In this document: positions 1 to 64,000 of the stretch, piece by piece
Layout of the letters: each line of letters starts with the position of its first letter
How positions within the stretch are numbered: position 1 is the stretch's first letter
DNA from: Saccostrea cucullata
Taxonomy: Eukaryota
Assembly: GCF_032062105.1 (NCBI RefSeq)
Contig: NW_026932065.1
Location: forward strand, 124,001 to 188,000
DNA length: 64,000 nucleotides
Direction of reading: 5' to 3'
Position numbers and translations under genes: made by a program
The notes under the pieces: model-generated
The model's database searches: none
The model's input: the letters and a program-made list of their open reading frames with translations, nothing else
What the model was told of the DNA's origin: nothing

Positions 1-229
1 TCAATCAATCAACATAATCCGAAAATTGAAGTGGGTGGCAATTGGGGACCTATTTACTTAAAAGTTTTTTTTTCTGTTTAAAGCAGAGAAATGTATTAAA
101 TTAACAATGCCATTTTTTTCAAAATGGTCATCCTTCATTCAATCTGAACTTTTAGGACAGAAGCCCACTCACTTCTTACTAAAGTAAAATATACTGTCTG
201 TGTGTATGTTGTCTCTTCCAATCTGGGAC

Positions 230-1300
230 CTAAAGAGTGTGACAAGACCTATAAAAACAAGAGATCATAAATGTTAATACTAAAAAAATGATGTACCTTT
301 ATACATGTAAATAGACCAATAAAATACCGTTGGAAAGCATTGGCACAAAGTATTTAAAAGTTATGGCCAAGGTATAAAAAATTTTCAAGTTTAAAATTTT
401 AAAAAGTTTGTAAAATTTCATTGTCAGACAGTCAAAATTGTTTGTTTCCAAAGGCATTTCTTGAGGTGAAAATTTAATGGTTCAAAGTTATGCCAATGGT
501 TAAAGGGGCATGGACACAGTTTCAGCTAAAATTTCAACAAATATTTAACTAGGGTCTTTCTAATGATCATCAAAAAGAAATAAACAAGACAGATTTAGAG
601 CTCCAAACCTTTGTTAAGTAAACAAGGCTAGTGTCATGTTTTTGTGTACACAGGTTAATATACTAATATATGTTCGTTCAAAGTAGATAATTTCAAATAA
701 AAGTTAATTTTAAATACGATTCGACAGTTACTATTGATTTGCTGAACTTCATTTTTTTTTATAAATATGATATTTTCTATATGTAAACAATAACAAGGCA
801 CGAGCCTCGTTTACATTATGAAGAACTTTAAGTTCTGTATGTTGTTTATTAATCAACAAATGGTGTTCAAATTTTTGCTAATCAATAGATGATGTCTTAG
901 TTAGGAATTGTAAACATTAAACATGGTTTTAAAAAATCAATTGAAACTGTGTCCAGGCCCCTTTAAAGCTTTATTTTTTGGTATTATCGATCTTTCCTTG
1001 TCAAATATTATTCAAAATATTTTTCAGAATCATACTGTATATTGTGTTAGATTGGTGAGATGGTTTAACTCTTAGATCAATAGGGTCTTTGACACAATAA
1101 AATACACGTAGGAAGATTGAAAGCCATGGCCATCGCATCTACTGTTCAAAAGTTTTTGTCAGGGTTTAATTATTTTTTTTTTTTTTGCGAAAGGTCAAAA
1201 GGTAAAATATGTTGGTACCCATATAAAGCTCTTATTTCATAGAATAAATAATTATTTAAACATAAAGGCTTTCCAATAGATAGACAGATGATAAGAAACT
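230..1300 (-). mobile_element. Degenerate Helentron/HINE-type repeat remnant, interrupted by the Kolobok-type MITE at 504-962
   Basis: Recurrent motifs AAAGTTATGGCCAAGG / TTCAAAGTTATGCCAATGGTTAA / AAGGTCAAAAGGTAAAATATGTTGGTACC, shared with the better-preserved copy at 16850-17345; ends in GATAGACAGATG, resembling the microsatellite end. Boundaries approximate. Confidence 0.5.
504..962. mobile_element. Non-autonomous Kolobok-type DNA transposon (MITE), TTAA TSD
   Basis: TTAA(500-503)-AGGGGCATGGACACAGTTTCA ... TGAAACTGTGTCCAGGCCCCT-TTAA(963-966): 21-bp TIR with 1 mismatch. There is also an internal imperfect inverted repeat (~618-650 vs ~782-814). TTAA TSD with purine-first termini fits Kolobok rather than piggyBac (CC..GG). 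Confidence 0.85.
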
Positions 1301-2186
1301 AAGCAATGAAGACTTCATCAAAAACTGTGAAAATTAATAACTTCCTGGTTTATATTTCTGGCTTTAGAACAGAGTCAGCTAAATTGTTTTTTTTTATCTT
1401 ACTTCTAGACATCTAACAAAAAACGTGAATATAATGAGTCTGCAACCTTTTACTAGAATTAGGAAAATTGCGTTTCTTGGTTTCAATATCCAATTCATAA
1501 AGTGGGACTTGGTTGATCATATTTTGAAACTACATTAAATCTTTGAAAACCTTCTCTTAAACGTTGAAAATTCCACACTATTACATTAAAAACTCAACGC
1601 TTAAAAAATGTAAAATTCCTGGAATCGTTCAGAAATGCACTGGGTTGGTCATACATGATTGTCACTCTTGAAAATCTTGAATTTTTTTCTCGTGAATCTG
1701 ATTGTTGCAATGATTTTATACTGAGCAGCTATAACGTTCTATTATAAAATGTAAAATTCTTGTTCCTCAGGCCAGGGATCACGTCTGAGGTTGGAAATAA
1801 GTTCATCATATATTGGAAACTTGAATTTTTGTCTTGTAAGTCCATACTAGTTTCAAGTGGATCTAAAGCCATCATAGCTTGAGAAACTCATAATACGCAG
1901 CAAATGAGCTCCTGTTCTCCAGACTTTGTTGTTTTTCATTATATAATAAAATAAATTTTTAGTGTGTATCTAATTAATAATAATAGAAACATTATTAATA
2001 ATAATAGTACTTGTATACCCATCTGGATACAATCTTTAATAACAATAGTACTTGTATACCCATCTAGATTTACTGAAGATAAGAAATTATTTCAGACAAA
2101 ACATGTAAGATGAAGAGACTAATTAACTTCTCTAATATGTGTGTACATGTATCATTATTAATACAAATAATAGTACGTGTTTCCAT

Positions 2187-2526
2187 AAAACAAGAAAAAA
2201 TACCAATAGCTATCAAAAAGTAATATAACTGGTTTGCATGCAGAAGAGTATTAATTAATTATCTATTATGATTGAGGATAGAGATTTTCTGGTTGTGTTC
2301 TTAGGTATGTACTTGGCTCCATGTCAACATCTGGATAATGATTCAATTTTTCATCGAATGAATTGGCTTTTTATCTCGAGAAAATGTAATTTGAAAACTG
2401 TCAATGAAGATGACAAAAAATTATTTGCATTACACAATGTACAAAACATGTAAAGTAAGCAAAATTACAAGTAAACCGGAAGAGACTGATAAGCTGTTGA
2501 GCCCCTTTCGTTTGCGACGTTGTTTC

Positions 2527-2558
<32 letters not shown>

Positions 2559-3015
2559 GAGAACCACTGATTTCCACCAAACTTGGCACAAATTTTCTTG
2601 TTCAGAAATGAAGGGCCACACCCTGTGAGATAATCATAAATTTGTTAAAAATTAATGGCATTTTTAAAAAATGTCCAGAACCGATGGGCCAGGAAAGATG
2701 AAACTCATGGAAGCTTCTCACAGTGTAGATTCAAGCATTACAAACAAGACCAAGTTTTACATATGTACGTGTTAAAAATCTTCGTAAAACAAGAAAAAAA
2801 AATACCAATAGCTATCAAAAAGTAATATAACTGGTTTGCATGCAGAAGAGTATTAATTAATTATCTATTATGATTGAGGATAGAGATTTTCTGGTTGTGT
2901 TCTTAGGTATGTACTTGGCTCCATGTCAAATTCTGGATAATGATTCAATTTTTTATCGAATGAAGTGGCTTTTTTATTCTTTGAACTGTAAGAGGTGAGC
3001 AAAATTACAAGTAAA
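2187..3015 (+). repeat. Local direct duplication of ~190 bp (2187-2374 and ~2786-2977), plus a shared short tail
   Basis: Near-identical TACCAATAGCTATCAAAAAGTAATATAACTGGTTTGCATGCAGAAGAG...TGGCTTTTTAT blocks ~600 bp apart, each followed by AGCAAAATTACAAGTAAA; a Helentron-type fragment (~2500-2780) lies between them. Confidence 0.85.
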
Positions 3016-3175
3016 TTGGAAGATTGTGGGGGGCGGTCGAATATTTAACTAACGATGAAAATGTCTGGTTTTTTAATTGATAGTATATAGCAAAAAATAA
3101 TACATTTATATGAACCCCACTCGTGGCAATTCTGATGCATAAAATTTGAAAATATAATAGACAATTAGTCAAATT

Positions 3176-4085
3176 CTTATGCCCCCTTAATGAAGAATAA
3201 GGAGCATATAGTTTTTGTCCTGTTCTCCTGTCTGTCTTTCTAGCTGTGAATCTGTCTGTTGAATAAAAAATTTTAGCCTTGCCCATATTTTTTTGTTTGT
3301 CATTCACATTTATGGCTTTCAGCTGTATTTAGAAAGACAAGAACTATCTTTGGGCATCAAGATATTTTACCCTAAGAACATCTCTAAAATAATGTTTGTT
3401 TGTCCTCTACAGACTCAGGGTAAAATAATTTGGTCGGTAGGCAGGTGGAAACAATTTTGCTCCAGAAAACTTAAATATATTTATTAACAGGATGAGAGGA
3501 ATAAAAAGGAAATCATGTCCTGGAATGTATTAAAAATGAGTCGGGACATTTTTATTCAGCTGGTCGGGAGAGGGCAACCAAACAATTTTTTTAAAGATGG
3601 TCCTAGTCTAAACTTTTGAACATCTTGCTGCAAGGCTTTTATATTTCAGAAGTGTTTTCCTTCTGACAAGAACTTTCCTCTGGTATCGTTTAACCATGGA
3701 GTTTTTACCTAAACTTTTGAAAAACCTTAACATTTGCCATAACTTAAAGTTAGTGCTAGTGTTTCTATATTTCACAAGCGTATCCCTTGTAACAAGACCT
3801 TCCTTTTTGTAAGAATGATTTCGACCTTTTGGTCTTTACCTTGGAATTTGGTGTAGTTTTGAAGAAATTCAACCATGTTCATACCTTTTGAACAGTTGGC
3901 ACAAAAGCTTTCTTTTTTCACAGGATAAGGTGTATCTTATGTGACAAGGTCATCCCTTGGGTACCAACAATTTTACCTCTTTGACCTTAGAGTTTGGTCT
4001 ATTTGTGAACTTAAAGAATTCATACATTGTCATGACTTTTTAATGGTTGGAATATTTTGCACTTTTCTTGGATGCATTCTTGTAA
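3176..4085 (+). mobile_element. Degenerate HINE/Helentron non-autonomous element with decayed internal tandem units
   Basis: Starts TTATGCCCCTTAATGAAGAATAAGGAGCATATAG (sub-terminal hairpin), then a CTGT-type microsatellite, then repeated GACAAGACCTT / TTGACCTT / AACTTT units. Confidence 0.6.
3374..3604. mobile_element. Small MITE with ~35-bp imperfect TIRs nested in the HINE
   Basis: AAGAACATCTCTAAAATAATGTTTGTTTGTCCTCT vs the reverse complement of AGAGGGCAACCAAACAATTTTTTTAAAGATGGTCCT. Confidence 0.6.
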
Positions 4086-7000
4086 AAAAAAAAAAAATGG
4101 ATGCTTGTTAGCTTTTCTTTGCGGCAGATTTGATGCTAAAGCATCAATTTTACTTGAATGTTCATCCATCCGATTTCAGAGCATCAAAATTGAAACTCTC
4201 AAACTGAATTTTTCATCTAATTGAAGTTTTCTTGTGAAATATGGACATAAACTGTTGGAGTTGCTGTAGCTTTTTAAGCTTGTTTATAAGATTGGAATGA
4301 TAGACAGATGGACGATGGACACTCTATCATTCTATTAGCTTTAAAGTCCCTTCCAGGTAGAGATAATGCGGGTAAAAACCAGGTTGATGTTTTCAAATCG
4401 ATAAGAAATGACCAAGTTCTTTCTTCCGAATTACGTACAAGATACAGACTGACGTTTCCATGAAGTAAGCACTGATTACCAGAATTATTAAAGATAAAAT
4501 AAATTAAGGAAAAATATGGTTTTTGAAAAAGAGATGACATTTTGTCTTTTCCTATGGACAATATGTCTGAAAGGAAAAACAAATCTAATCACATACACAG
4601 AATTTGTCTATCTATAATGATAATAATAATAAAAAAAAAAGCATTTAATTATTTCCATAATTTGCAAAAAATGAACATTTGATGTCGAAAATATAGACTG
4701 ATTTATGGTACAATTTTGTTTAACGTCGAAGAATAATTATGGAGATGAAAGTATATTGACAATAGTTTACGGCAAGTTTATGACAGAATTCACAGATCGC
4801 CCTTGCACCTTCACTTCCTTTATGTGTTCAGTCCATTACTTCCAAGGCAAAAAGAATTATTTGCTAGACTGAGATCCAAGTAAAGAGTTATAGGAAATAA
4901 AATGAAAATAGGTTACTTTTATTTTTCATTTTTTTCTCACCTTTATTAAACCATTTATTTTTCTTTGTTTTAATTTGTATCCTTAACGGCTCGTGTTTTG
5001 CCCTCAGATGTATAATTAATGTTTCCTGATGATTTTGAAAAATACAAAAACAAAACCAGACATGTGTAAGTATATGCATATACTAAAGGCATATTTGTAA
5101 TAGAGCTGAGCGCGGAGCTATATCTAGTAGATTGTAAAAACTGGAATTCCTTTTGAAATTATTTTAAAAAATCTGCTTGCATTTTCTCTATGATAAACTA
5201 AATGTATGATTTCATTCAAAAAAATATATCTAACATATATATTATTTAAGTTTCATGACATTGTCATGTCGACGATTTAAAGGCACTTTAAACTTTAAAG
5301 CAACATTTAAAAAAAGAAAGTTACGAAAATTAAAGATATTCACTAATAAATACTTAAGAGACAAAGTGAAACTGGTTACTATACCCTGATCTGTGGTGAT
5401 AGGGTGAGGCTAAATGTCGTGAAATGAAAATGCATTTTGAATTCAGAAATCAGCATGAATACATAACATGTAAAGTTCTGATTGAATATTTTAACAAAAT
5501 GCAAAAAAATACAGAACTATTCTTTTACATGTAAGAATGCTGACAGGAATTAAATGTACTTGGTGTTTTTATAATATAATCAGCAACGAAGAAGTGGGTA
5601 CTTCAAGTACAATGTGTAATTAATTGTTTGATTGAAGGAGGGGGATCACAAACATAAATCAGTGTCTAGCTATAGGATTATGTTATAGACACAATTTGAG
5701 AATAGAAAGAGGAGACCTTTAATCTGAACCAAAATTAAAAATACAGAAAATTAAGTATATGCTTAAAGGTTTATTATTTCTAATAACAAGCAATTTGTAT
5801 AATAAAAGACTGCATCTGTAATGAATCATTTCGTAATGTAACCAGAATTCTATGATGAGTAAAGTGATAGCAAGAAGAATTTAAACAAGGAGTAGGCAAT
5901 TCTGAACTTTTAACACTGAACGAAAAACATCTTAAAGTTGAATAACTTAATTACAAGTGCAAGGGGTTCAGATTTAAACCCATGTCTGGTAAGCCACATT
6001 TTCTTCCTTTTAGCTGTATTTCTGAATGTTAAATGCATATTATTATTATATTTAAAAAAAACAACATTCAAATAAGATTTAAATTTTTCTGTTGACTAAA
6101 TAATCATGTTCTTTCTCCGTAACAATCTTTTTGAAGGATATCAGCACTGCACTGAGACAATTTGCAATTACACTTTAATAATAGACTGCTCACGCCAATA
6201 TCAAATTCTCGATGGTTAATTTTAGGATTGAAAGAACAAAGGAATAACACCAAAGCAATGCTTCAATCTTCATATATATAAGAAAACATCTAGGAGACGG
6301 CATTGGGTTGGGTGTAGGGAGATTACAAGGAAATTCTATTGGTTCAAGTTCTGAAGTTACGATGTTACTAAACGTATGTCGCAGTTATTCAGGTGTCTTG
6401 TATACGCGAATATTTTATTTTTCTTTAAAATAGACAACTTGTTTCTCTTTTATGAAAACTTCAACTTTTTGTTTAGTTTGTTTTTCTTCCATTTATTTAT
6501 TTTTTCTGTGATATTTCCATATAGATATTGTTTTTGATATGGAAGTGTGCGTTAAAGAACACACGTGGAGCCAACAAATACATGTAACGTACTGTCAGAT
6601 AAATTCTAAAATGGATTAATTGAATTCTGGACACATAAACAACTCTGCAAGAAATTGACCCAAATAATGCCCCAGTCTACAAAAATAATTGGTAAACTAA
6701 TTATTTAATAATAATATTGGGGTAGGTAATCTAATTTTATTAATAACCTGTACAAGAGTTCTTGCAACCTTTATGGAACTTGGCGTGGTCAGAGAAAAAA
6801 TTAAAACATTCTTTATAGTGGGAATAGGTAGTGCTTTATAACCTACCGTGTGGAGAATAACATAGAGGTAAAGTGTTATTGCCAAATATTTGTAGTTTCT
6901 TTCCTGATAACTCGGAATATATTTTTATTATTTTGGCTTAAGCACAACACACGAGGAAATGACTTTTTTCAAAACCTTTAGATCGCCCAAAAATTTTGGG

Positions 7001-7819
7001 TGGAGTATGTGATTTTTTTGACAAAACTTTTCATAAATGATATTTTCATGTTAGAAGTTAAAAAAATTCAGATATTTTAAAAAAAAATGTAAAAAGAAAT
7101 ACAACTTTTTATGGCATTAAACATATTTATTTCTTTTTAAATAAAAAACGATGAGTGAAAAACAGTTATTTAAAGAGAGTATTGAGATTAATTTTGATGA
7201 CCAGAGCAGTGTTAAATATATAGTGTTGATAATACCGTGTTAAATAACCAAGGTCAATGAAAGTAGTAGACGGATTGTCTCATTGAGTCTGTGGGCATTA
7301 AAAAAGCTAGCCGCTAACAAAAGTTATCACTGTGATTCGATAGAGATCATGAAAAGTAATAATTGGAGATTTCTCCGCATTTGCTTCAAGACCGAAAAAT
7401 TGCTTTGGTATTTCCAAAACAAAAAACAACAATTTTTACATGTGTAAAAGATATTGCTGATGATTTGGGGATAATTTTCCCGCTGGGAAGTTAATTCATT
7501 GATGATAGCTTTCTTTGATGCCGTCCAATAAAAAAAAATGAATATTTTTTCTTAACATGTTAAATGTTTTTATTTCAACACAGATTACCAACACCCAGGT
7601 AAAGTAGGGATGGAATCCAAATCGACAAACGATAACTTTCCGGCGACGATACCAAACCTTCGGAACAAATTAAACACCTAAAAATCGGACACAGAACGCC
7701 TTTTCCACACGCTTAATATGCAGATAGACTTTGCTGTGAAATATCGATAGTGAGAGGCGCATTGGATTTCGCTGTCTTTGCGTACATGGCTTTTTGCAGT
7801 CAATGACAAGTAAGCAAGA

Positions 7820-9001
7820 ATGGGCTCTGTTCATATTGTGAATGAGACTAACTACAGGCACTTCTTATCGCACCTAAGTATGGAATACCATCTCGAAGAC
7901 CCTTTTCATAATTCATCTGACCCAATGTATCATTACAACTTTGATTTGGAAAAATTCGTCGAAGATATGCGTGAAGAACTCAAAGGATACAAGGAACCCT
8001 TGACAATAGCGCTTATATTTCTCTACAGTATTGTGTTCTTCTTGGGGCTTTTTGGAAACATTTTTGTAATAATCACCGTTCTTCACTACAAACACATGCG
8101 CACACTGACTAACGTTTTCTTGGTGAATCTCGCCATAAGTGATTTACTTGTTGTTCTCTTTTGCATTCCTATCACCCTAGGGACCTCTGTTTACAGGGAC
8201 TATGTGTACGGCATTGGAATGTGTAAACTGACGTCATTTCTACAAGGAAGTGCAATCTGTGTAAGTTCCTTGAGCCTTCTCACAATTAGCATCAACCGAT
8301 TTATCGCCATCCACACACCACTGCGCGCCAAAATTACGTTCTCAAAACGGCGCGTTTATTTTATAATCCTTGTTATTTGGTGCATATCTTTTGCTGTGTT
8401 TGCACCTCTGTTAGTGGTGAACAACATTCGAAATATAGGATTTCCACCATTTTTTGACAAGCGAATTTGCAATGAGCATTGGAACCCACCGAGTGGGAAA
8501 CATTTGTATAACATTGTAGTGTTCGTGTCCATTTTCTTCATACCATTGTTAGCCATGATATTAACGTATACCAAAATCAGCTTAGTTCTGTGGAGAACTC
8601 AAGACAAGGCAATTACTCAGACAAAGAGAGTAATTCTGCAGAGACGACGGACCGTTAAATTGTTGATATGTGTTGTTGTCATTTTCTGCGTTTGTTGGTT
8701 ACCATACAACGTCATCTATATCTGGTTGGAATTCAATATCAACACTGCAAGTGTGGTGATTTCAGAAAAAGTGTATCCCTTACTACAGTTATTGGCCATT
8801 TCTAATTCCGCCATTAACCCAATTTGTTACTGCCTTATGAGCAGTGGTTTTCAGAAAGCGTTTTTAAGATTGTGTTGTAAGAGAAGACTTAACTCGAAAC
8901 CGGATGTTATCTTAATGGTGAAATTCAAAGACGGAAGTTCCGAAAGTCAGGAAACTGAGCTCGGAACTCGGTTTACAAGACAGTCACTCACTGTTTGTTA
9001 G
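7820..9001 (+). CDS. Class A (rhodopsin-like) neuropeptide GPCR, orexin/allatotropin/QRFP-receptor-like, uninterrupted CDS, 393 aa
   Basis: Seven hydrophobic segments; GN in TM1, HMRTLTNVFLVNLAISDLL in ICL1/TM2, Cys at the top of TM3 and in ECL2 (ICNEHW), NRF at the DRY position, CWLP in TM6, NSAINPICY in TM7, CC after helix 8; N-glycosylation sequons NET and NSS; AATAAA at 9051-9056. Confidence 0.93.
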   Translation: MGSVHIVNETNYRHFLSHLSMEYHLEDPFHNSSDPMYHYNFDLEKFVEDMREELKGYKEPLTIALIFLYSIVFFLGLFGNIFVIITVLHYKHMRTLTNVFLVNLAISDLLVVLFCIPITLGTSVYRDYVYGIGMCKLTSFLQGSAICVSSLSLLTISINRFIAIHTPLRAKITFSKRRVYFIILVIWCISFAVFAPLLVVNNIRNIGFPPFFDKRICNEHWNPPSGKHLYNIVVFVSIFFIPLLAMILTYTKISLVLWRTQDKAITQTKRVILQRRRTVKLLICVVVIFCVCWLPYNVIYIWLEFNINTASVVISEKVYPLLQLLAISNSAINPICYCLMSSGFQKAFLRLCCKRRLNSKPDVILMVKFKDGSSESQETELGTRFTRQSLTVC

Positions 9002-11519
9002 AGTAATGGGGTACCTGTATGTTGTATAACTCATGTTGACTCTGAACTTAAATAAAATCCACAAACCAGATTTAAATCTGTTAAATTGTAATGATCGAAT
9101 TCTTATTTTTATCTTCACTTATTTAATAATGTGTAATTTTGAATGAAATCCTATCATTTACCTTGGGAATGTTACATTCGGCGATTTTATTGTATCTGCT
9201 ACGATCGAGACTTTATATTGTTTCTTGACCAACTAACAAACTTAAATCGTATATAAATCACAGTAGCTGGATGAATAAAGACCACATTCATAAGGTGAAA
9301 TTGCTAAAAGTTCAAACAACAGAAATTGCCATTTACACTTTATATGCTATTCTGTGGTTTCATTTGTCCGTGGCAATCGTAAATGCACACAAGATTTTCA
9401 TTGCGCATAATTTGTCTAGTATTATTCCCTCGCAACGGTGTTGGGGGTATTTAGTTACACAATCATGTGTGTACGTTTGTGAGTGAGTTAGCACTGTATT
9501 AAACGGAAGTGAAATAATTTGCATCGGGATCGATGTCGAATATTGATATGCTCATTGTGAAGGAATGCACCGCTTTGTGATGCTCTTGTTAAAGACTTTA
9601 TCTCAATTCATGGCTGTTAATACTACGCTTAGTGGGTGATCTAATCATAAGTAGACTACTTCTTAAATCTGCTTTTATTTTCTGTGCAAAAAATTGTAAT
9701 TAAACCTAGCATCAGACACCTTTGAAAAACTAGCCTTGGGGTTTTGATAAATATAGCGGATTTTGAGTATTCGCATTTTGTATAATAGGATTAGAGAAGT
9801 TTATCAAACTATTAAGTAAATCTCATTCCAATATTTGAAATCAGGTGTAACTTCTCTAAGATTTCTGTTATTTATTTATATTATTTTTCTAATATTTGTT
9901 CATCAGCAATCAGTTCAAAATATTTTTTAGCAACGTTTAATTTCTTGAAAATTAAAGCTATATATAGCGTATCTGAGCTAAAACATGATACGATATTGAG
10001 TGCAGATAAACATAGCAAATCTAATTTAATTGGTTTACTGAACATTTTGAGGTCCTCAATACCCGGTAACAATACAATGTTGATGTGCTTGATTGTCAAT
10101 GATTTACATGTACACGTATATACATGGTAAATAAGCGTAATGATGTTGAGTGTAACAGAGCCAAAATTTCAAATATCCAAACATGGTCCTATCATTTTTC
10201 TGCTTTGTATGTACATGTAGGTTGGTTGGACAGAAGAAATTTGATAAAGTATTAAATACATTTTTTTCAAGTACATCCATATAAAGCTTTAGAAAATGCG
10301 ATTACTTGTGTATATTGTGCGTGAGCGCTTCTTCGCCAGAGGGGCGCCGAGGTGGTGGGTTGCTGTAATAATTAAAAGAAGATTATTTTAAACCATTTGT
10401 GGACACAAATAAGTTCTGACCGAAAACAGCTCTTAAATCTATAATTGTTCATAAGTTATGTAAAGTAATCTCTATTATAGTCTCGTACAGGTATGAGTAT
10501 ATTCATTACACTGATTTTTACAACTACATGTATTCTGTTTTAATCTCCTGAAAAGATGGTACTTGAAATTCCAAATCTATATCGACAATTTTAATGACAC
10601 TAAGTCAGATTTCATACACTAGTATATTTCTTGCTGTTTTGATATGGTTATGCAAAAATGAATCTCGAAAAATTCATATTGATAATTTTACGCTTTACAT
10701 GCGTACGAAAATTATAAATCCCAAAGTAGTCGATATGCATGTTGTTATTTCCATTTTAAAAAAAATGAAAAAGATTACTTTTTTTAAATGATGCCAATAT
10801 TAAAACAGTAAGACAGAACATTCAAAATGTTTACTAAATATATTGCGATTTGTATTTTTTTTTTTATTTCCTTATAAACGTATATGTATATACGCCAAAG
10901 AAAATTCATTTCCAAAAAAATCTATTAACCAGTAACTTCTACATAAAGCAACCGATATTTTGATATTTTAGCAAAATTTGTAAGAGTTTTCCCTTGGGAT
11001 TTAAAAAGAAATTATTTTTTCAAGGTTGGGTTCATCCTCATTGTCTACATCGCTGCACTATTTTCATTTGGATTAATAACGGTCACGAAAAAGTCATTAA
11101 TATTTTTTTTGTAACATAAGTTTGATGACCTATGATTAGGATGTTGAATTCTTTGTCCTACGGCATATATACAAATTACAAAATCATCAAATGTTTAAAA
11201 TGGAGAACTGTACATAAGTAGGAAAATTACCCTTCAAGAAATTAAGACTTTTTTTTAAGACTTGAACACAGTGTTATGAAACTTTCATATAAGATTCAAC
11301 TGATGTAGTCTGTAGTAGGCCAGATATAATGGCATAATTCTTTATTGAATAGCTTTAAGCCATACGGCTCATAAGTATATAAACAAAAACAAATATAATA
11401 GTAGGTCTTTGAAAGTTTCATATACTAATATATATATATTTGTGTGTAAAACATTTGATAGCACCCTCGGGGTGAACAAATTGTTCACTATGTAAATTGA
11501 ACATTGTTTAAATTTTAAA

Positions 11520-11700
11520 TTATCTCTCCTTAAAAGAGAGCGGCGTGATTCCTTGTTTGAACAAATTTGAATCCCCTTTATCCAAGGACACTCTTTGGCA
11601 ACTTAATTTTAAATTGGCTCAATGGTCAGCGGTTGGACGGAAGAAGATAAAATTGTGAAACGTTTACGACGACGATAATGACCACAATTTTCGAAACAAA
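11520..11700 (-). mobile_element. Helentron-type repeat fragment; related fragments in the opposite orientation at ~2500-2780 and ~35580-35950
   Basis: TTGAACAAATTTGAATCCCCTTTATCCAAGG...GAAGAAGATAAAATTGTGAAACGTTTACGACGAC is the reverse complement of the AAACTTTTCACATTTTC..TTCTTCTC..GAACCACT..AAACTTG.CACAA motif seen at ~2531 and ~35641. Confidence 0.55.
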
Positions 11701-14700
11701 AAAAAATTTAACTCGAGGGAAAACTATGAATTTGGAAATAATCATTATATGAGGGATTTGAACATTTTCAGAGTTCATAATTTTAATTCAAGGGTTCTTA
11801 AGCAAATAAGGTACTATTAAACAGGGTCTTGAGAATTCTTGGAGAAAAAACATTTTAGATAAAAATAATTTAAGTCCATACTTCCTGTTGGAATGTGGAT
11901 ATAAATTGGACATCAATCAAGAAAAAATCGAAATTTCCAACAGGAGAAAAATATTAAATGGTAAAAAATTAACCTTATTAAGGAAATTGAAAACAGAAAT
12001 GGAGAGCGATCATGAAGATGTAAGACATCCCTCGAGCTCTTGACCGAGACGAATAAAAGAATCAACCTCCCTTTGATATTATAAAAGGGTTCAATTAGTT
12101 CCAAGTCGTCCTTTGCCAGAATGTGTTATCGGGAGAAGAATCACTTCAAGGCAAGAAAACACAACACACGTCATAACTGAGCTAATTCAGGGACAAGGAT
12201 ATTGTTCGGAAGTTAAACTCTAGACACCATTTCAGTGACATTCAACATCAAATTGCTTAATAGCATTCTCCCTCTTAATTACTTAACAGAATATACATAT
12301 TTTCGACATAAGATACCACTTTTATTTAATGGTACAATGAGAAAATATCAAGGTCAATTTTCACATTCTACCTTCTGAATCAGATGTTAAAATAATTCAT
12401 GTGAATAAATGAATTTATAGAATTCTTAATTACATCATTGTCTACTTTATTTAATTATGGAGTGTTTCCTGTTAATTTAAGATGCACGATACAAATAAAT
12501 AATAGGTTGTATTGATTCGTATATATATTTAAAATATAGCATCATTTACAACCGAAAAAAAAAACCAGGAAGTCAAAATATTTTTGACTTTTGGTATTTT
12601 GCAATTGATTGTAAATGATGCACTTAGCAAATCTCTGAAAATATATATGTAAAAAATAATGTAGACGTTCTATGGCGTACATACGAGGGACGTTCAATAA
12701 ATAATGTCATTAGCTCTATGACATACAACATAGAAATCATATGACATTAAGCTTGGCTTTCTCTCATTATTGAATCTTTAATGAATTGGTAACAGTTTAT
12801 ATGACCACTTTTCATCGCATTATTTCACTGAGGGAAGCTGGAAAGCAAGGGCTATTCGAGACACTGCATGAAAAATGAATGGTGAAGAATCAGTAAACTA
12901 GAGTAAAATTAAACGCTTCATTAAAGCAAGTGTAAATCTTGTTAATATCCCAAAAATATATTAACTGAAATATGTGAAATTTACAGCAACCAATGTCTGT
13001 TAAACCATTGGATTTCAATAAACAAAAATATATAATGGGCATCACATGAACAGGACTTACAATAACCAATGCATATTTCGAAAATTTAAACAAAAAAATT
13101 ATATAATAGCAAAATTGATAGACATCAAAAACTTTTTTAAAGAAAAATTTGATAGTAAAAAAGTTTAATGCTCAAAGGTCACCCTATATTTTGAAAAATG
13201 TGAAAACACAGCATGTAGGAATATCTTAACAATTATTTTTTAAAAAAATCAAAAATTGTATATTTGAAATTCAAACAGATAATGAAAAAATTGCAACAAA
13301 TTATCATTGATTATGCAGTTTTATATGCTATTTTCTTTATTAGTCTTACACATAGCAAAATTGATAGAAAACATTTTTTTTTTGCAAAAAAAAGGTTTAT
13401 GAGGGAAACAGAATTAATTGTACATTTAATTTTTTAAAGAAACATTTGATAGGAGTAAAAAAGTTGTCACACCAACAAAATTTGATCTTTCAACCTTTGA
13501 GGTTACCAAACTATATTTTGAAAAATGAGTGAAAACGACAGCATTGTAGGAAGGGTCATACATAATTAACAATTATTTTAAAAAAATCAAAAATTGTAAA
13601 TCATAGAAAAGTATCATCACTGCCTTATAGCATACAACTATGATTATTATGTCAATTTAAACGTGATGTGAACATATCTTTACGTTATGATGAGACTATG
13701 TAAAAATATCCATTTTGCATTACATGAAGTAAATACATCCTTTCATTATGTCAACACAAATTTCAAAAATTCATTATGTGAAGTGATAATGTTTACATTG
13801 TGACAAAACTACGTGAAATGAATGTTTCTTTACATCATTTCAAATGTGTGAGCAAAGAATTGCAAGATTGTGTTTTATAATTAAACTTATCACAACAAAA
13901 ACAGTTTTATATGTATATTTCTATTATATCAAAGCATTATTATGATATGGATTTATCTTATTGTTGAACACAAATGTCAGTGCTTTATTACGAGGTGTAA
14001 AAAGTGTATAACATGATGTGAACATTTCTTAATATTATATCAACTTTTTCATTATGTCAAAACTCTAATCCGTGATGTGGATATATAATTACGTTATGTC
14101 AACTCTTTCTTAACTTAAAATTTTTTTTGTGTTAAAAAAAAAAAAAAAAGCTGAGAGTATATAATGAATGTTAAGAAACAGAATTAGGAATTCACTACAT
14201 ACTTAATTTCTTCATGACAGCGTCCAAACCCACAGGCCATGAAGAGTAAAGGAGTTTTGGGGACCCTACTTTCAAAAAAGAAAGTTCAATGTTTTGTCAC
14301 ACCAACAAAATTTAAAGCAATTGAATCTTTCAACCTTTGACTTTGTTTCATTTCCCAAACTTTGATAAACATCTAGTTTTCAGAAAAAAAAAAAACAATG
14401 TGAAACTAAGCAAATCATCGGATCTGCCACATTCACTTTAAAAAAGGAAAGTATACTGATAAAAAAAAAACTTATGGTCATACATCCCAAAAAAAAAAAC
14501 AAACAAACAAAGAAATTGAAAAAAAATATTTGATTTATTTAATTACAGAGATGTGTTTTAATTAAAAGAGAATATTTTAAAGTTTATTTAAAATCATCCC
14601 AAATCGCTAAATCATAGAAAAGCATTTGCCAATTTTGTTTCGGAACGCGGAAAATACGTTATGCTCATATAAAGGCCGAGGATACCCGTGTTCGCATAAC

Positions 14701-14930
14701 GTAATAGTGAATCGACATAACGTGGTAGTGTGAGTTAATATCATAAAGAATTGACATAATGTAATGAATGACACAATGTATAATTATTGAACAGTTAACA
14801 TAACGAAATGCGAGTTGACGAAATATAATTGTAGAATGTGTAAATGTCATAAAATGTTCACACAATGTAAAGGAATACTTTTTTTTTACCAATGCAGTAG
14901 TAGTGTGGGTTAATCAATAAAGAGGCATTA

Positions 14931-15189
14931 CCGTAAATCTGTTAACACAATGGAAAATTGTGTTATGTCATAAAGATTTTATTTTGCATATGGAATTCGG
15001 GATTCAAAATGTAAAATGATAAATTTTTACGTTTCAAAATTTTGCGAATGACCACTGCTTTGTTTACATTTTCTTAGTGTTGGTAATTCATTTTTAAGTT
15101 CACACAATATTTTTGTCGACATAATGTAATGGAAGGTTGACGCAAATTTGCTAAAAATTTATCTACAGCAAAAATTTCCAGATTTACGG
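14931..15189. mobile_element. Tc1/mariner-type MITE (TA TSD)
   Basis: TA-CCGTAAATCTG ... CAGATTTACGG-TA: perfect 11-bp TIR with TA on both sides. Confidence 0.65.
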
Positions 15190-16849
15190 TATTGAGAAAC
15201 AATGAGTGAAAAAAATAATAAAGCGTCTTATAAGTAAGTCATTTTAGTTATACAAACATAGATTAAGTTGTTATCTTAATAATGATATATATTGAGTTCT
15301 TATTTTCATGATTTTTGATAAATAAAAATATTAATATATGTTTTGGTTGATTGTCTTAATATGCGTGCTTGAGTACCACCGTCGCGATTACCTTATTGCA
15401 GCTGGTTTATGTGATCTACAGGTATTTTCTTTCGAATACATGTAGTGACTTTCTTTGTTACCCATCTTCACGTTTAGACGTCAGTATTCTTTGTTCATGG
15501 CTTTCTTTTGTACAATTCTTCACCTGAGTATTATTTCTTCAAAGAAACCCCTTATTATGCACACGCAAGCGCTACGTCATCCTTCCCCGGCTACTTTTAC
15601 AATGCTAAAAATGTAAATCAATATTGTTGAATGTTTATTTACTCTTATTTGTAAGTCAAGGTAAGAATTTATAACGAAAATAAAAACTCTTAAAATGAAT
15701 TGCTCCCAACGATACTTAAAAAAAATGTATTTGAAAAATATCTGATGCAACCATTAGCCTAATTTTACCCCCTCCCCTGATTCCAAATTTATAATTAATC
15801 ATTATCGTAATAAAAATAATTGTACTGCTGTGAAGTGTACTGATTTACATTTCTTTTAATCTGTTTTATGCTTCAACAACAATGTTATCTGTTTCTTTTA
15901 TGTAGAGAGGCCGCAGAAGAGACTTGAGCCAAAGGCAATCAGGAATTATCGGTAAAGAAGCGTGGTTTAGCCAGATGTCTAAGTTGAATTACAATTTATG
16001 TTTAATTTTTAAGTGAGCTCCTTATCTATATGTTTCTCTTAATTCTACAACTTCATTTGCTTCTTGAGAAAATTCTTCGGCAAATTTAACAACATTTTAG
16101 ATGTGTACGCTTCTCAACAAATGAATAATTATACGGCTAGCCATTTGATTTGACGGTATTTTGACAGAGCCGCATTTACTATTAAGATGAACTCAAAGAA
16201 TGTGTATTTTCTACTTCGACTGATTCCTGCCTGACAGGCGTATATTTACGTCTTTATGGAATCTATTCAGCTGATGAAACGGACTGAAAGAGAGGATGAT
16301 AATTTTACTGTCATTTAAGACAGTGAAGCTTTTTGTTCATTATTACCATAAGAATTTCCTGCTACGTTAACGTCATTGTTGAGTTAAGAAATTAAAGTTG
16401 ACCGATAAAAATGAAGAGGTTGTTGGACCCAAGAACTACCTCAATTAAATAAAATATTTTATTTTGTACACTCGCTAAAAGCATAAATATAGTATATTGG
16501 TTTAACCATGTTAAGCAATAGAGGGCTATTGGCATTGATGGTCACCCGAGCATCATGATTTTCTCGTGCTTTAATTGACTATATTATTCGTACCTCCCAT
16601 TGGAAATCACCTTGGTTTCATGTTAGGAAATTTTTTCAAGCTTATGAAAAACTTTAAATATGCAGCTTGTCTCTTAAAAATTCAAAGTCGAACCGGTGCA
16701 TGGGACAAAGTACATAGTATGATACATACAGGTATACAACATATATAGGCAACCTCTTGACCAGGTGGCAAAAATTTCTGAGTTTTTTTCCGGGATTATG
16801 AATCATGGCACCTTATAGCGAATGTTGAAGTTTCTCTACTGCAAGTCAA

Positions 16850-17345
16850 CCTCCAAAGTCATGGTCAAAATGTCAAAATCGTTCGTATCCAAAGGAAGAT
16901 CTTGTCACAAGGAATACCCCTGGGAAATATAAAAGCCGTAATACTAACGGGTCAAAAGTAATCGTCAAGGTTAAAGTTTTTAAAAGTGGTGCAAACTCTA
17001 TGGTCAAAAGGTCAATTATATTCATGTACCCATTGACAGATCTTGTTATAGTGAATACACATGTAAAGTTTGGGAGACCTAGCACCGACTGTTCAAAAGT
17101 TATGGCCAAGGTTAAAATTCGGAAATTTTCAATAAAAGTGAGTCTAACTCCAAAGTCAAGGTCATGAGGTCAACTTTGATAGCACCTTAAGAAAGGAATA
17201 TACTTGTGAAGAACGAAATCCATAGCCCCATCCACTCAAAAGTTATGGCAAAGGTTAAAGTTTTTGCGGACAAACAGACAGTAAGATGGACGGACAGGCA
17301 GAATCTATACGAGTACCTCTGAATCTTCAATGACAGGGGCTTTAA
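16850..17345 (-). mobile_element. HINE/Helentron non-autonomous element with ~3 decayed tandem units
   Basis: Repeated TCTTGTCACAAGGAATAC..GAAATATAAAAGCC..TCAAAAGTTATGGCCAAGGTTAAA units followed by a GACA/GACG microsatellite and AGGGGCTTTAAAA, which is the element 5' end read on the minus strand. Confidence 0.7.
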
Positions 17346-18009
17346 AAGAAAGATGTACAATGGATTTGCAACACAATCAACTGAGTCAAATGATTGACAC
17401 ACTTGCTGCTCATTACTGGGCACAGTATGCATAAAGTCTACAATTTAGGTGCCAAAAGTACTGTTGTCATATTCTTTACCTTTTAACAATTGGTAACAAA
17501 ATGTATTTTACTACAATTTACGAAAAGTGAATAATCATCTCCTTCCCCTCAAAAAATATGTAAATTTTGTATTTACTGCCACACGGTAAATTCAAAATTT
17601 AGAACATGACAGATCCGTAAACTTTTTTACAAATGATAAAAAAGAAATCGCACATCTACAAATCTCATTGAATATATAAAAATGATATGAAACTTGCCAT
17701 CTAGTGAGTATTTATAGACCTGAAATTTTTTTTGTAAAAATATTTATCTGACAGAATCCGAGCACAAGTCCTTTTTCTGTATACATTTAGAGACAGATAA
17801 TTAATGAAACAAGAATAAGAACTAAATGTAAGAAATCTTGGTCAGAAAAGTCGGGAATCTAATTATCTTTGATTCCTTTAGTTGGATGACACTTTGTAGA
17901 AATCAATAAAATCAAAGTGAAACAATTACTTGTATCCTAGTTCCACAACCTACAAATTCAGAATGAAATCCAAACTACAAAATTCAAACTGGCGCAGTGG
18001 TGTGTCCAT

Positions 18010-20140
18010 GATTTGAACATATTTTATTGTTTTGATGTTATAACAAAAGGATTGGACACAAGTTCTTAAAAACTTAGAACGTCCTCTCCTTTAAAATAAT
18101 TTGTAACACAAAGTACATTGTTCAAAATTAATTTACACAGGAACCAAAGGTCAAATCTAACATAGGCAATGCATATACAAATTGAATTAATGTATATGGA
18201 CATACAAATCTAAAAGCATTACTCAAAAACGACCAGATCTCTTAATAAACAATTGCACATTTAAAAATAAAATTCGAATTATCTCCCCATAATAGAACAT
18301 GAAATACGTAAATTTATCATTCTAAAAATAGCATTGAACAAATCGTTTCTTGGGGCATGTAGTTCACACAAGAAAAAAAGAAATGATATGTATCTTCTAT
18401 TTTTCCGCAAGTACACAGTGGACTGTCAATAATATTACACCTAAATAAGTCTTTATTTTGGACACAATTGTGTCTTAATCTAGTATGAATTACACTCCAG
18501 TAACGATCACCAAAAGTAAAAAATGACGGGGTGGGTGTTTTCTGAGAGTTTATACAATTTTTGAAGGAACCAATTGTAGTGGATTGTCTTGTTTCAAGAG
18601 ATAAAGAATTCCATTCCCTTATTGCCATTGGAACAAACGATGATTTTATTTAATCTACACTTAGGGATACAGTAATTTTGTGATGTCTTAAAATTTGATT
18701 CTTGTGATCGAATGTTTGGAAATATTTCTTTCAAATAACCGGGTACCATATTATGAAATATTTTGTACATATCTTTGGACATTCGAATCCCAACCATATA
18801 GAGAGAAAAAATGAGGTTAATCCAGTGACTATTCTTGCTGCTGCAAGTTGCAATTTTTCTAGTTTTTCAGAATCTTGACTAGAACACCCACACCAAACTT
18901 CAGTTGCATATTCTAACTTAGGTCTTATAAAAGTAGTATATAAAAGAGATAAAGTTTTTGCACTGACCTTAAGTTGCAGTTTTTTAAGTAGACCTAATTT
19001 TTTATATGCATTAGCTAGTAGAATCAATGTACCCTGACCAAGTGAGGTCGTTTGAAAAAGAAACCTAAGTGATTATTTGATACTAAATCTAAATTACAAT
19101 CTGGTAAATCTACGTTTTTCTTAGTACAGCTTTGGTTTTTAGGATTAAATTTCAATAGCCATTGTTTAGACCACCGCTCAAGTTGATTTAAATCATTATT
19201 CAATCCTAATTGAATATCATGTACATTTTCTGAACATTTCTGTAAAGAATTATCAATTAATGACATATATCAAGAATAAAAGTGGCCCCAATACAGACCC
19301 CTGGGGAACTCCAGCATGTAAAGATCTAAAACTAGACATAGTATTCCTATGCAATACCCTTTGTGTCCTTAAATCTAAATAACTTTGAAACCATAATAAT
19401 AACTTATCACTAACACCATAAGTTTGTAACTTAAAGAGAAGGCCTTTGTGCCAAACCCGATCAAATGCCTTAGACAAGTCGCAAAAAACCATACAACAGT
19501 GTTTTCCTTCATCCATAGCTTTAGCTATGTAATCGAATGTCTCAATAAGTTGATAAACTGTTGAATGACCTGGTAAAAAGCCAGCTTGATATTTGTAAAA
19601 AAGATTGTTTGAATGAAAATAATTGTAAACATATTTAAAAATAACTCGCTCCATAATTTTGCCAACGCAGCTTTAATGAGACTTCTATAATTTGATAATA
19701 ATGATGGGTCACCTTTTTTAAATAAAGGAAGTACATTAGCTACCTTCCACTGTTTGAAATACACATTCTCTTAAAGATCTGTTAAACAAAATACATAAAG
19801 GATAAGAACGCTAAAAATGGTAGCTTTTAACATTTTATGACTAATGTTGTCAGGTCCTATTGCCTTGTTCACTGGGAGAACAGAAATTATATCAATAATG
19901 TCCTGCTCAACTATTTCTACTATTAAAAAACTATTACATAATAAAGAAAAAGCTGGTAATGCAGGTTCGACATCATGCGAAGACGAAACCGAAGCAAAAT
20001 ATCTATTTAACGCTTCAACCTTGTCAATATCGCTGTAATTAATATGCATATTTCCATTTTCTGTAATAACTGACCTAACCTTAGTTTTAAAAACATCTTT
20101 TAATAATTTCCAATAAATTTTAGAACTTTTGATACTTGCT
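18010..20140 (-). mobile_element. 5'-truncated, frameshifted CR1-clade non-LTR retrotransposon (ORF2 reverse transcriptase pseudogene)
   Basis: Collinear minus-strand ORF fragments: KAIGPDNI, WKVANVLPLFKKGDPSLLSNYR, QAGFLPGHST, FCDLSKAFDRVWH, GVPQGSVLGPLLFLIY, WSKQWLLKFNP, YTTFIRPKLEYA, C-terminal CTCGKIEDTYHFFFSC. The YADD motif is lost at a frameshift. The 3' UTR ends in AATAAAATATGTTCAAATC near 18010. Confidence 0.92.
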
Positions 20141-21518
20141 TGGTGTGTCCATAACTTACTAGTTTATTCTTCTGAAAGTCAGGTTTTTAGGAATATGTGC
20201 CATGAAATAAATCATAGGCTTTCCACTTTAGCTTCGTTTTCTCGGTGAAATATTCCTATTTCTAATTTGGTAGAACGATTGGTTTATATATGTTTCAATT
20301 TTAACAAGATAGGGAAAGGTTGATATTAAGTTTATCGCGGAAATTGACAAAAGAAATTTATTTCCTCGCAGCTGAATCGCATGCAATTTCTTTCTTTTAA
20401 TGTTTCCTTACTTAGAATCAAAAAGTGGTTTACAAGACTGAAAGTAGTTCTGATTTTAATTTTAAATTCACCGTTGTTAATTGAATATGGTCTACGTTTG
20501 TATTCATTCGAGAATCAGGCGAATAATTAAAACAAGACATTTCTTTAGTTTTGGAGACAGGAAGGAATCAGTTTTGCTTTTCAGTTACTGAGAGCAGGTG
20601 TATAAAGTGACGAGTCCCTTAATTAGAATCTGTGCTTAATTGCCTCTACAAAAACAATTATATAGAGGATTTGAGAAGTTTTAAACAAAATAGCAGAAGT
20701 TTTAAAAAAGGGATTAATGTTTTGTACGCTTCGCGTCGCCCTACATTTTTGATATGTGGATGTCGGATGAAATGCTGAATGTCGCTGTACTTTTAGGCTC
20801 ACCTTGGCCAAATATTCAAGTGGGCTTTTCTGCATCAAAGTGCAAGTGTCTCCATGGTTTAAAAAAGTATGCACATTTTAAACGCAATTTGGACACGAAT
20901 CAAAGTGTGTTGATTTTGTCCCAAATACGCACTTTGAATTTTTTCCCCAAATTTCCAAAATGTTCGATTTTGACTCAATTTTACTGCAATTTGGGGGAAA
21001 AAAATCAAGGTGCGTTCATTTTGACACAAATTTGTCGCACTGTGAATCTTTTTTCAGTGTTTGATTTTGACCCAGTTTTAACGCATTTTATTCAGAGTAC
21101 GGTGCCACATACCTGACAATGAAAAATGATTCGCGATTTTGACGACTTACCGTGTTATAGCCTATGTTTTCCACTTAAACAACCCCTGTCTTTTGCCTAA
21201 TCCTTGGACTAGGAATGGATTTATTTTTATCATTGTTCGAATACGTGTAGGTACAACAAAATTCTTTAGAAGCAAGGATATATAGTTCGTCGCAAACTAC
21301 AATAGAATACTTAAATATACGTGATCCCCCAAACTGCATGTAGCATGACTACCAGAGCAAGCTTCTGCTCACAGTTGTTGACTGCGTTGGACAAATATTG
21401 GCAACGAGACTTTTGCAGTTTTGCTCACTGACCCTACGTTGGTCCAATATGTTGATCCAACTTTGACTCAACATCTTTCTATTTTATTACTGCATTTGAT
21501 CAATGATGGCCCAACCAG

Positions 21519-21742
21519 TGGCCCTTTTCACAAAGAATCCAACGACTAAGACAAAATTTTCCCACATTCTACTACAAATATCTGAACTTCAGATCGAAAT
21601 CTTACTTTTCTGTTAAATTATGTAATATTTTACTATTAAATTGTAATTAATCATTTAGAAAAAAATATCTTTAATAAATAAAAAAAATACAGAGGGTTGA
21701 AATTTTAGTCTGAGTCGAAATATTTTTTTGTGAAAAGTGTCA
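21519..21742. mobile_element. MITE with ~40-bp imperfect TIRs, related at the termini to the elements at 26338-26545 and 31219-32856
   Basis: TGGCCCTTTTCACAAAGAATCCAACGACTAAGACAAAATTT vs AAATTTTAGTCTGAGTCGAAATATTTTTTTGTGAAAAGTGTCA. Confidence 0.6.
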
Positions 21743-21995
21743 TGTCTGGTGCAGGCTCCTAAATGTGCAGTTTCAAAATGTGAGAGTCTTTACTCTAATT
21801 TATTTTTCTTCATATTGTTATTTCTTCTGTTTGAAGGGTACAATATAAGGCTGCTGTTCTGGTCATTTTTTTTTTAAAAACTCTTCTCTTTGTAGGGTAC
21901 AGTACAGAACGGTTGTTCTGGTAAATTGAGAAACAGTCTACGTATAACTTAGCTAAAGCAAATGTTGACATTTTCGGTACGAGTTAACAAACAAA

Positions 21996-24900
21996 ATGAA
22001 CAACGGGAAACATGTTCGTGGAAAATTTAAGGAGAAAGGGGATAGAGCTTATAAAAAGTTCACTGGAAATAAAACAGAAGGTAATATTCTGCCAAACTGA
22101 ATGACTTTTTAAAAAATTAAATCCATTATTATGTAAAAAAATAAATTTAAGACAATCATGTGCACCGAATTGTCTCTGTCGCCATTAGCTGTGACAATTT
22201 AGAAACAATAATGATAGGCTGTAAAAAAAATGGTATAAGACTTGAATCGTGTTTATTCTTACTAGGCCAGGGCTTTGCTGATAAAAGGAAAAGAAAAATA
22301 CAGCACGAGTATTGGAAACTATTGAAGAAAGAGAAAAAGTCCAAGGAGGAGAACACAAAACATGTTTCTGTTATGGACGAACTTTCTGAAGAGGAGGAAT
22401 CACCCCCAGACGTATCCAAACAAAAGTATGGGCTAGAGCAAATAAAACTGATTTCTTAACTTAAAATTATTCATACTCTACCACTTTCTTTTTTTTATTA
22501 GAGGATATTTGAAGAGAGAGAGAGACTAGGGCAAGAGAGATAACTTTATTTAACTGTAAATGTAAATTAAAATTTTTTCTCAGTAAAATATTGTAAAATC
22601 ATTAGATTTCATGGTGGCTCAGTTTTTATGTACTCCATGGGTACCTTTCATTTATGAATTCACATCCTCCAAATACACAAACTTATGTCCCCACAAAGTT
22701 GTAAAATTGTCCAAACAAAATTAATGTGGATGATTGGAATCACTCGACAGTACTGAATGTGACACATTGTCAAAAGTTAAGAGTTCAGAATTAAGGCTGT
22801 TTTCTGGAAAATACTATAAAATTCCAGATATTCAAGATTTTTGCTCATCTGATTATATTAATAGTTATTTTTAATTGCAAACTTAGAAACTTTACCTACA
22901 CTTAGAAGTAAACCTTCTTGAATGTAATGATATACAACAAGCTTTATTGCAGCTTTTCAAGCCTGTGAGGGGTTTTCAGTCCACTTCACTCTGGAGATTG
23001 ATCTCTTGCAACTGGCTTGCCAAGATGGCTAATTTGATGGAAAGCGACTCTATTTTGTTCAAAGTTTCAACACCCTTTGATGTTTTAAATGCATCACAAA
23101 CATATATTTCGTAGGCGCTTGGTTTCAGAATGGTGTATTTTGTGTATTATGTGTTTTTCTAGGTGTGTCTGAATACCCTCATCAAGATAAAAATAAAAAT
23201 TTGCTGAAATTAGCACGTTTTAAAAATGTCATCTTTACTGTATATAAAAAGAGTAAAGAAGCTTCACTCTCCATCTTGAAAATCGGGGGTACTTCGGTTC
23301 ACAATTTTCATCTATATCTACATTTTTCCTACCGGTGTCGGGTGAGATCTAGCTTCAAAAAAGATTGAATAATGCCTTTCAAACGTCTGCCGATTTGAAC
23401 TTGCCATATAAAACATGCAGTAAACCCAAAATGTCCTCGATACCTAGCACAGAAATCAAAAGCAACAGAAGTGCCGATTTTTAACGATGAAAAATGTAGA
23501 GGCGTCCTGGAATTACATGGAAAATCTAGAGAGGTCAGAAACCGCGCCAAACTTGTTCTCTCTAGATTTTCCGTGTAATTCTGGAACACCTCTACATTTT
23601 TAGGGTTAGTACAGGTGCAAGAATCGAGGACGTTTCGGTTCACTGCATGTTTAAAACGGCATGTGTAGGTCAACAGATGATAGGGAGTTGTCATTCAATT
23701 ATTTTTGAAGCTAGATCTCACCCGACACCAGTAGGAAAAAAGTAGATATAGATGAAAATTAAGTGTGAACTGAGGTACCCCCTGATTATCAAGATGGGGA
23801 GTGACACTCCTTTACTCTTTTTATATACAGTAAATATGACATTTTTAAAACATGCTAATTTCAACGAATTTTTGTTTTTATTTTGATGAGATATTCAGAC
23901 ACACCTAGGAAAACACATAATACACCATCCTGAAACCAAGCGCCTATGATATATTTCAGAGTTTTAGTGAAAAGGACCCAAGAAGTTGTGCTTGAATGAC
24001 ACATAGAATAAACTAGTATAAAGTCTGGCTTGTAAGAAATATAGAGCAAAGGGTACCAAAACTGATACTTCTTTGCATAGCTACTGTAGCAACCAGGGAC
24101 CAAAATTTTAAGGAATTACCAGTAAATAGATGTATTCTTAGGCATTTCACAGGAATGAGTATAGGTTATTAATCAAAATTATAAATTTGTAGGTCTACTA
24201 AGAAGTCCATTGGAACATACTCAAAGGCACATCATGACTTCAAACAGAGAAAGAAAGAGAAGCAGAGGAAAAAGCAGGTAAATTTATATTATTTAATGGG
24301 TTCATCCCCTGGCTTTGGTTAGCTGTAACATAAGCTACATGTAAATAAGCAATTATTCGACAACTCTAATATACATGTGAGTCTTCACACAAAATGTGAA
24401 TAATTATTTCATGAGTAATGGTTTCTTCATTCATCTTTTGAGGCAATTTTTAAATTCCACACATACAATACATTTTTGAGCTAAAAAGTGTATACATGTA
24501 CATCATTCAGTACTCTTTTTTTAACTTTAAAAGTAGCTTGCTCTTTTCAGATGCCTTGTTTAATTGTAAAAATAAAGATTTTTTTCATTCACATTACATC
24601 ATGAGCATCTTCGTAAAATAAATAAATTTAAAAAAACTCAGAAAATGTGTTATTTTTTATGTGGACACAGTTGTGTTCAAGTAAAAAAAAGGTATCCTCA
24701 ATGAATTTGTCCCATATTCTTATTATGTGTATTAGTGAAGGAGTAGAAAATGTGTACATACACATGTATTTTCAAAACAAGTTATTCCTGTGAGGATTTT
24801 GATCATAGTATTTTTTATGTAGTGAAAGGGATAAATATTCTTCAATTTTGATTTACTCTACTTTCATGTTGTTAAGTAGCAGGTATATCATGTTTATTAA

Positions 24901-25093
24901 TGATGCTTATGTAAAATTTTAGGAAGCAAAGAAGAATAGAGAAGCTATGGATGCAGCAATAGAAAAATACAATACAAGAAAACAGTCCAATTATAAACTG
25001 CTGTGTAAAAGGACAAGTAAAGGACAACCTGTGATGAAACATCAGATTGACTACTTGTTAGAAAAAATCAAGAAGCAAAAAGCCAAAACATGA
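21996..25093 (+). CDS. CCDC59: CCDC59/TAP26 (Fyv7/TAP26 family) homologue, 166 aa; exons 21996-22080, 22266-22425, 24193-24277, 24923-25093
   Basis: All introns are GT-AG and phases close (85+160+85+171=501 nt). The protein contains EGQGFADKRKRKIQHEYWKLLKKEK and C-terminal KRTSKGQPVMKHQIDYLLEKI, matching from memory human CCDC59 [25 protein letters not shown] and KKTKKGQPNLNVQMEYLLQKI. Confidence 0.9.
22591..22750. mobile_element. Decayed Tc1/mariner-type MITE in CCDC59 intron 2
   Basis: TA-TTGTAAAATCATTAGATTTCATGGTGGCTCAG...CACTCGACAG-TA; resembles the TACTGT..ACAGTA MITE class. Confidence 0.45.
23110..23948. mobile_element. Whole-length foldback DNA element with 8-bp TSD (P- or hAT-type), in CCDC59 intron 2
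   Basis: TSD ATATATTT at 23102-23109 and 23949-23956; termini CGTAGGCGCTTGGTTTCAG / CTGAAACCAAGCGCCTATG; arms remain complementary up to a ~24-nt loop at 23534-23557. Confidence 0.88.
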
Positions 25094-26249
25094 TTTGGAC
25101 TAATGTTGGAGGAATATTAAAAAGTGAAATTATTTCAAAATCAAAGTGATTTCATCAGCACTGGAAACTTATTTAAATCTAGATGTGAATTGACAATAGT
25201 GATATAACATGAGGTATAAAATGTATACCTGAATAATTGTATGACTAACAAACGGGAACTGGTCTGTTTTTTGTTTTCTGTTAAAGAAAATGGTGAAAAT
25301 CAATGTACCAGTTTATTATACTTTTATTTATTAAATGTAGGGAATTTTCAAGTTCCTGATATTTTATATCATAATGCATGTAACTTGTAACTCACAGAGA
25401 GAACATAAAGTGAGTGGAGAGGAGTGACAAAAATATCTTTAAGCTGTAACATCATTACATATCAAGTTGCATGAAAACCAGTGTGGTTTTTGAGCATAAA
25501 CATACCTCACATTCAATTTGTTCAATTGATTAAAAGAGAGAAGCGGGAGTGAGTATTTGGGTATTTGTATTTCTTCATGCTTACAATTTTATTAAATTTG
25601 AGTTTTACTGACTTTTTGTTGACTTTTAAGAAAAGAGCCAAAAATACTCACCTATGTATTTTATACTGTATAGGAACTTATGATAGGCAGGATCAGAAAA
25701 CTTTTTTATGCACAAAAACATAGGGCCCCTAATAAGGTTCTATAGTATTGTAAGTTATATGTATACTAGTATGCTTAATGCAACTTTGTTACCATCCTGA
25801 TTTACCCACAATTTCATTTTTAATCACTTGTGTGAAATAACAGAATGTGTAAAACAAAAATTAAGAATTATCTATATATTAAAAAAAGGCTTTTATATTT
25901 CAAACAACATTTCAAGACTGAGATGACTTCATCATTCCGCCATTGCCTAATATTCTGTAGTGTTTATCTTATCTCTCAAACTAATCGATATTCAAGACTA
26001 TGTTTGTTTTTTTTTTAATTGAGACAGGTTATTCACAGATAAATTGATGTTACAGGGATATGAATAATATCATTTAAAATCAACATTACGATAATTCTCT
26101 ATAGTTATATTGACAATGAAGCAAAAATAAATGATCATGAGGTCCTATTTTGGATGACGTATTCAAACCAATTATTTGTTTTAGGCCTTTATTTTTCACT
26201 TTTTAAAAAAAATTTACGGAATGTTACGTCTACCTTTTCAATACATAGC

Positions 26250-26335
26250 TCTCACGACGGGTGGAACCCATCGGCAGGGGATGCTTACTCCTTTTGGATA
26301 CCTGATCCTTCTTCTGGTATTTCCGGGGGATTTCG
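26250..26335 (+). mobile_element. Short remnant resembling a bivalve Penelope-like retroelement terminal segment
   Basis: CACGACGGGTGGAACCCATCGGCAGGGGATGCTTACTCCTTTTGGATACCTGATCC resembles a recalled oyster repeat motif (CACGGCGGGTGTGACCGGTCGACAGGGGATGCTTACTCCTCCTAGGCACCTGATCC); the family assignment is from memory only. Confidence 0.45.
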
Positions 26336-26337
26336 GA

Positions 26338-26545
26338 CCGGCCTGTTTTACCCTAAAAAAGACTAAAACCAAAACCTTAAGTTGATTGTAAAATTAAAGA
26401 TTCTGTTTTAAATTGCTAGCTTGAAAATATATCGTTGAATTCTTTTAAGAAAAAAATGAAAACAATTTTCAAATCATTGTAAGATAGATAATTATGAGAA
26501 GAATTAATGTTCTTAGTCGTGAGTTCTTTTGTAAAACGCCCCCTG
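26338..26545. mobile_element. Decayed MITE of the GGCC.TTT.ACAAA..GACTAAG terminal type
   Basis: Left GGCCTGTTTTAC...GACTAA; right TCTTAGTCGTGAGTTCTTTTGTAAAACGCCCC. Confidence 0.45.
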
Positions 26546-26588
26546 TGCTCCATGCTCTATTTAAAGATTTGTATTTTTTATCGCTTAA

Positions 26589-28351
26589 GGTAGGTCGCGG
26601 GTTTACTGCATAAAAATTCTTACGAGAAAACATATCCTGAAAATTTGATAAAATGTTCCTTAGAATTTAAAGAGTATCATCTGCAATTTTTATTAAATTT
26701 GCCTAGGTAGTTTTAATGTTATAGTACTGTAAACGCGGTATAGTTTTTAATTCTTTTTGACGCTTTTACCATTGAAATATATGGGAAAATGACGTTTTTA
26801 AGCCAATTTTGTGAAAATAGTTTCTTTTAAAAATGTTGGATAACTTTTTAAAGATGTAGGCGAATTATTCAGGAATTTCAAAATGTCAAGATGAGGTAAA
26901 ATCAAAACCATTAATATAAAAAAATCAATATGTCTTCTCGCTAGATTTTTTGCTAAATAATTTCAAAGTTTTTTTTCTTAATGCTAAAATTTGGCGTTTA
27001 TGGCGTTGTTAATATCTACAACGTCATTTGTTGAACGTGGTCACGTTTACAGTACGAGTATAAATTTATTGACCTATGGAATATGCAAGAATTCAAAGGT
27101 GATATCGATACAAAATTTAATTTTATTCATCATTTAATTTATTGCGGAGGCATATTAGGATGACCAGCAACTTATTTTCACTAGTATTGTGGAATTCATA
27201 TTCTGATCACAAAGTCAGAATGAAAGGTATAAGTAATCCTCGTGCAGCGACATTAACATGCAGCAACAATGTTCACCGCGAGTGAAAAAAATATTAGTAC
27301 CTGTATTTTTAGGAAATGCATGGTCAAAAGGATTTCAGTCATTAAACAAAAATTTGATCACTTTATTTGAAAACGGTAGGAAAAACATCTCTTTAATGAG
27401 GAAATAAGTGGGCCGGGGAGGGGGGGGGGTACGTGCAATGTTCTTTCTATATTAGTCGCAAGCTATAATATATGGCTCTAAATCTCAAGCATTTTTTAAT
27501 TTCGAATTTTCTGAATTAAATTTCAATACGCAAAATGTAAAACAATTGCATTTAGCTTTTACACGTTGAGCTTTTGTCATAAAAATATATAGAAAATAAT
27601 TATACTTGTAAATTGTTTACAGTGTTTTGTAAGTCTTAAAATCCAGGTGTTTGAATAAATATGATTTTTAAATGCATTTCACAATTTATTAGCAAGCAAA
27701 CCAAGGCGACTGCACGAGATTTAAATACATAACAACCAGCCAATATTAATAATGATAATTTAAAAAAAAAAAAACAGGAAAATACTTGTAATTGAATATA
27801 ACTCAATCGTTTTTAGTGATGAGGCTTAATTTCCATCCTGAAAAGTATACGCATATTTTCGCCCCGGCTTTGATTTGAAGTCAAGTTCCCCTGAGTTTCA
27901 AATAACGTGCGCACATACAATCCCTCAAGTTTCTCGCTAAGCAATTTTTTATTCATGATAACTTTCTTTCTGCAAGCCATAACTTACGCTGATTTATTCT
28001 GATGACTTTAAGCAGTTTAGTTACACTTCAAATATAATTTATTGCTTTCATTTTGTATTAATATTGTATTTAATTAGTCCTAAGACGTTACATATAATCA
28101 CACCAGAATTCAAACTGAAATTTAATTATAAAACATGTACGACGTTTACGTACAATGGCATGCACTTTGTTTGTTTAAAATATACTTGATTCGTAGAGAC
28201 TTGAAGTCATTTGCAGAGAATTAAACGGGAAACAACATGACGTTGTCTTTGTGACGTAATTGACGTCATAATCAAATGTGCACAAAACAATCGCTCGAAT
28301 CGTCGAAATTGTGTACCAAAATTGATGACAAAAGCAAACCCGCGACCTACC
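26589..28351 (+). mobile_element. Non-autonomous Kolobok-type element, copy A (1763 bp)
   Basis: TTAA(26585-26588)-GGTAGGTCGCGGGTTT ... AAACCCGCGACCTACC-TTAA(28352-28355): perfect 16-bp TIR; no transposase ORF. Strand is relative to copy B. Confidence 0.9.
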
Positions 28352-28355
28352 TTAA

Positions 28356-29251
28356 GGTAGGTCGCGGGTTTGCTTTTGTCATCAATTTTGGTACACAATT
28401 TCGACGATCCGAGCTGTTGTTTTTGTGCACATTTGATTATTACGTCAGTAACGTCACAAAGGCAACGTTACGTTGTTTCCCGTTTAATTCTCTGCAAATG
28501 ACTTCAAGTCTGTACGAATCAAGTAGATTAATACAGAGTGCATGCTACTGTACGTAAACTTCATACATGTTTTATTATTAAATTTCAGTCTGAATTCTGA
28601 TGTGATTATATGTAATGTCTTAGGACTAATTAATCAAATACAATACAAAAAGAAAGGAATAATTTATATTGTAAGTGTAATTAAACTGCTAAGAGTCAAT
28701 CAGTATAAATCAGCGTAAAAGTTATGGTTTGCAGAAAGGAAGTTATCATGAGTAAAAATTGCTAAGCGGGAAAATTGAGGGGTTGTATGTACGCACGTTA
28801 TTTGAAAATCAGGGGAACATGCGTGTTGCATTATGACTGCCAATCAAAGCCGGGGCGAAAATATGCGTATACTTTTCAGGATGGAATCAATCCTCATCAC
28901 TAAAAACGGGTTAAATTTGATTATATGTATTTTCTTGGGTTTTCATTAGTGTTTGGTTGTTATGTATTTAAATCTCGTGCATTCGCCTTCTTGTTTTGCT
29001 GGCTAATAAATTGTGAAATGCAGCTAAAAATCAAATTTATTCAAACACCTGTACTGTAAGACTTATAAGACAGTATAAACAATTTACAAGTATAATTTTT
29101 TTTCTAAGCTCAAAGTGTATTAGGTAAATGCAAGTGTTTTACATTTTGCGTATTGAAAATTGATTCAGATAATTCGAAATTAACAAATGCCTGAGATTTA
29201 GGGCCATTTACTATAGCTTGCGATTAATATAGAAAGAACATAGCAGATACC

Positions 29252-29287
<36 letters not shown>

Positions 29288-30101
29288 CTTATTTCCTCAG
29301 TATCGGGATGTTTTTCTTACCGTTTTCGAATAAAGTGATCAATTTTCTGTGTTATGTCTGAAATCCTATTGACCATGAATTTCCTAGAAATACAAGTACT
29401 AATATTTTATCACTCGCGTTTGTCTCTGTACGTTAATTCTCATGCACGAGGGATGTTTATACCTTTCATTTTGACTCAATGATCAGAATATGAATGTCAC
29501 AATACTAGTTAAAATAAGTTGCTGGTCATCCTAGTATGTCTCCGCAATAAATTAAATGATGAATGAAATTAAATTTTGTATCTATGTCACCTTTTAAATC
29601 TTGCATATTCCAAAAGTAAAGATATTTATACTCGTATACTGTAAACGGGACGTGACTACGTTCAACAAATGACGTTGTAAATAACGCCATAAACGCAACA
29701 TTTTAGCAGTATAAAAGAAAACTTTGAAATTATTTAGCAAAAAATCTAGCGAGAAGACATATTGATTTTTTTATAGTAATAGTTTTGATTTTACCTTATC
29801 TTCATATTTTGAAATTCCTGACTAATTCGTCTACGTCTTTAAAAAGTTATCCAATCTTTTGAAAAGAAACTATTTTCACAAAATTGGCTTAAAACGTCAT
29901 TTTCCCATACATTTTAATAGTAAAGCGTAAAAAAAAGTACTAACAACAATACCGCGTTTACAGTGATATAGCATTAAAACTACGTAGGCAAATTTGATAA
30001 AAATTGCAGATAACACGCTGTGAATTCTAAGGAACATTATATAAAATTTTCAGGATATGTTTTCTCGTAAGAATTTTTATGCAGTAAAGCCGCGACCTAC
30101 C
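28356..30101 (-). mobile_element. Non-autonomous Kolobok-type element, copy B (1746 bp), inverted relative to copy A
   Basis: TTAA-GGTAGGTCGCGGGTTT ... AAAGCCGCGACCTACC-TTAA(30102-30105). Full-length reverse complement of copy A with scattered substitutions and indels (roughly 90% identity in the outer 150 bp by eye). Confidence 0.9.
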
Positions 30102-30105
30102 TTAA

Positions 30106-30590
30106 GGTCAAGATCTAGTAAATGACTTTAGAAAAAAATTTCAGTGCTAAATCCATTATGACGTCATAATCACTTTCAACTTTCTTTTTCCCGTACTTTA
30201 CGGCTCTAATAGAATTATGTAGAAAATAAAGTATTTTCATGGAATTCAATTTGAAATCACGTGAAAAGTAGTCCCGATACCTATCTTAAATTTAACATTA
30301 TTTTAAAGTAGAGACTAAGAACATACAAATAACCGTTTTCTGAAAAACTGTAGGCAATCTGGATACATTTTCTTTGTCTGATATGGAAAAAACTCCTATT
30401 TTCAATACTGGTTTTCTTAATTTTTCATTCAAAATGACAGTTTAAAATATGGTTTTTCATCTTGTTTTTCTACAAATAATGCCCCGAAACACCTATTTTG
30501 ACCAAGGTAATGTTATGAAGCATCATTAAAGGAATTAATATCTTAAATTTGAAAAATCTGTAGGCACCTTCCATTTACTAGATCTTGACC
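30106..30590. mobile_element. Non-autonomous Kolobok-type element C (485 bp), a different family from A/B
   Basis: TTAA(30102-30105)-GGTCAAGATCTAGTAAATG ... CATTTACTAGATCTTGACC-TTAA(30591-30594): perfect 19-bp TIR. Confidence 0.9.
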
Positions 30591-31218
30591 TTAAAAGATT
30601 TGTATTTTTTCTCGCTTAAGAAAATCACCGATGTCTTCACCATTTTCATTCAAGTTTTACCCAAAAAACGTTATGTCTATTTCCGAAGAAGTAATTAATA
30701 TAGATAAGGATTTTAATCCAATGTTTCTAAACAATTGCGAAAATTAATGATCGACCTTCTTGAAAGTAAATAATAAATCTGCATGTTAGTCAAATTGTAT
30801 AGAAATATTTATTAATTTAGCAGTAAGTTACGAATTACTTTATTAACCGTTTGAGGTACATGTAGGCAGGTCTTTGTTACGTTGTATGTTTTACATTTTC
30901 CGTAATTGATCTTTTTGGTTGATTTCAAGCAATATTAACCTCAAAAGTCTCTGATAATACCTGTACATCATTTTAAATTATGTGGGTATGTTCATTTCTC
31001 CTAAATAACTATTTAAAAGCAAATAATTTATAAATGTCATTGACTTAATGTATAAAGTTACAGCAGATACACTTTAATAATAATTTTTCCCCGTGTTCCC
31101 CGTATGGTTGATGATATGCTTCCGGTGATGAACTGTCCTGAGTAACACGTTGGTGTTGCATATAAAGGAAGTTTATTTTTAAGGTTCTTAAATTACACGA
31201 CTGTGACATAAACATCCG

Positions 31219-32856
31219 GGGCCTGTTTCACAAACGTTTCCTAAGATATTTCGTAAGACATAACTTAAGATATGCCTAAGTTATAACTTAGGAAGTTCCT
31301 AAGATTTGTCACAGCTGTTTCACGAAACAATCTTATCTTAAATTTTTCCTAAGTTATTTCTTAAGTTGTGCCTTTATAAGGTCTAATGAAAAAACTTCTC
31401 CGATCTATCTACAATTCTCAGTATGTCAGTCTGGTATTTTTTTTTTAGCTTCAAAAAGGGAGGGGATTATCCCAACTTTCAAAGGACTTGGACAGAAGTA
31501 TGTTTTAACTATGCGAAGTTACTATGCTAGAACTAAGCATTCACAGACACACCCTTTCAAGCCTTCTTCCTTTCGGGGAACACGACATTTGTATTTTTTT
31601 AAAAATATAGTTCCACGTTTTATACGTTTACTTTATTTTGCTCTTTATAAGGTATAGATCCCAGGTATCTTTTTACTTTACCTTTCTACTTGTCAATTAT
31701 TGAATGAAATTTAAAAATGATTGCTTTGTAGCGAACACTTGGGCAATAAAATAATGCTTTTCCAATGACTGCCCCACATTAGGAGAGGGCTAAAATGGGC
31801 TGCGCTTGCTGCCTATTCACAATAACATCAGTGAATAAAATATTGATGAAATAAAAAAATAAGTTGTTCGTGCTGTGTGAAGCTTTCTCACATATATAAG
31901 ATAAAATGCCATGCTAGAAAAAAATCCCAAATTCGCGACTACAGATATGAAAATACTAAAAGAAGTTTAAAAAGGAAATTTATTGAAATCTCTTGCACAG
32001 CTAAACATTGTATTAAGCAGGGAGCACAACTGGTTGTAATCTCATGGTCGTACGAACTGGAGGAGCACGGGAGGGTGGGGTATAATAATAATTTTTCCTA
32101 TGTATATATAGAATACTACAGAAAACAAAATTGCGTAATGTTTGTGTTTTCTCAATAATAACGTCTTAGAGGAGATTTGATGCAACCATTCTTCGGAAAA
32201 ACATCTATATATCCGGAGCTTGGTTTGGGGGGATGGGTCATCAAAAATCATGTACTTATCTAAAGTGAACAAGGGTTTCCATTCATCTAATGTATATTTT
32301 TTTCAAATTCTATTTTAATATCCTTTAGAATACTAGTAATATATAAATAAATAAACGTGTACACGTAAATAAAAACATAATGTATACAAGCATGTACATG
32401 TATATTAATGAATCAAATCATGTGCTATTTTTTGTTTAAAAAGGCGTGCTCTTCATTTGATAGGGATTTATTCCAGTATGTGTACATCTATTTCGCCAAC
32501 TCCAGTTTTGTAAACTGACATTTTTATATACCTTGGACTAATTTTGACACATGTTTGCCAATTATTGAAATCCTAGTATTTACGTGCAAAGTAAAGAAGT
32601 TTTATATATATATATTAGTAGTCCATTAGATTTTCTCTCCCCAAACACATTCTTCTCTCCATAAGAAATCTTAGATATGAAGCCGCAATATTTAGTTTCT
32701 TCCTAAGTCATCGATTTACCTTTCCTAAAGTTACGACATAACTTAGGAATATCCTAAGATAAGACGAGGTTAGTGAAACGGATAAGTAATGAACTTAGGA
32801 AAAAGTTCTTTCCTAAGATAGAACTTAGTCCTAAGTAGGCTTTGTGAAACGGGCCC
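31219..32856. mobile_element. Non-autonomous DNA transposon with 3-bp TSD (CCG), Harbinger-like
   Basis: CCG(31216-31218)-GGGCCTGTTTCACAAA ... TTTGTGAAACGGGCCC-CCG(32857-32859); both sub-terminal regions are packed with CCTAAG/CTTAGG/CTTAAG motifs. Confidence 0.8.
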
Positions 32857-32962
32857 CCGGTTTGTACTCACTGTACATGTTCTCACTTTTTTGTGGCTAA
32901 ACATAAAACAGGTGCTATTTATCTTACCTTTCGAAATGCTTATTTATTTATTTAATATTTAT

Positions 32963-33257
32963 TTATTATACCCCCCGCTTGAAAAGCGGGAGGGTATATA
33001 GTAATCGGTATTTTCGTCCGTCCGTCCGTCTGTCCGTCTGTTACGCTTTGAGGTACCATCTCTTATCTGCAAATTTAATGAAACTTTCACAGAATCTTTA
33101 TTACATATTGCCATTGTGCACCTCCTATTTTACTTTTTGATCAGACATATATATATATATTGGGTTTTCTAGAGCAAAACATGGACACTGCCATTTTATT
33201 CATATGGGAGGCGGGGGGTGTCATTTAGTGAGCTCATCGCTCACAGTACCTCTAGTT
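32963..33257 (+). mobile_element. Short HINE/DINE-1-like Helentron derivative
   Basis: 5' sub-TIR hairpin TATACCCCCCGCTTGAAAAGCGGGAGGGTATA, (GTCC)n microsatellite, 3' sub-TIR GCGGGGGGTGT, terminal hairpin GTGAGC-TCATC-GCTCAC, ends CTAGTT. Confidence 0.8.
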
Positions 33258-33685
33258 TAAAACATATATTTTTAACAGGTATTGTTTAATTTTATAGGCT
33301 GCGGCTTTTTTTTTCATTTTCAAATGAAAATAAGGAATTTGTTTATCCTCTGTTTACCCTTAATGTAATTAGATTTTCAGAAAGTTGAATAAAGATTTAA
33401 ATATGTATGATAAATGCACCACATGATATACGTTCATGTAAATCGGTGCTGCTTGTAAAAAATATATTGAAATTTTTTAAAGCATTTATTTTAGAAATCA
33501 TATAATAAAAAAAATGAAATAAAACATAATAATGCAAAATATACAATACAGATAACAAAATTAAAAAAAAAAAAAACATATCAAGTTATAAACGCAACAT
33601 TATTAGAGGTAGTTTTGAGACATTTATAAATTAAAAAAAAAAACCAACGAAATAGGAGTAATAAGCATTAAATACATGTCCATCG

Positions 33686-34864
33686 TCAAAGACATATGTT
33701 GAATTTCTTTAAAATGTCTGTGATTCCTTGTCTGATTTTCTTGTTAACCACACTATATACAATAGGATTTGTTGCGTGCCCAAGAAAAAAGAAGTATCGA
33801 AACACCAAAGTGTCATATATATTAAAAATAGCAAAGAAAAAAGGAATCCAGCAAATAAGATAAATAAATGTACACACGAACATCATGGTCCAGGTTTTGG
33901 TTCGAACATAAGATGTACTTTTAGAGAAACGAAGTATTTTCTTCCGCTTTTGAACTTTATTTTTCCTTGTTTGACTGATTTGAAGACCGTCCTCCTGAGA
34001 TGACGTCACTCCTTCAACAGGTGATTCTGTCCTCGAGTGTGCAGTCGATCCCTCCTCTGTGTTTGGTTCTGGACAGGTTCCTGGTTTTGGTGAATAAGTT
34101 TCAATACTGTCAGCATTAGTACTTTTGTTCAATATTCCCCTTTCCCGCCTCTCCTCAAGTTTTTGTGGATTTTCTGATGGCTGTCCAGTAGAATGCGAAA
34201 CTGAATGCCGAATACGTTTCTTGTGTGTATAAAGAATTACGTAGACAATGACATAAATTATTATCAGGAGCAGAAGTTCAGCTGTTATCATGGTGGACAG
34301 GAAATCCCTGTAAATCTTACTACCATTATCGCCCAAAGTAGTTGTAGTATACCCACAAAATGGTTCCGATGTCTCGGTGCTATGATTGAAGACTTTTGGT
34401 TGGTTTGTCTCATTTTTGGCTGCATCGTTACTGTGAGGTGTCACTTCAATAATAAGTGCTGCAGGAATAGAACAAATTACCGACACCAACAGCAGACCCA
34501 GAATAAAGATAGTTTTCATTTTTGCGGTAACATATTTTTTCATTGGTTTCCAGACCAGCAATAAACGTTCTCCGGCGATCAAAATCAAAATTAGGTTGGA
34601 GAATGCCACTGAACTATGTCGCACAACCTCCATTCCATGGCACATGACGTCATTGGTCACCATATTGAATTCAAAGAAGATGGTATAGGGAACAATAATG
34701 AGATTGATAACCAAGTCTGCTACCGACAGAGTTAGTATATACTTCCGTACCACAAAAGAATGTTTCTTGATAAAGTACACAAGAATAATAAGAATATTCC
34801 CTATGATTCCGCACGTAGCGAAAATTGACATCAACAATATAAACAAAATCTGATCGGAATCCAT
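33686..34864 (-). CDS. Orphan class A GPCR (paralogue 1), uninterrupted CDS, 392 aa from the first in-frame ATG
   Basis: GN (TM1), LSVADL (TM2), C-HGMEVVRHS..ERL (TM3), ECL2 Cys (PFCGY), long ICL3, CWIP (TM6), NPIVY (TM7). The ORF-track start at 34900 is a TTG; the first ATG is at 34864 (MDSDQ). Confidence 0.9.
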   Translation of the reverse strand: MDSDQILFILLMSIFATCGIIGNILIILVYFIKKHSFVVRKYILTLSVADLVINLIIVPYTIFFEFNMVTNDVMCHGMEVVRHSSVAFSNLILILIAGERLLLVWKPMKKYVTAKMKTIFILGLLLVSVICSIPAALIIEVTPHSNDAAKNETNQPKVFNHSTETSEPFCGYTTTTLGDNGSKIYRDFLSTMITAELLLLIIIYVIVYVILYTHKKRIRHSVSHSTGQPSENPQKLEERRERGILNKSTNADSIETYSPKPGTCPEPNTEEGSTAHSRTESPVEGVTSSQEDGLQISQTRKNKVQKRKKILRFSKSTSYVRTKTWTMMFVCTFIYLICWIPFFFAIFNIYDTLVFRYFFFLGHATNPIVYSVVNKKIRQGITDILKKFNICL

Positions 34865-37800
34865 TGCCTTTCTTGTTTTCACAGGGGCATGTAAACGCAA
34901 GATTTGAAATACTAGTCAATGATTCTTGTTCTCTGGTTTATATAAGAAATTTGTTAGACCTTGTGATTTACTGAAATTTTTCATACAAAAAATTCCTATG
35001 ATGCTGACAATGTGTCGGTCAGCTAAGTCTTACACACTGTACGGGGTGGCAAGTCAACGTCATATCGGAGGTGATCTGGTCACAGGGATTTACTTTTGAT
35101 TGAATCCTGTCTTAAAATAGATACTAAAGTAGTATATTACGTTTATCGTGTAAACAGTTTTAAAGTATCAAAACAATGCGTTCATTTATACAGCAACTTA
35201 ATGTGTAATTTGATAAATATGAATAAGTTAAATATTTCGTAAAAGGTGAGAAGTTTTTTTTGTTTTATTACGTTTTAATTTGATTCTGAAGTAGAACAGT
35301 TGGATTAGATCATTTTCTGTAAAACTGATCTGACCTCTCGAGTCATGAATGATATACTGGCCATATAAAGAGCAGATTTTGTACATTCAAAAGAAACCCT
35401 ATGTTGCATGAGTATATTTATAAAGTATGTAAATTATACTGACAATATACGAACGAATAGTGTTCAAAGGATTTTTTAAAGAATAAAATCTGATTCCTTT
35501 GACAAATTCTGAAAAAGAAATCTTCTTTTCAATAAGCAGTTTTTGTTTTTTTAATAGAATTTTTTACTTTGCCTTTGCTATAAGCTTAAGCTAGCCTTTC
35601 TTATCAAATCTTGTCTGACTTTCATGTAGCTGGATATTTAAAACTTTTCACATTTTCGTGACTTCTTCTCAAGAACCACTCGGCAAATTTCTACTAAACT
35701 TGTCACAAAGTATCCCTGGGTGAAGGAGATACAAATTTCTTTTTAAAAAAAGTTGTGCCTTCTTCCAAGCAGAGATGTTTTAGAAATACTAGTAGTAAAT
35801 CTTTTGACATTGTTCAAAAATCATTTTTCTCAAGAAGCACAAAACTAGAGGAGCTGAAACGTAGGGAATGCTTTAAGTTTGTTCTAATCAGGGTCCCAGG
35901 GAGTAGTGCAAAACACAAGGGTAAATCAAAGTTTTTGGAATATACTTGAATTCAGTATGACTATCTAAGGAGAAAACAAGAACATCAGCCGCATGATAAG
36001 TTGTGTGAACATGGAAATACCCCGGTGACGTGTTTTTTTTTCCAGATCTGTTCAAATTTTGGCCGCTGGGTGTAGTATAGGACCACGATAGACAATCGAA
36101 GTTTTAAGTAGGATTTTTAAAAATGCAAAGTTTAAGACATAATTAGTTAAATAAGTGTAAAAGCATTCTGTTGAAGATTTTAAAGTTTGGCTAAATCGTG
36201 GCATCATGAGAATAAGATGGGACGGTAATGGTCGAAATCTGTTAAGGTAGAACAGCAGGACCATAAGTGACTCGGGTGAGCGGTGTGGTCCATGAGACTT
36301 TTCTTTTCTTCGATTTGTGTACTTATTATTCATTTCAGTTACAGTGTATAGTTGATGAGGATAATTATTCAGATACACATGCACATATAAGAAAAGCCTA
36401 TATGACATTTCCCGTAAGTCATTGCCAGTGTGTCAGCGAGATGGTTTTCCTCAGTCATTATACTATGGGTAACCGTATTAATGGGATTTAAAAATAAACA
36501 TTAATTTAAAACAAATGCTAAAAGTATCCGCAGGGAAAATACAAAACGTTATTTTTTTTTAATTTGACTTAAAGTTGTTTTAAGGGTGTAGATGTACATG
36601 TATGAAGAATGAAAAAGTGAAGTTAACGAACAGTTATTAAAACATTGAAAAAAAACAAAACAACAAAAACAAATTGCTACAAATCAGTGAGCACGATCCG
36701 ATATTATGCATATGAAAATATGCATTTAAAATAGAACATTGTTTTAGTAGAAAAAAATTATATTATAAAAATATCAATAACGACTCATATTTATTTTGCT
36801 CACCTTCAATAATAAGATGATTGCAGATTTCTGTTTATTTACACTGAAACTATACATATAACTTATATTGAAAATGACACAGTTCCATGTCAGTCCTGAT
36901 AAAGCCTATTAATGCTTCGTGAATAATAAATGTAGATAGGGAAAGTGGTGTCATTAAAAGAAGTACCCCATGAAAGTTTTAATTTGAAAGGATTCAAGTG
37001 TCAGCATCTAAACCAAGTCTGGGAATACGATTTCAGGAAAAATATGTTAAAAATGCGAAGTTGGGGGAGTCATGGAACAAACTGTAAATTAATTTAAGAC
37101 CAATCTCCAAACACTGATCTCACATGTAATCGGCACGAGATTTCAATAGTGTCACCATGGCCTTCAACTAAAACTTGATATAGAAATAGACTACATTTAC
37201 ATGCATATTACTAGTATGTTATAAATTGAATTTTAAAATATTAAAATTGAGATTCCTTGACGCCTTAAAATGTACTTTTGAAATACAAGGAAGTTAGATA
37301 TATTATAAACGTTTGATAATTTAACATCTTCAAATGTCGTAAAATAAAAATAAAGTGGAAAAAAGTGAGTAAGTTATGAAAAGGGCGGGGTTCGCTTCGC
37401 AAAATTGTTACGCGTGGATCAGTTTCAATATATACCCATTCCCATTCCGACAACGAGGTATACTAATTTACACTTTAATACTTTAGTACCTAAATCAAGC
37501 TTGACGCTTTGACTTAATTCGACCATTTATTTATTGGCCATAAGCAATATCCATAAAACATGATGATCACATTGAGAAAAGGTTCAAATCAAATCTTCGT
37601 GTTGGTCAAAACAGGCAAAATGTTCAATATCTGAAAAACACGCTAAAATTTACATATTCCCACTCTCACTTGGCCTTAAAATTTACATTTTTTTAAATAT
37701 CTTTTTTATTATTATTTTTTAACTACAGTAGATTATTCAAAAGTCTTACATATAGGCATGTGTGTTGACAACAAATATATGATATATTTCTCAGAAATAA

Positions 37801-38263
37801 AAATTAAAACCTTTCTTAGAATTCATAATTGTTTAAAGTTTTTGTCACATATGTACAGGGTGTTCATAATATATGTCACACACTAAATGTGCATAATTTG
37901 AATATCGAGCATCTTACCAAAAATATCAAAAGGCTATAGGTAAGCATATTGATCTAAAGTAGTTATGTTGCAAAATATCGGAAAAATTATAATATACGAT
38001 TTTTTTTAAATATAAAATTTTACTATTATTATTTTTTAACTCAGTAGATTATTAATGTAAAGAAAGTCTTACATATAGGCAATGATGGAAAATGTATGTG
38101 TGTTAGAAATCTTTAATATGAAGTGTGTCTGCATACATAGATATAGTATTTAATGCCAATAACCTACTTTCAGACGATCAAATTTTGCAAGAATTCATAA
38201 TTGTTTAAAGTTTTTGTCAACATATGTACACAGGAAATTCAAGTCTGCTTAGAGAGTAACATT

Positions 38264-39685
38264 TTAGGACACACTTTCTCTGAAAATTACACTATCCGAC
38301 ACATACTTTCGCCTTGACATTCCAAAGAGTAGTTCTTTAATGCCTCTTCTAACCTTCACATTAACAATGCTATAAATGATAGGATTTGATGCATGTCCAA
38401 TAAAAAAGAAAAATCTTAAAGCCAATACGTCGGTCACACTAAACATCTCAGGGAAGAAAGGGATCCAGGAAACTATATACAGAAATGTACAAATAGACAA
38501 CATTGTCCAGGTCTTTGTTTGGACTACCGAGACTTTCCGGGCGGATGTGATATTGCCTTGATCTACACTGCTACGGATGGATGCTAATGAAGAGTTACGA
38601 ATGGATACTAATGAAGATTTCAGGGTATTTTGTAGACTTATTTGAATAACATCCGAGTCATTTGTTTTCTGCTCTTCCTTTCCTGCTGCTGACACTGAAC
38701 GTTCTACCGTGTTTGATGCAGCTTTTTCTTTTACTGCTTTCTTCTCTAGGTTAGAAGACTTACAATCTTGAACATTAACCGCTGTAGGATCACATTCGTC
38801 TTTAAAAGTGTCTTCTGATTTTTTCAAATGCAACTTTTGTTCTTCATTTACAGCTGTGCATTTGTACGTCGTCTCCTTACTATTGCTTGGAGACAGAGAA
38901 TTCGCTATACAAAATACTGGACCATCGTTTGAACTTTGATTGCTCTCCTTCCTTGCTTCATTTCCTTTGGAATCTCGTTCCCGTAATTCTCGCTGAATGG
39001 ACGACCTAGCAGGTCTTCGAGATGAGCCCACATAAACTCCTCCTATAATACTCTTTCTTTGTCGGTAAATAAGTACAAAGACTAAAATATACATCACTAT
39101 CAAAATGAGCAATTCTGAAATTATTAAGATAATAATAAAATTTCTGTACATATTGCTCTTTTCTTCTCCTAGTATTCCTGTCGTGTAGTCACAATACTTT
39201 TCCTGAACCTGCGTTACGTTGACCGGAAGAGGATCGCCATGAAAATCAACGTCAAAAATAAGAGCAGACGGACTAGAACACACGATGGTAAAAATCAGAA
39301 ATCCTATAATCCATGCGAGTTTTGTCTTACCCTTCATGACTTTCAAAGGCTTCCATACCATTAGCAAACGCTCCATTGCTATCAAAATAAGAATAAGATT
39401 GGAGAATCCTATCCCGGAATGCCGGACTACTTCGAAAACATGGCAGACAAATTTGCTCGTAACTAATCTTAGCTCAAACACAATGGTGTAGGGAGCAACC
39501 ACAATCATTATAACCAAGTCCGTGATTGCTAGCGTGAGGATGTAGGTTCTTCTTGGAAAATGACGTTTCTTTGAAACGTACACTGCGATCACAAGAGCAT
39601 TGCCAATTGTTCCCAAAATGATGTAAATTGATGTTGCGATGAGGAATATGATATGGTTCAAATCCCAAATGTTTTCTTGATACAT
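38264..39685 (-). CDS. Orphan class A GPCR (paralogue 2), uninterrupted CDS; likely start MYQENIW at 39685 (ORF extends to 39730)
   Basis: GN, LAITDL, C-HVFEVVRHS..ERL, KYCDYTT, very long ICL3, SWIP, NPIIY; clearly paralogous to 33686-34864. The upstream ATG at 39730 lies within an acceptor-like TTTTCCTATGTCTTTTAG (minus strand), so it is probably intronic. Confidence 0.9.
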   Translation of the reverse strand: MYQENIWDLNHIIFLIATSIYIILGTIGNALVIAVYVSKKRHFPRRTYILTLAITDLVIMIVVAPYTIVFELRLVTSKFVCHVFEVVRHSGIGFSNLILILIAMERLLMVWKPLKVMKGKTKLAWIIGFLIFTIVCSSPSALIFDVDFHGDPLPVNVTQVQEKYCDYTTGILGEEKSNMYRNFIIILIISELLILIVMYILVFVLIYRQRKSIIGGVYVGSSRRPARSSIQRELRERDSKGNEARKESNQSSNDGPVFCIANSLSPSNSKETTYKCTAVNEEQKLHLKKSEDTFKDECDPTAVNVQDCKSSNLEKKAVKEKAASNTVERSVSAAGKEEQKTNDSDVIQISLQNTLKSSLVSIRNSSLASIRSSVDQGNITSARKVSVVQTKTWTMLSICTFLYIVSWIPFFPEMFSVTDVLALRFFFFIGHASNPIIYSIVNVKVRRGIKELLFGMSRRKYVSDSVIFRESVS

Positions 39686-40373
39686 TTTTTCTCTCCTTCT
39701 GCAGTTTTCTTGAGCTAAACTAAAAGACATAGGAAAACATGCATTTGAATAGTACAGTAATGATAAATTATCGACGAAACTTTTGTATTCATTAAAAAGA
39801 TATTTTTAATCATGTTAAAAGTAAAATCAATTCTAAATCCTACATTCCCTCAATACCAGATCGCAAGAGCTTTCAACTACGTTTTGAATTAATTATTTGT
39901 TTAGCGTTCAAACGCGTCACACATATAATTGCTTCAAAACCCTTAAATACATATTAACTCAATATATGTCATCTTAATTAATTACCATTAATTGATTTAT
40001 TCAAGTCCATTGTGTAAGTCCTGTCACACAAACTCTTGGTACTATTTGTCATTTGTCTCTATTTTTTCTTTTAATTTGATCGTTACATAAACTGAATTGC
40101 TCTCTGTTATGATTCAGGTATTTAGTTTCGAATGTAACTTTTAGATTTTAAAAGAGTTCACATGATCGACCCAGAATAAGTAAAAATTTTATTTAATTGA
40201 TATCACATATTCTATGCCAAGTGTTTAATGAGACAGATACAGTGTAAGTATAAGTTTTTTTTTACTTATTTCCAAATCATGTTTAATTTTATTTGATGAA
40301 TCTATACTTATAATTTTCAAATAAGATATGTTAAAATGTCTCAAATAAAAAGTGTAACAGCTTTCACATAAAC

Positions 40374-41060
40374 CAGGTCCAGTACAATCTCTTGATTTCG
40401 CTATATAGCTTTAAATAGCTATATAGCTTTATTAAGCTATTCAGAATAGCTTAGTTTAGTTATTTTACTACACTTTTTTCTTAAAGGTGTAATTATCTCA
40501 GAATGTACAAAAAGTGCACCGTGGTGCAGTGATGATATACAACTTTGAACTCTTCCTAAAATAATGCATGTAAAAATCACTCATCAAATTACGTCTCCTT
40601 CAGAGACTTTGTTCTCAAAATTCTACAAGTTTTGGGGCTATATAAAGCAACTGATACAGTTACTTCTGCAATGATTTTATAATGGAGACCAATTATGGTA
40701 AACAAGATAATTGAATGGTAACAGTTCAGCACGATGAGAAGCAATCATACTTATCCATGCCTCAACGCACGCAAGGTAGTGGACAGTTACTCTAACAATA
40801 GAAATTCTCTTTTTGCTTAAAAGTGTTCAAAAGCTGCAATGTTAGAACTATCTTTGATTTTGGTTGTTGTTTGATAGCCCATAGTACATATATGAAGAGT
40901 CAAATACATCCGACTTTTTGTTTATTTCTAGCAAAAAAACATATTTATGGAAAACTGTATATAAATATATGTAGCTAAATAAAGCTATTTTGAATAGCTT
41001 ACTAAAGCTATATAGCTATTTAAAGCTATATAGCTAAATCAAGAGATTGTACTGGACCTG
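40374..41060. mobile_element. Non-autonomous DNA transposon with ~87-bp TIRs and 5-bp TSD (TAAAC)
   Basis: TAAAC(40369-40373)-CAGGTCCAGTACAATCTCTTGATTT ... AAATCAAGAGATTGTACTGGACCTG-TAAAC(41061-41065); the TIRs contain AGCTATATAGCT palindromes. Confidence 0.88.
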
Positions 41061-41869
41061 TAAACGGTAAAATAAGGATATATTGTGGGAAAGGGGGTGG
41101 GGGTGGGGGGTAAAAATGATAAAAATATTTTAAAACTAATCAAGTAAATTGTATGGTCCAGTCTGAATAAACAGTATTTTCCACTAGTGAAATTTTACCT
41201 ATTTATGTACAAAATGTGGAATAAAAAAAACCCGACATCCAAATTTATACTCAGCCTACATGCTTCTTGGGTCTGTTAGAAAATGTGTGCTCTGGTGAAA
41301 AGCCAATTTAAAACAGAATCAATATAGAAATAATTATCATAAAAGAAATTGTAGAAACATTATAAATTAAAAAAAAAAATGGAATATCATCCTAACTTCT
41401 ATTTCGAAAAAGAAAAGGGTAAAAAGAAAAACTATACCTTAATAAGACATAGAATCCCGATATCAAGCTAAATCAATGCAGACTGCAATTTGGACGCATG
41501 TTTTCGGATAAATAGCCCACCAAAAGTTAGTACTTTTTAAGTGAAGAGCATGATAATTGATTGTTTATGCGAAAATGCCCTGGGTCAAAAGTTTAACTCA
41601 GTTAAAACTCAATCTGATAATAATTGTACGTAATACTACGGCTGACTGGTTTTCACCCGGTAGGAATTCAATTACAGAACCGCTATTATATCAATTGATC
41701 GTGACAAAATAACATGACAATGAAAGTCCGTTATGAAATCTTTAATTGGCCAATTAATTAAAACTGATTTATTGAAATTAACCGACCAAACCTTAAGAAA
41801 CATTCTGACATTGATTTTATTGATGATATTTATGTTATCACAATTTTGTGATTGATTTAATTGAAATTA

Positions 41870-42790
41870 AATGATGACAATCCTCAAAATATCCATTCGT
41901 CTACCTGTCTGTCTGTCTGCAAAAATTTCAATTTTGTCCATCAGCTTTGATTGGATGGGGCTATGACTTAAATATTTTATATTTCACATTGGTGCATCCC
42001 TTTGACAAGATCTTTTTTTTTTTTGGGGGGGGGGGGGTATGATTGTATTTAGAATTTGACCCATGCACTTTTACAAAAAATAATGAAATTTTAACACAGA
42101 CCATAACGTTTAAGCAAGAAGGGCTAGGACTTTAATTTCTCACGCGTGTATTTATTGTGACAAGACCTTTCCTTGTTTATAAATATATTGTAACTCTTTG
42201 ACTTTTGAGTTTAATTTAATTTAAGTTTTCAGTGTCTTAAGATGTTCATAGACAAAATATCAGAATGCATTACCGGGAGTTTTTGCAAGATATCAAATTA
42301 TTAAAATTGTTGCATTATTTTCAAGAAAAATATATGAAAAATTAGCAATAGGACTTCATATTTCACGGGTGTATTTCTCGTGACAAGACCTTCATTTAAT
42401 TAAAATCCAACAATTTTGACATTTTGATCTCGACCTATTTTTATTTTAAAATTAAACTTGGTCATAATCTTTAAAGAGTTGGTGCTAGGGCTTTTATATT
42501 TCACATAATTATTCGTGTATATTTTTGTGACAAGTCCCTATCCTTGGTATTTTTGACTTTGACCCTTTGACATTTGACCTTAGAATTTGATCCACTTAAA
42601 TAAAACTTTAACTTGACCATAAATTTTTGAAATTCATGGGTTTATATGTTTGATTGATATATTTATTGATTCCTGTTTTTACTGCGAAACAAAAAATTTT
42701 AAACTCTTGATCTTGGATATTAATTTGCATCAGAAAAACTTTGACCTTTGACATAGGCTGCCATCAATGTTTTTTTAAAAAACACATTTT
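41870..42790 (+). mobile_element. Degenerate HINE/Helentron element with decayed tandem units
   Basis: (GTCT)n microsatellite at ~41900 followed by several GTGACAAGACCTT / TTTGACCT units; terminal AAACACATTTTGTT. Confidence 0.6.
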
Positions 42791-43757
42791 GTTCATTAGC
42801 ACTCAAAAGCATTGAAAGCATAGTTTACAAAGGCAGTATAGAGAGATCAGAAACCGCAGCAAACTTGTTTTCTTTTGACACTCCTTACAATTCTCTACAT
42901 TTTGAATTATAGAAGTTATAGAAATTACATTTTCTGTTGCTTTCAGTTTCAGTGCTGGGTATAGAGGACGTCTTGGTCAACTGCATAACAGATACGACTA
43001 ATATAAAGAAGTAGACGATAGAAGGTTGTTATTCAATTTTTTAAAAAAAATCTAATATCATGTTGTATTCATTCTCTAATAAATTAATATTATATATCAA
43101 CATTCTATTATTTACTTATATTGACCTATTTCAAAATATCTATTACTTTCTCATGTAAACTATAATCATGCAAAATATGAAGTGGACATTAATTTTTTAC
43201 GAAAAGTATAATCCTACAAAAATGACTCAAACACAATCTATGAAATTTCTAATGCTCTTAATTTAATGATATAAATATACTCTAACCAAAAAAAGTTTTT
43301 TTTCAAATCTTAAAGCTAAATACATCATTTATTTAATTTCCTCAAATCAAAAGTGCCTCTTCTCAACACGCAAATCAACAGCGCTATTCAGTGGAAAGAA
43401 AAATATTTCATTTCCCCTTTTGATAAACCTACTCTATAATAATATAACTTCCTCTAGTATTTATCTTTAAAATTATTCTTCATGTTTTTAAGAGCCCTTG
43501 AATGTTATAAAATTATATCTTCTTGAATGGTCGTAAGATATTCAACTAATTTATCGTTAACGATGGCAAAATTGAAACAAACCAATGACAATCATAGTAA
43601 TAAAAGATATCGTAATTTTTTTCCACGAAAGGGAAATATAGTGAACTTCTACAATTAACTGAAGTGCGAACAGTAGATTAATATACATGTACAACGGAAA
43701 TGTAAAAATACCTGAGAAAGTCTATAACCCGTTTTGCTATAGCTTCTGCTAGAAATC

Positions 43758-46700
43758 ATGATCGACTTCGTACTTTTAATTTCGATATTCCTGTCGAGAG
43801 GTAGGTGATTTTTTATATCAATTTTTGGGAAAAGGCATCGTCGGAAACCCACGGGTGATGAGATGGGGTATCCGACGATGGGGAAAAGGTGGCACTTTGT
43901 TTTCAGCCTTTAAAAATATGTACCTTGGTGATATATTGTTCCACATTTTAAAAGGTGTATTTGACAGCTGTTGTTTGAGAATCTTTTTTGTTCATAGTCA
44001 TTTCTTTAAAATCAAATTCTGGATTGTTAATTTTGAAAATCTCTATATGATTTTAAAGACTCGGAAGCCATTGATGTCATGTCAGTTTACTTCGGGCAAG
44101 TCTGAAAGTGATATCTCTACCATTCTGTCGTCGATTACATCGTACACTAAAATGGGTCAATAATAATTTTGAGATTGTGTGACTCTTTTGGTGTTTCTGA
44201 TGTTTTATCAAATAAAATATTGTAGGCTCATAACAACGGTTTCAAAAATGCAGTTGGGGGGGGGGGGGTGTTACTAAAAATTCTGACACGTCAGATCAAC
44301 CCCCCTCCCTTGTATGTTCTCTGGGCCTATTAAATATTGTATTTTGTTGTTGTTTATTCATTTGTTAGTTTGTAGTATAGGAAAATCTTACACAACATTT
44401 CGATAAATTTCTATTTTCTATAAATCTATTGTTGGTGAAATTTCATTCTTTTTTATTTAGTTGTAATAAACACTTTTCCTAGCCCGGAAATTTCAGCAGA
44501 ATCTGCGGAAGTGTACGAGCATCAGAAAATGTCTTTAAGGTGTACGCTATCAGTCACTACTGCAGTAAGATGGTCCTGGTATTGCGCTGGAAAGTCCATG
44601 TCATACAGAGACATAAGTAACAACAACCGGTCGTCTACTCTGAATTTTACCGTTAATCCTGAACATGACAACACCTACTGTTACTGCAGGGCTCAGTCTA
44701 ATTCCAGAAATGTCTTATACGATGAAGAATCAGATCGACAAAAAATCACTGTCATATGTAAGAAAAATTTAATATGTACGATAACTCTTAAATAAGGATA
44801 ACTTTTTTTTATGAACTATTTGATAATCTTAAGCTTTTACATGGAAAATTCATTTAAAAGCCATGCATTCATTTAAAAGTGTGCATACAGGATATTATTA
44901 TTCTCTATGTGTATCTATGAAGGGAAATTATTGTGTAATATCTTAATTTTATGAATTCTACAAATACAAATTTCATCAGGCTTTTCATGGTAAAAATAAA
45001 AATAAAAATCGATCTACTTCGAACGTATATCAATTACTAAAACTGCTTTTTCAGACCCGCCAAGTGACGACCTCAAACTGACTCATGAATCGCGAACATC
45101 AATGGCAGTCGGAAACGACTTTACTTTTGTTTGCAGTATTTCCACAATGGGTAACCCACCTATATCCTGGTCTTGGAAGTGTGGAGAGAAAACACTATCC
45201 AAAATATGGATGAGAAACAAGGGAAACGTGTCAAAGATTGAGTTTAAAGCCGAGTCTTGGCAAAACGGAGAAGATTGCTTTTGTATGGCTTCAAGTACAA
45301 AATATAGCTACAATGTTTCGTCAAATAAACAGACTGTCACTGTGTACTGTAAGTATATAGATCTCTAAGAAAGCTGAATGATAATATATATATAAAACAT
45401 TAAAATGCTTTTTATGGTTGTTCGTACGGGAATTTATGTTGCAGCTGTTGTAGGAAAGATGTATTACCCACGCAAGCAGTTTTTTTTTCTGCAATTGCAA
45501 TACATGTAGCTGCAATTTGAATTCCGATACTGTAGATCACTAAATTTTCGCGACACCTTATTTTCGCAAGATAGGCATAGATTCTTAATAAGCAAGACAA
45601 AATTTCGCAAATTGTGGTTATTGCTCTATAAAATCCTAAAGAATACTATATTATACGCGAGAATTATATCTATTTTTTTGTAATTACGCAAAAATAAAGT
45701 TCTTACAAATAAAGTGATTTACAGTACTAAAAAAGAAAAAAAAGACGTTTTATTGTTTATATTTATATTTGTAAAAATATTTATTCAAGTAAGCTTTTGT
45801 ATTTTTTTATATATGTACGTCATCACATACGTTTCACTGACAGAAGAACTTCTGCTCAATAATGTTTACTGATCGATTTGAAAAAAAGGAGAAAATATTC
45901 ATTGGATGAAATTATTCTGCAACTAATTTCTGAATAAATTTGATTACCCGGTATATAATGATGTTTTAGATGCACCAGTAGACTTCCCAGATTTAATCAA
46001 CAAAACACACGTGCACGTAGAGGAAAACTCGCCAGTTGTCCTTCATTGCCGCGTGTCCTCTGCCGGAAACCCTCGCCTGTATTGGTCCTGGTATTGCGGA
46101 GATCATGTGATGGAGAAAGGGGCGAGTTTTGGGGACACGTGGTCAGAACTGACCTTTATTGCCTCCAAACAATACCACCAGAAGGCATGCTACTGTCGTT
46201 TGCAATCATGGTCAAACCTAGTTTCTTACAACAAAACTTCGCAAAAAATGTTCATCACAATAAAAAGTACGAGATTAAAAAGATTAAAATAAATTTTACA
46301 AAAAAACTCATTTTAAATTTATTCTAACTCATCGTAAATGGCTTAAGGGGATCTACAATAAAAATCTAATAGAGCTGGATTGATTTCTTTTTTATTAGCA
46401 ATATAAGTAATGTGAAAATCAACTTCTTAAATTTAATTGTGGCATAATTCGGCTCACCTTCATATATGATATCATTTACACGTAGATCTTTAGAAAACTG
46501 TTTTTGTTGTTTCAGTTTGAAAGGGAATTGATTAATTTTCAGGCGACCATACTTGTTTCTCGGTTGTCACATTCATGACAACAACTTCTGTACTCTCAAC
46601 GTTTTTGGTTATAGTCGCTCTGATTATTTTGATAAAAAATGTCAGAAAACGACCACTAAATTTGCAACGATGTATACACTTCCATGGTTTGTTCAGAAAC

Positions 46701-47736
46701 TCGAGATGCACGGGTAAATCAATTTTATAATCACATTTTTTAAACGTATATCTTTTGACATAATTTTGTACAAGCTGTTGCAACATCATTTTTTCAATGT
46801 ATATTGCGTATCGAATCAATTGGGAGACATATTTACTTCACATGCAGGTGATAAGGGTTTATTTCTACATAAGTAACATATATAAGGGAATATAACAATG
46901 GATAAGTCACAGTTGAAAACATCACATTTTTCATAGAATTTCTAATGAGTCAATTCAATCCAATTTTAATCAAACTAATATCTAAATTGATATCTTTTTC
47001 GTGTAAAAGTATATAAATGAAATAAAGTACACATATGCATATTGCATGCCTTGTTCACCCATCCTCTTCAAGTTGAATTTTTTTTTCAGCTCCACCTCAA
47101 CCAAAAGTCAGGTAACAGAATATTTTTAAATCATATTACAAATAGTATTTTATAAAGTGAGTTGAATAAGGTAGGAATTTGAAATCCGACTTATAACAAA
47201 TGAGGTAGCCAAATACGTATTTAATTTTCATATCTACTTTTATAACATTTTTTATATTTATATTGTCAAAAGACAAAATGACGACAGGACCATCACCTTT
47301 ATAGAGGACCATACTTATGAGGTCGTCCAGTCTAACGAGAAAAAGAAGCGAAAAGGTACGTCATTATAACACATATCCCTGGCTTTTTGAAAGAACATGT
47401 ATACTAGTATACAAAGAATAATTGTTATATATTCATACGTCCCATTACTTATTTTCAGGAAGAAAGAAAAGGTGAGCTTATTCTAAATCTAAAAAAGCTA
47501 TGTAATGATCTTCTTAATCTCTACATTTTTTTCGAAATGGGTATAAGTAAGTCAAGTTCAGGTACAAAGTATCAGCGGATGGGGGGTGGGGGTGGGGGGG
47601 CTATAATCAAATAAGGGCAATGTTACATGTATAGTATATGAATATGATTTATTGTGATTTATAATTTATGTATCTATATTACTTTTCACTTTTCAGATCT
47701 CCAATATATGCGAATGTCACTCAATTCAAAGTATGA
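43758..47736 (+). CDS. Type I transmembrane immunoglobulin-superfamily receptor (signal peptide, 3 Ig domains, TM, Tyr-motif tail), 419 aa; exons 43758-43800, 44461-44757, 45055-45348, 45970-46266, 46543-46713, 47090-47111, 47273-47355, 47459-47471, 47697-47736
   Basis: All GT-AG; exon sum 1260 nt with no internal stop. Leader MIDFVLLISIFLSRVVINT; three phase 1-1 exons of 297/294/297 nt, each with B-strand Cys, WSWxC and CxC; TM VLSTFLVIVALIILI followed by KNVRKR; tail with HTYEVV and SPIYANVTQFKV*. Confidence 0.85.
45530..45724. mobile_element. Tc1/mariner-type MITE in the intron between Ig2 and Ig3
   Basis: TA-CTGTAGATCACT ... AGTGATTTACAG-TA (11/12 TIR match), with internal TTTTCGC repeats. 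Confidence 0.7.
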
Positions 47737-48324
47737 CTGCCTTATCTGCTTATGTTAAATCCCTATAGTCGTGTGCAGTTTATTGTAGCCATTATAAATA
47801 CATGCAAATTGTGGAAAAATATTTCTACTGAAATCGATATTTTGTGATTAAATTAAATTTATTTTCTATTGAAGAGAACTAGTTTTTGTCTAAAGTATTG
47901 ATAATTCAATTATTTATTCATTTATTTATTTATATTTTGACTTTTTATTCATTTATTTTATTTATTTATTTATTTTTTATTATTATTTTTTTTTTTTTGA
48001 AAAGAGGAGACACTGTAAGTTGTTATGTGTCTTGGAGCATGTCTTGAATTCATTAAATATTGCATTAGAACGAAGAAAGAGAACTCGGATTGTTTGTTTG
48101 GATATAATCTTTCTGACATGTACAGATTAAACTCTTAAGCTTAAATATAACTTCTTTAAAGTAGTCATATTTGAGAGTTTACTTGATGAAATGAAATATG
48201 CTAGAAAGAACATTATATGTTTTTCTTCTCCCTGATCTTTGTGTATACAGTTACCTTACGAGAGAGGCGAGACATTTTATGTTCATTTGGGGAAGGGAGG
48301 GGGGGGAGGAGATGATTTTTAAAA

Positions 48325-48748
48325 TTTTTATTTGTTTATTCGAAGAAGGGAGGGCATATTGCTTTGCTGCTGTGTGTCTGTCGCCCCACCATCCGTCAGT
48401 TTCCGTTCATTTTCTTCGCGGAGGTTGCACATATTGAAATGAAATTTGGTATACATATCATAAGAATATCTAGGTCAAGTTTTGTTTTGGTTACGATCGG
48501 ACCATTTCGGACAGAGTCATGCCCCTTGGACTTAAAACAATTCCAATTATTTGCAATTTCCGTTCATTTTCTTTGCAGTGGTTTCACATATTGAGATGAA
48601 ATTTGGTAAAGAGATTTATCATATGAATATCTAGGTCAAGTTCTGCTCTGGGTATCGATCCATTTTGACACAGTTATGTCCCTTGGACTTAGAAAAATTC
48701 TAATCATTTTGTGTAAGGGGCATAAGTGTCTTACAAATATTTCTTGTT
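48325..48748 (+). mobile_element. HINE/Helentron element with ~2 units of the ~161-bp satellite-like repeat
   Basis: TTCGAAGAAGGGAGGGCATATTGCTTTG head, two GCACATATTGAAATGAAATTTGG-type units, tail GGGGCATAAGTGTCTTACAAATATTTCTTG; same family as the copies at 57062 and 61737. Confidence 0.85.
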
Positions 48749-49487
48749 TTTGTTTGTTTTTGCATTGTAAATCAGTTCATAAGATAAAAATTATTTATAC
48801 TTGGAGTTACCAGTCGGTTAGTGTTAATCTATATGATTATTTTGTGAAAATTCCTTTGTATTATTCGAGAGGAAATTCAGTTGTATAAGAATTTGTTTGT
48901 TCTTTTGTTTCAAGTGTATAATAAAATAAAATGTATTTTAAAAATCTACATATTATTTGACATTTCTTTTTTTTTAACTAAATGAGTTTTAGCTCTTATC
49001 ATAATTATTAAGATTGTTGAAAAGCAGATTGTGTCAGTTTAAAGAAGAAGTTGGAAACCGATGAACTATTTCGTGTACATTATTTCAAATTCCCCTTTAT
49101 AAAAATAATATTTAAATGATTACTGGATAGTAATGGACAATGGACTACTTAGAGAATATTACATAGAATGCAAAGAATTGGTTGTACTTGATCACAAACA
49201 GGGCCAATTAAGTGAAGCGACATATTCGTTCCAAGCATCCAGAAGGGACCCGATCTTTGCCTAAAGAAAAGTGCGTTCGTAACATTAAAGCTACATATAT
49301 GTATGGTGTATCTGAGATAAAAATAAAAGTACAAGATTGAGTGTGAATATACATGATATCTGTTATTGTCCCCCACTTCCGCGAAAGCGACTGGACATTA
49401 AATCTCATCAAAATCTGTCACAAAAACTTTAACCTGGTTATATATTTTGAGTGAGAAGAGACAGGACTTGCATATTACACAAGTGTA

Positions 49488-50741
49488 TTACACCTTTATC
49501 CCATGACCGACAATTTTTCTTTGATCTTCGCAAGGGTGTATTTCTCATATCAACATAAGTGTGGTGATATATTAAATATCACATATGTGATATAAAGCTA
49601 GTGATATCCAACGATTATACTCCGGATGTAGGAGGAGCTATGCAAACGAGACAAAAATTCGTTTAGAACTAGATTTTAATGAACTAACAAAAACAAGAGA
49701 AAAACAAAACAAAACAGATAACACAGTTTAAATCAAAATGCACAAATCTTTACAAAAAAGACATCGACACCGTCAGCCGAAGCATAATTCTCGAAGCGGA
49801 TAACTTCATCTCCCATGATAGAAATTCGCACATTCAATAGTATCATTTTCCTTCCCGGCATCCTCTGAAAAGTTCATATAATGAACACCTTGCTCTCATG
49901 TACCGTAGAATATCGGAACAAATCGGATATAAAGTCCTCGGGGTAGGGGAAACCATATGCGCACCTGGCTTCAATTACAGTGTACAAAGCGTGATATATA
50001 AAGTACACAAGTTCTTGGTATTTACTAGCGAGTATTTCGGGAATGGTTTTAAACTCACCAAGTTGCTGTTTTGCTGAGATTTCCAGTCGTTGAACTTTTG
50101 AACCATGTTGACTGCCCATAAAGTGTTACGGCTCATGAATTTACTTTCTTGATTTTTTAAGCGCACTTATTTCAATGGCCGACACATGTTTTCCGAATCT
50201 AGTATTTTCAGTCCATTCCGTAAAATTTTCCCGTTTCAATCCCGGAAACTATAAATCGAAATTCATAAAGTCCTGGCCCCATGGGCCTTTTAAATCCGAT
50301 CGCCCGAGTTCATACATCTGAACTGCTTGACTCGATTGAAAATTATCCTCGTCGTAGGCTTGCTGAAAAACGACGATTACCCCTTCTGCCATTTTCGCCA
50401 GATCATAGAACAAATGAATTGATTATCTCAAGAAATTGATCACGTGTTACAGTACTATGAAAATTACCAAATTTGTAAATCCGTTACTTGGATACCAAAA
50501 AACCCTTCGCGTTAAGACTATCACGTGGTTCTGTTTCAGAGTCTTTATTAGTTGATGTAAAGAAAATACCAAATATGGGAAAAGGTCAAATGAAGGGTCA
50601 TGGGATAAATCAGTTACATGATTGACAGCTCGATGATGCATACAAAATATCGTTTCGTTATTGCAAACTCGGAGGCTAACGCCTCCTCGCGTGCAATAAC
50701 TCAACGATATTTTGTATGCATCATCTCGTGTCATCATGTAA
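49488..50741 (-). mobile_element. Decayed Crypton-type (tyrosine recombinase) DNA transposon inserted in a Helentron repeat
   Basis: TTACA...TGTAA ends; asymmetric 14-bp inverted repeat TTTATCCCATGACC (49495-49508) / GGTCATGGGATAAA (50596-50609). Minus-strand peptide relics SRNTLWAVN..FNDW and VIEARCAYGFPYP resemble the N-terminal part of Crypton/DUF3504-associated recombinases. The host repeat resumes at ~50750. Confidence 0.65.
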
Positions 50742-50749
50742 CTATTACA

Positions 50750-51290
50750 TAACTATGATTTTTTACCCCGTGACCTGAGCTTGAAGTTTGACCCACTTTT
50801 CAAAAATCAAAATAGTACTTTACATTGGCTATAACTTTTGAATGAGTAAGGGATACGGCTTCCATATTAAACATGTGTATTACCTGTGAGAAAACCTTTC
50901 TAAATACATTATGATTTTTGACCTCATGACCTTGGCCTTGAAGTTTTATCTACTTAAAAAAAACTTTAATCTTGGTCATAACTTTTCAATGAGAAGAGGT
51001 AGGGCTTTCACATTTCTCATGTATGTTACCTGGACATGACCTCTCTAAATACACTTTGATTTTTGACTCTATGACCTTGAACCTTGACGTTTGACCTTCT
51101 TTTCAAAAAATTTATTTTTTCTTTCTAACTTTTGATTGTTAAGTGATGGGGCTTTCATATTTGACATGTGCATTACCTGTGACAAGATATTTCCAAGCAT
51201 GCTGTTTCTGAGCCTTTGACCTTGACCTAATTATATTTCAAAATCAACTTTGGTGATTACTTTTGAATGATTGATGATAAGGCGTTCATA
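50750..51290 (+). mobile_element. Helentron-type tandem-unit remnant (continuation of 49420-49487)
   Basis: Three to four decayed units of TGACCTTG..CTTGAAGTTTGACC..TAACTTTTGAATGAG..CATATT..CATGTGTATTACCTG. Confidence 0.65.
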
Positions 51291-54017
51291 TTAGCTACAA
51301 TATTCCATAAATAATGATATCTCACCCACAAAGACAGAAATCGAGGGACCACAATTCTTTGAATTTGCTCTTTTTTTCAATTTTCACACGCGTATTTTTA
51401 AGATACATATGAGTAAAATTCACTTGTGATAGCAAATACTTTCCTCCGTGAAATTTTACCCAATACAGACAGTAGATGATTATTAATTTACAAAGTTTAT
51501 ATTTTCAGAGTTTTGGTATGTTAGAATAAAACTACACTAAAGATACTTATATGAGTGTGTAAACAGCACCGATTCCATATGCAGTTGCAAGATGCCATTA
51601 CTCATATTCAGTATAAATTTATATATTGCAGCAACATGATGCTTCTTGTTCTCGGAATTTCCTTACGTTGTAGAAACGATTATCAAATGAGGTGAAAAAA
51701 GGGAGCTCCTGTCTTCGGAACTCCCCATGCACTTCGCAAAAATTGTGAATCCGCTTTTCGAGAAAAATGAGTTTATCAACAATTTTGAATAAACTTTAAG
51801 GCAGTTTTGAGATCGTTATCGTAGAAAGATGAAGTAGTTTGCTATATATAAACGGGGTGTGTGAATATAAACACGGTATATGCTACATGTACATCATGTA
51901 TATTAAGATAAAAGAAGGAGGGCTGAAAAAAATGTTTCCTTTTACGTACATTTATATCTTTTTCTTCAACCAAAAATATATACATTTATTCATTAAATTC
52001 TAGAAGTAAATATAATTATACATGTACATGTAATAACATGTGAAAACTCATATTCTTGATAGTGGTAATACGAAATACATTGTAATAATAGGGTATGACA
52101 TCAGTAAATGTTTTCCTTACTGAAAGACGGAAGTTTTTTTTTTAATCATATGAATCCTATAACTTGATACATGTATATATTTTTTAACATATATGCGAAA
52201 AAGACATACCTGTATAAATTCGATTTACGGGTTTGAAAAAAAGAAATGGAATCTTAATTGGATTTTTAATTTTTGGGTACGTTCTAATTTTTACATAATA
52301 TTACTTTGATATATTCAAAATTATTATTTTGGATATTCATACTTCTAAAGGTAATATCTTATTGAATTATAACGGATAAAATAATCTCAATTTTGCATTG
52401 AAAGTCGGGATACTTAGTTCGGAATATACGCACGTTATCTGTTTAGTAAGATAATAATAAATATTATATTTTGTTCGTAAGAGGACGATCTTTTGATTCT
52501 GAAGGGTATAAGGGCTAGTAGATTTTGGAAATAAATAATTAATTTTTCATCGAAAAAATTGAAAATAAGTAATCTGTCTTCGATTGGCAACTAAGAAAAA
52601 TAATTTGTTTTTTACCAGAGATGCTATGGATATACACCCACCCCCACCCATGCACCACCATAAAATAAGAGTTTTGGTGTTAAAGGATGAGTGCACTTAA
52701 GCTATGAGAGTTAAGTCCCGGTGTTTTGCGCAAAATAAAATCCCGAATTTCATTCAGTTTATGTTTTATAGGTATTAAACCATGTCTTAATAGCAGATTT
52801 TGGTATATTATATTACAAGGAAGTTCTAAATAATGCTGAGCGACACTAGCTTTTGAGACGAGGGTCTACAGTTTTGCCTCATTTCTACTGTTATTCATAT
52901 GCATACCAGTTTTCAACGACATTGTTTACATCGAGCCGCAACTTTACCATTGGTCTCATTTGCACAGAATGTGTATTTTGATTTAAACTTATATATATAT
53001 AAAGGACAATGCTGGCCAAGTTGCGGCTCATATCTATTTTTTTGTTAAAAAAGTCTCTATACTGCCATCAAGTTACCCACTAAATTAACAGGTCCCCTAG
53101 TGTCAACGATTGATATTATAATCACTTTACTCACGTGACATTCCACGGTTCGATACGCCAACGCTTTCATTGAACATTTCATTGTGTTTGTCATTTGAAG
53201 TTTCTTTTCGGACAGTATCTATCGTACTTCCAACTTCAAACTATGGAAACTTTTTGCGCAAATTTTGATGAGGTTCGAAGATTATACGTCTCTTATTTTA
53301 CTGCGTATTTTTCGTTAGGAGTGTTTTGAAAGAATTCTGGTAGTGAGATTAGTAAATATAGGCTCATGTCGCCTCGGTATTATGGTCTGCAGGGCGATAC
53401 ATCTACCCTTTCCCTAAACACTAGATTCATTTATTATTTGTGCACCATGAAACTATACACAATCTCTCTCTTCACCATTTTAATCCGTAGTGTAGCATCA
53501 CATTGCGAAAAAAATCATGTGTGCTATTGTTTACATTCCACATCAACGCGATTTAAATATGTCGGGACGCCTATTTGCGGACACCTTAAATTCGATATAT
53601 AGTGATCCCGTTCAAATTTCCGGAATTTAAGGCTTGTACATGTTCTTTTCAATGGCGTTGTCTGTAATTATGGAAATATGTATGACAAAAAAAGTCAAGG
53701 CATAAATATCCAAAGCACAATAATCATTGATCAATTTAGCGATTATTGTAATATAAAGATTAAAATGGGTAGCCGACGTACTAAAGTGCACTCATTCTTT
53801 GGAATGTTTTATTTTCTTGTCAGGCTTTTTTCAATTGAGAGGAAAATAAATGTTCACGATCATTAGAACATGTAATAATAAATTACCGACATGAAAATAA
53901 TTTAATCTGACTCATAAAAAAAATTGTCAGCCACCCAAACATCCCCATCCCACCCCTTTCCTCTCATAATCAAATGGCCGTCCCCTAAACATGCTAAATC
54001 CACATCAAGGATCAGAT

Positions 54018-54068
54018 TAAGGACCTACATATAATATATACTAGTATTAGTATACAGCTAGGTCCCTG
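54018..54068. mobile_element. 51-bp micro-element with 10-bp imperfect TIR and 7-bp TSD
   Basis: ATCAGAT(54011-54017)-TAAGGACCTA ... TAGGTCCCTG-ATCAGAT(54069-54075). Confidence 0.55.
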
Positions 54069-55219
54069 ATCAGATAGGAATAAAACTGTGCCTATTGTTG
54101 AAAAACCTAGTGCATGGTCTAGAAAAATAAAAGATAATTTCACTGAATGAAAATTTTATGTCAAGTGGAACATGGTCTACTTAAGGTAGTCCGATCCTCA
54201 AGTTCATAAAAAAAATTAGCAGTTAAGTAATCGAAAATACTCATAAAAATACCTCTAAATCAACAAAGTAATGTAACTTTACCCACAGTATTTCTTTAAA
54301 GCTAAACATTAAAGTTAATCATATTATATAAGGAAAATTGTCAAATCTCCAATATATATTCAGAAAAAGCGAATAAGAACATCAGATAAGCATTTTCTAA
54401 TTGCAAATTGATCAACAAATATATTTTAGGTTAAAAAACAATAGGTATCCAGGCATTTAGAGAAATTGTCATGATTTTTATAATTATTTTGTATTCTATG
54501 TGCTCTTTTTCCTTCATTTGTTTTAGAATACATAGTATAAACGGCTTTTGCTATCATTGCAAGACATCATAAATCACTTCTAATTTCATAGTATGCTAAT
54601 AACATGTAAGCATTGGTATCTAAGGCTCGATTCAAGAAAATGTCATTTCTCTAAAACTGGATTTCTTTTTCTTTTTATAGGGTACAAATGTAAACTTTTT
54701 ATAAGACCTTTTCTGAGACTTCCAAAAACCTTGAATCATATAAAGATGAATAAAGTGAAAATTGTTGCATGAGAAAATTTCATTTTCAAGCTTCATATCG
54801 TTGCATTTTAAATTAAAAATTAATTTTGGAGTTGTCCTTCCTGGCTGAGGATCAGATATCCTTAATTGATTTTTTTTTTCATTTTTATTGTGGGAACTTG
54901 ATGAGTAATTTACTCTCAAACATTTTTTATCAGAGACATATGTACAAACTTGGTTCTTAAATATATGTCCCTGTTCTGTGTGCGAACAAAAGAAACAAGT
55001 TGACTAATATTTTTTTTACAAATGATAAAAATACCCCTTCTTGTGCCCCAGCAAGATAAGTAAGGTAATTTATTCAGCCATGCATTCAATCAACAATTAG
55101 ATATCCTTGAGAAACATCTATTAATGTTTACAACTTCTCAAATTGTTTTTGAAAGTTCGAAAGGACGCGAATGTTTTCTTTTCCAGTTTGACGTACGACA
55201 TATTTGGTGAAATTGTAAA

Positions 55220-55258
55220 CCGGAAGTAATAGTGCGAAGAAGATCTTGGAACGGAAGT
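55220..55258 (+). promoter_or_regulatory. Two ETS-type motifs just upstream of the claudin-like gene
   Basis: CCGGAAGT (55220-55227) and ACGGAAGT (55251-55258), 50-90 bp upstream of the ATG; motif match only. Confidence 0.35.
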
Positions 55259-55310
55259 TTTGATAACACAAGTATCTTTGTGAGAGAAAGGCCCAAAACT
55301 TTTCGACAAA

Positions 55311-58300
55311 ATGGTGAATTGTTTAGTCATTACGGCGATTATATGTGTTTTGGTCACAACTGTGGGCACTATTGTGTCTTTTGCGACGCCTAACTGGTTA
55401 AACGTGAGAGTTCCCACGAGCGGACAAAATCAGCGAGTGGACGTCTGTGATTGCTCAGCTACAGACTGTGATTGTGGGTTATGGCTGAACTGTAGAGGGG
55501 GGCCATCTTCTTCAGGCTCCCTTAACAACTGTCAATGGTTTTTCGCTAATGAATTTGCCATTGAAAAGAATTTACCAGGTATATGGTGTCATTTTCATTG
55601 TCTACTATTTACTACCGCAGGTACTTGGAACTTCGGTTGTAAATATTTATTTTACACAGCCCCCTACCTGGTTGTATGTAAAAAGAGTAACAAAGGATGT
55701 GCATCTAAAATTTCATTAATTGAGTTATGCACAACTCTAGGATTTTTTGATGAGAATTGCACTATTTTATTTCAGCGATTAACCTTTTGGCTTTTTCTAT
55801 TGATTTATATTCTGTTTCACACAAATACAAAAGAAAACAGTTTCAAAAAGGTTTGGGAAATGGGAGACAGTACAGCTGCAGAAGGAAGTCAGACATGTTT
55901 GATTACCTTTAATCTCTGTTCTCATCATGATTAATTGAGACAAAAATTTTGGACTCTTGTCTCTCCGGAAGAGACATCAATATTAGGCCAAACTTTTTAT
56001 ATTTGAAATTTCTCACTGAGTTAAAATTGCCCATTGTGATAGTCTGATTTGGTAGAACAACTAGTGAATATTAATTCAGGGGAGGGGGGCTGCACAGCAT
56101 GTCTATAGAAAAGATAGAGGTGAAAAACCTGACAGGGGATGGCCTTATGGCTTGTTTGAGATTCCTCTGACTATAACCCCTGCTTTTTTTATGATTACTT
56201 TTCACAATATAAAAAGCAGGGGTTAGAGTCAGAGGAATCTCGGATTATCACAATATAAAAAGCAGGGATTTTAGTAAGAGGAATCTCGGATTAAGGGATT
56301 ATCACAATATAAAAAGCAGGGATTAGAGTCAGAGGGATCTCGGATTAGCGATAGCCTGGATATGGGGCAGACATCAGACAGACACACAGGTTCAATCACC
56401 ATTGGCCAGAGAGTCCTTTTGGAAGACTCAAGAGCACCTTCTGGTGTTTCAGAGGGCCTGGGTTTGATTCCAGCCTCCACAATGTAATCATAGAGCTTGA
56501 CATTTTCAATCCATATAATCTTCCAGATTAAGTAACTGTAAGACCTATTTTCTCTTGTTGAAAGTATGATCCTATTCTATTATATGGTATCAGCTGCTCA
56601 CCATGAATTCTCAAAATGTGTAAATATTGTGTTGACAACACATTTTGAATTCATTTATATTGACGGCTTTAACCTGTAATAAAAATGATCCAGATTTATG
56701 GATGCAAGTAAAATCAAGTCTTTAAATCGATATTTGATGCAAAGAAACACTTTATCCTGATATTGCAGTAAATTTTGGAATAACGAAAATGAAAAATGTC
56801 TGCAATTGTATAAAAATTAAAATAATTTTATATTGATCAATGATCACACAGGTATTTATATCTACTAATCTAGTGCACAATACAATTAAGTTTCAATATT
56901 TCTTCAGTATCACTTCCAAAGGTAACCACACACAAAAAAAAAAATGAAAAATAGAATGAATGTTAGGTTAGCTAGAGCTCCAACATACAACAGATAAAAA
57001 ATGCAGCTTTTTGACAAAATAATAAACATGAAAATTTTTGATACTAGTAAACCATTAAATATTTATGCCCCCCTTCGAAGAAGGGAGGGCATATTGCTTT
57101 GCTGCTGTCCATCGGTCGGTCTGTCGGTCCATTTAGTTTCCGTTCATTTTCTTCACAACCGTTGCACATATTGAAATGAAATTTGGCATATAGGTTTATC
57201 AGGTAAATATCTAGGTCAAGTTCTGTTTTGGGTCTGATCGCACCATTTTGGACAGAGTTATGCCCCTTGGACTTAGAAAATTCCCAATTATATGCAGTTT
57301 CCGTTCTGTTTCTTTGCAGACGTTGCACATATTGAAATGAAATTTGGTATTCAGATTTTTCAGCTAATATCTAGGCCAAGTTCTGTTTTGGGTACGATCG
57401 CTCCATTTTTGACAGAGTTATGCCCCTTGGACTCAGAAAAATTCCACTTATTTGCAGTTTCCGTTCATTTTCTTTGCAGAGGTTGCACATATTGAAATGA
57501 AATTTAGTATACAGATATATCAGATAAATATCTAGGTCAAGTTCTGTTTTGGGTATGATCGCATCCTTTTTGTTAGAGTTATGGCCCTTGGACTTAGAAA
57601 AATTCCACTTATTTGCAGTTTCCGTTCATTTTCTTTGCAGAGGTTGCACATATTGAAATGAAATTTAGTATACAGATATATCAGATAAATATCTAGGTCA
57701 AGAAATGTTTTGGGTACCATTGCATCCTTTTTTGTTAGAGTTATGCCCCTTGGACTTAGAAAAATTCCACTTAATTGCAGTTTCCATTCATTTTCTTTGC
57801 AGAGGTTGCACATATTGAAATGAAATTTAGTATAGTAAGTATACAGATTTTTCAGCTGAATGTCTAGGTTAAGAAATGTTTTGGGTAGGATCGCACCATT
57901 TTAGACAGAGTTATGCCCTTTTGGACTTAGAAAATTCCAATTTTGGGGGAGGGGGGCATAAGTGTTTTACAAACATCTCTTGTATTAATAGTTTAAAATT
58001 ATGAAATATAATTATAAAAGAAAGGAATGTTGCTCAAACTGAACCTTTATGTGTGTACTTGAATACAAAAAGATAGTCTCATCTGACTCAGAGAAATTGA
58101 CTGCAGTGTTTCAATAAAAGTATAGTACTTGCTTTGAGCTTTGAACATGTTGAAGATGGAGCTTGCCTTGGTCTTATGGCCACCTGTAGGCATGTGACCA
58201 AAAAAAAACAAAAACAAAAACAAAAACACCACCTTTGATTCTTTGGCTTTGAGTTAAAAATTTGAACTATTTCATGATTTTCCAGTTATCCAATCATTTG

Positions 58301-61300
58301 ATGGATGTCAAGAGTTTTATCTTCAGTTTTGCTTAATAAACAAAGAGATCTTGTTATCTTTCAAGACTGTTAAAATGTTTAGCACAAGTTATTCATACAC
58401 TGTGTATTTGATGATTTAAATTCAAAAACAAATAGCTCAAGGTGAAATCTGAATTTAAGGTGTATGTAACTGAAGTACATAAATTTGCATTCTTGATTTG
58501 TTATTCAGGCATAAGGAGTTATTTTTGTGTGTGTGACAATCTGAAATGAAATGATTGATCATTTGATGTTTAGAAAGCAGTATATTTACAGTTTTTGATA
58601 CTTTTTTGTAATCCTGTGAGGTAACTGATAAGTTAATTCCACATATTTTGATTTTCATAAACAAAGTACATACTTAACTTCTTAAGTGATATTCGTGATA
58701 TTGTCAAAACTTACTCAAGAAAAAATATGAAAATGATCAAGAGCTCCTTTTAACAGTCAAATGAGAACATTTACATGTTCTCTCTTCATGCTGATCAGAT
58801 GTACCTCAAGAGTCAAGTCAAATAAAAAAAAGTATCTCCAGTGTGTACATCCATTTTCAATTATAATGAGCCTCTAAGCTAAGAGCTAAGACTAAGCAGT
58901 TGTGGAAGTAATTACATTTAACAGCTGTGTGGCAGGGCCTTCATCATAAGTATCAACAGAGCAAATACACAAGCAGTGTTAGCACAGATCAATGTCATAA
59001 AAAATATCCTAGTATATGTTTCTAAATTGTATACACAAGTAAATGAAAAATCTCCGATTAATGCATTCCATATGAATTTGGAATATTTTGTTTTATATGC
59101 ATGGTATTTCTTAGAAGTTGTTAATGTGTGTAGATTTCGGTTGCCAATATGTGTGAACTTTTGACCTTGTAGACTGGTTCAAGGCCGTCCAGGGATTGAT
59201 GTCATGTGCCGTAGCCAGTTCCATGCTCTCTCTTCTGATTGGTCTGTTCTCCCTCTGTTGGGCCTGCAAGGGATGTAACCCATACCAAGCAACCGGAGCC
59301 TTTGCCAATCTTACATGTATGTATTATGGTGTACTATGTTTTAGAAAAACTCTTTAGAAGACAAAAGATTTACTGTGTCAGAACAGTCAGATCCACTTCT
59401 TTGTTTATCATCTTTAAACTCCCCCATGATATTCAGTATGCACAGGTGTGATATTTTATAGATGTCATCATTAATGATTTTATGTTTATTAATTGGATGA
59501 GAGAAATATTTCATACAAATAATAAAACAGTGGTTATATTCATATTTCACTAGCAGAAAAACTGGATGATTAAGGAGGAATTTTATAGAAAAAATGGGGA
59601 ATTTCAAATAAAAAGGAATGTGGTAAATATTTCAGATGTAAATATTAATATTTAGTTATTTACATGTCTAAAGATAAATTATTGTCACAGTTTGGGATAT
59701 TATGTCCTTTTCATAAAAACCATAATAACACATTCCACAGTTTGGAAGTGTTGGGAGTGTTAATTACTTTTGATTGGACTGTACGCCACATATTCTCTAC
59801 AAGTTGTTTTATACATGACACAATAGGATTGTTTTGTATCTTAAGTTATGAATATTGAATACACAGCTTCAAAAACTTGAGATAATTATACATCAGAAAA
59901 GGTATTTACATACAACTATTGGTAAATAAAATATTTTTTTTTCAATTATCATTATGCCTAAGTTTTATTGAATTAGATTTTAAGTACTTTATTTTTTAGT
60001 AAATAAAAATTTAATATTTTTTTCTGGTAATGCTTGGATAACTTTCAGAGGAAACCCTCATGTAAAAGACTGCTAACCAATGAAACAGGAATTTCAACAA
60101 GTTCAAAGCTAATAACATATGTACTAAATGATAAATCTATCAGCATACAGCATGTCCAGTTTATTGTGTAGATTAAAAGCCCAGATTGAAAAACTCAGAA
60201 CCACAAGGTGAATTTGAAAAGAGGAGGAAGTTTCTCCTATATTAAAGTAACATGATTAAATATTACATCGAATTCAGGCACAAGTAAGAGAGAAGCATTG
60301 TAAAAAAGATATATTGAATAGACTTGTAAGGAAGAAGGAAAATAATCTTTAATTAATTTGTTCTGATAAACTAGTACAGATTGCCAAGTACTGGCAAGTA
60401 AATGTACATTTTTAAAAACCAATTATTTCTTTCCCCCAGAAAAAAATCATTAATAGCAGGAAAAAAAATCATCTGAATAATACACTCTTATGTTTGTTAA
60501 AAGTATGGATTTTTTGCTGAAGAAAAGTTGATTAAGAATATTCTTAAAACTTGTATCAAAATAGGTTACTTTTATACCGAACACATTTTTCGAGTTTATT
60601 GAAAATATATACATTGTACATATATTTAATATACATCTTTATTTAAACTGTTTTTAGATTTATTTTTAAATAAAAAGGAAAGTCCCCTAAAAAATGAAAT
60701 TTTTGAACATCTAACAGTTTTTTTGAATTTTTGGAAGACCAGATGGGATGCAGTGTGTGTCTGTGTTTTCTTTGTTAAGAACAGCTTAAATAGGCTACTC
60801 CATTAAAAAAAAAGATTATCTCGGCTATATTTAGGACAACCCTTTACATGCAACCTTTGGAAAAGATTTTACAAGTGATAAAAATTTAAGAGTTATCAGA
60901 GAAATTCTATTGCACAATCTTTTTGCTGAGAGATCTGGAGTTTGGCAGCAGGGGAAAATCACTCTGTTTCAGAAAAAAAGCTTCAATAATTCAAAACTCT
61001 TGTCAGAAGCTCTACAGTTGCCATTATTTACATACATGCATATTATCAGGCCATTTCCTTTGTTTCATATTCAACCCCCAAAATCATCCTCAAAGCTATA
61101 GGTATTCAGATTTACATACAGGTATAAAGCAAAATCGTGTGTAAAAACATGAGAAATGTTGGCTTTATGGAAACATTTTACATAGCACATGAGCCATGTT
61201 TTCTATGGTGTTTTTCATTGAATCACATTTTCCCCCTGAACATCCCTCAATGTTATTTATAAAGGCACTAGCGTTTAATAATGAACAAGTTACATAAAAT

Positions 61301-62895
61301 TTAGTTGATATTTTTTGTCATTTTCGAAATTGCATTGCATCTCCAAAAGACTTAATTATCATCCATCACGTAATCACATTACCTAGTAATAACCTAATAA
61401 ACATTCACACAAGGCATTGCCTAGAACTTGGAGAATTGTAACGACTAGACAATAAAAAGTGCTTACATGGTTGAAATGCTGTAATGTTTAATTGACGACA
61501 GTTAACAGTTAAGTTCTTAGCGTTTTACTGCCCCACCTGAGAGGCACCTGGAGGGGACTTAGTTTTACACCTGTCTAATCATCGTCAAGACGTATTAATG
61601 GCACGTGGTGACAGAAGTACACCAGAAAGTGAGAGAATTCCTTTTTAGGTTTATTTTATGGGTGTTATTACTGTTATAATTATAGCCTTGATTTGCGATA
61701 TAACATACAGAGAAAAAAATCTCCATTCAGAAAGTATTTTTATGCCCCCCTTCGAAGAAGGGAGGACATATTGCTTTGCTGCTGTCTGTTGGTCCACTTA
61801 GTTTCCATTCATTTTCTTCACAAACGTTGCACATACTAAAATGAAATTTGGTGTACAGATATATCACATGAATATCTAGGTCAATAATTTCTGTTTTGGG
61901 TACGATCACACCATTTTTGACAGAGTTATGCCCCTTGGACTTAGAAAAATTCCAATTATTTGCAGTTTCCATTCATTTTCTTCGCAACCATTGCACATAC
62001 TGAAATGAAATTTGGTATACAGATATATCACATGAATATCTAGATCAAGTTCTGTTTTAAGTATGTTCGCACCATTTTTGACAGAGTTATGCCCCTTAGA
62101 CTTCGAAAAATTCCAATTATTTGCAGTTTCCGTTCATTTTCTTGGCAACCATTGCACATTCTGAAATGAAATTTAATATACAGATTTTTCAAATAAATAT
62201 CTAGGTCAAGATTTGTTTTGGGTACAATCGCACCATTTTTGACAGAGTTATGCCCTTTTGGACTTGTAAAATTTCCAATGTGGGGCTAGGGGGGCATAAG
62301 TGTTTTACAAATTTAACATCCCTTGTTTGAAAATGTGTTTTAATTAATTTTTGAGCCCTTTGTTGAATGTCCAAGATGTTTCTATAATATGCCTAATTAG
62401 GCCAAACAAAATTACATTCATTTTAGACAGTCCAAGGACTTTGTGTAAAAGAATGTGATAAACATATACATGTATTGTAAAAGTCACAAATTAAATCCAC
62501 CCATGTCCTTGGTATGGCAAGATGAGAGTCTTAATAATAAGTGATGGTGGCTATATTTTTTGAAGATATGATGTCAAAAATTATGTACATGTGTATCATG
62601 TGTATCATTTGAATATTATGTAATATCAATATGTTTTCTTTGAATTTTATTTCTGAAACAAATTGAATTTGTACCATCTTTTACAGTTCTCCTACTAGCA
62701 GTGGCTATTTCACTATTTGGAGCAGAGGCTTACCTTAGGAACAAGGCTGAGGTGTTTACAACAAAGAATCGTGAGAATGAGACCATCCTCCTGTTTGGTT
62801 GGAGCTTTTGGGTCGCTGTGGGGTCCACTGCACTGTCACTTATTGCCAGTATACTCTACTTCTGTGTGGGCAGAAATGAGGAGGAATATAATTAA
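55311..62895 (+). CDS. Claudin/PMP22/EMP-superfamily four-TM protein, 206 aa; exons 55311-55578, 59173-59316, 62687-62895
   Basis: GT-AG introns, phases close (268+144+209=621 nt). TM1 followed by TPNW, GLWLNC...C signature, PDWFKAVQGLM before TM2, FGWSFWVAVG in TM4. Confidence 0.9.
56158..56347. repeat. Tiny inverted-repeat element whose right arm is tandemly triplicated (46-bp unit)
   Basis: GAGATTCCTCTGACTATAACCCCTGCTTTTT followed by three copies of TCACAATATAAAAAGCAGGG.TTAGAGTCAGAGGAATCTCGGATTA (56202-56247, 56248-56293, 56302-56347). Confidence 0.85.
57062..57983 (+). mobile_element. HINE/Helentron element carrying 5 tandem ~161-bp satellite-like units
   Basis: Sub-TIR TTATGCCCCC / GGGGGCATAA, GTCN microsatellite; the GTTGCACATATTGAAATGAAATTT anchor recurs at 57161, 57322, 57482, 57643 and 57805; 3' hairpin GTGTTT-TAC-AAACAT. 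Confidence 0.92.
61737..62327 (+). mobile_element. HINE/Helentron element carrying 3 tandem ~161-bp units
   Basis: Same head, unit and tail as 57062-57983. Confidence 0.9.
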
Positions 62896-64000
62896 TTAGG
62901 TCAAAATGATTTGGGATTTGACTTATATTTTACTTACTTAAATTGCCTATGAACACGCATTTAATAAATTAAAGAATTTTTTCAGAATTAGGAACATGTC
63001 ATACTTTCTAAAAAAAATTTATGGTTAACAAGGAAAGAAAAATTTTATGTTTATCAGTTGTATCAGATTTTTGGTCAAAATGTTATACATGTATTAGGGG
63101 TTTTTTTTGGATAGCACAATAGGGTTCTTAAAGAAGTCTAAACTGCATGTGCTTACTATGTAATGGTTATGGAATGACATTGAAAAGTTAGAACATTTAA
63201 GTTTTTCTTTTTGTTTTGTACAATGTTATGAGAAATACTAGCAGCAATACACACATGTGTATATATATTGCAAAAACCAATACAATGAACTTACATTTAT
63301 AACAAACTTGCAATGGTATGTGTACAGTGTATTTTTAATACTGTGAGCATAAGTGACAAAATCATCATTTTGTTTAATTTTTTCTGTGCAATGTAGCTAA
63401 GCAAAGATATATTGGTGCAGATGTACAGCCAGGTGATTCATATGCCTTGTATCATTGTAAGAATCGAAAATCATATCAAACACTATGCATTTAAAATAAA
63501 AGCAGCATTTTTTAGAATCTTTTGTTTCATCTTCCGGCTATTTATATTGTAATTTTCAACTAACTAACTCATTTATTTTTTTTTCTTTACTGCATGAAAT
63601 CAGATCTTTTTTTGAGAACATATCAAACTGTTGTAAAAGTAAGTGCCTTGCTGTTGTGAAAACTAATATGTTGTAAAAATTTGCAAGATATATGACTCGT
63701 TGGCAGGTTGTTAATGTATAATTTGAGATTTTCATGAATTGTATTTATTGTACATACATGTCATCATCCCATATGTGGTTGTGACTCAGACATTTTTTTT
63801 ACTAATATTATAAATTTGACTTGAAACATTTGTTTTTTACATAACATGTAAATTAATTTGAATTTATACTCAGATTCTCTTTAAAATGTGCAACTTTCAG
63901 TCATGCTTTATATGTAAGATCACTCCTAAGGGAAGGGTAATTTTAGAAAGCTAGTTGTTAACATTATGAATGTGCCAAAACTTTGTACAGAAAACTTACA

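Follow-up and report, generated by a model that had tools for sequence, protein, structure and literature searches.

Three Kolobok-type elements chained through shared TTAA sites in Saccostrea cucullata, and a genome-wide excess of such joints

Introduction

In the 1.17-Gb assembly of Saccostrea cucullata (GCF_032062105.1), three transposable elements, here called A, B and C, lie end to end and are joined through single TTAA sites. Elements that form target-site duplications regenerate their target at both ends with each insertion, and here that target is TTAA. The locus raises the question of whether such a chain is a chance coincidence, the product of a rearrangement, or the outcome of a preference for the TTAA that borders a resident element. 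The original prediction was made on 64,000 nucleotides of contig NW_026932065.1 (positions 124,001 to 188,000; the whole stretch analysed, referred to below as the window, in whose coordinates all positions of the locus are given). We examined the locus, the families to which its elements belong, and the joints between elements of these families genome-wide.

Results

Structure of the chain

The order at the locus is TTAA-A-TTAA-B-TTAA-C-TTAA, with the four sites starting at 26585, 28352, 30102 and 30591 (Table 1). Inspection of the window sequence confirmed that the elements abut with no host base between them, as predicted. Each of A, B and C starts with GG and ends with CC. The junctions had all been described as CC-TTAA-GG, which is correct for the two inner joints, but the outer ones read GC-TTAA-GG on the left and CC-TTAA-AA, with AA on the host side, on the right. 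No open reading frame of 100 or more amino acids was found within 26585-30594.

Table 1 Positions of the elements, shared target sites, motifs and duplicated host sequence in the window.
Feature	Position	Strand	Description
Left copy of duplicated host stretch	26561..26588	+	TTAA-20 bp-TTAA; the final TTAA, 26585-26588, serves as the left target site
Element A	26589..28351	+	1763 bp, family AB, non-autonomous Kolobok-type, perfect 16-bp TIR (GG...CC)
TGACGTCA palindrome	28261..28268	.	Close to the right end of A, the end at the A-B joint
Shared TTAA	28352..28355	.	Midpoint of the 3.5-kb palindrome formed by A and B, whose right ends meet here
Element B	28356..30101	-	1746 bp, family AB, opposite orientation to A, different sub-lineage
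Shared TTAA	30102..30105	.	Links the left end of B to the e1 end of C
Element C	30106..30590	+	485-bp MITE, perfect 19-bp TIR
TGACGTCA palindrome	30159..30166	.	Within the e1 end of C, the predominant end in C-C joints
Right target TTAA (30591-30594) and second copy of host stretch	30591..30619	+	Closes with TTAA 30616-30619

In public contigs from another sample, loose ends are frequent at 30102, 30105 and 30594-30595, matching the element boundaries. Four public runs (contigs, one sample) covered the repeats of 29300-31400 deeply and the unique flank hardly at all, and neither backed nor contradicted the joints. When the left flank was used to search the DNA for an empty allele or haplotig, all matches came from a dispersed repeat that ends near 26545, and no second copy of the locus was found.

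This dispersed 200-bp repeat (26340-26545) has GGGC-type ends, is presumably Harbinger-like by this motif, and is separated from the duplicated host stretch by ~15 bp. The chain sits between, and outside all of, three single-exon rhodopsin-family GPCR frames (PF00001) at 7814-9001 (+), 33686-34915 (-) and 38264-39805 (-). Two further TTAA-flanked TIR elements with RR termini occupy 504-962 and 23224-23844, the latter within a near-palindrome at 23104-23954, and a repeat that contains an internal array of ~160-bp units occurs three times, at 48339-48750, 57059-57986 and 61736-62312.

Superfamily and families

The TIRs match at 15-16 of 16 positions in A and B and at 19 of 19 in C. A, B and C each have TTAA on both sides, as do most of the 70 full-length copies examined, whose loci had been chosen by a TTAA at one end. 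Known piggyBac elements have CC...GG termini. A piggyBac assignment was rejected on the GG...CC termini found here, which are not YY...RR, a contrast given in the accessible text of PMC9587614. Kolobok elements are defined there by TTAA duplications, 5'-RR...YY-3' termini and short TIRs, and the termini and TIRs of A, B and C agree with this definition. The three elements fit non-autonomous Kolobok-type members, an assignment that rests on their ends.

Genome-wide, 423 exact ends with TTAA were counted for family AB and 1912 for C; a family D has 1532 (a filtered count) and a family H has 600. C has no similarity to A or to family AB past the opening bases, GGT. The two ends of C are designated e1, which bears TGACGTCA, and e2; we take TGACGTCA to be a CRE-like palindrome.

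A profile search with PF20700, which we take as a marker of Kolobok transposases, gave 114 scored matches in the genome, and the 30 of these 114 loci that were compared, with 1.5 kb of flank, have nothing in common with A or C. Long AB copies were rejected as an autonomous partner, their length deriving from nested inserts; one (L091) holds no informative frame, and another (L092:3872-8068) contains a nested DIRS-type retrotransposon with frames that by eye are gag-like, reverse transcriptase and tyrosine recombinase. In the KolobokP elements of bivalves, direct LTDRs of ~450 or 660 bp flank an internal region with a transposase and a His-Me nuclease, as far as described in the accessible text of PMC9587614. 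C was also rejected as such an LTDR: its copies stand alone or belong to TTAA chains rather than forming direct repeats around an internal region, and the C-X-C cases seen enclose only other non-autonomous TIR elements (30 of the 114 PF20700 loci examined). The genome also holds a young family with 97-99% identity and intact 686-aa PF20700 frames in 4.1-kb head-to-tail arrays (L188, L190, L196, L206 and others, on contigs C4853, C8789, C11481 and C10732 of this assembly, G000); by their layout, these arrays appear to resemble KolobokP-type multimers.

A and B are separate insertions of one family

A and B were predicted to carry the same TIR. They do, but the relation is closer: they are inverted members of one family, 89.7% identical over aligned columns, and meet right end to right end. 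Together they form an imperfect palindrome (90%) of 3.5 kb, 26589-30101, centred on the TTAA at 28352. A palindrome that is perfectly symmetrical at its centre, with a joint that lacks read support, could be a fold-back duplication or an assembly artefact. We aligned 40 left ends and 32 right ends of the family. The nearest sampled relative of B is a solo copy (L012/L013) at 97% with a bootstrap of 100, and those of A are L003/L004 at 95%, compared with 89-90% between A and B. Each arm is better matched by a copy elsewhere than by its partner, so that a fold-back duplication is ruled out and an assembly artefact is unlikely. The arms are also 10% apart with many indels, and the symmetry ends at the element boundaries. 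We therefore give this explanation almost no weight; A and B are two separate insertions from different sub-lineages.

It had also been proposed that A and B could move, or could formerly have moved, as one composite unit via their outer ends. Each outer end does have the 16-bp TIR beside a TTAA, and at L073 an internally deleted inverted C dimer has two e2 outer ends. Many cut-and-paste transposases require one end of each type, and here both outer ends are left ends. Among the 41 exact AB ends flanked by CC, this is the sole right-end to right-end AB joint, and no junction was seen again with new flanks. Where junction loci had both partners in common at 97% identity or above, they proved to be the same locus or near-identical duplicate contigs. 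A search with exact 16-base ends did not find the same unit at other loci, and largely refutes the composite, which gains no support from the CC-flanked ends and which we consider highly improbable.

End-to-end joints far exceed random TTAA choice

Exact end-to-end joints between the four Kolobok-type families were counted and compared with an expectation built on the end counts and on ~11.3 TTAA per kb. We observed 23 joints against 0.26 expected from random TTAA choice, an excess of ~89-fold, with P about 4e-21 even when a 5-fold local base preference is allowed. By class, observed and expected numbers were 7 and 0.069 for C-C, 6 and 0.11 for C-D, 4 and 0.031 for C-AB, 1 and 0.003 for AB-AB, and 5 and 0.043 for C-H. 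C-C, C-D, C-AB and C-H joints are enriched to a similar degree (54- to 131-fold), whether the partners come from one family or from two. After removal of this locus and one duplicate contig, the first four classes retain 15 joints against 0.21 expected. The assembly includes near-identical duplicate contigs (for example C5416/C10973, C8812/C9610 and C394/C1639), which are likely haplotigs and inflate repeat and joint counts.

The flanks of the ends gave a second measure. CC precedes 41 of 423 AB ends and 195 of 1912 C ends, against a background of 2.9% for GG after TTAA. GG-flanked C ends were taken from the 69 and 100 matches listed with flanks, most of which were fetched, using patterns that drop ~16% of sites. 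A TIR element is touched at 49 of 159 distinct GG-flanked C ends and at 1 of 55 background GG sites (P 1.5e-6), the background being small and excluding the six ends of this chain. The partner is C or a close relative in 18 of the 49 rows (some C-C joints being counted twice), one of six other recurring families in 25, and identified by its TIR mate only in 6. Strong cross-family joints alone amount to 25 of 141 (P 0.002), and among GG-flanked AB sites, 14 of 35 distinct sites touch a TIR element. The original prediction that three insertions at one site are unlikely by chance, and that junction counts would reveal an excess, was borne out on both measures.

The local base preference is modest. 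A G at position +1 was hand counted in 36 of 100 C flanks against a background of 13.9%; the preference is ~3.5-fold for GG and GGT and ~1.5-fold for the host half-site, in total ~5-fold. Regional clustering was rejected as the cause. The 1828 non-adjacent TTAA sides within 1.5 kb around 61 unselected ends contained 0 exact C, AB or D ends, against 4.8 expected if the excess were regional, and the excess is restricted to the adjacent sites.

About 3% of C ends adjoin another TIR element, a rate that gives about one doubly flanked C by chance. Other three-element chains exist, and the chains seen include C-AB-C (L138), C-E-C (L159) and H-remnant-C-H (L160), so this locus is one of several. The original prediction spoke of self-seeding arrays; with two to four elements per chain, "arrays" is too strong a term.

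These counts could be explained by host sites alone, if ~1% of TTAAs were good targets for all Kolobok families through their sequence or chromatin and the resident element added nothing. This is the plain double-insertion model of McGurk and Barbash (10.1101/158386, accessible text). C, D and AB are found repeatedly at the same positions within other repeats, different families using the same repeat-internal sites at different loci; intrinsically hot host sites exist. The similar enrichment within and between families is what a property of the site predicts. Against this, the measured base preference is ~5-fold only, and a first insertion replaces half of the host context. One-end use, described below, is not predicted either (C 10:1, D 3:0, H 11:1). 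We regard hot host sites as an unlikely sole explanation.

At L036 and L131, AB adjoins a 507-513-bp TIR element at a TTAA inside an H element, ~110 bp from the motif-bearing end of H.

Same-family dimers are mostly inverted, and several families favour one end

A genome-wide search for C-C joints with at most 2 mismatches found 15 sites, or 14 after merging a same-flank pair. Of these, 10 are e1-e1, 1 is e2-e2, 2 are direct and 1 is untyped; three were typed by eye, one arm being interrupted. Elsewhere, e1 is not the commoner end of C (105 e1 and 129 e2 at non-joint sites). All three D-D joints are at one end. In its joints with C or AB, H uses one end over the other at 11:1 (P 0.011), and its two ends are equally common, 50:49 in a hand count among 100 listed. 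Same-family dimers are inverted rather than direct at 15:3 (P 0.008). These polarity tests were picked post hoc and have small numbers. AB joints have no end bias, with 7 left and 7 right. Cross-family joints with motif-defined ends are like-to-like in 11 cases and not in 5 (P 0.21), and the e1 share of C in cross-family joints is 18/31, which is not significant (P 0.31).

TGACGTCA is present at the favoured end of C, H and AB and absent from that of D. The motif was rejected as a general cause of polarity, since the favoured ends of D and E do not have it.

The arms of most dimers are unrelated, 82-92% identical in pairs aligned over a long length, compared with a family median of 89.6%; one pair reaches 98%. 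This pair is a single C-C dimer locus found on two contigs (L119 and L140, on C3494 and C10642), whose arms are mutual nearest relatives among 61 copies. Its 98% identity would fit a local hop or conversion between the arms. Central or near-central deletions are present in several inverted dimers (L073, L155, L157 and L210). In L073 (1500-2270), an inverted C dimer has lost its centre, including the TTAA joint, leaving a 733-bp foldback-like remnant with two e2 ends.

A duplicated host stretch surrounds the chain

A host stretch of 28/29 bp is present on both sides of the chain (26561-26588 and 30591-30619), bounded exactly by TTAA at each end; its copies differ by one indel and one substitution. 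When 70 full-length copies of C or AB were tested one by one, none had a comparably extended flanking duplication. The simplest origin would be one staggered insertion whose two strand transfers used TTAAs separated by 24 bp. A tandem duplication of earlier date would fit too, as would the joining of two alleles through a hybrid end.

In the latter case the B-C joint would be a fusion of two alleles by hybrid-end transposition, where one of the two chromosomes carried A and B at the second TTAA and the other carried C at the first, which lies 24 bp upstream. Such a fusion would yield the 28-bp flanking duplication in a single step and with its exact TTAA-to-TTAA limits, a form of duplication seen in 0 of the 70 full-length copies, and hybrid element insertion between sisters or homologues has been described (PMC2775673, accessible text). 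Compared with an older tandem duplication or a single staggered insertion, it calls for two further assumptions; it still needs the C-adjacent TTAA as a target, and the C-AB joints at L135 and L138 have no such duplication. We consider an allele fusion very unlikely.

Discussion

A proposed model of sequential insertion

We propose that the chain probably arose by sequential insertion into regenerated TTAAs, with a TTAA adjacent to an element end being used ~70-90 times more than a random TTAA. A, B and C would have inserted one after another, each into a TTAA regenerated earlier; C and A may tentatively be placed first, with B last in between. One resident end would then improve the neighbouring TTAA as a target for the transposases of several families, perhaps through a bound protein or through open or bent DNA. 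Recombination would remove same-family dimers in direct orientation, so that the inverted ones remain.

Sites are reused by families that have nothing but GG or GGT in common in their TIRs. This speaks against recognition of the resident TIR sequence and in favour of a property of the site, to which the resident element likely contributes, given that one end is favoured. The original prediction, of a preference for the TTAA beside a resident Kolobok end, agrees with the excess found there, but causation by the resident end, as opposed to a host site that was already hot, is suggested by the polarity rather than observed. A bolder reading is that bivalve Kolobok transposases actively home on one resident end across families and insert head to head, which we view as possible but doubtful. 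If true, this would be a eukaryotic cross-family end-targeting rule by which new copies are parked in a safe site, and long near-palindromes would continually form and later decay into foldback-like elements.

Comparison with known systems

Double insertion at a regenerated target is already known from Drosophila, plant MITEs and IS30. The joints enriched genome-wide here are likely a stronger, cross-family and end-polar form of this effect. No account of cross-family, end-polar Kolobok chains was found in the literature searched, whose coverage is incomplete; the KolobokP junction figures S2-S5 may bear on this.

McGurk and Barbash attribute dimers of Drosophila transposable elements to a second element that enters the target preserved by the first, and P element dimers were head-to-tail in 55 of 85 strains and head-to-head in 8 of 85 (10.1101/158386, accessible text). 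The present joints share with them the single target-site copy per joint and partners of independent origin. In the Drosophila DNA-transposon dimers studied there, both partners come from a single family and usually lie head to tail, whereas here at least six families take part, same-family dimers are mostly inverted (15:3) and one end is favoured.

In IS30 and IS911, insertion occurs beside a resident terminal repeat under an orientation rule (PMC9333248, accessible text). The position directly beside a terminal repeat is common to this IR-targeting and to the present case, which is known from standing genomic counts. As far as that text describes them, the IS elements are bacterial, move by copy-out/paste-in and target the same element, left to right only, whereas the present joints are mostly like-to-like and also link different families. 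Plant MITE multimers are reviewed as MITEs that target MITEs through independent, adjacent or nested insertions (PMC5172404, accessible text); these are mostly nested inside elements, whereas the elements here abut through the target duplication.

A, B and C resemble non-autonomous Kolobok members such as the Xenopus T2-MITE in their TTAA, RR...YY termini and short TIRs (PMC9587614, PMC6004289). A, B and C have no transposase, and TTAA end-to-end chaining is absent from the accessible text of those accounts. KolobokP belongs to the same superfamily, has duplications that vary from 3 to 5 bp, and forms multimers for which unequal crossover was proposed (PMC9587614, accessible text). Its composite-like chains resemble those seen here, C is near the size of the 450-bp LTDR, and one C-AB-C chain resembles LTDR-INT-LTDR. 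In contrast to KolobokP, C has TTAA flanks, is mostly solo and is unmatched in 30 of the 114 PF20700 loci.

If resident ends do seed insertions across families, ~3% of elements would lie in chains that repeat annotation misreads as single or composite elements. Polarity offers a cheap handle on Kolobok target choice beyond TTAA, and no study of such choice was found in the literature searched. Inverted dimers of this kind are a steady source of kilobase near-palindromes.
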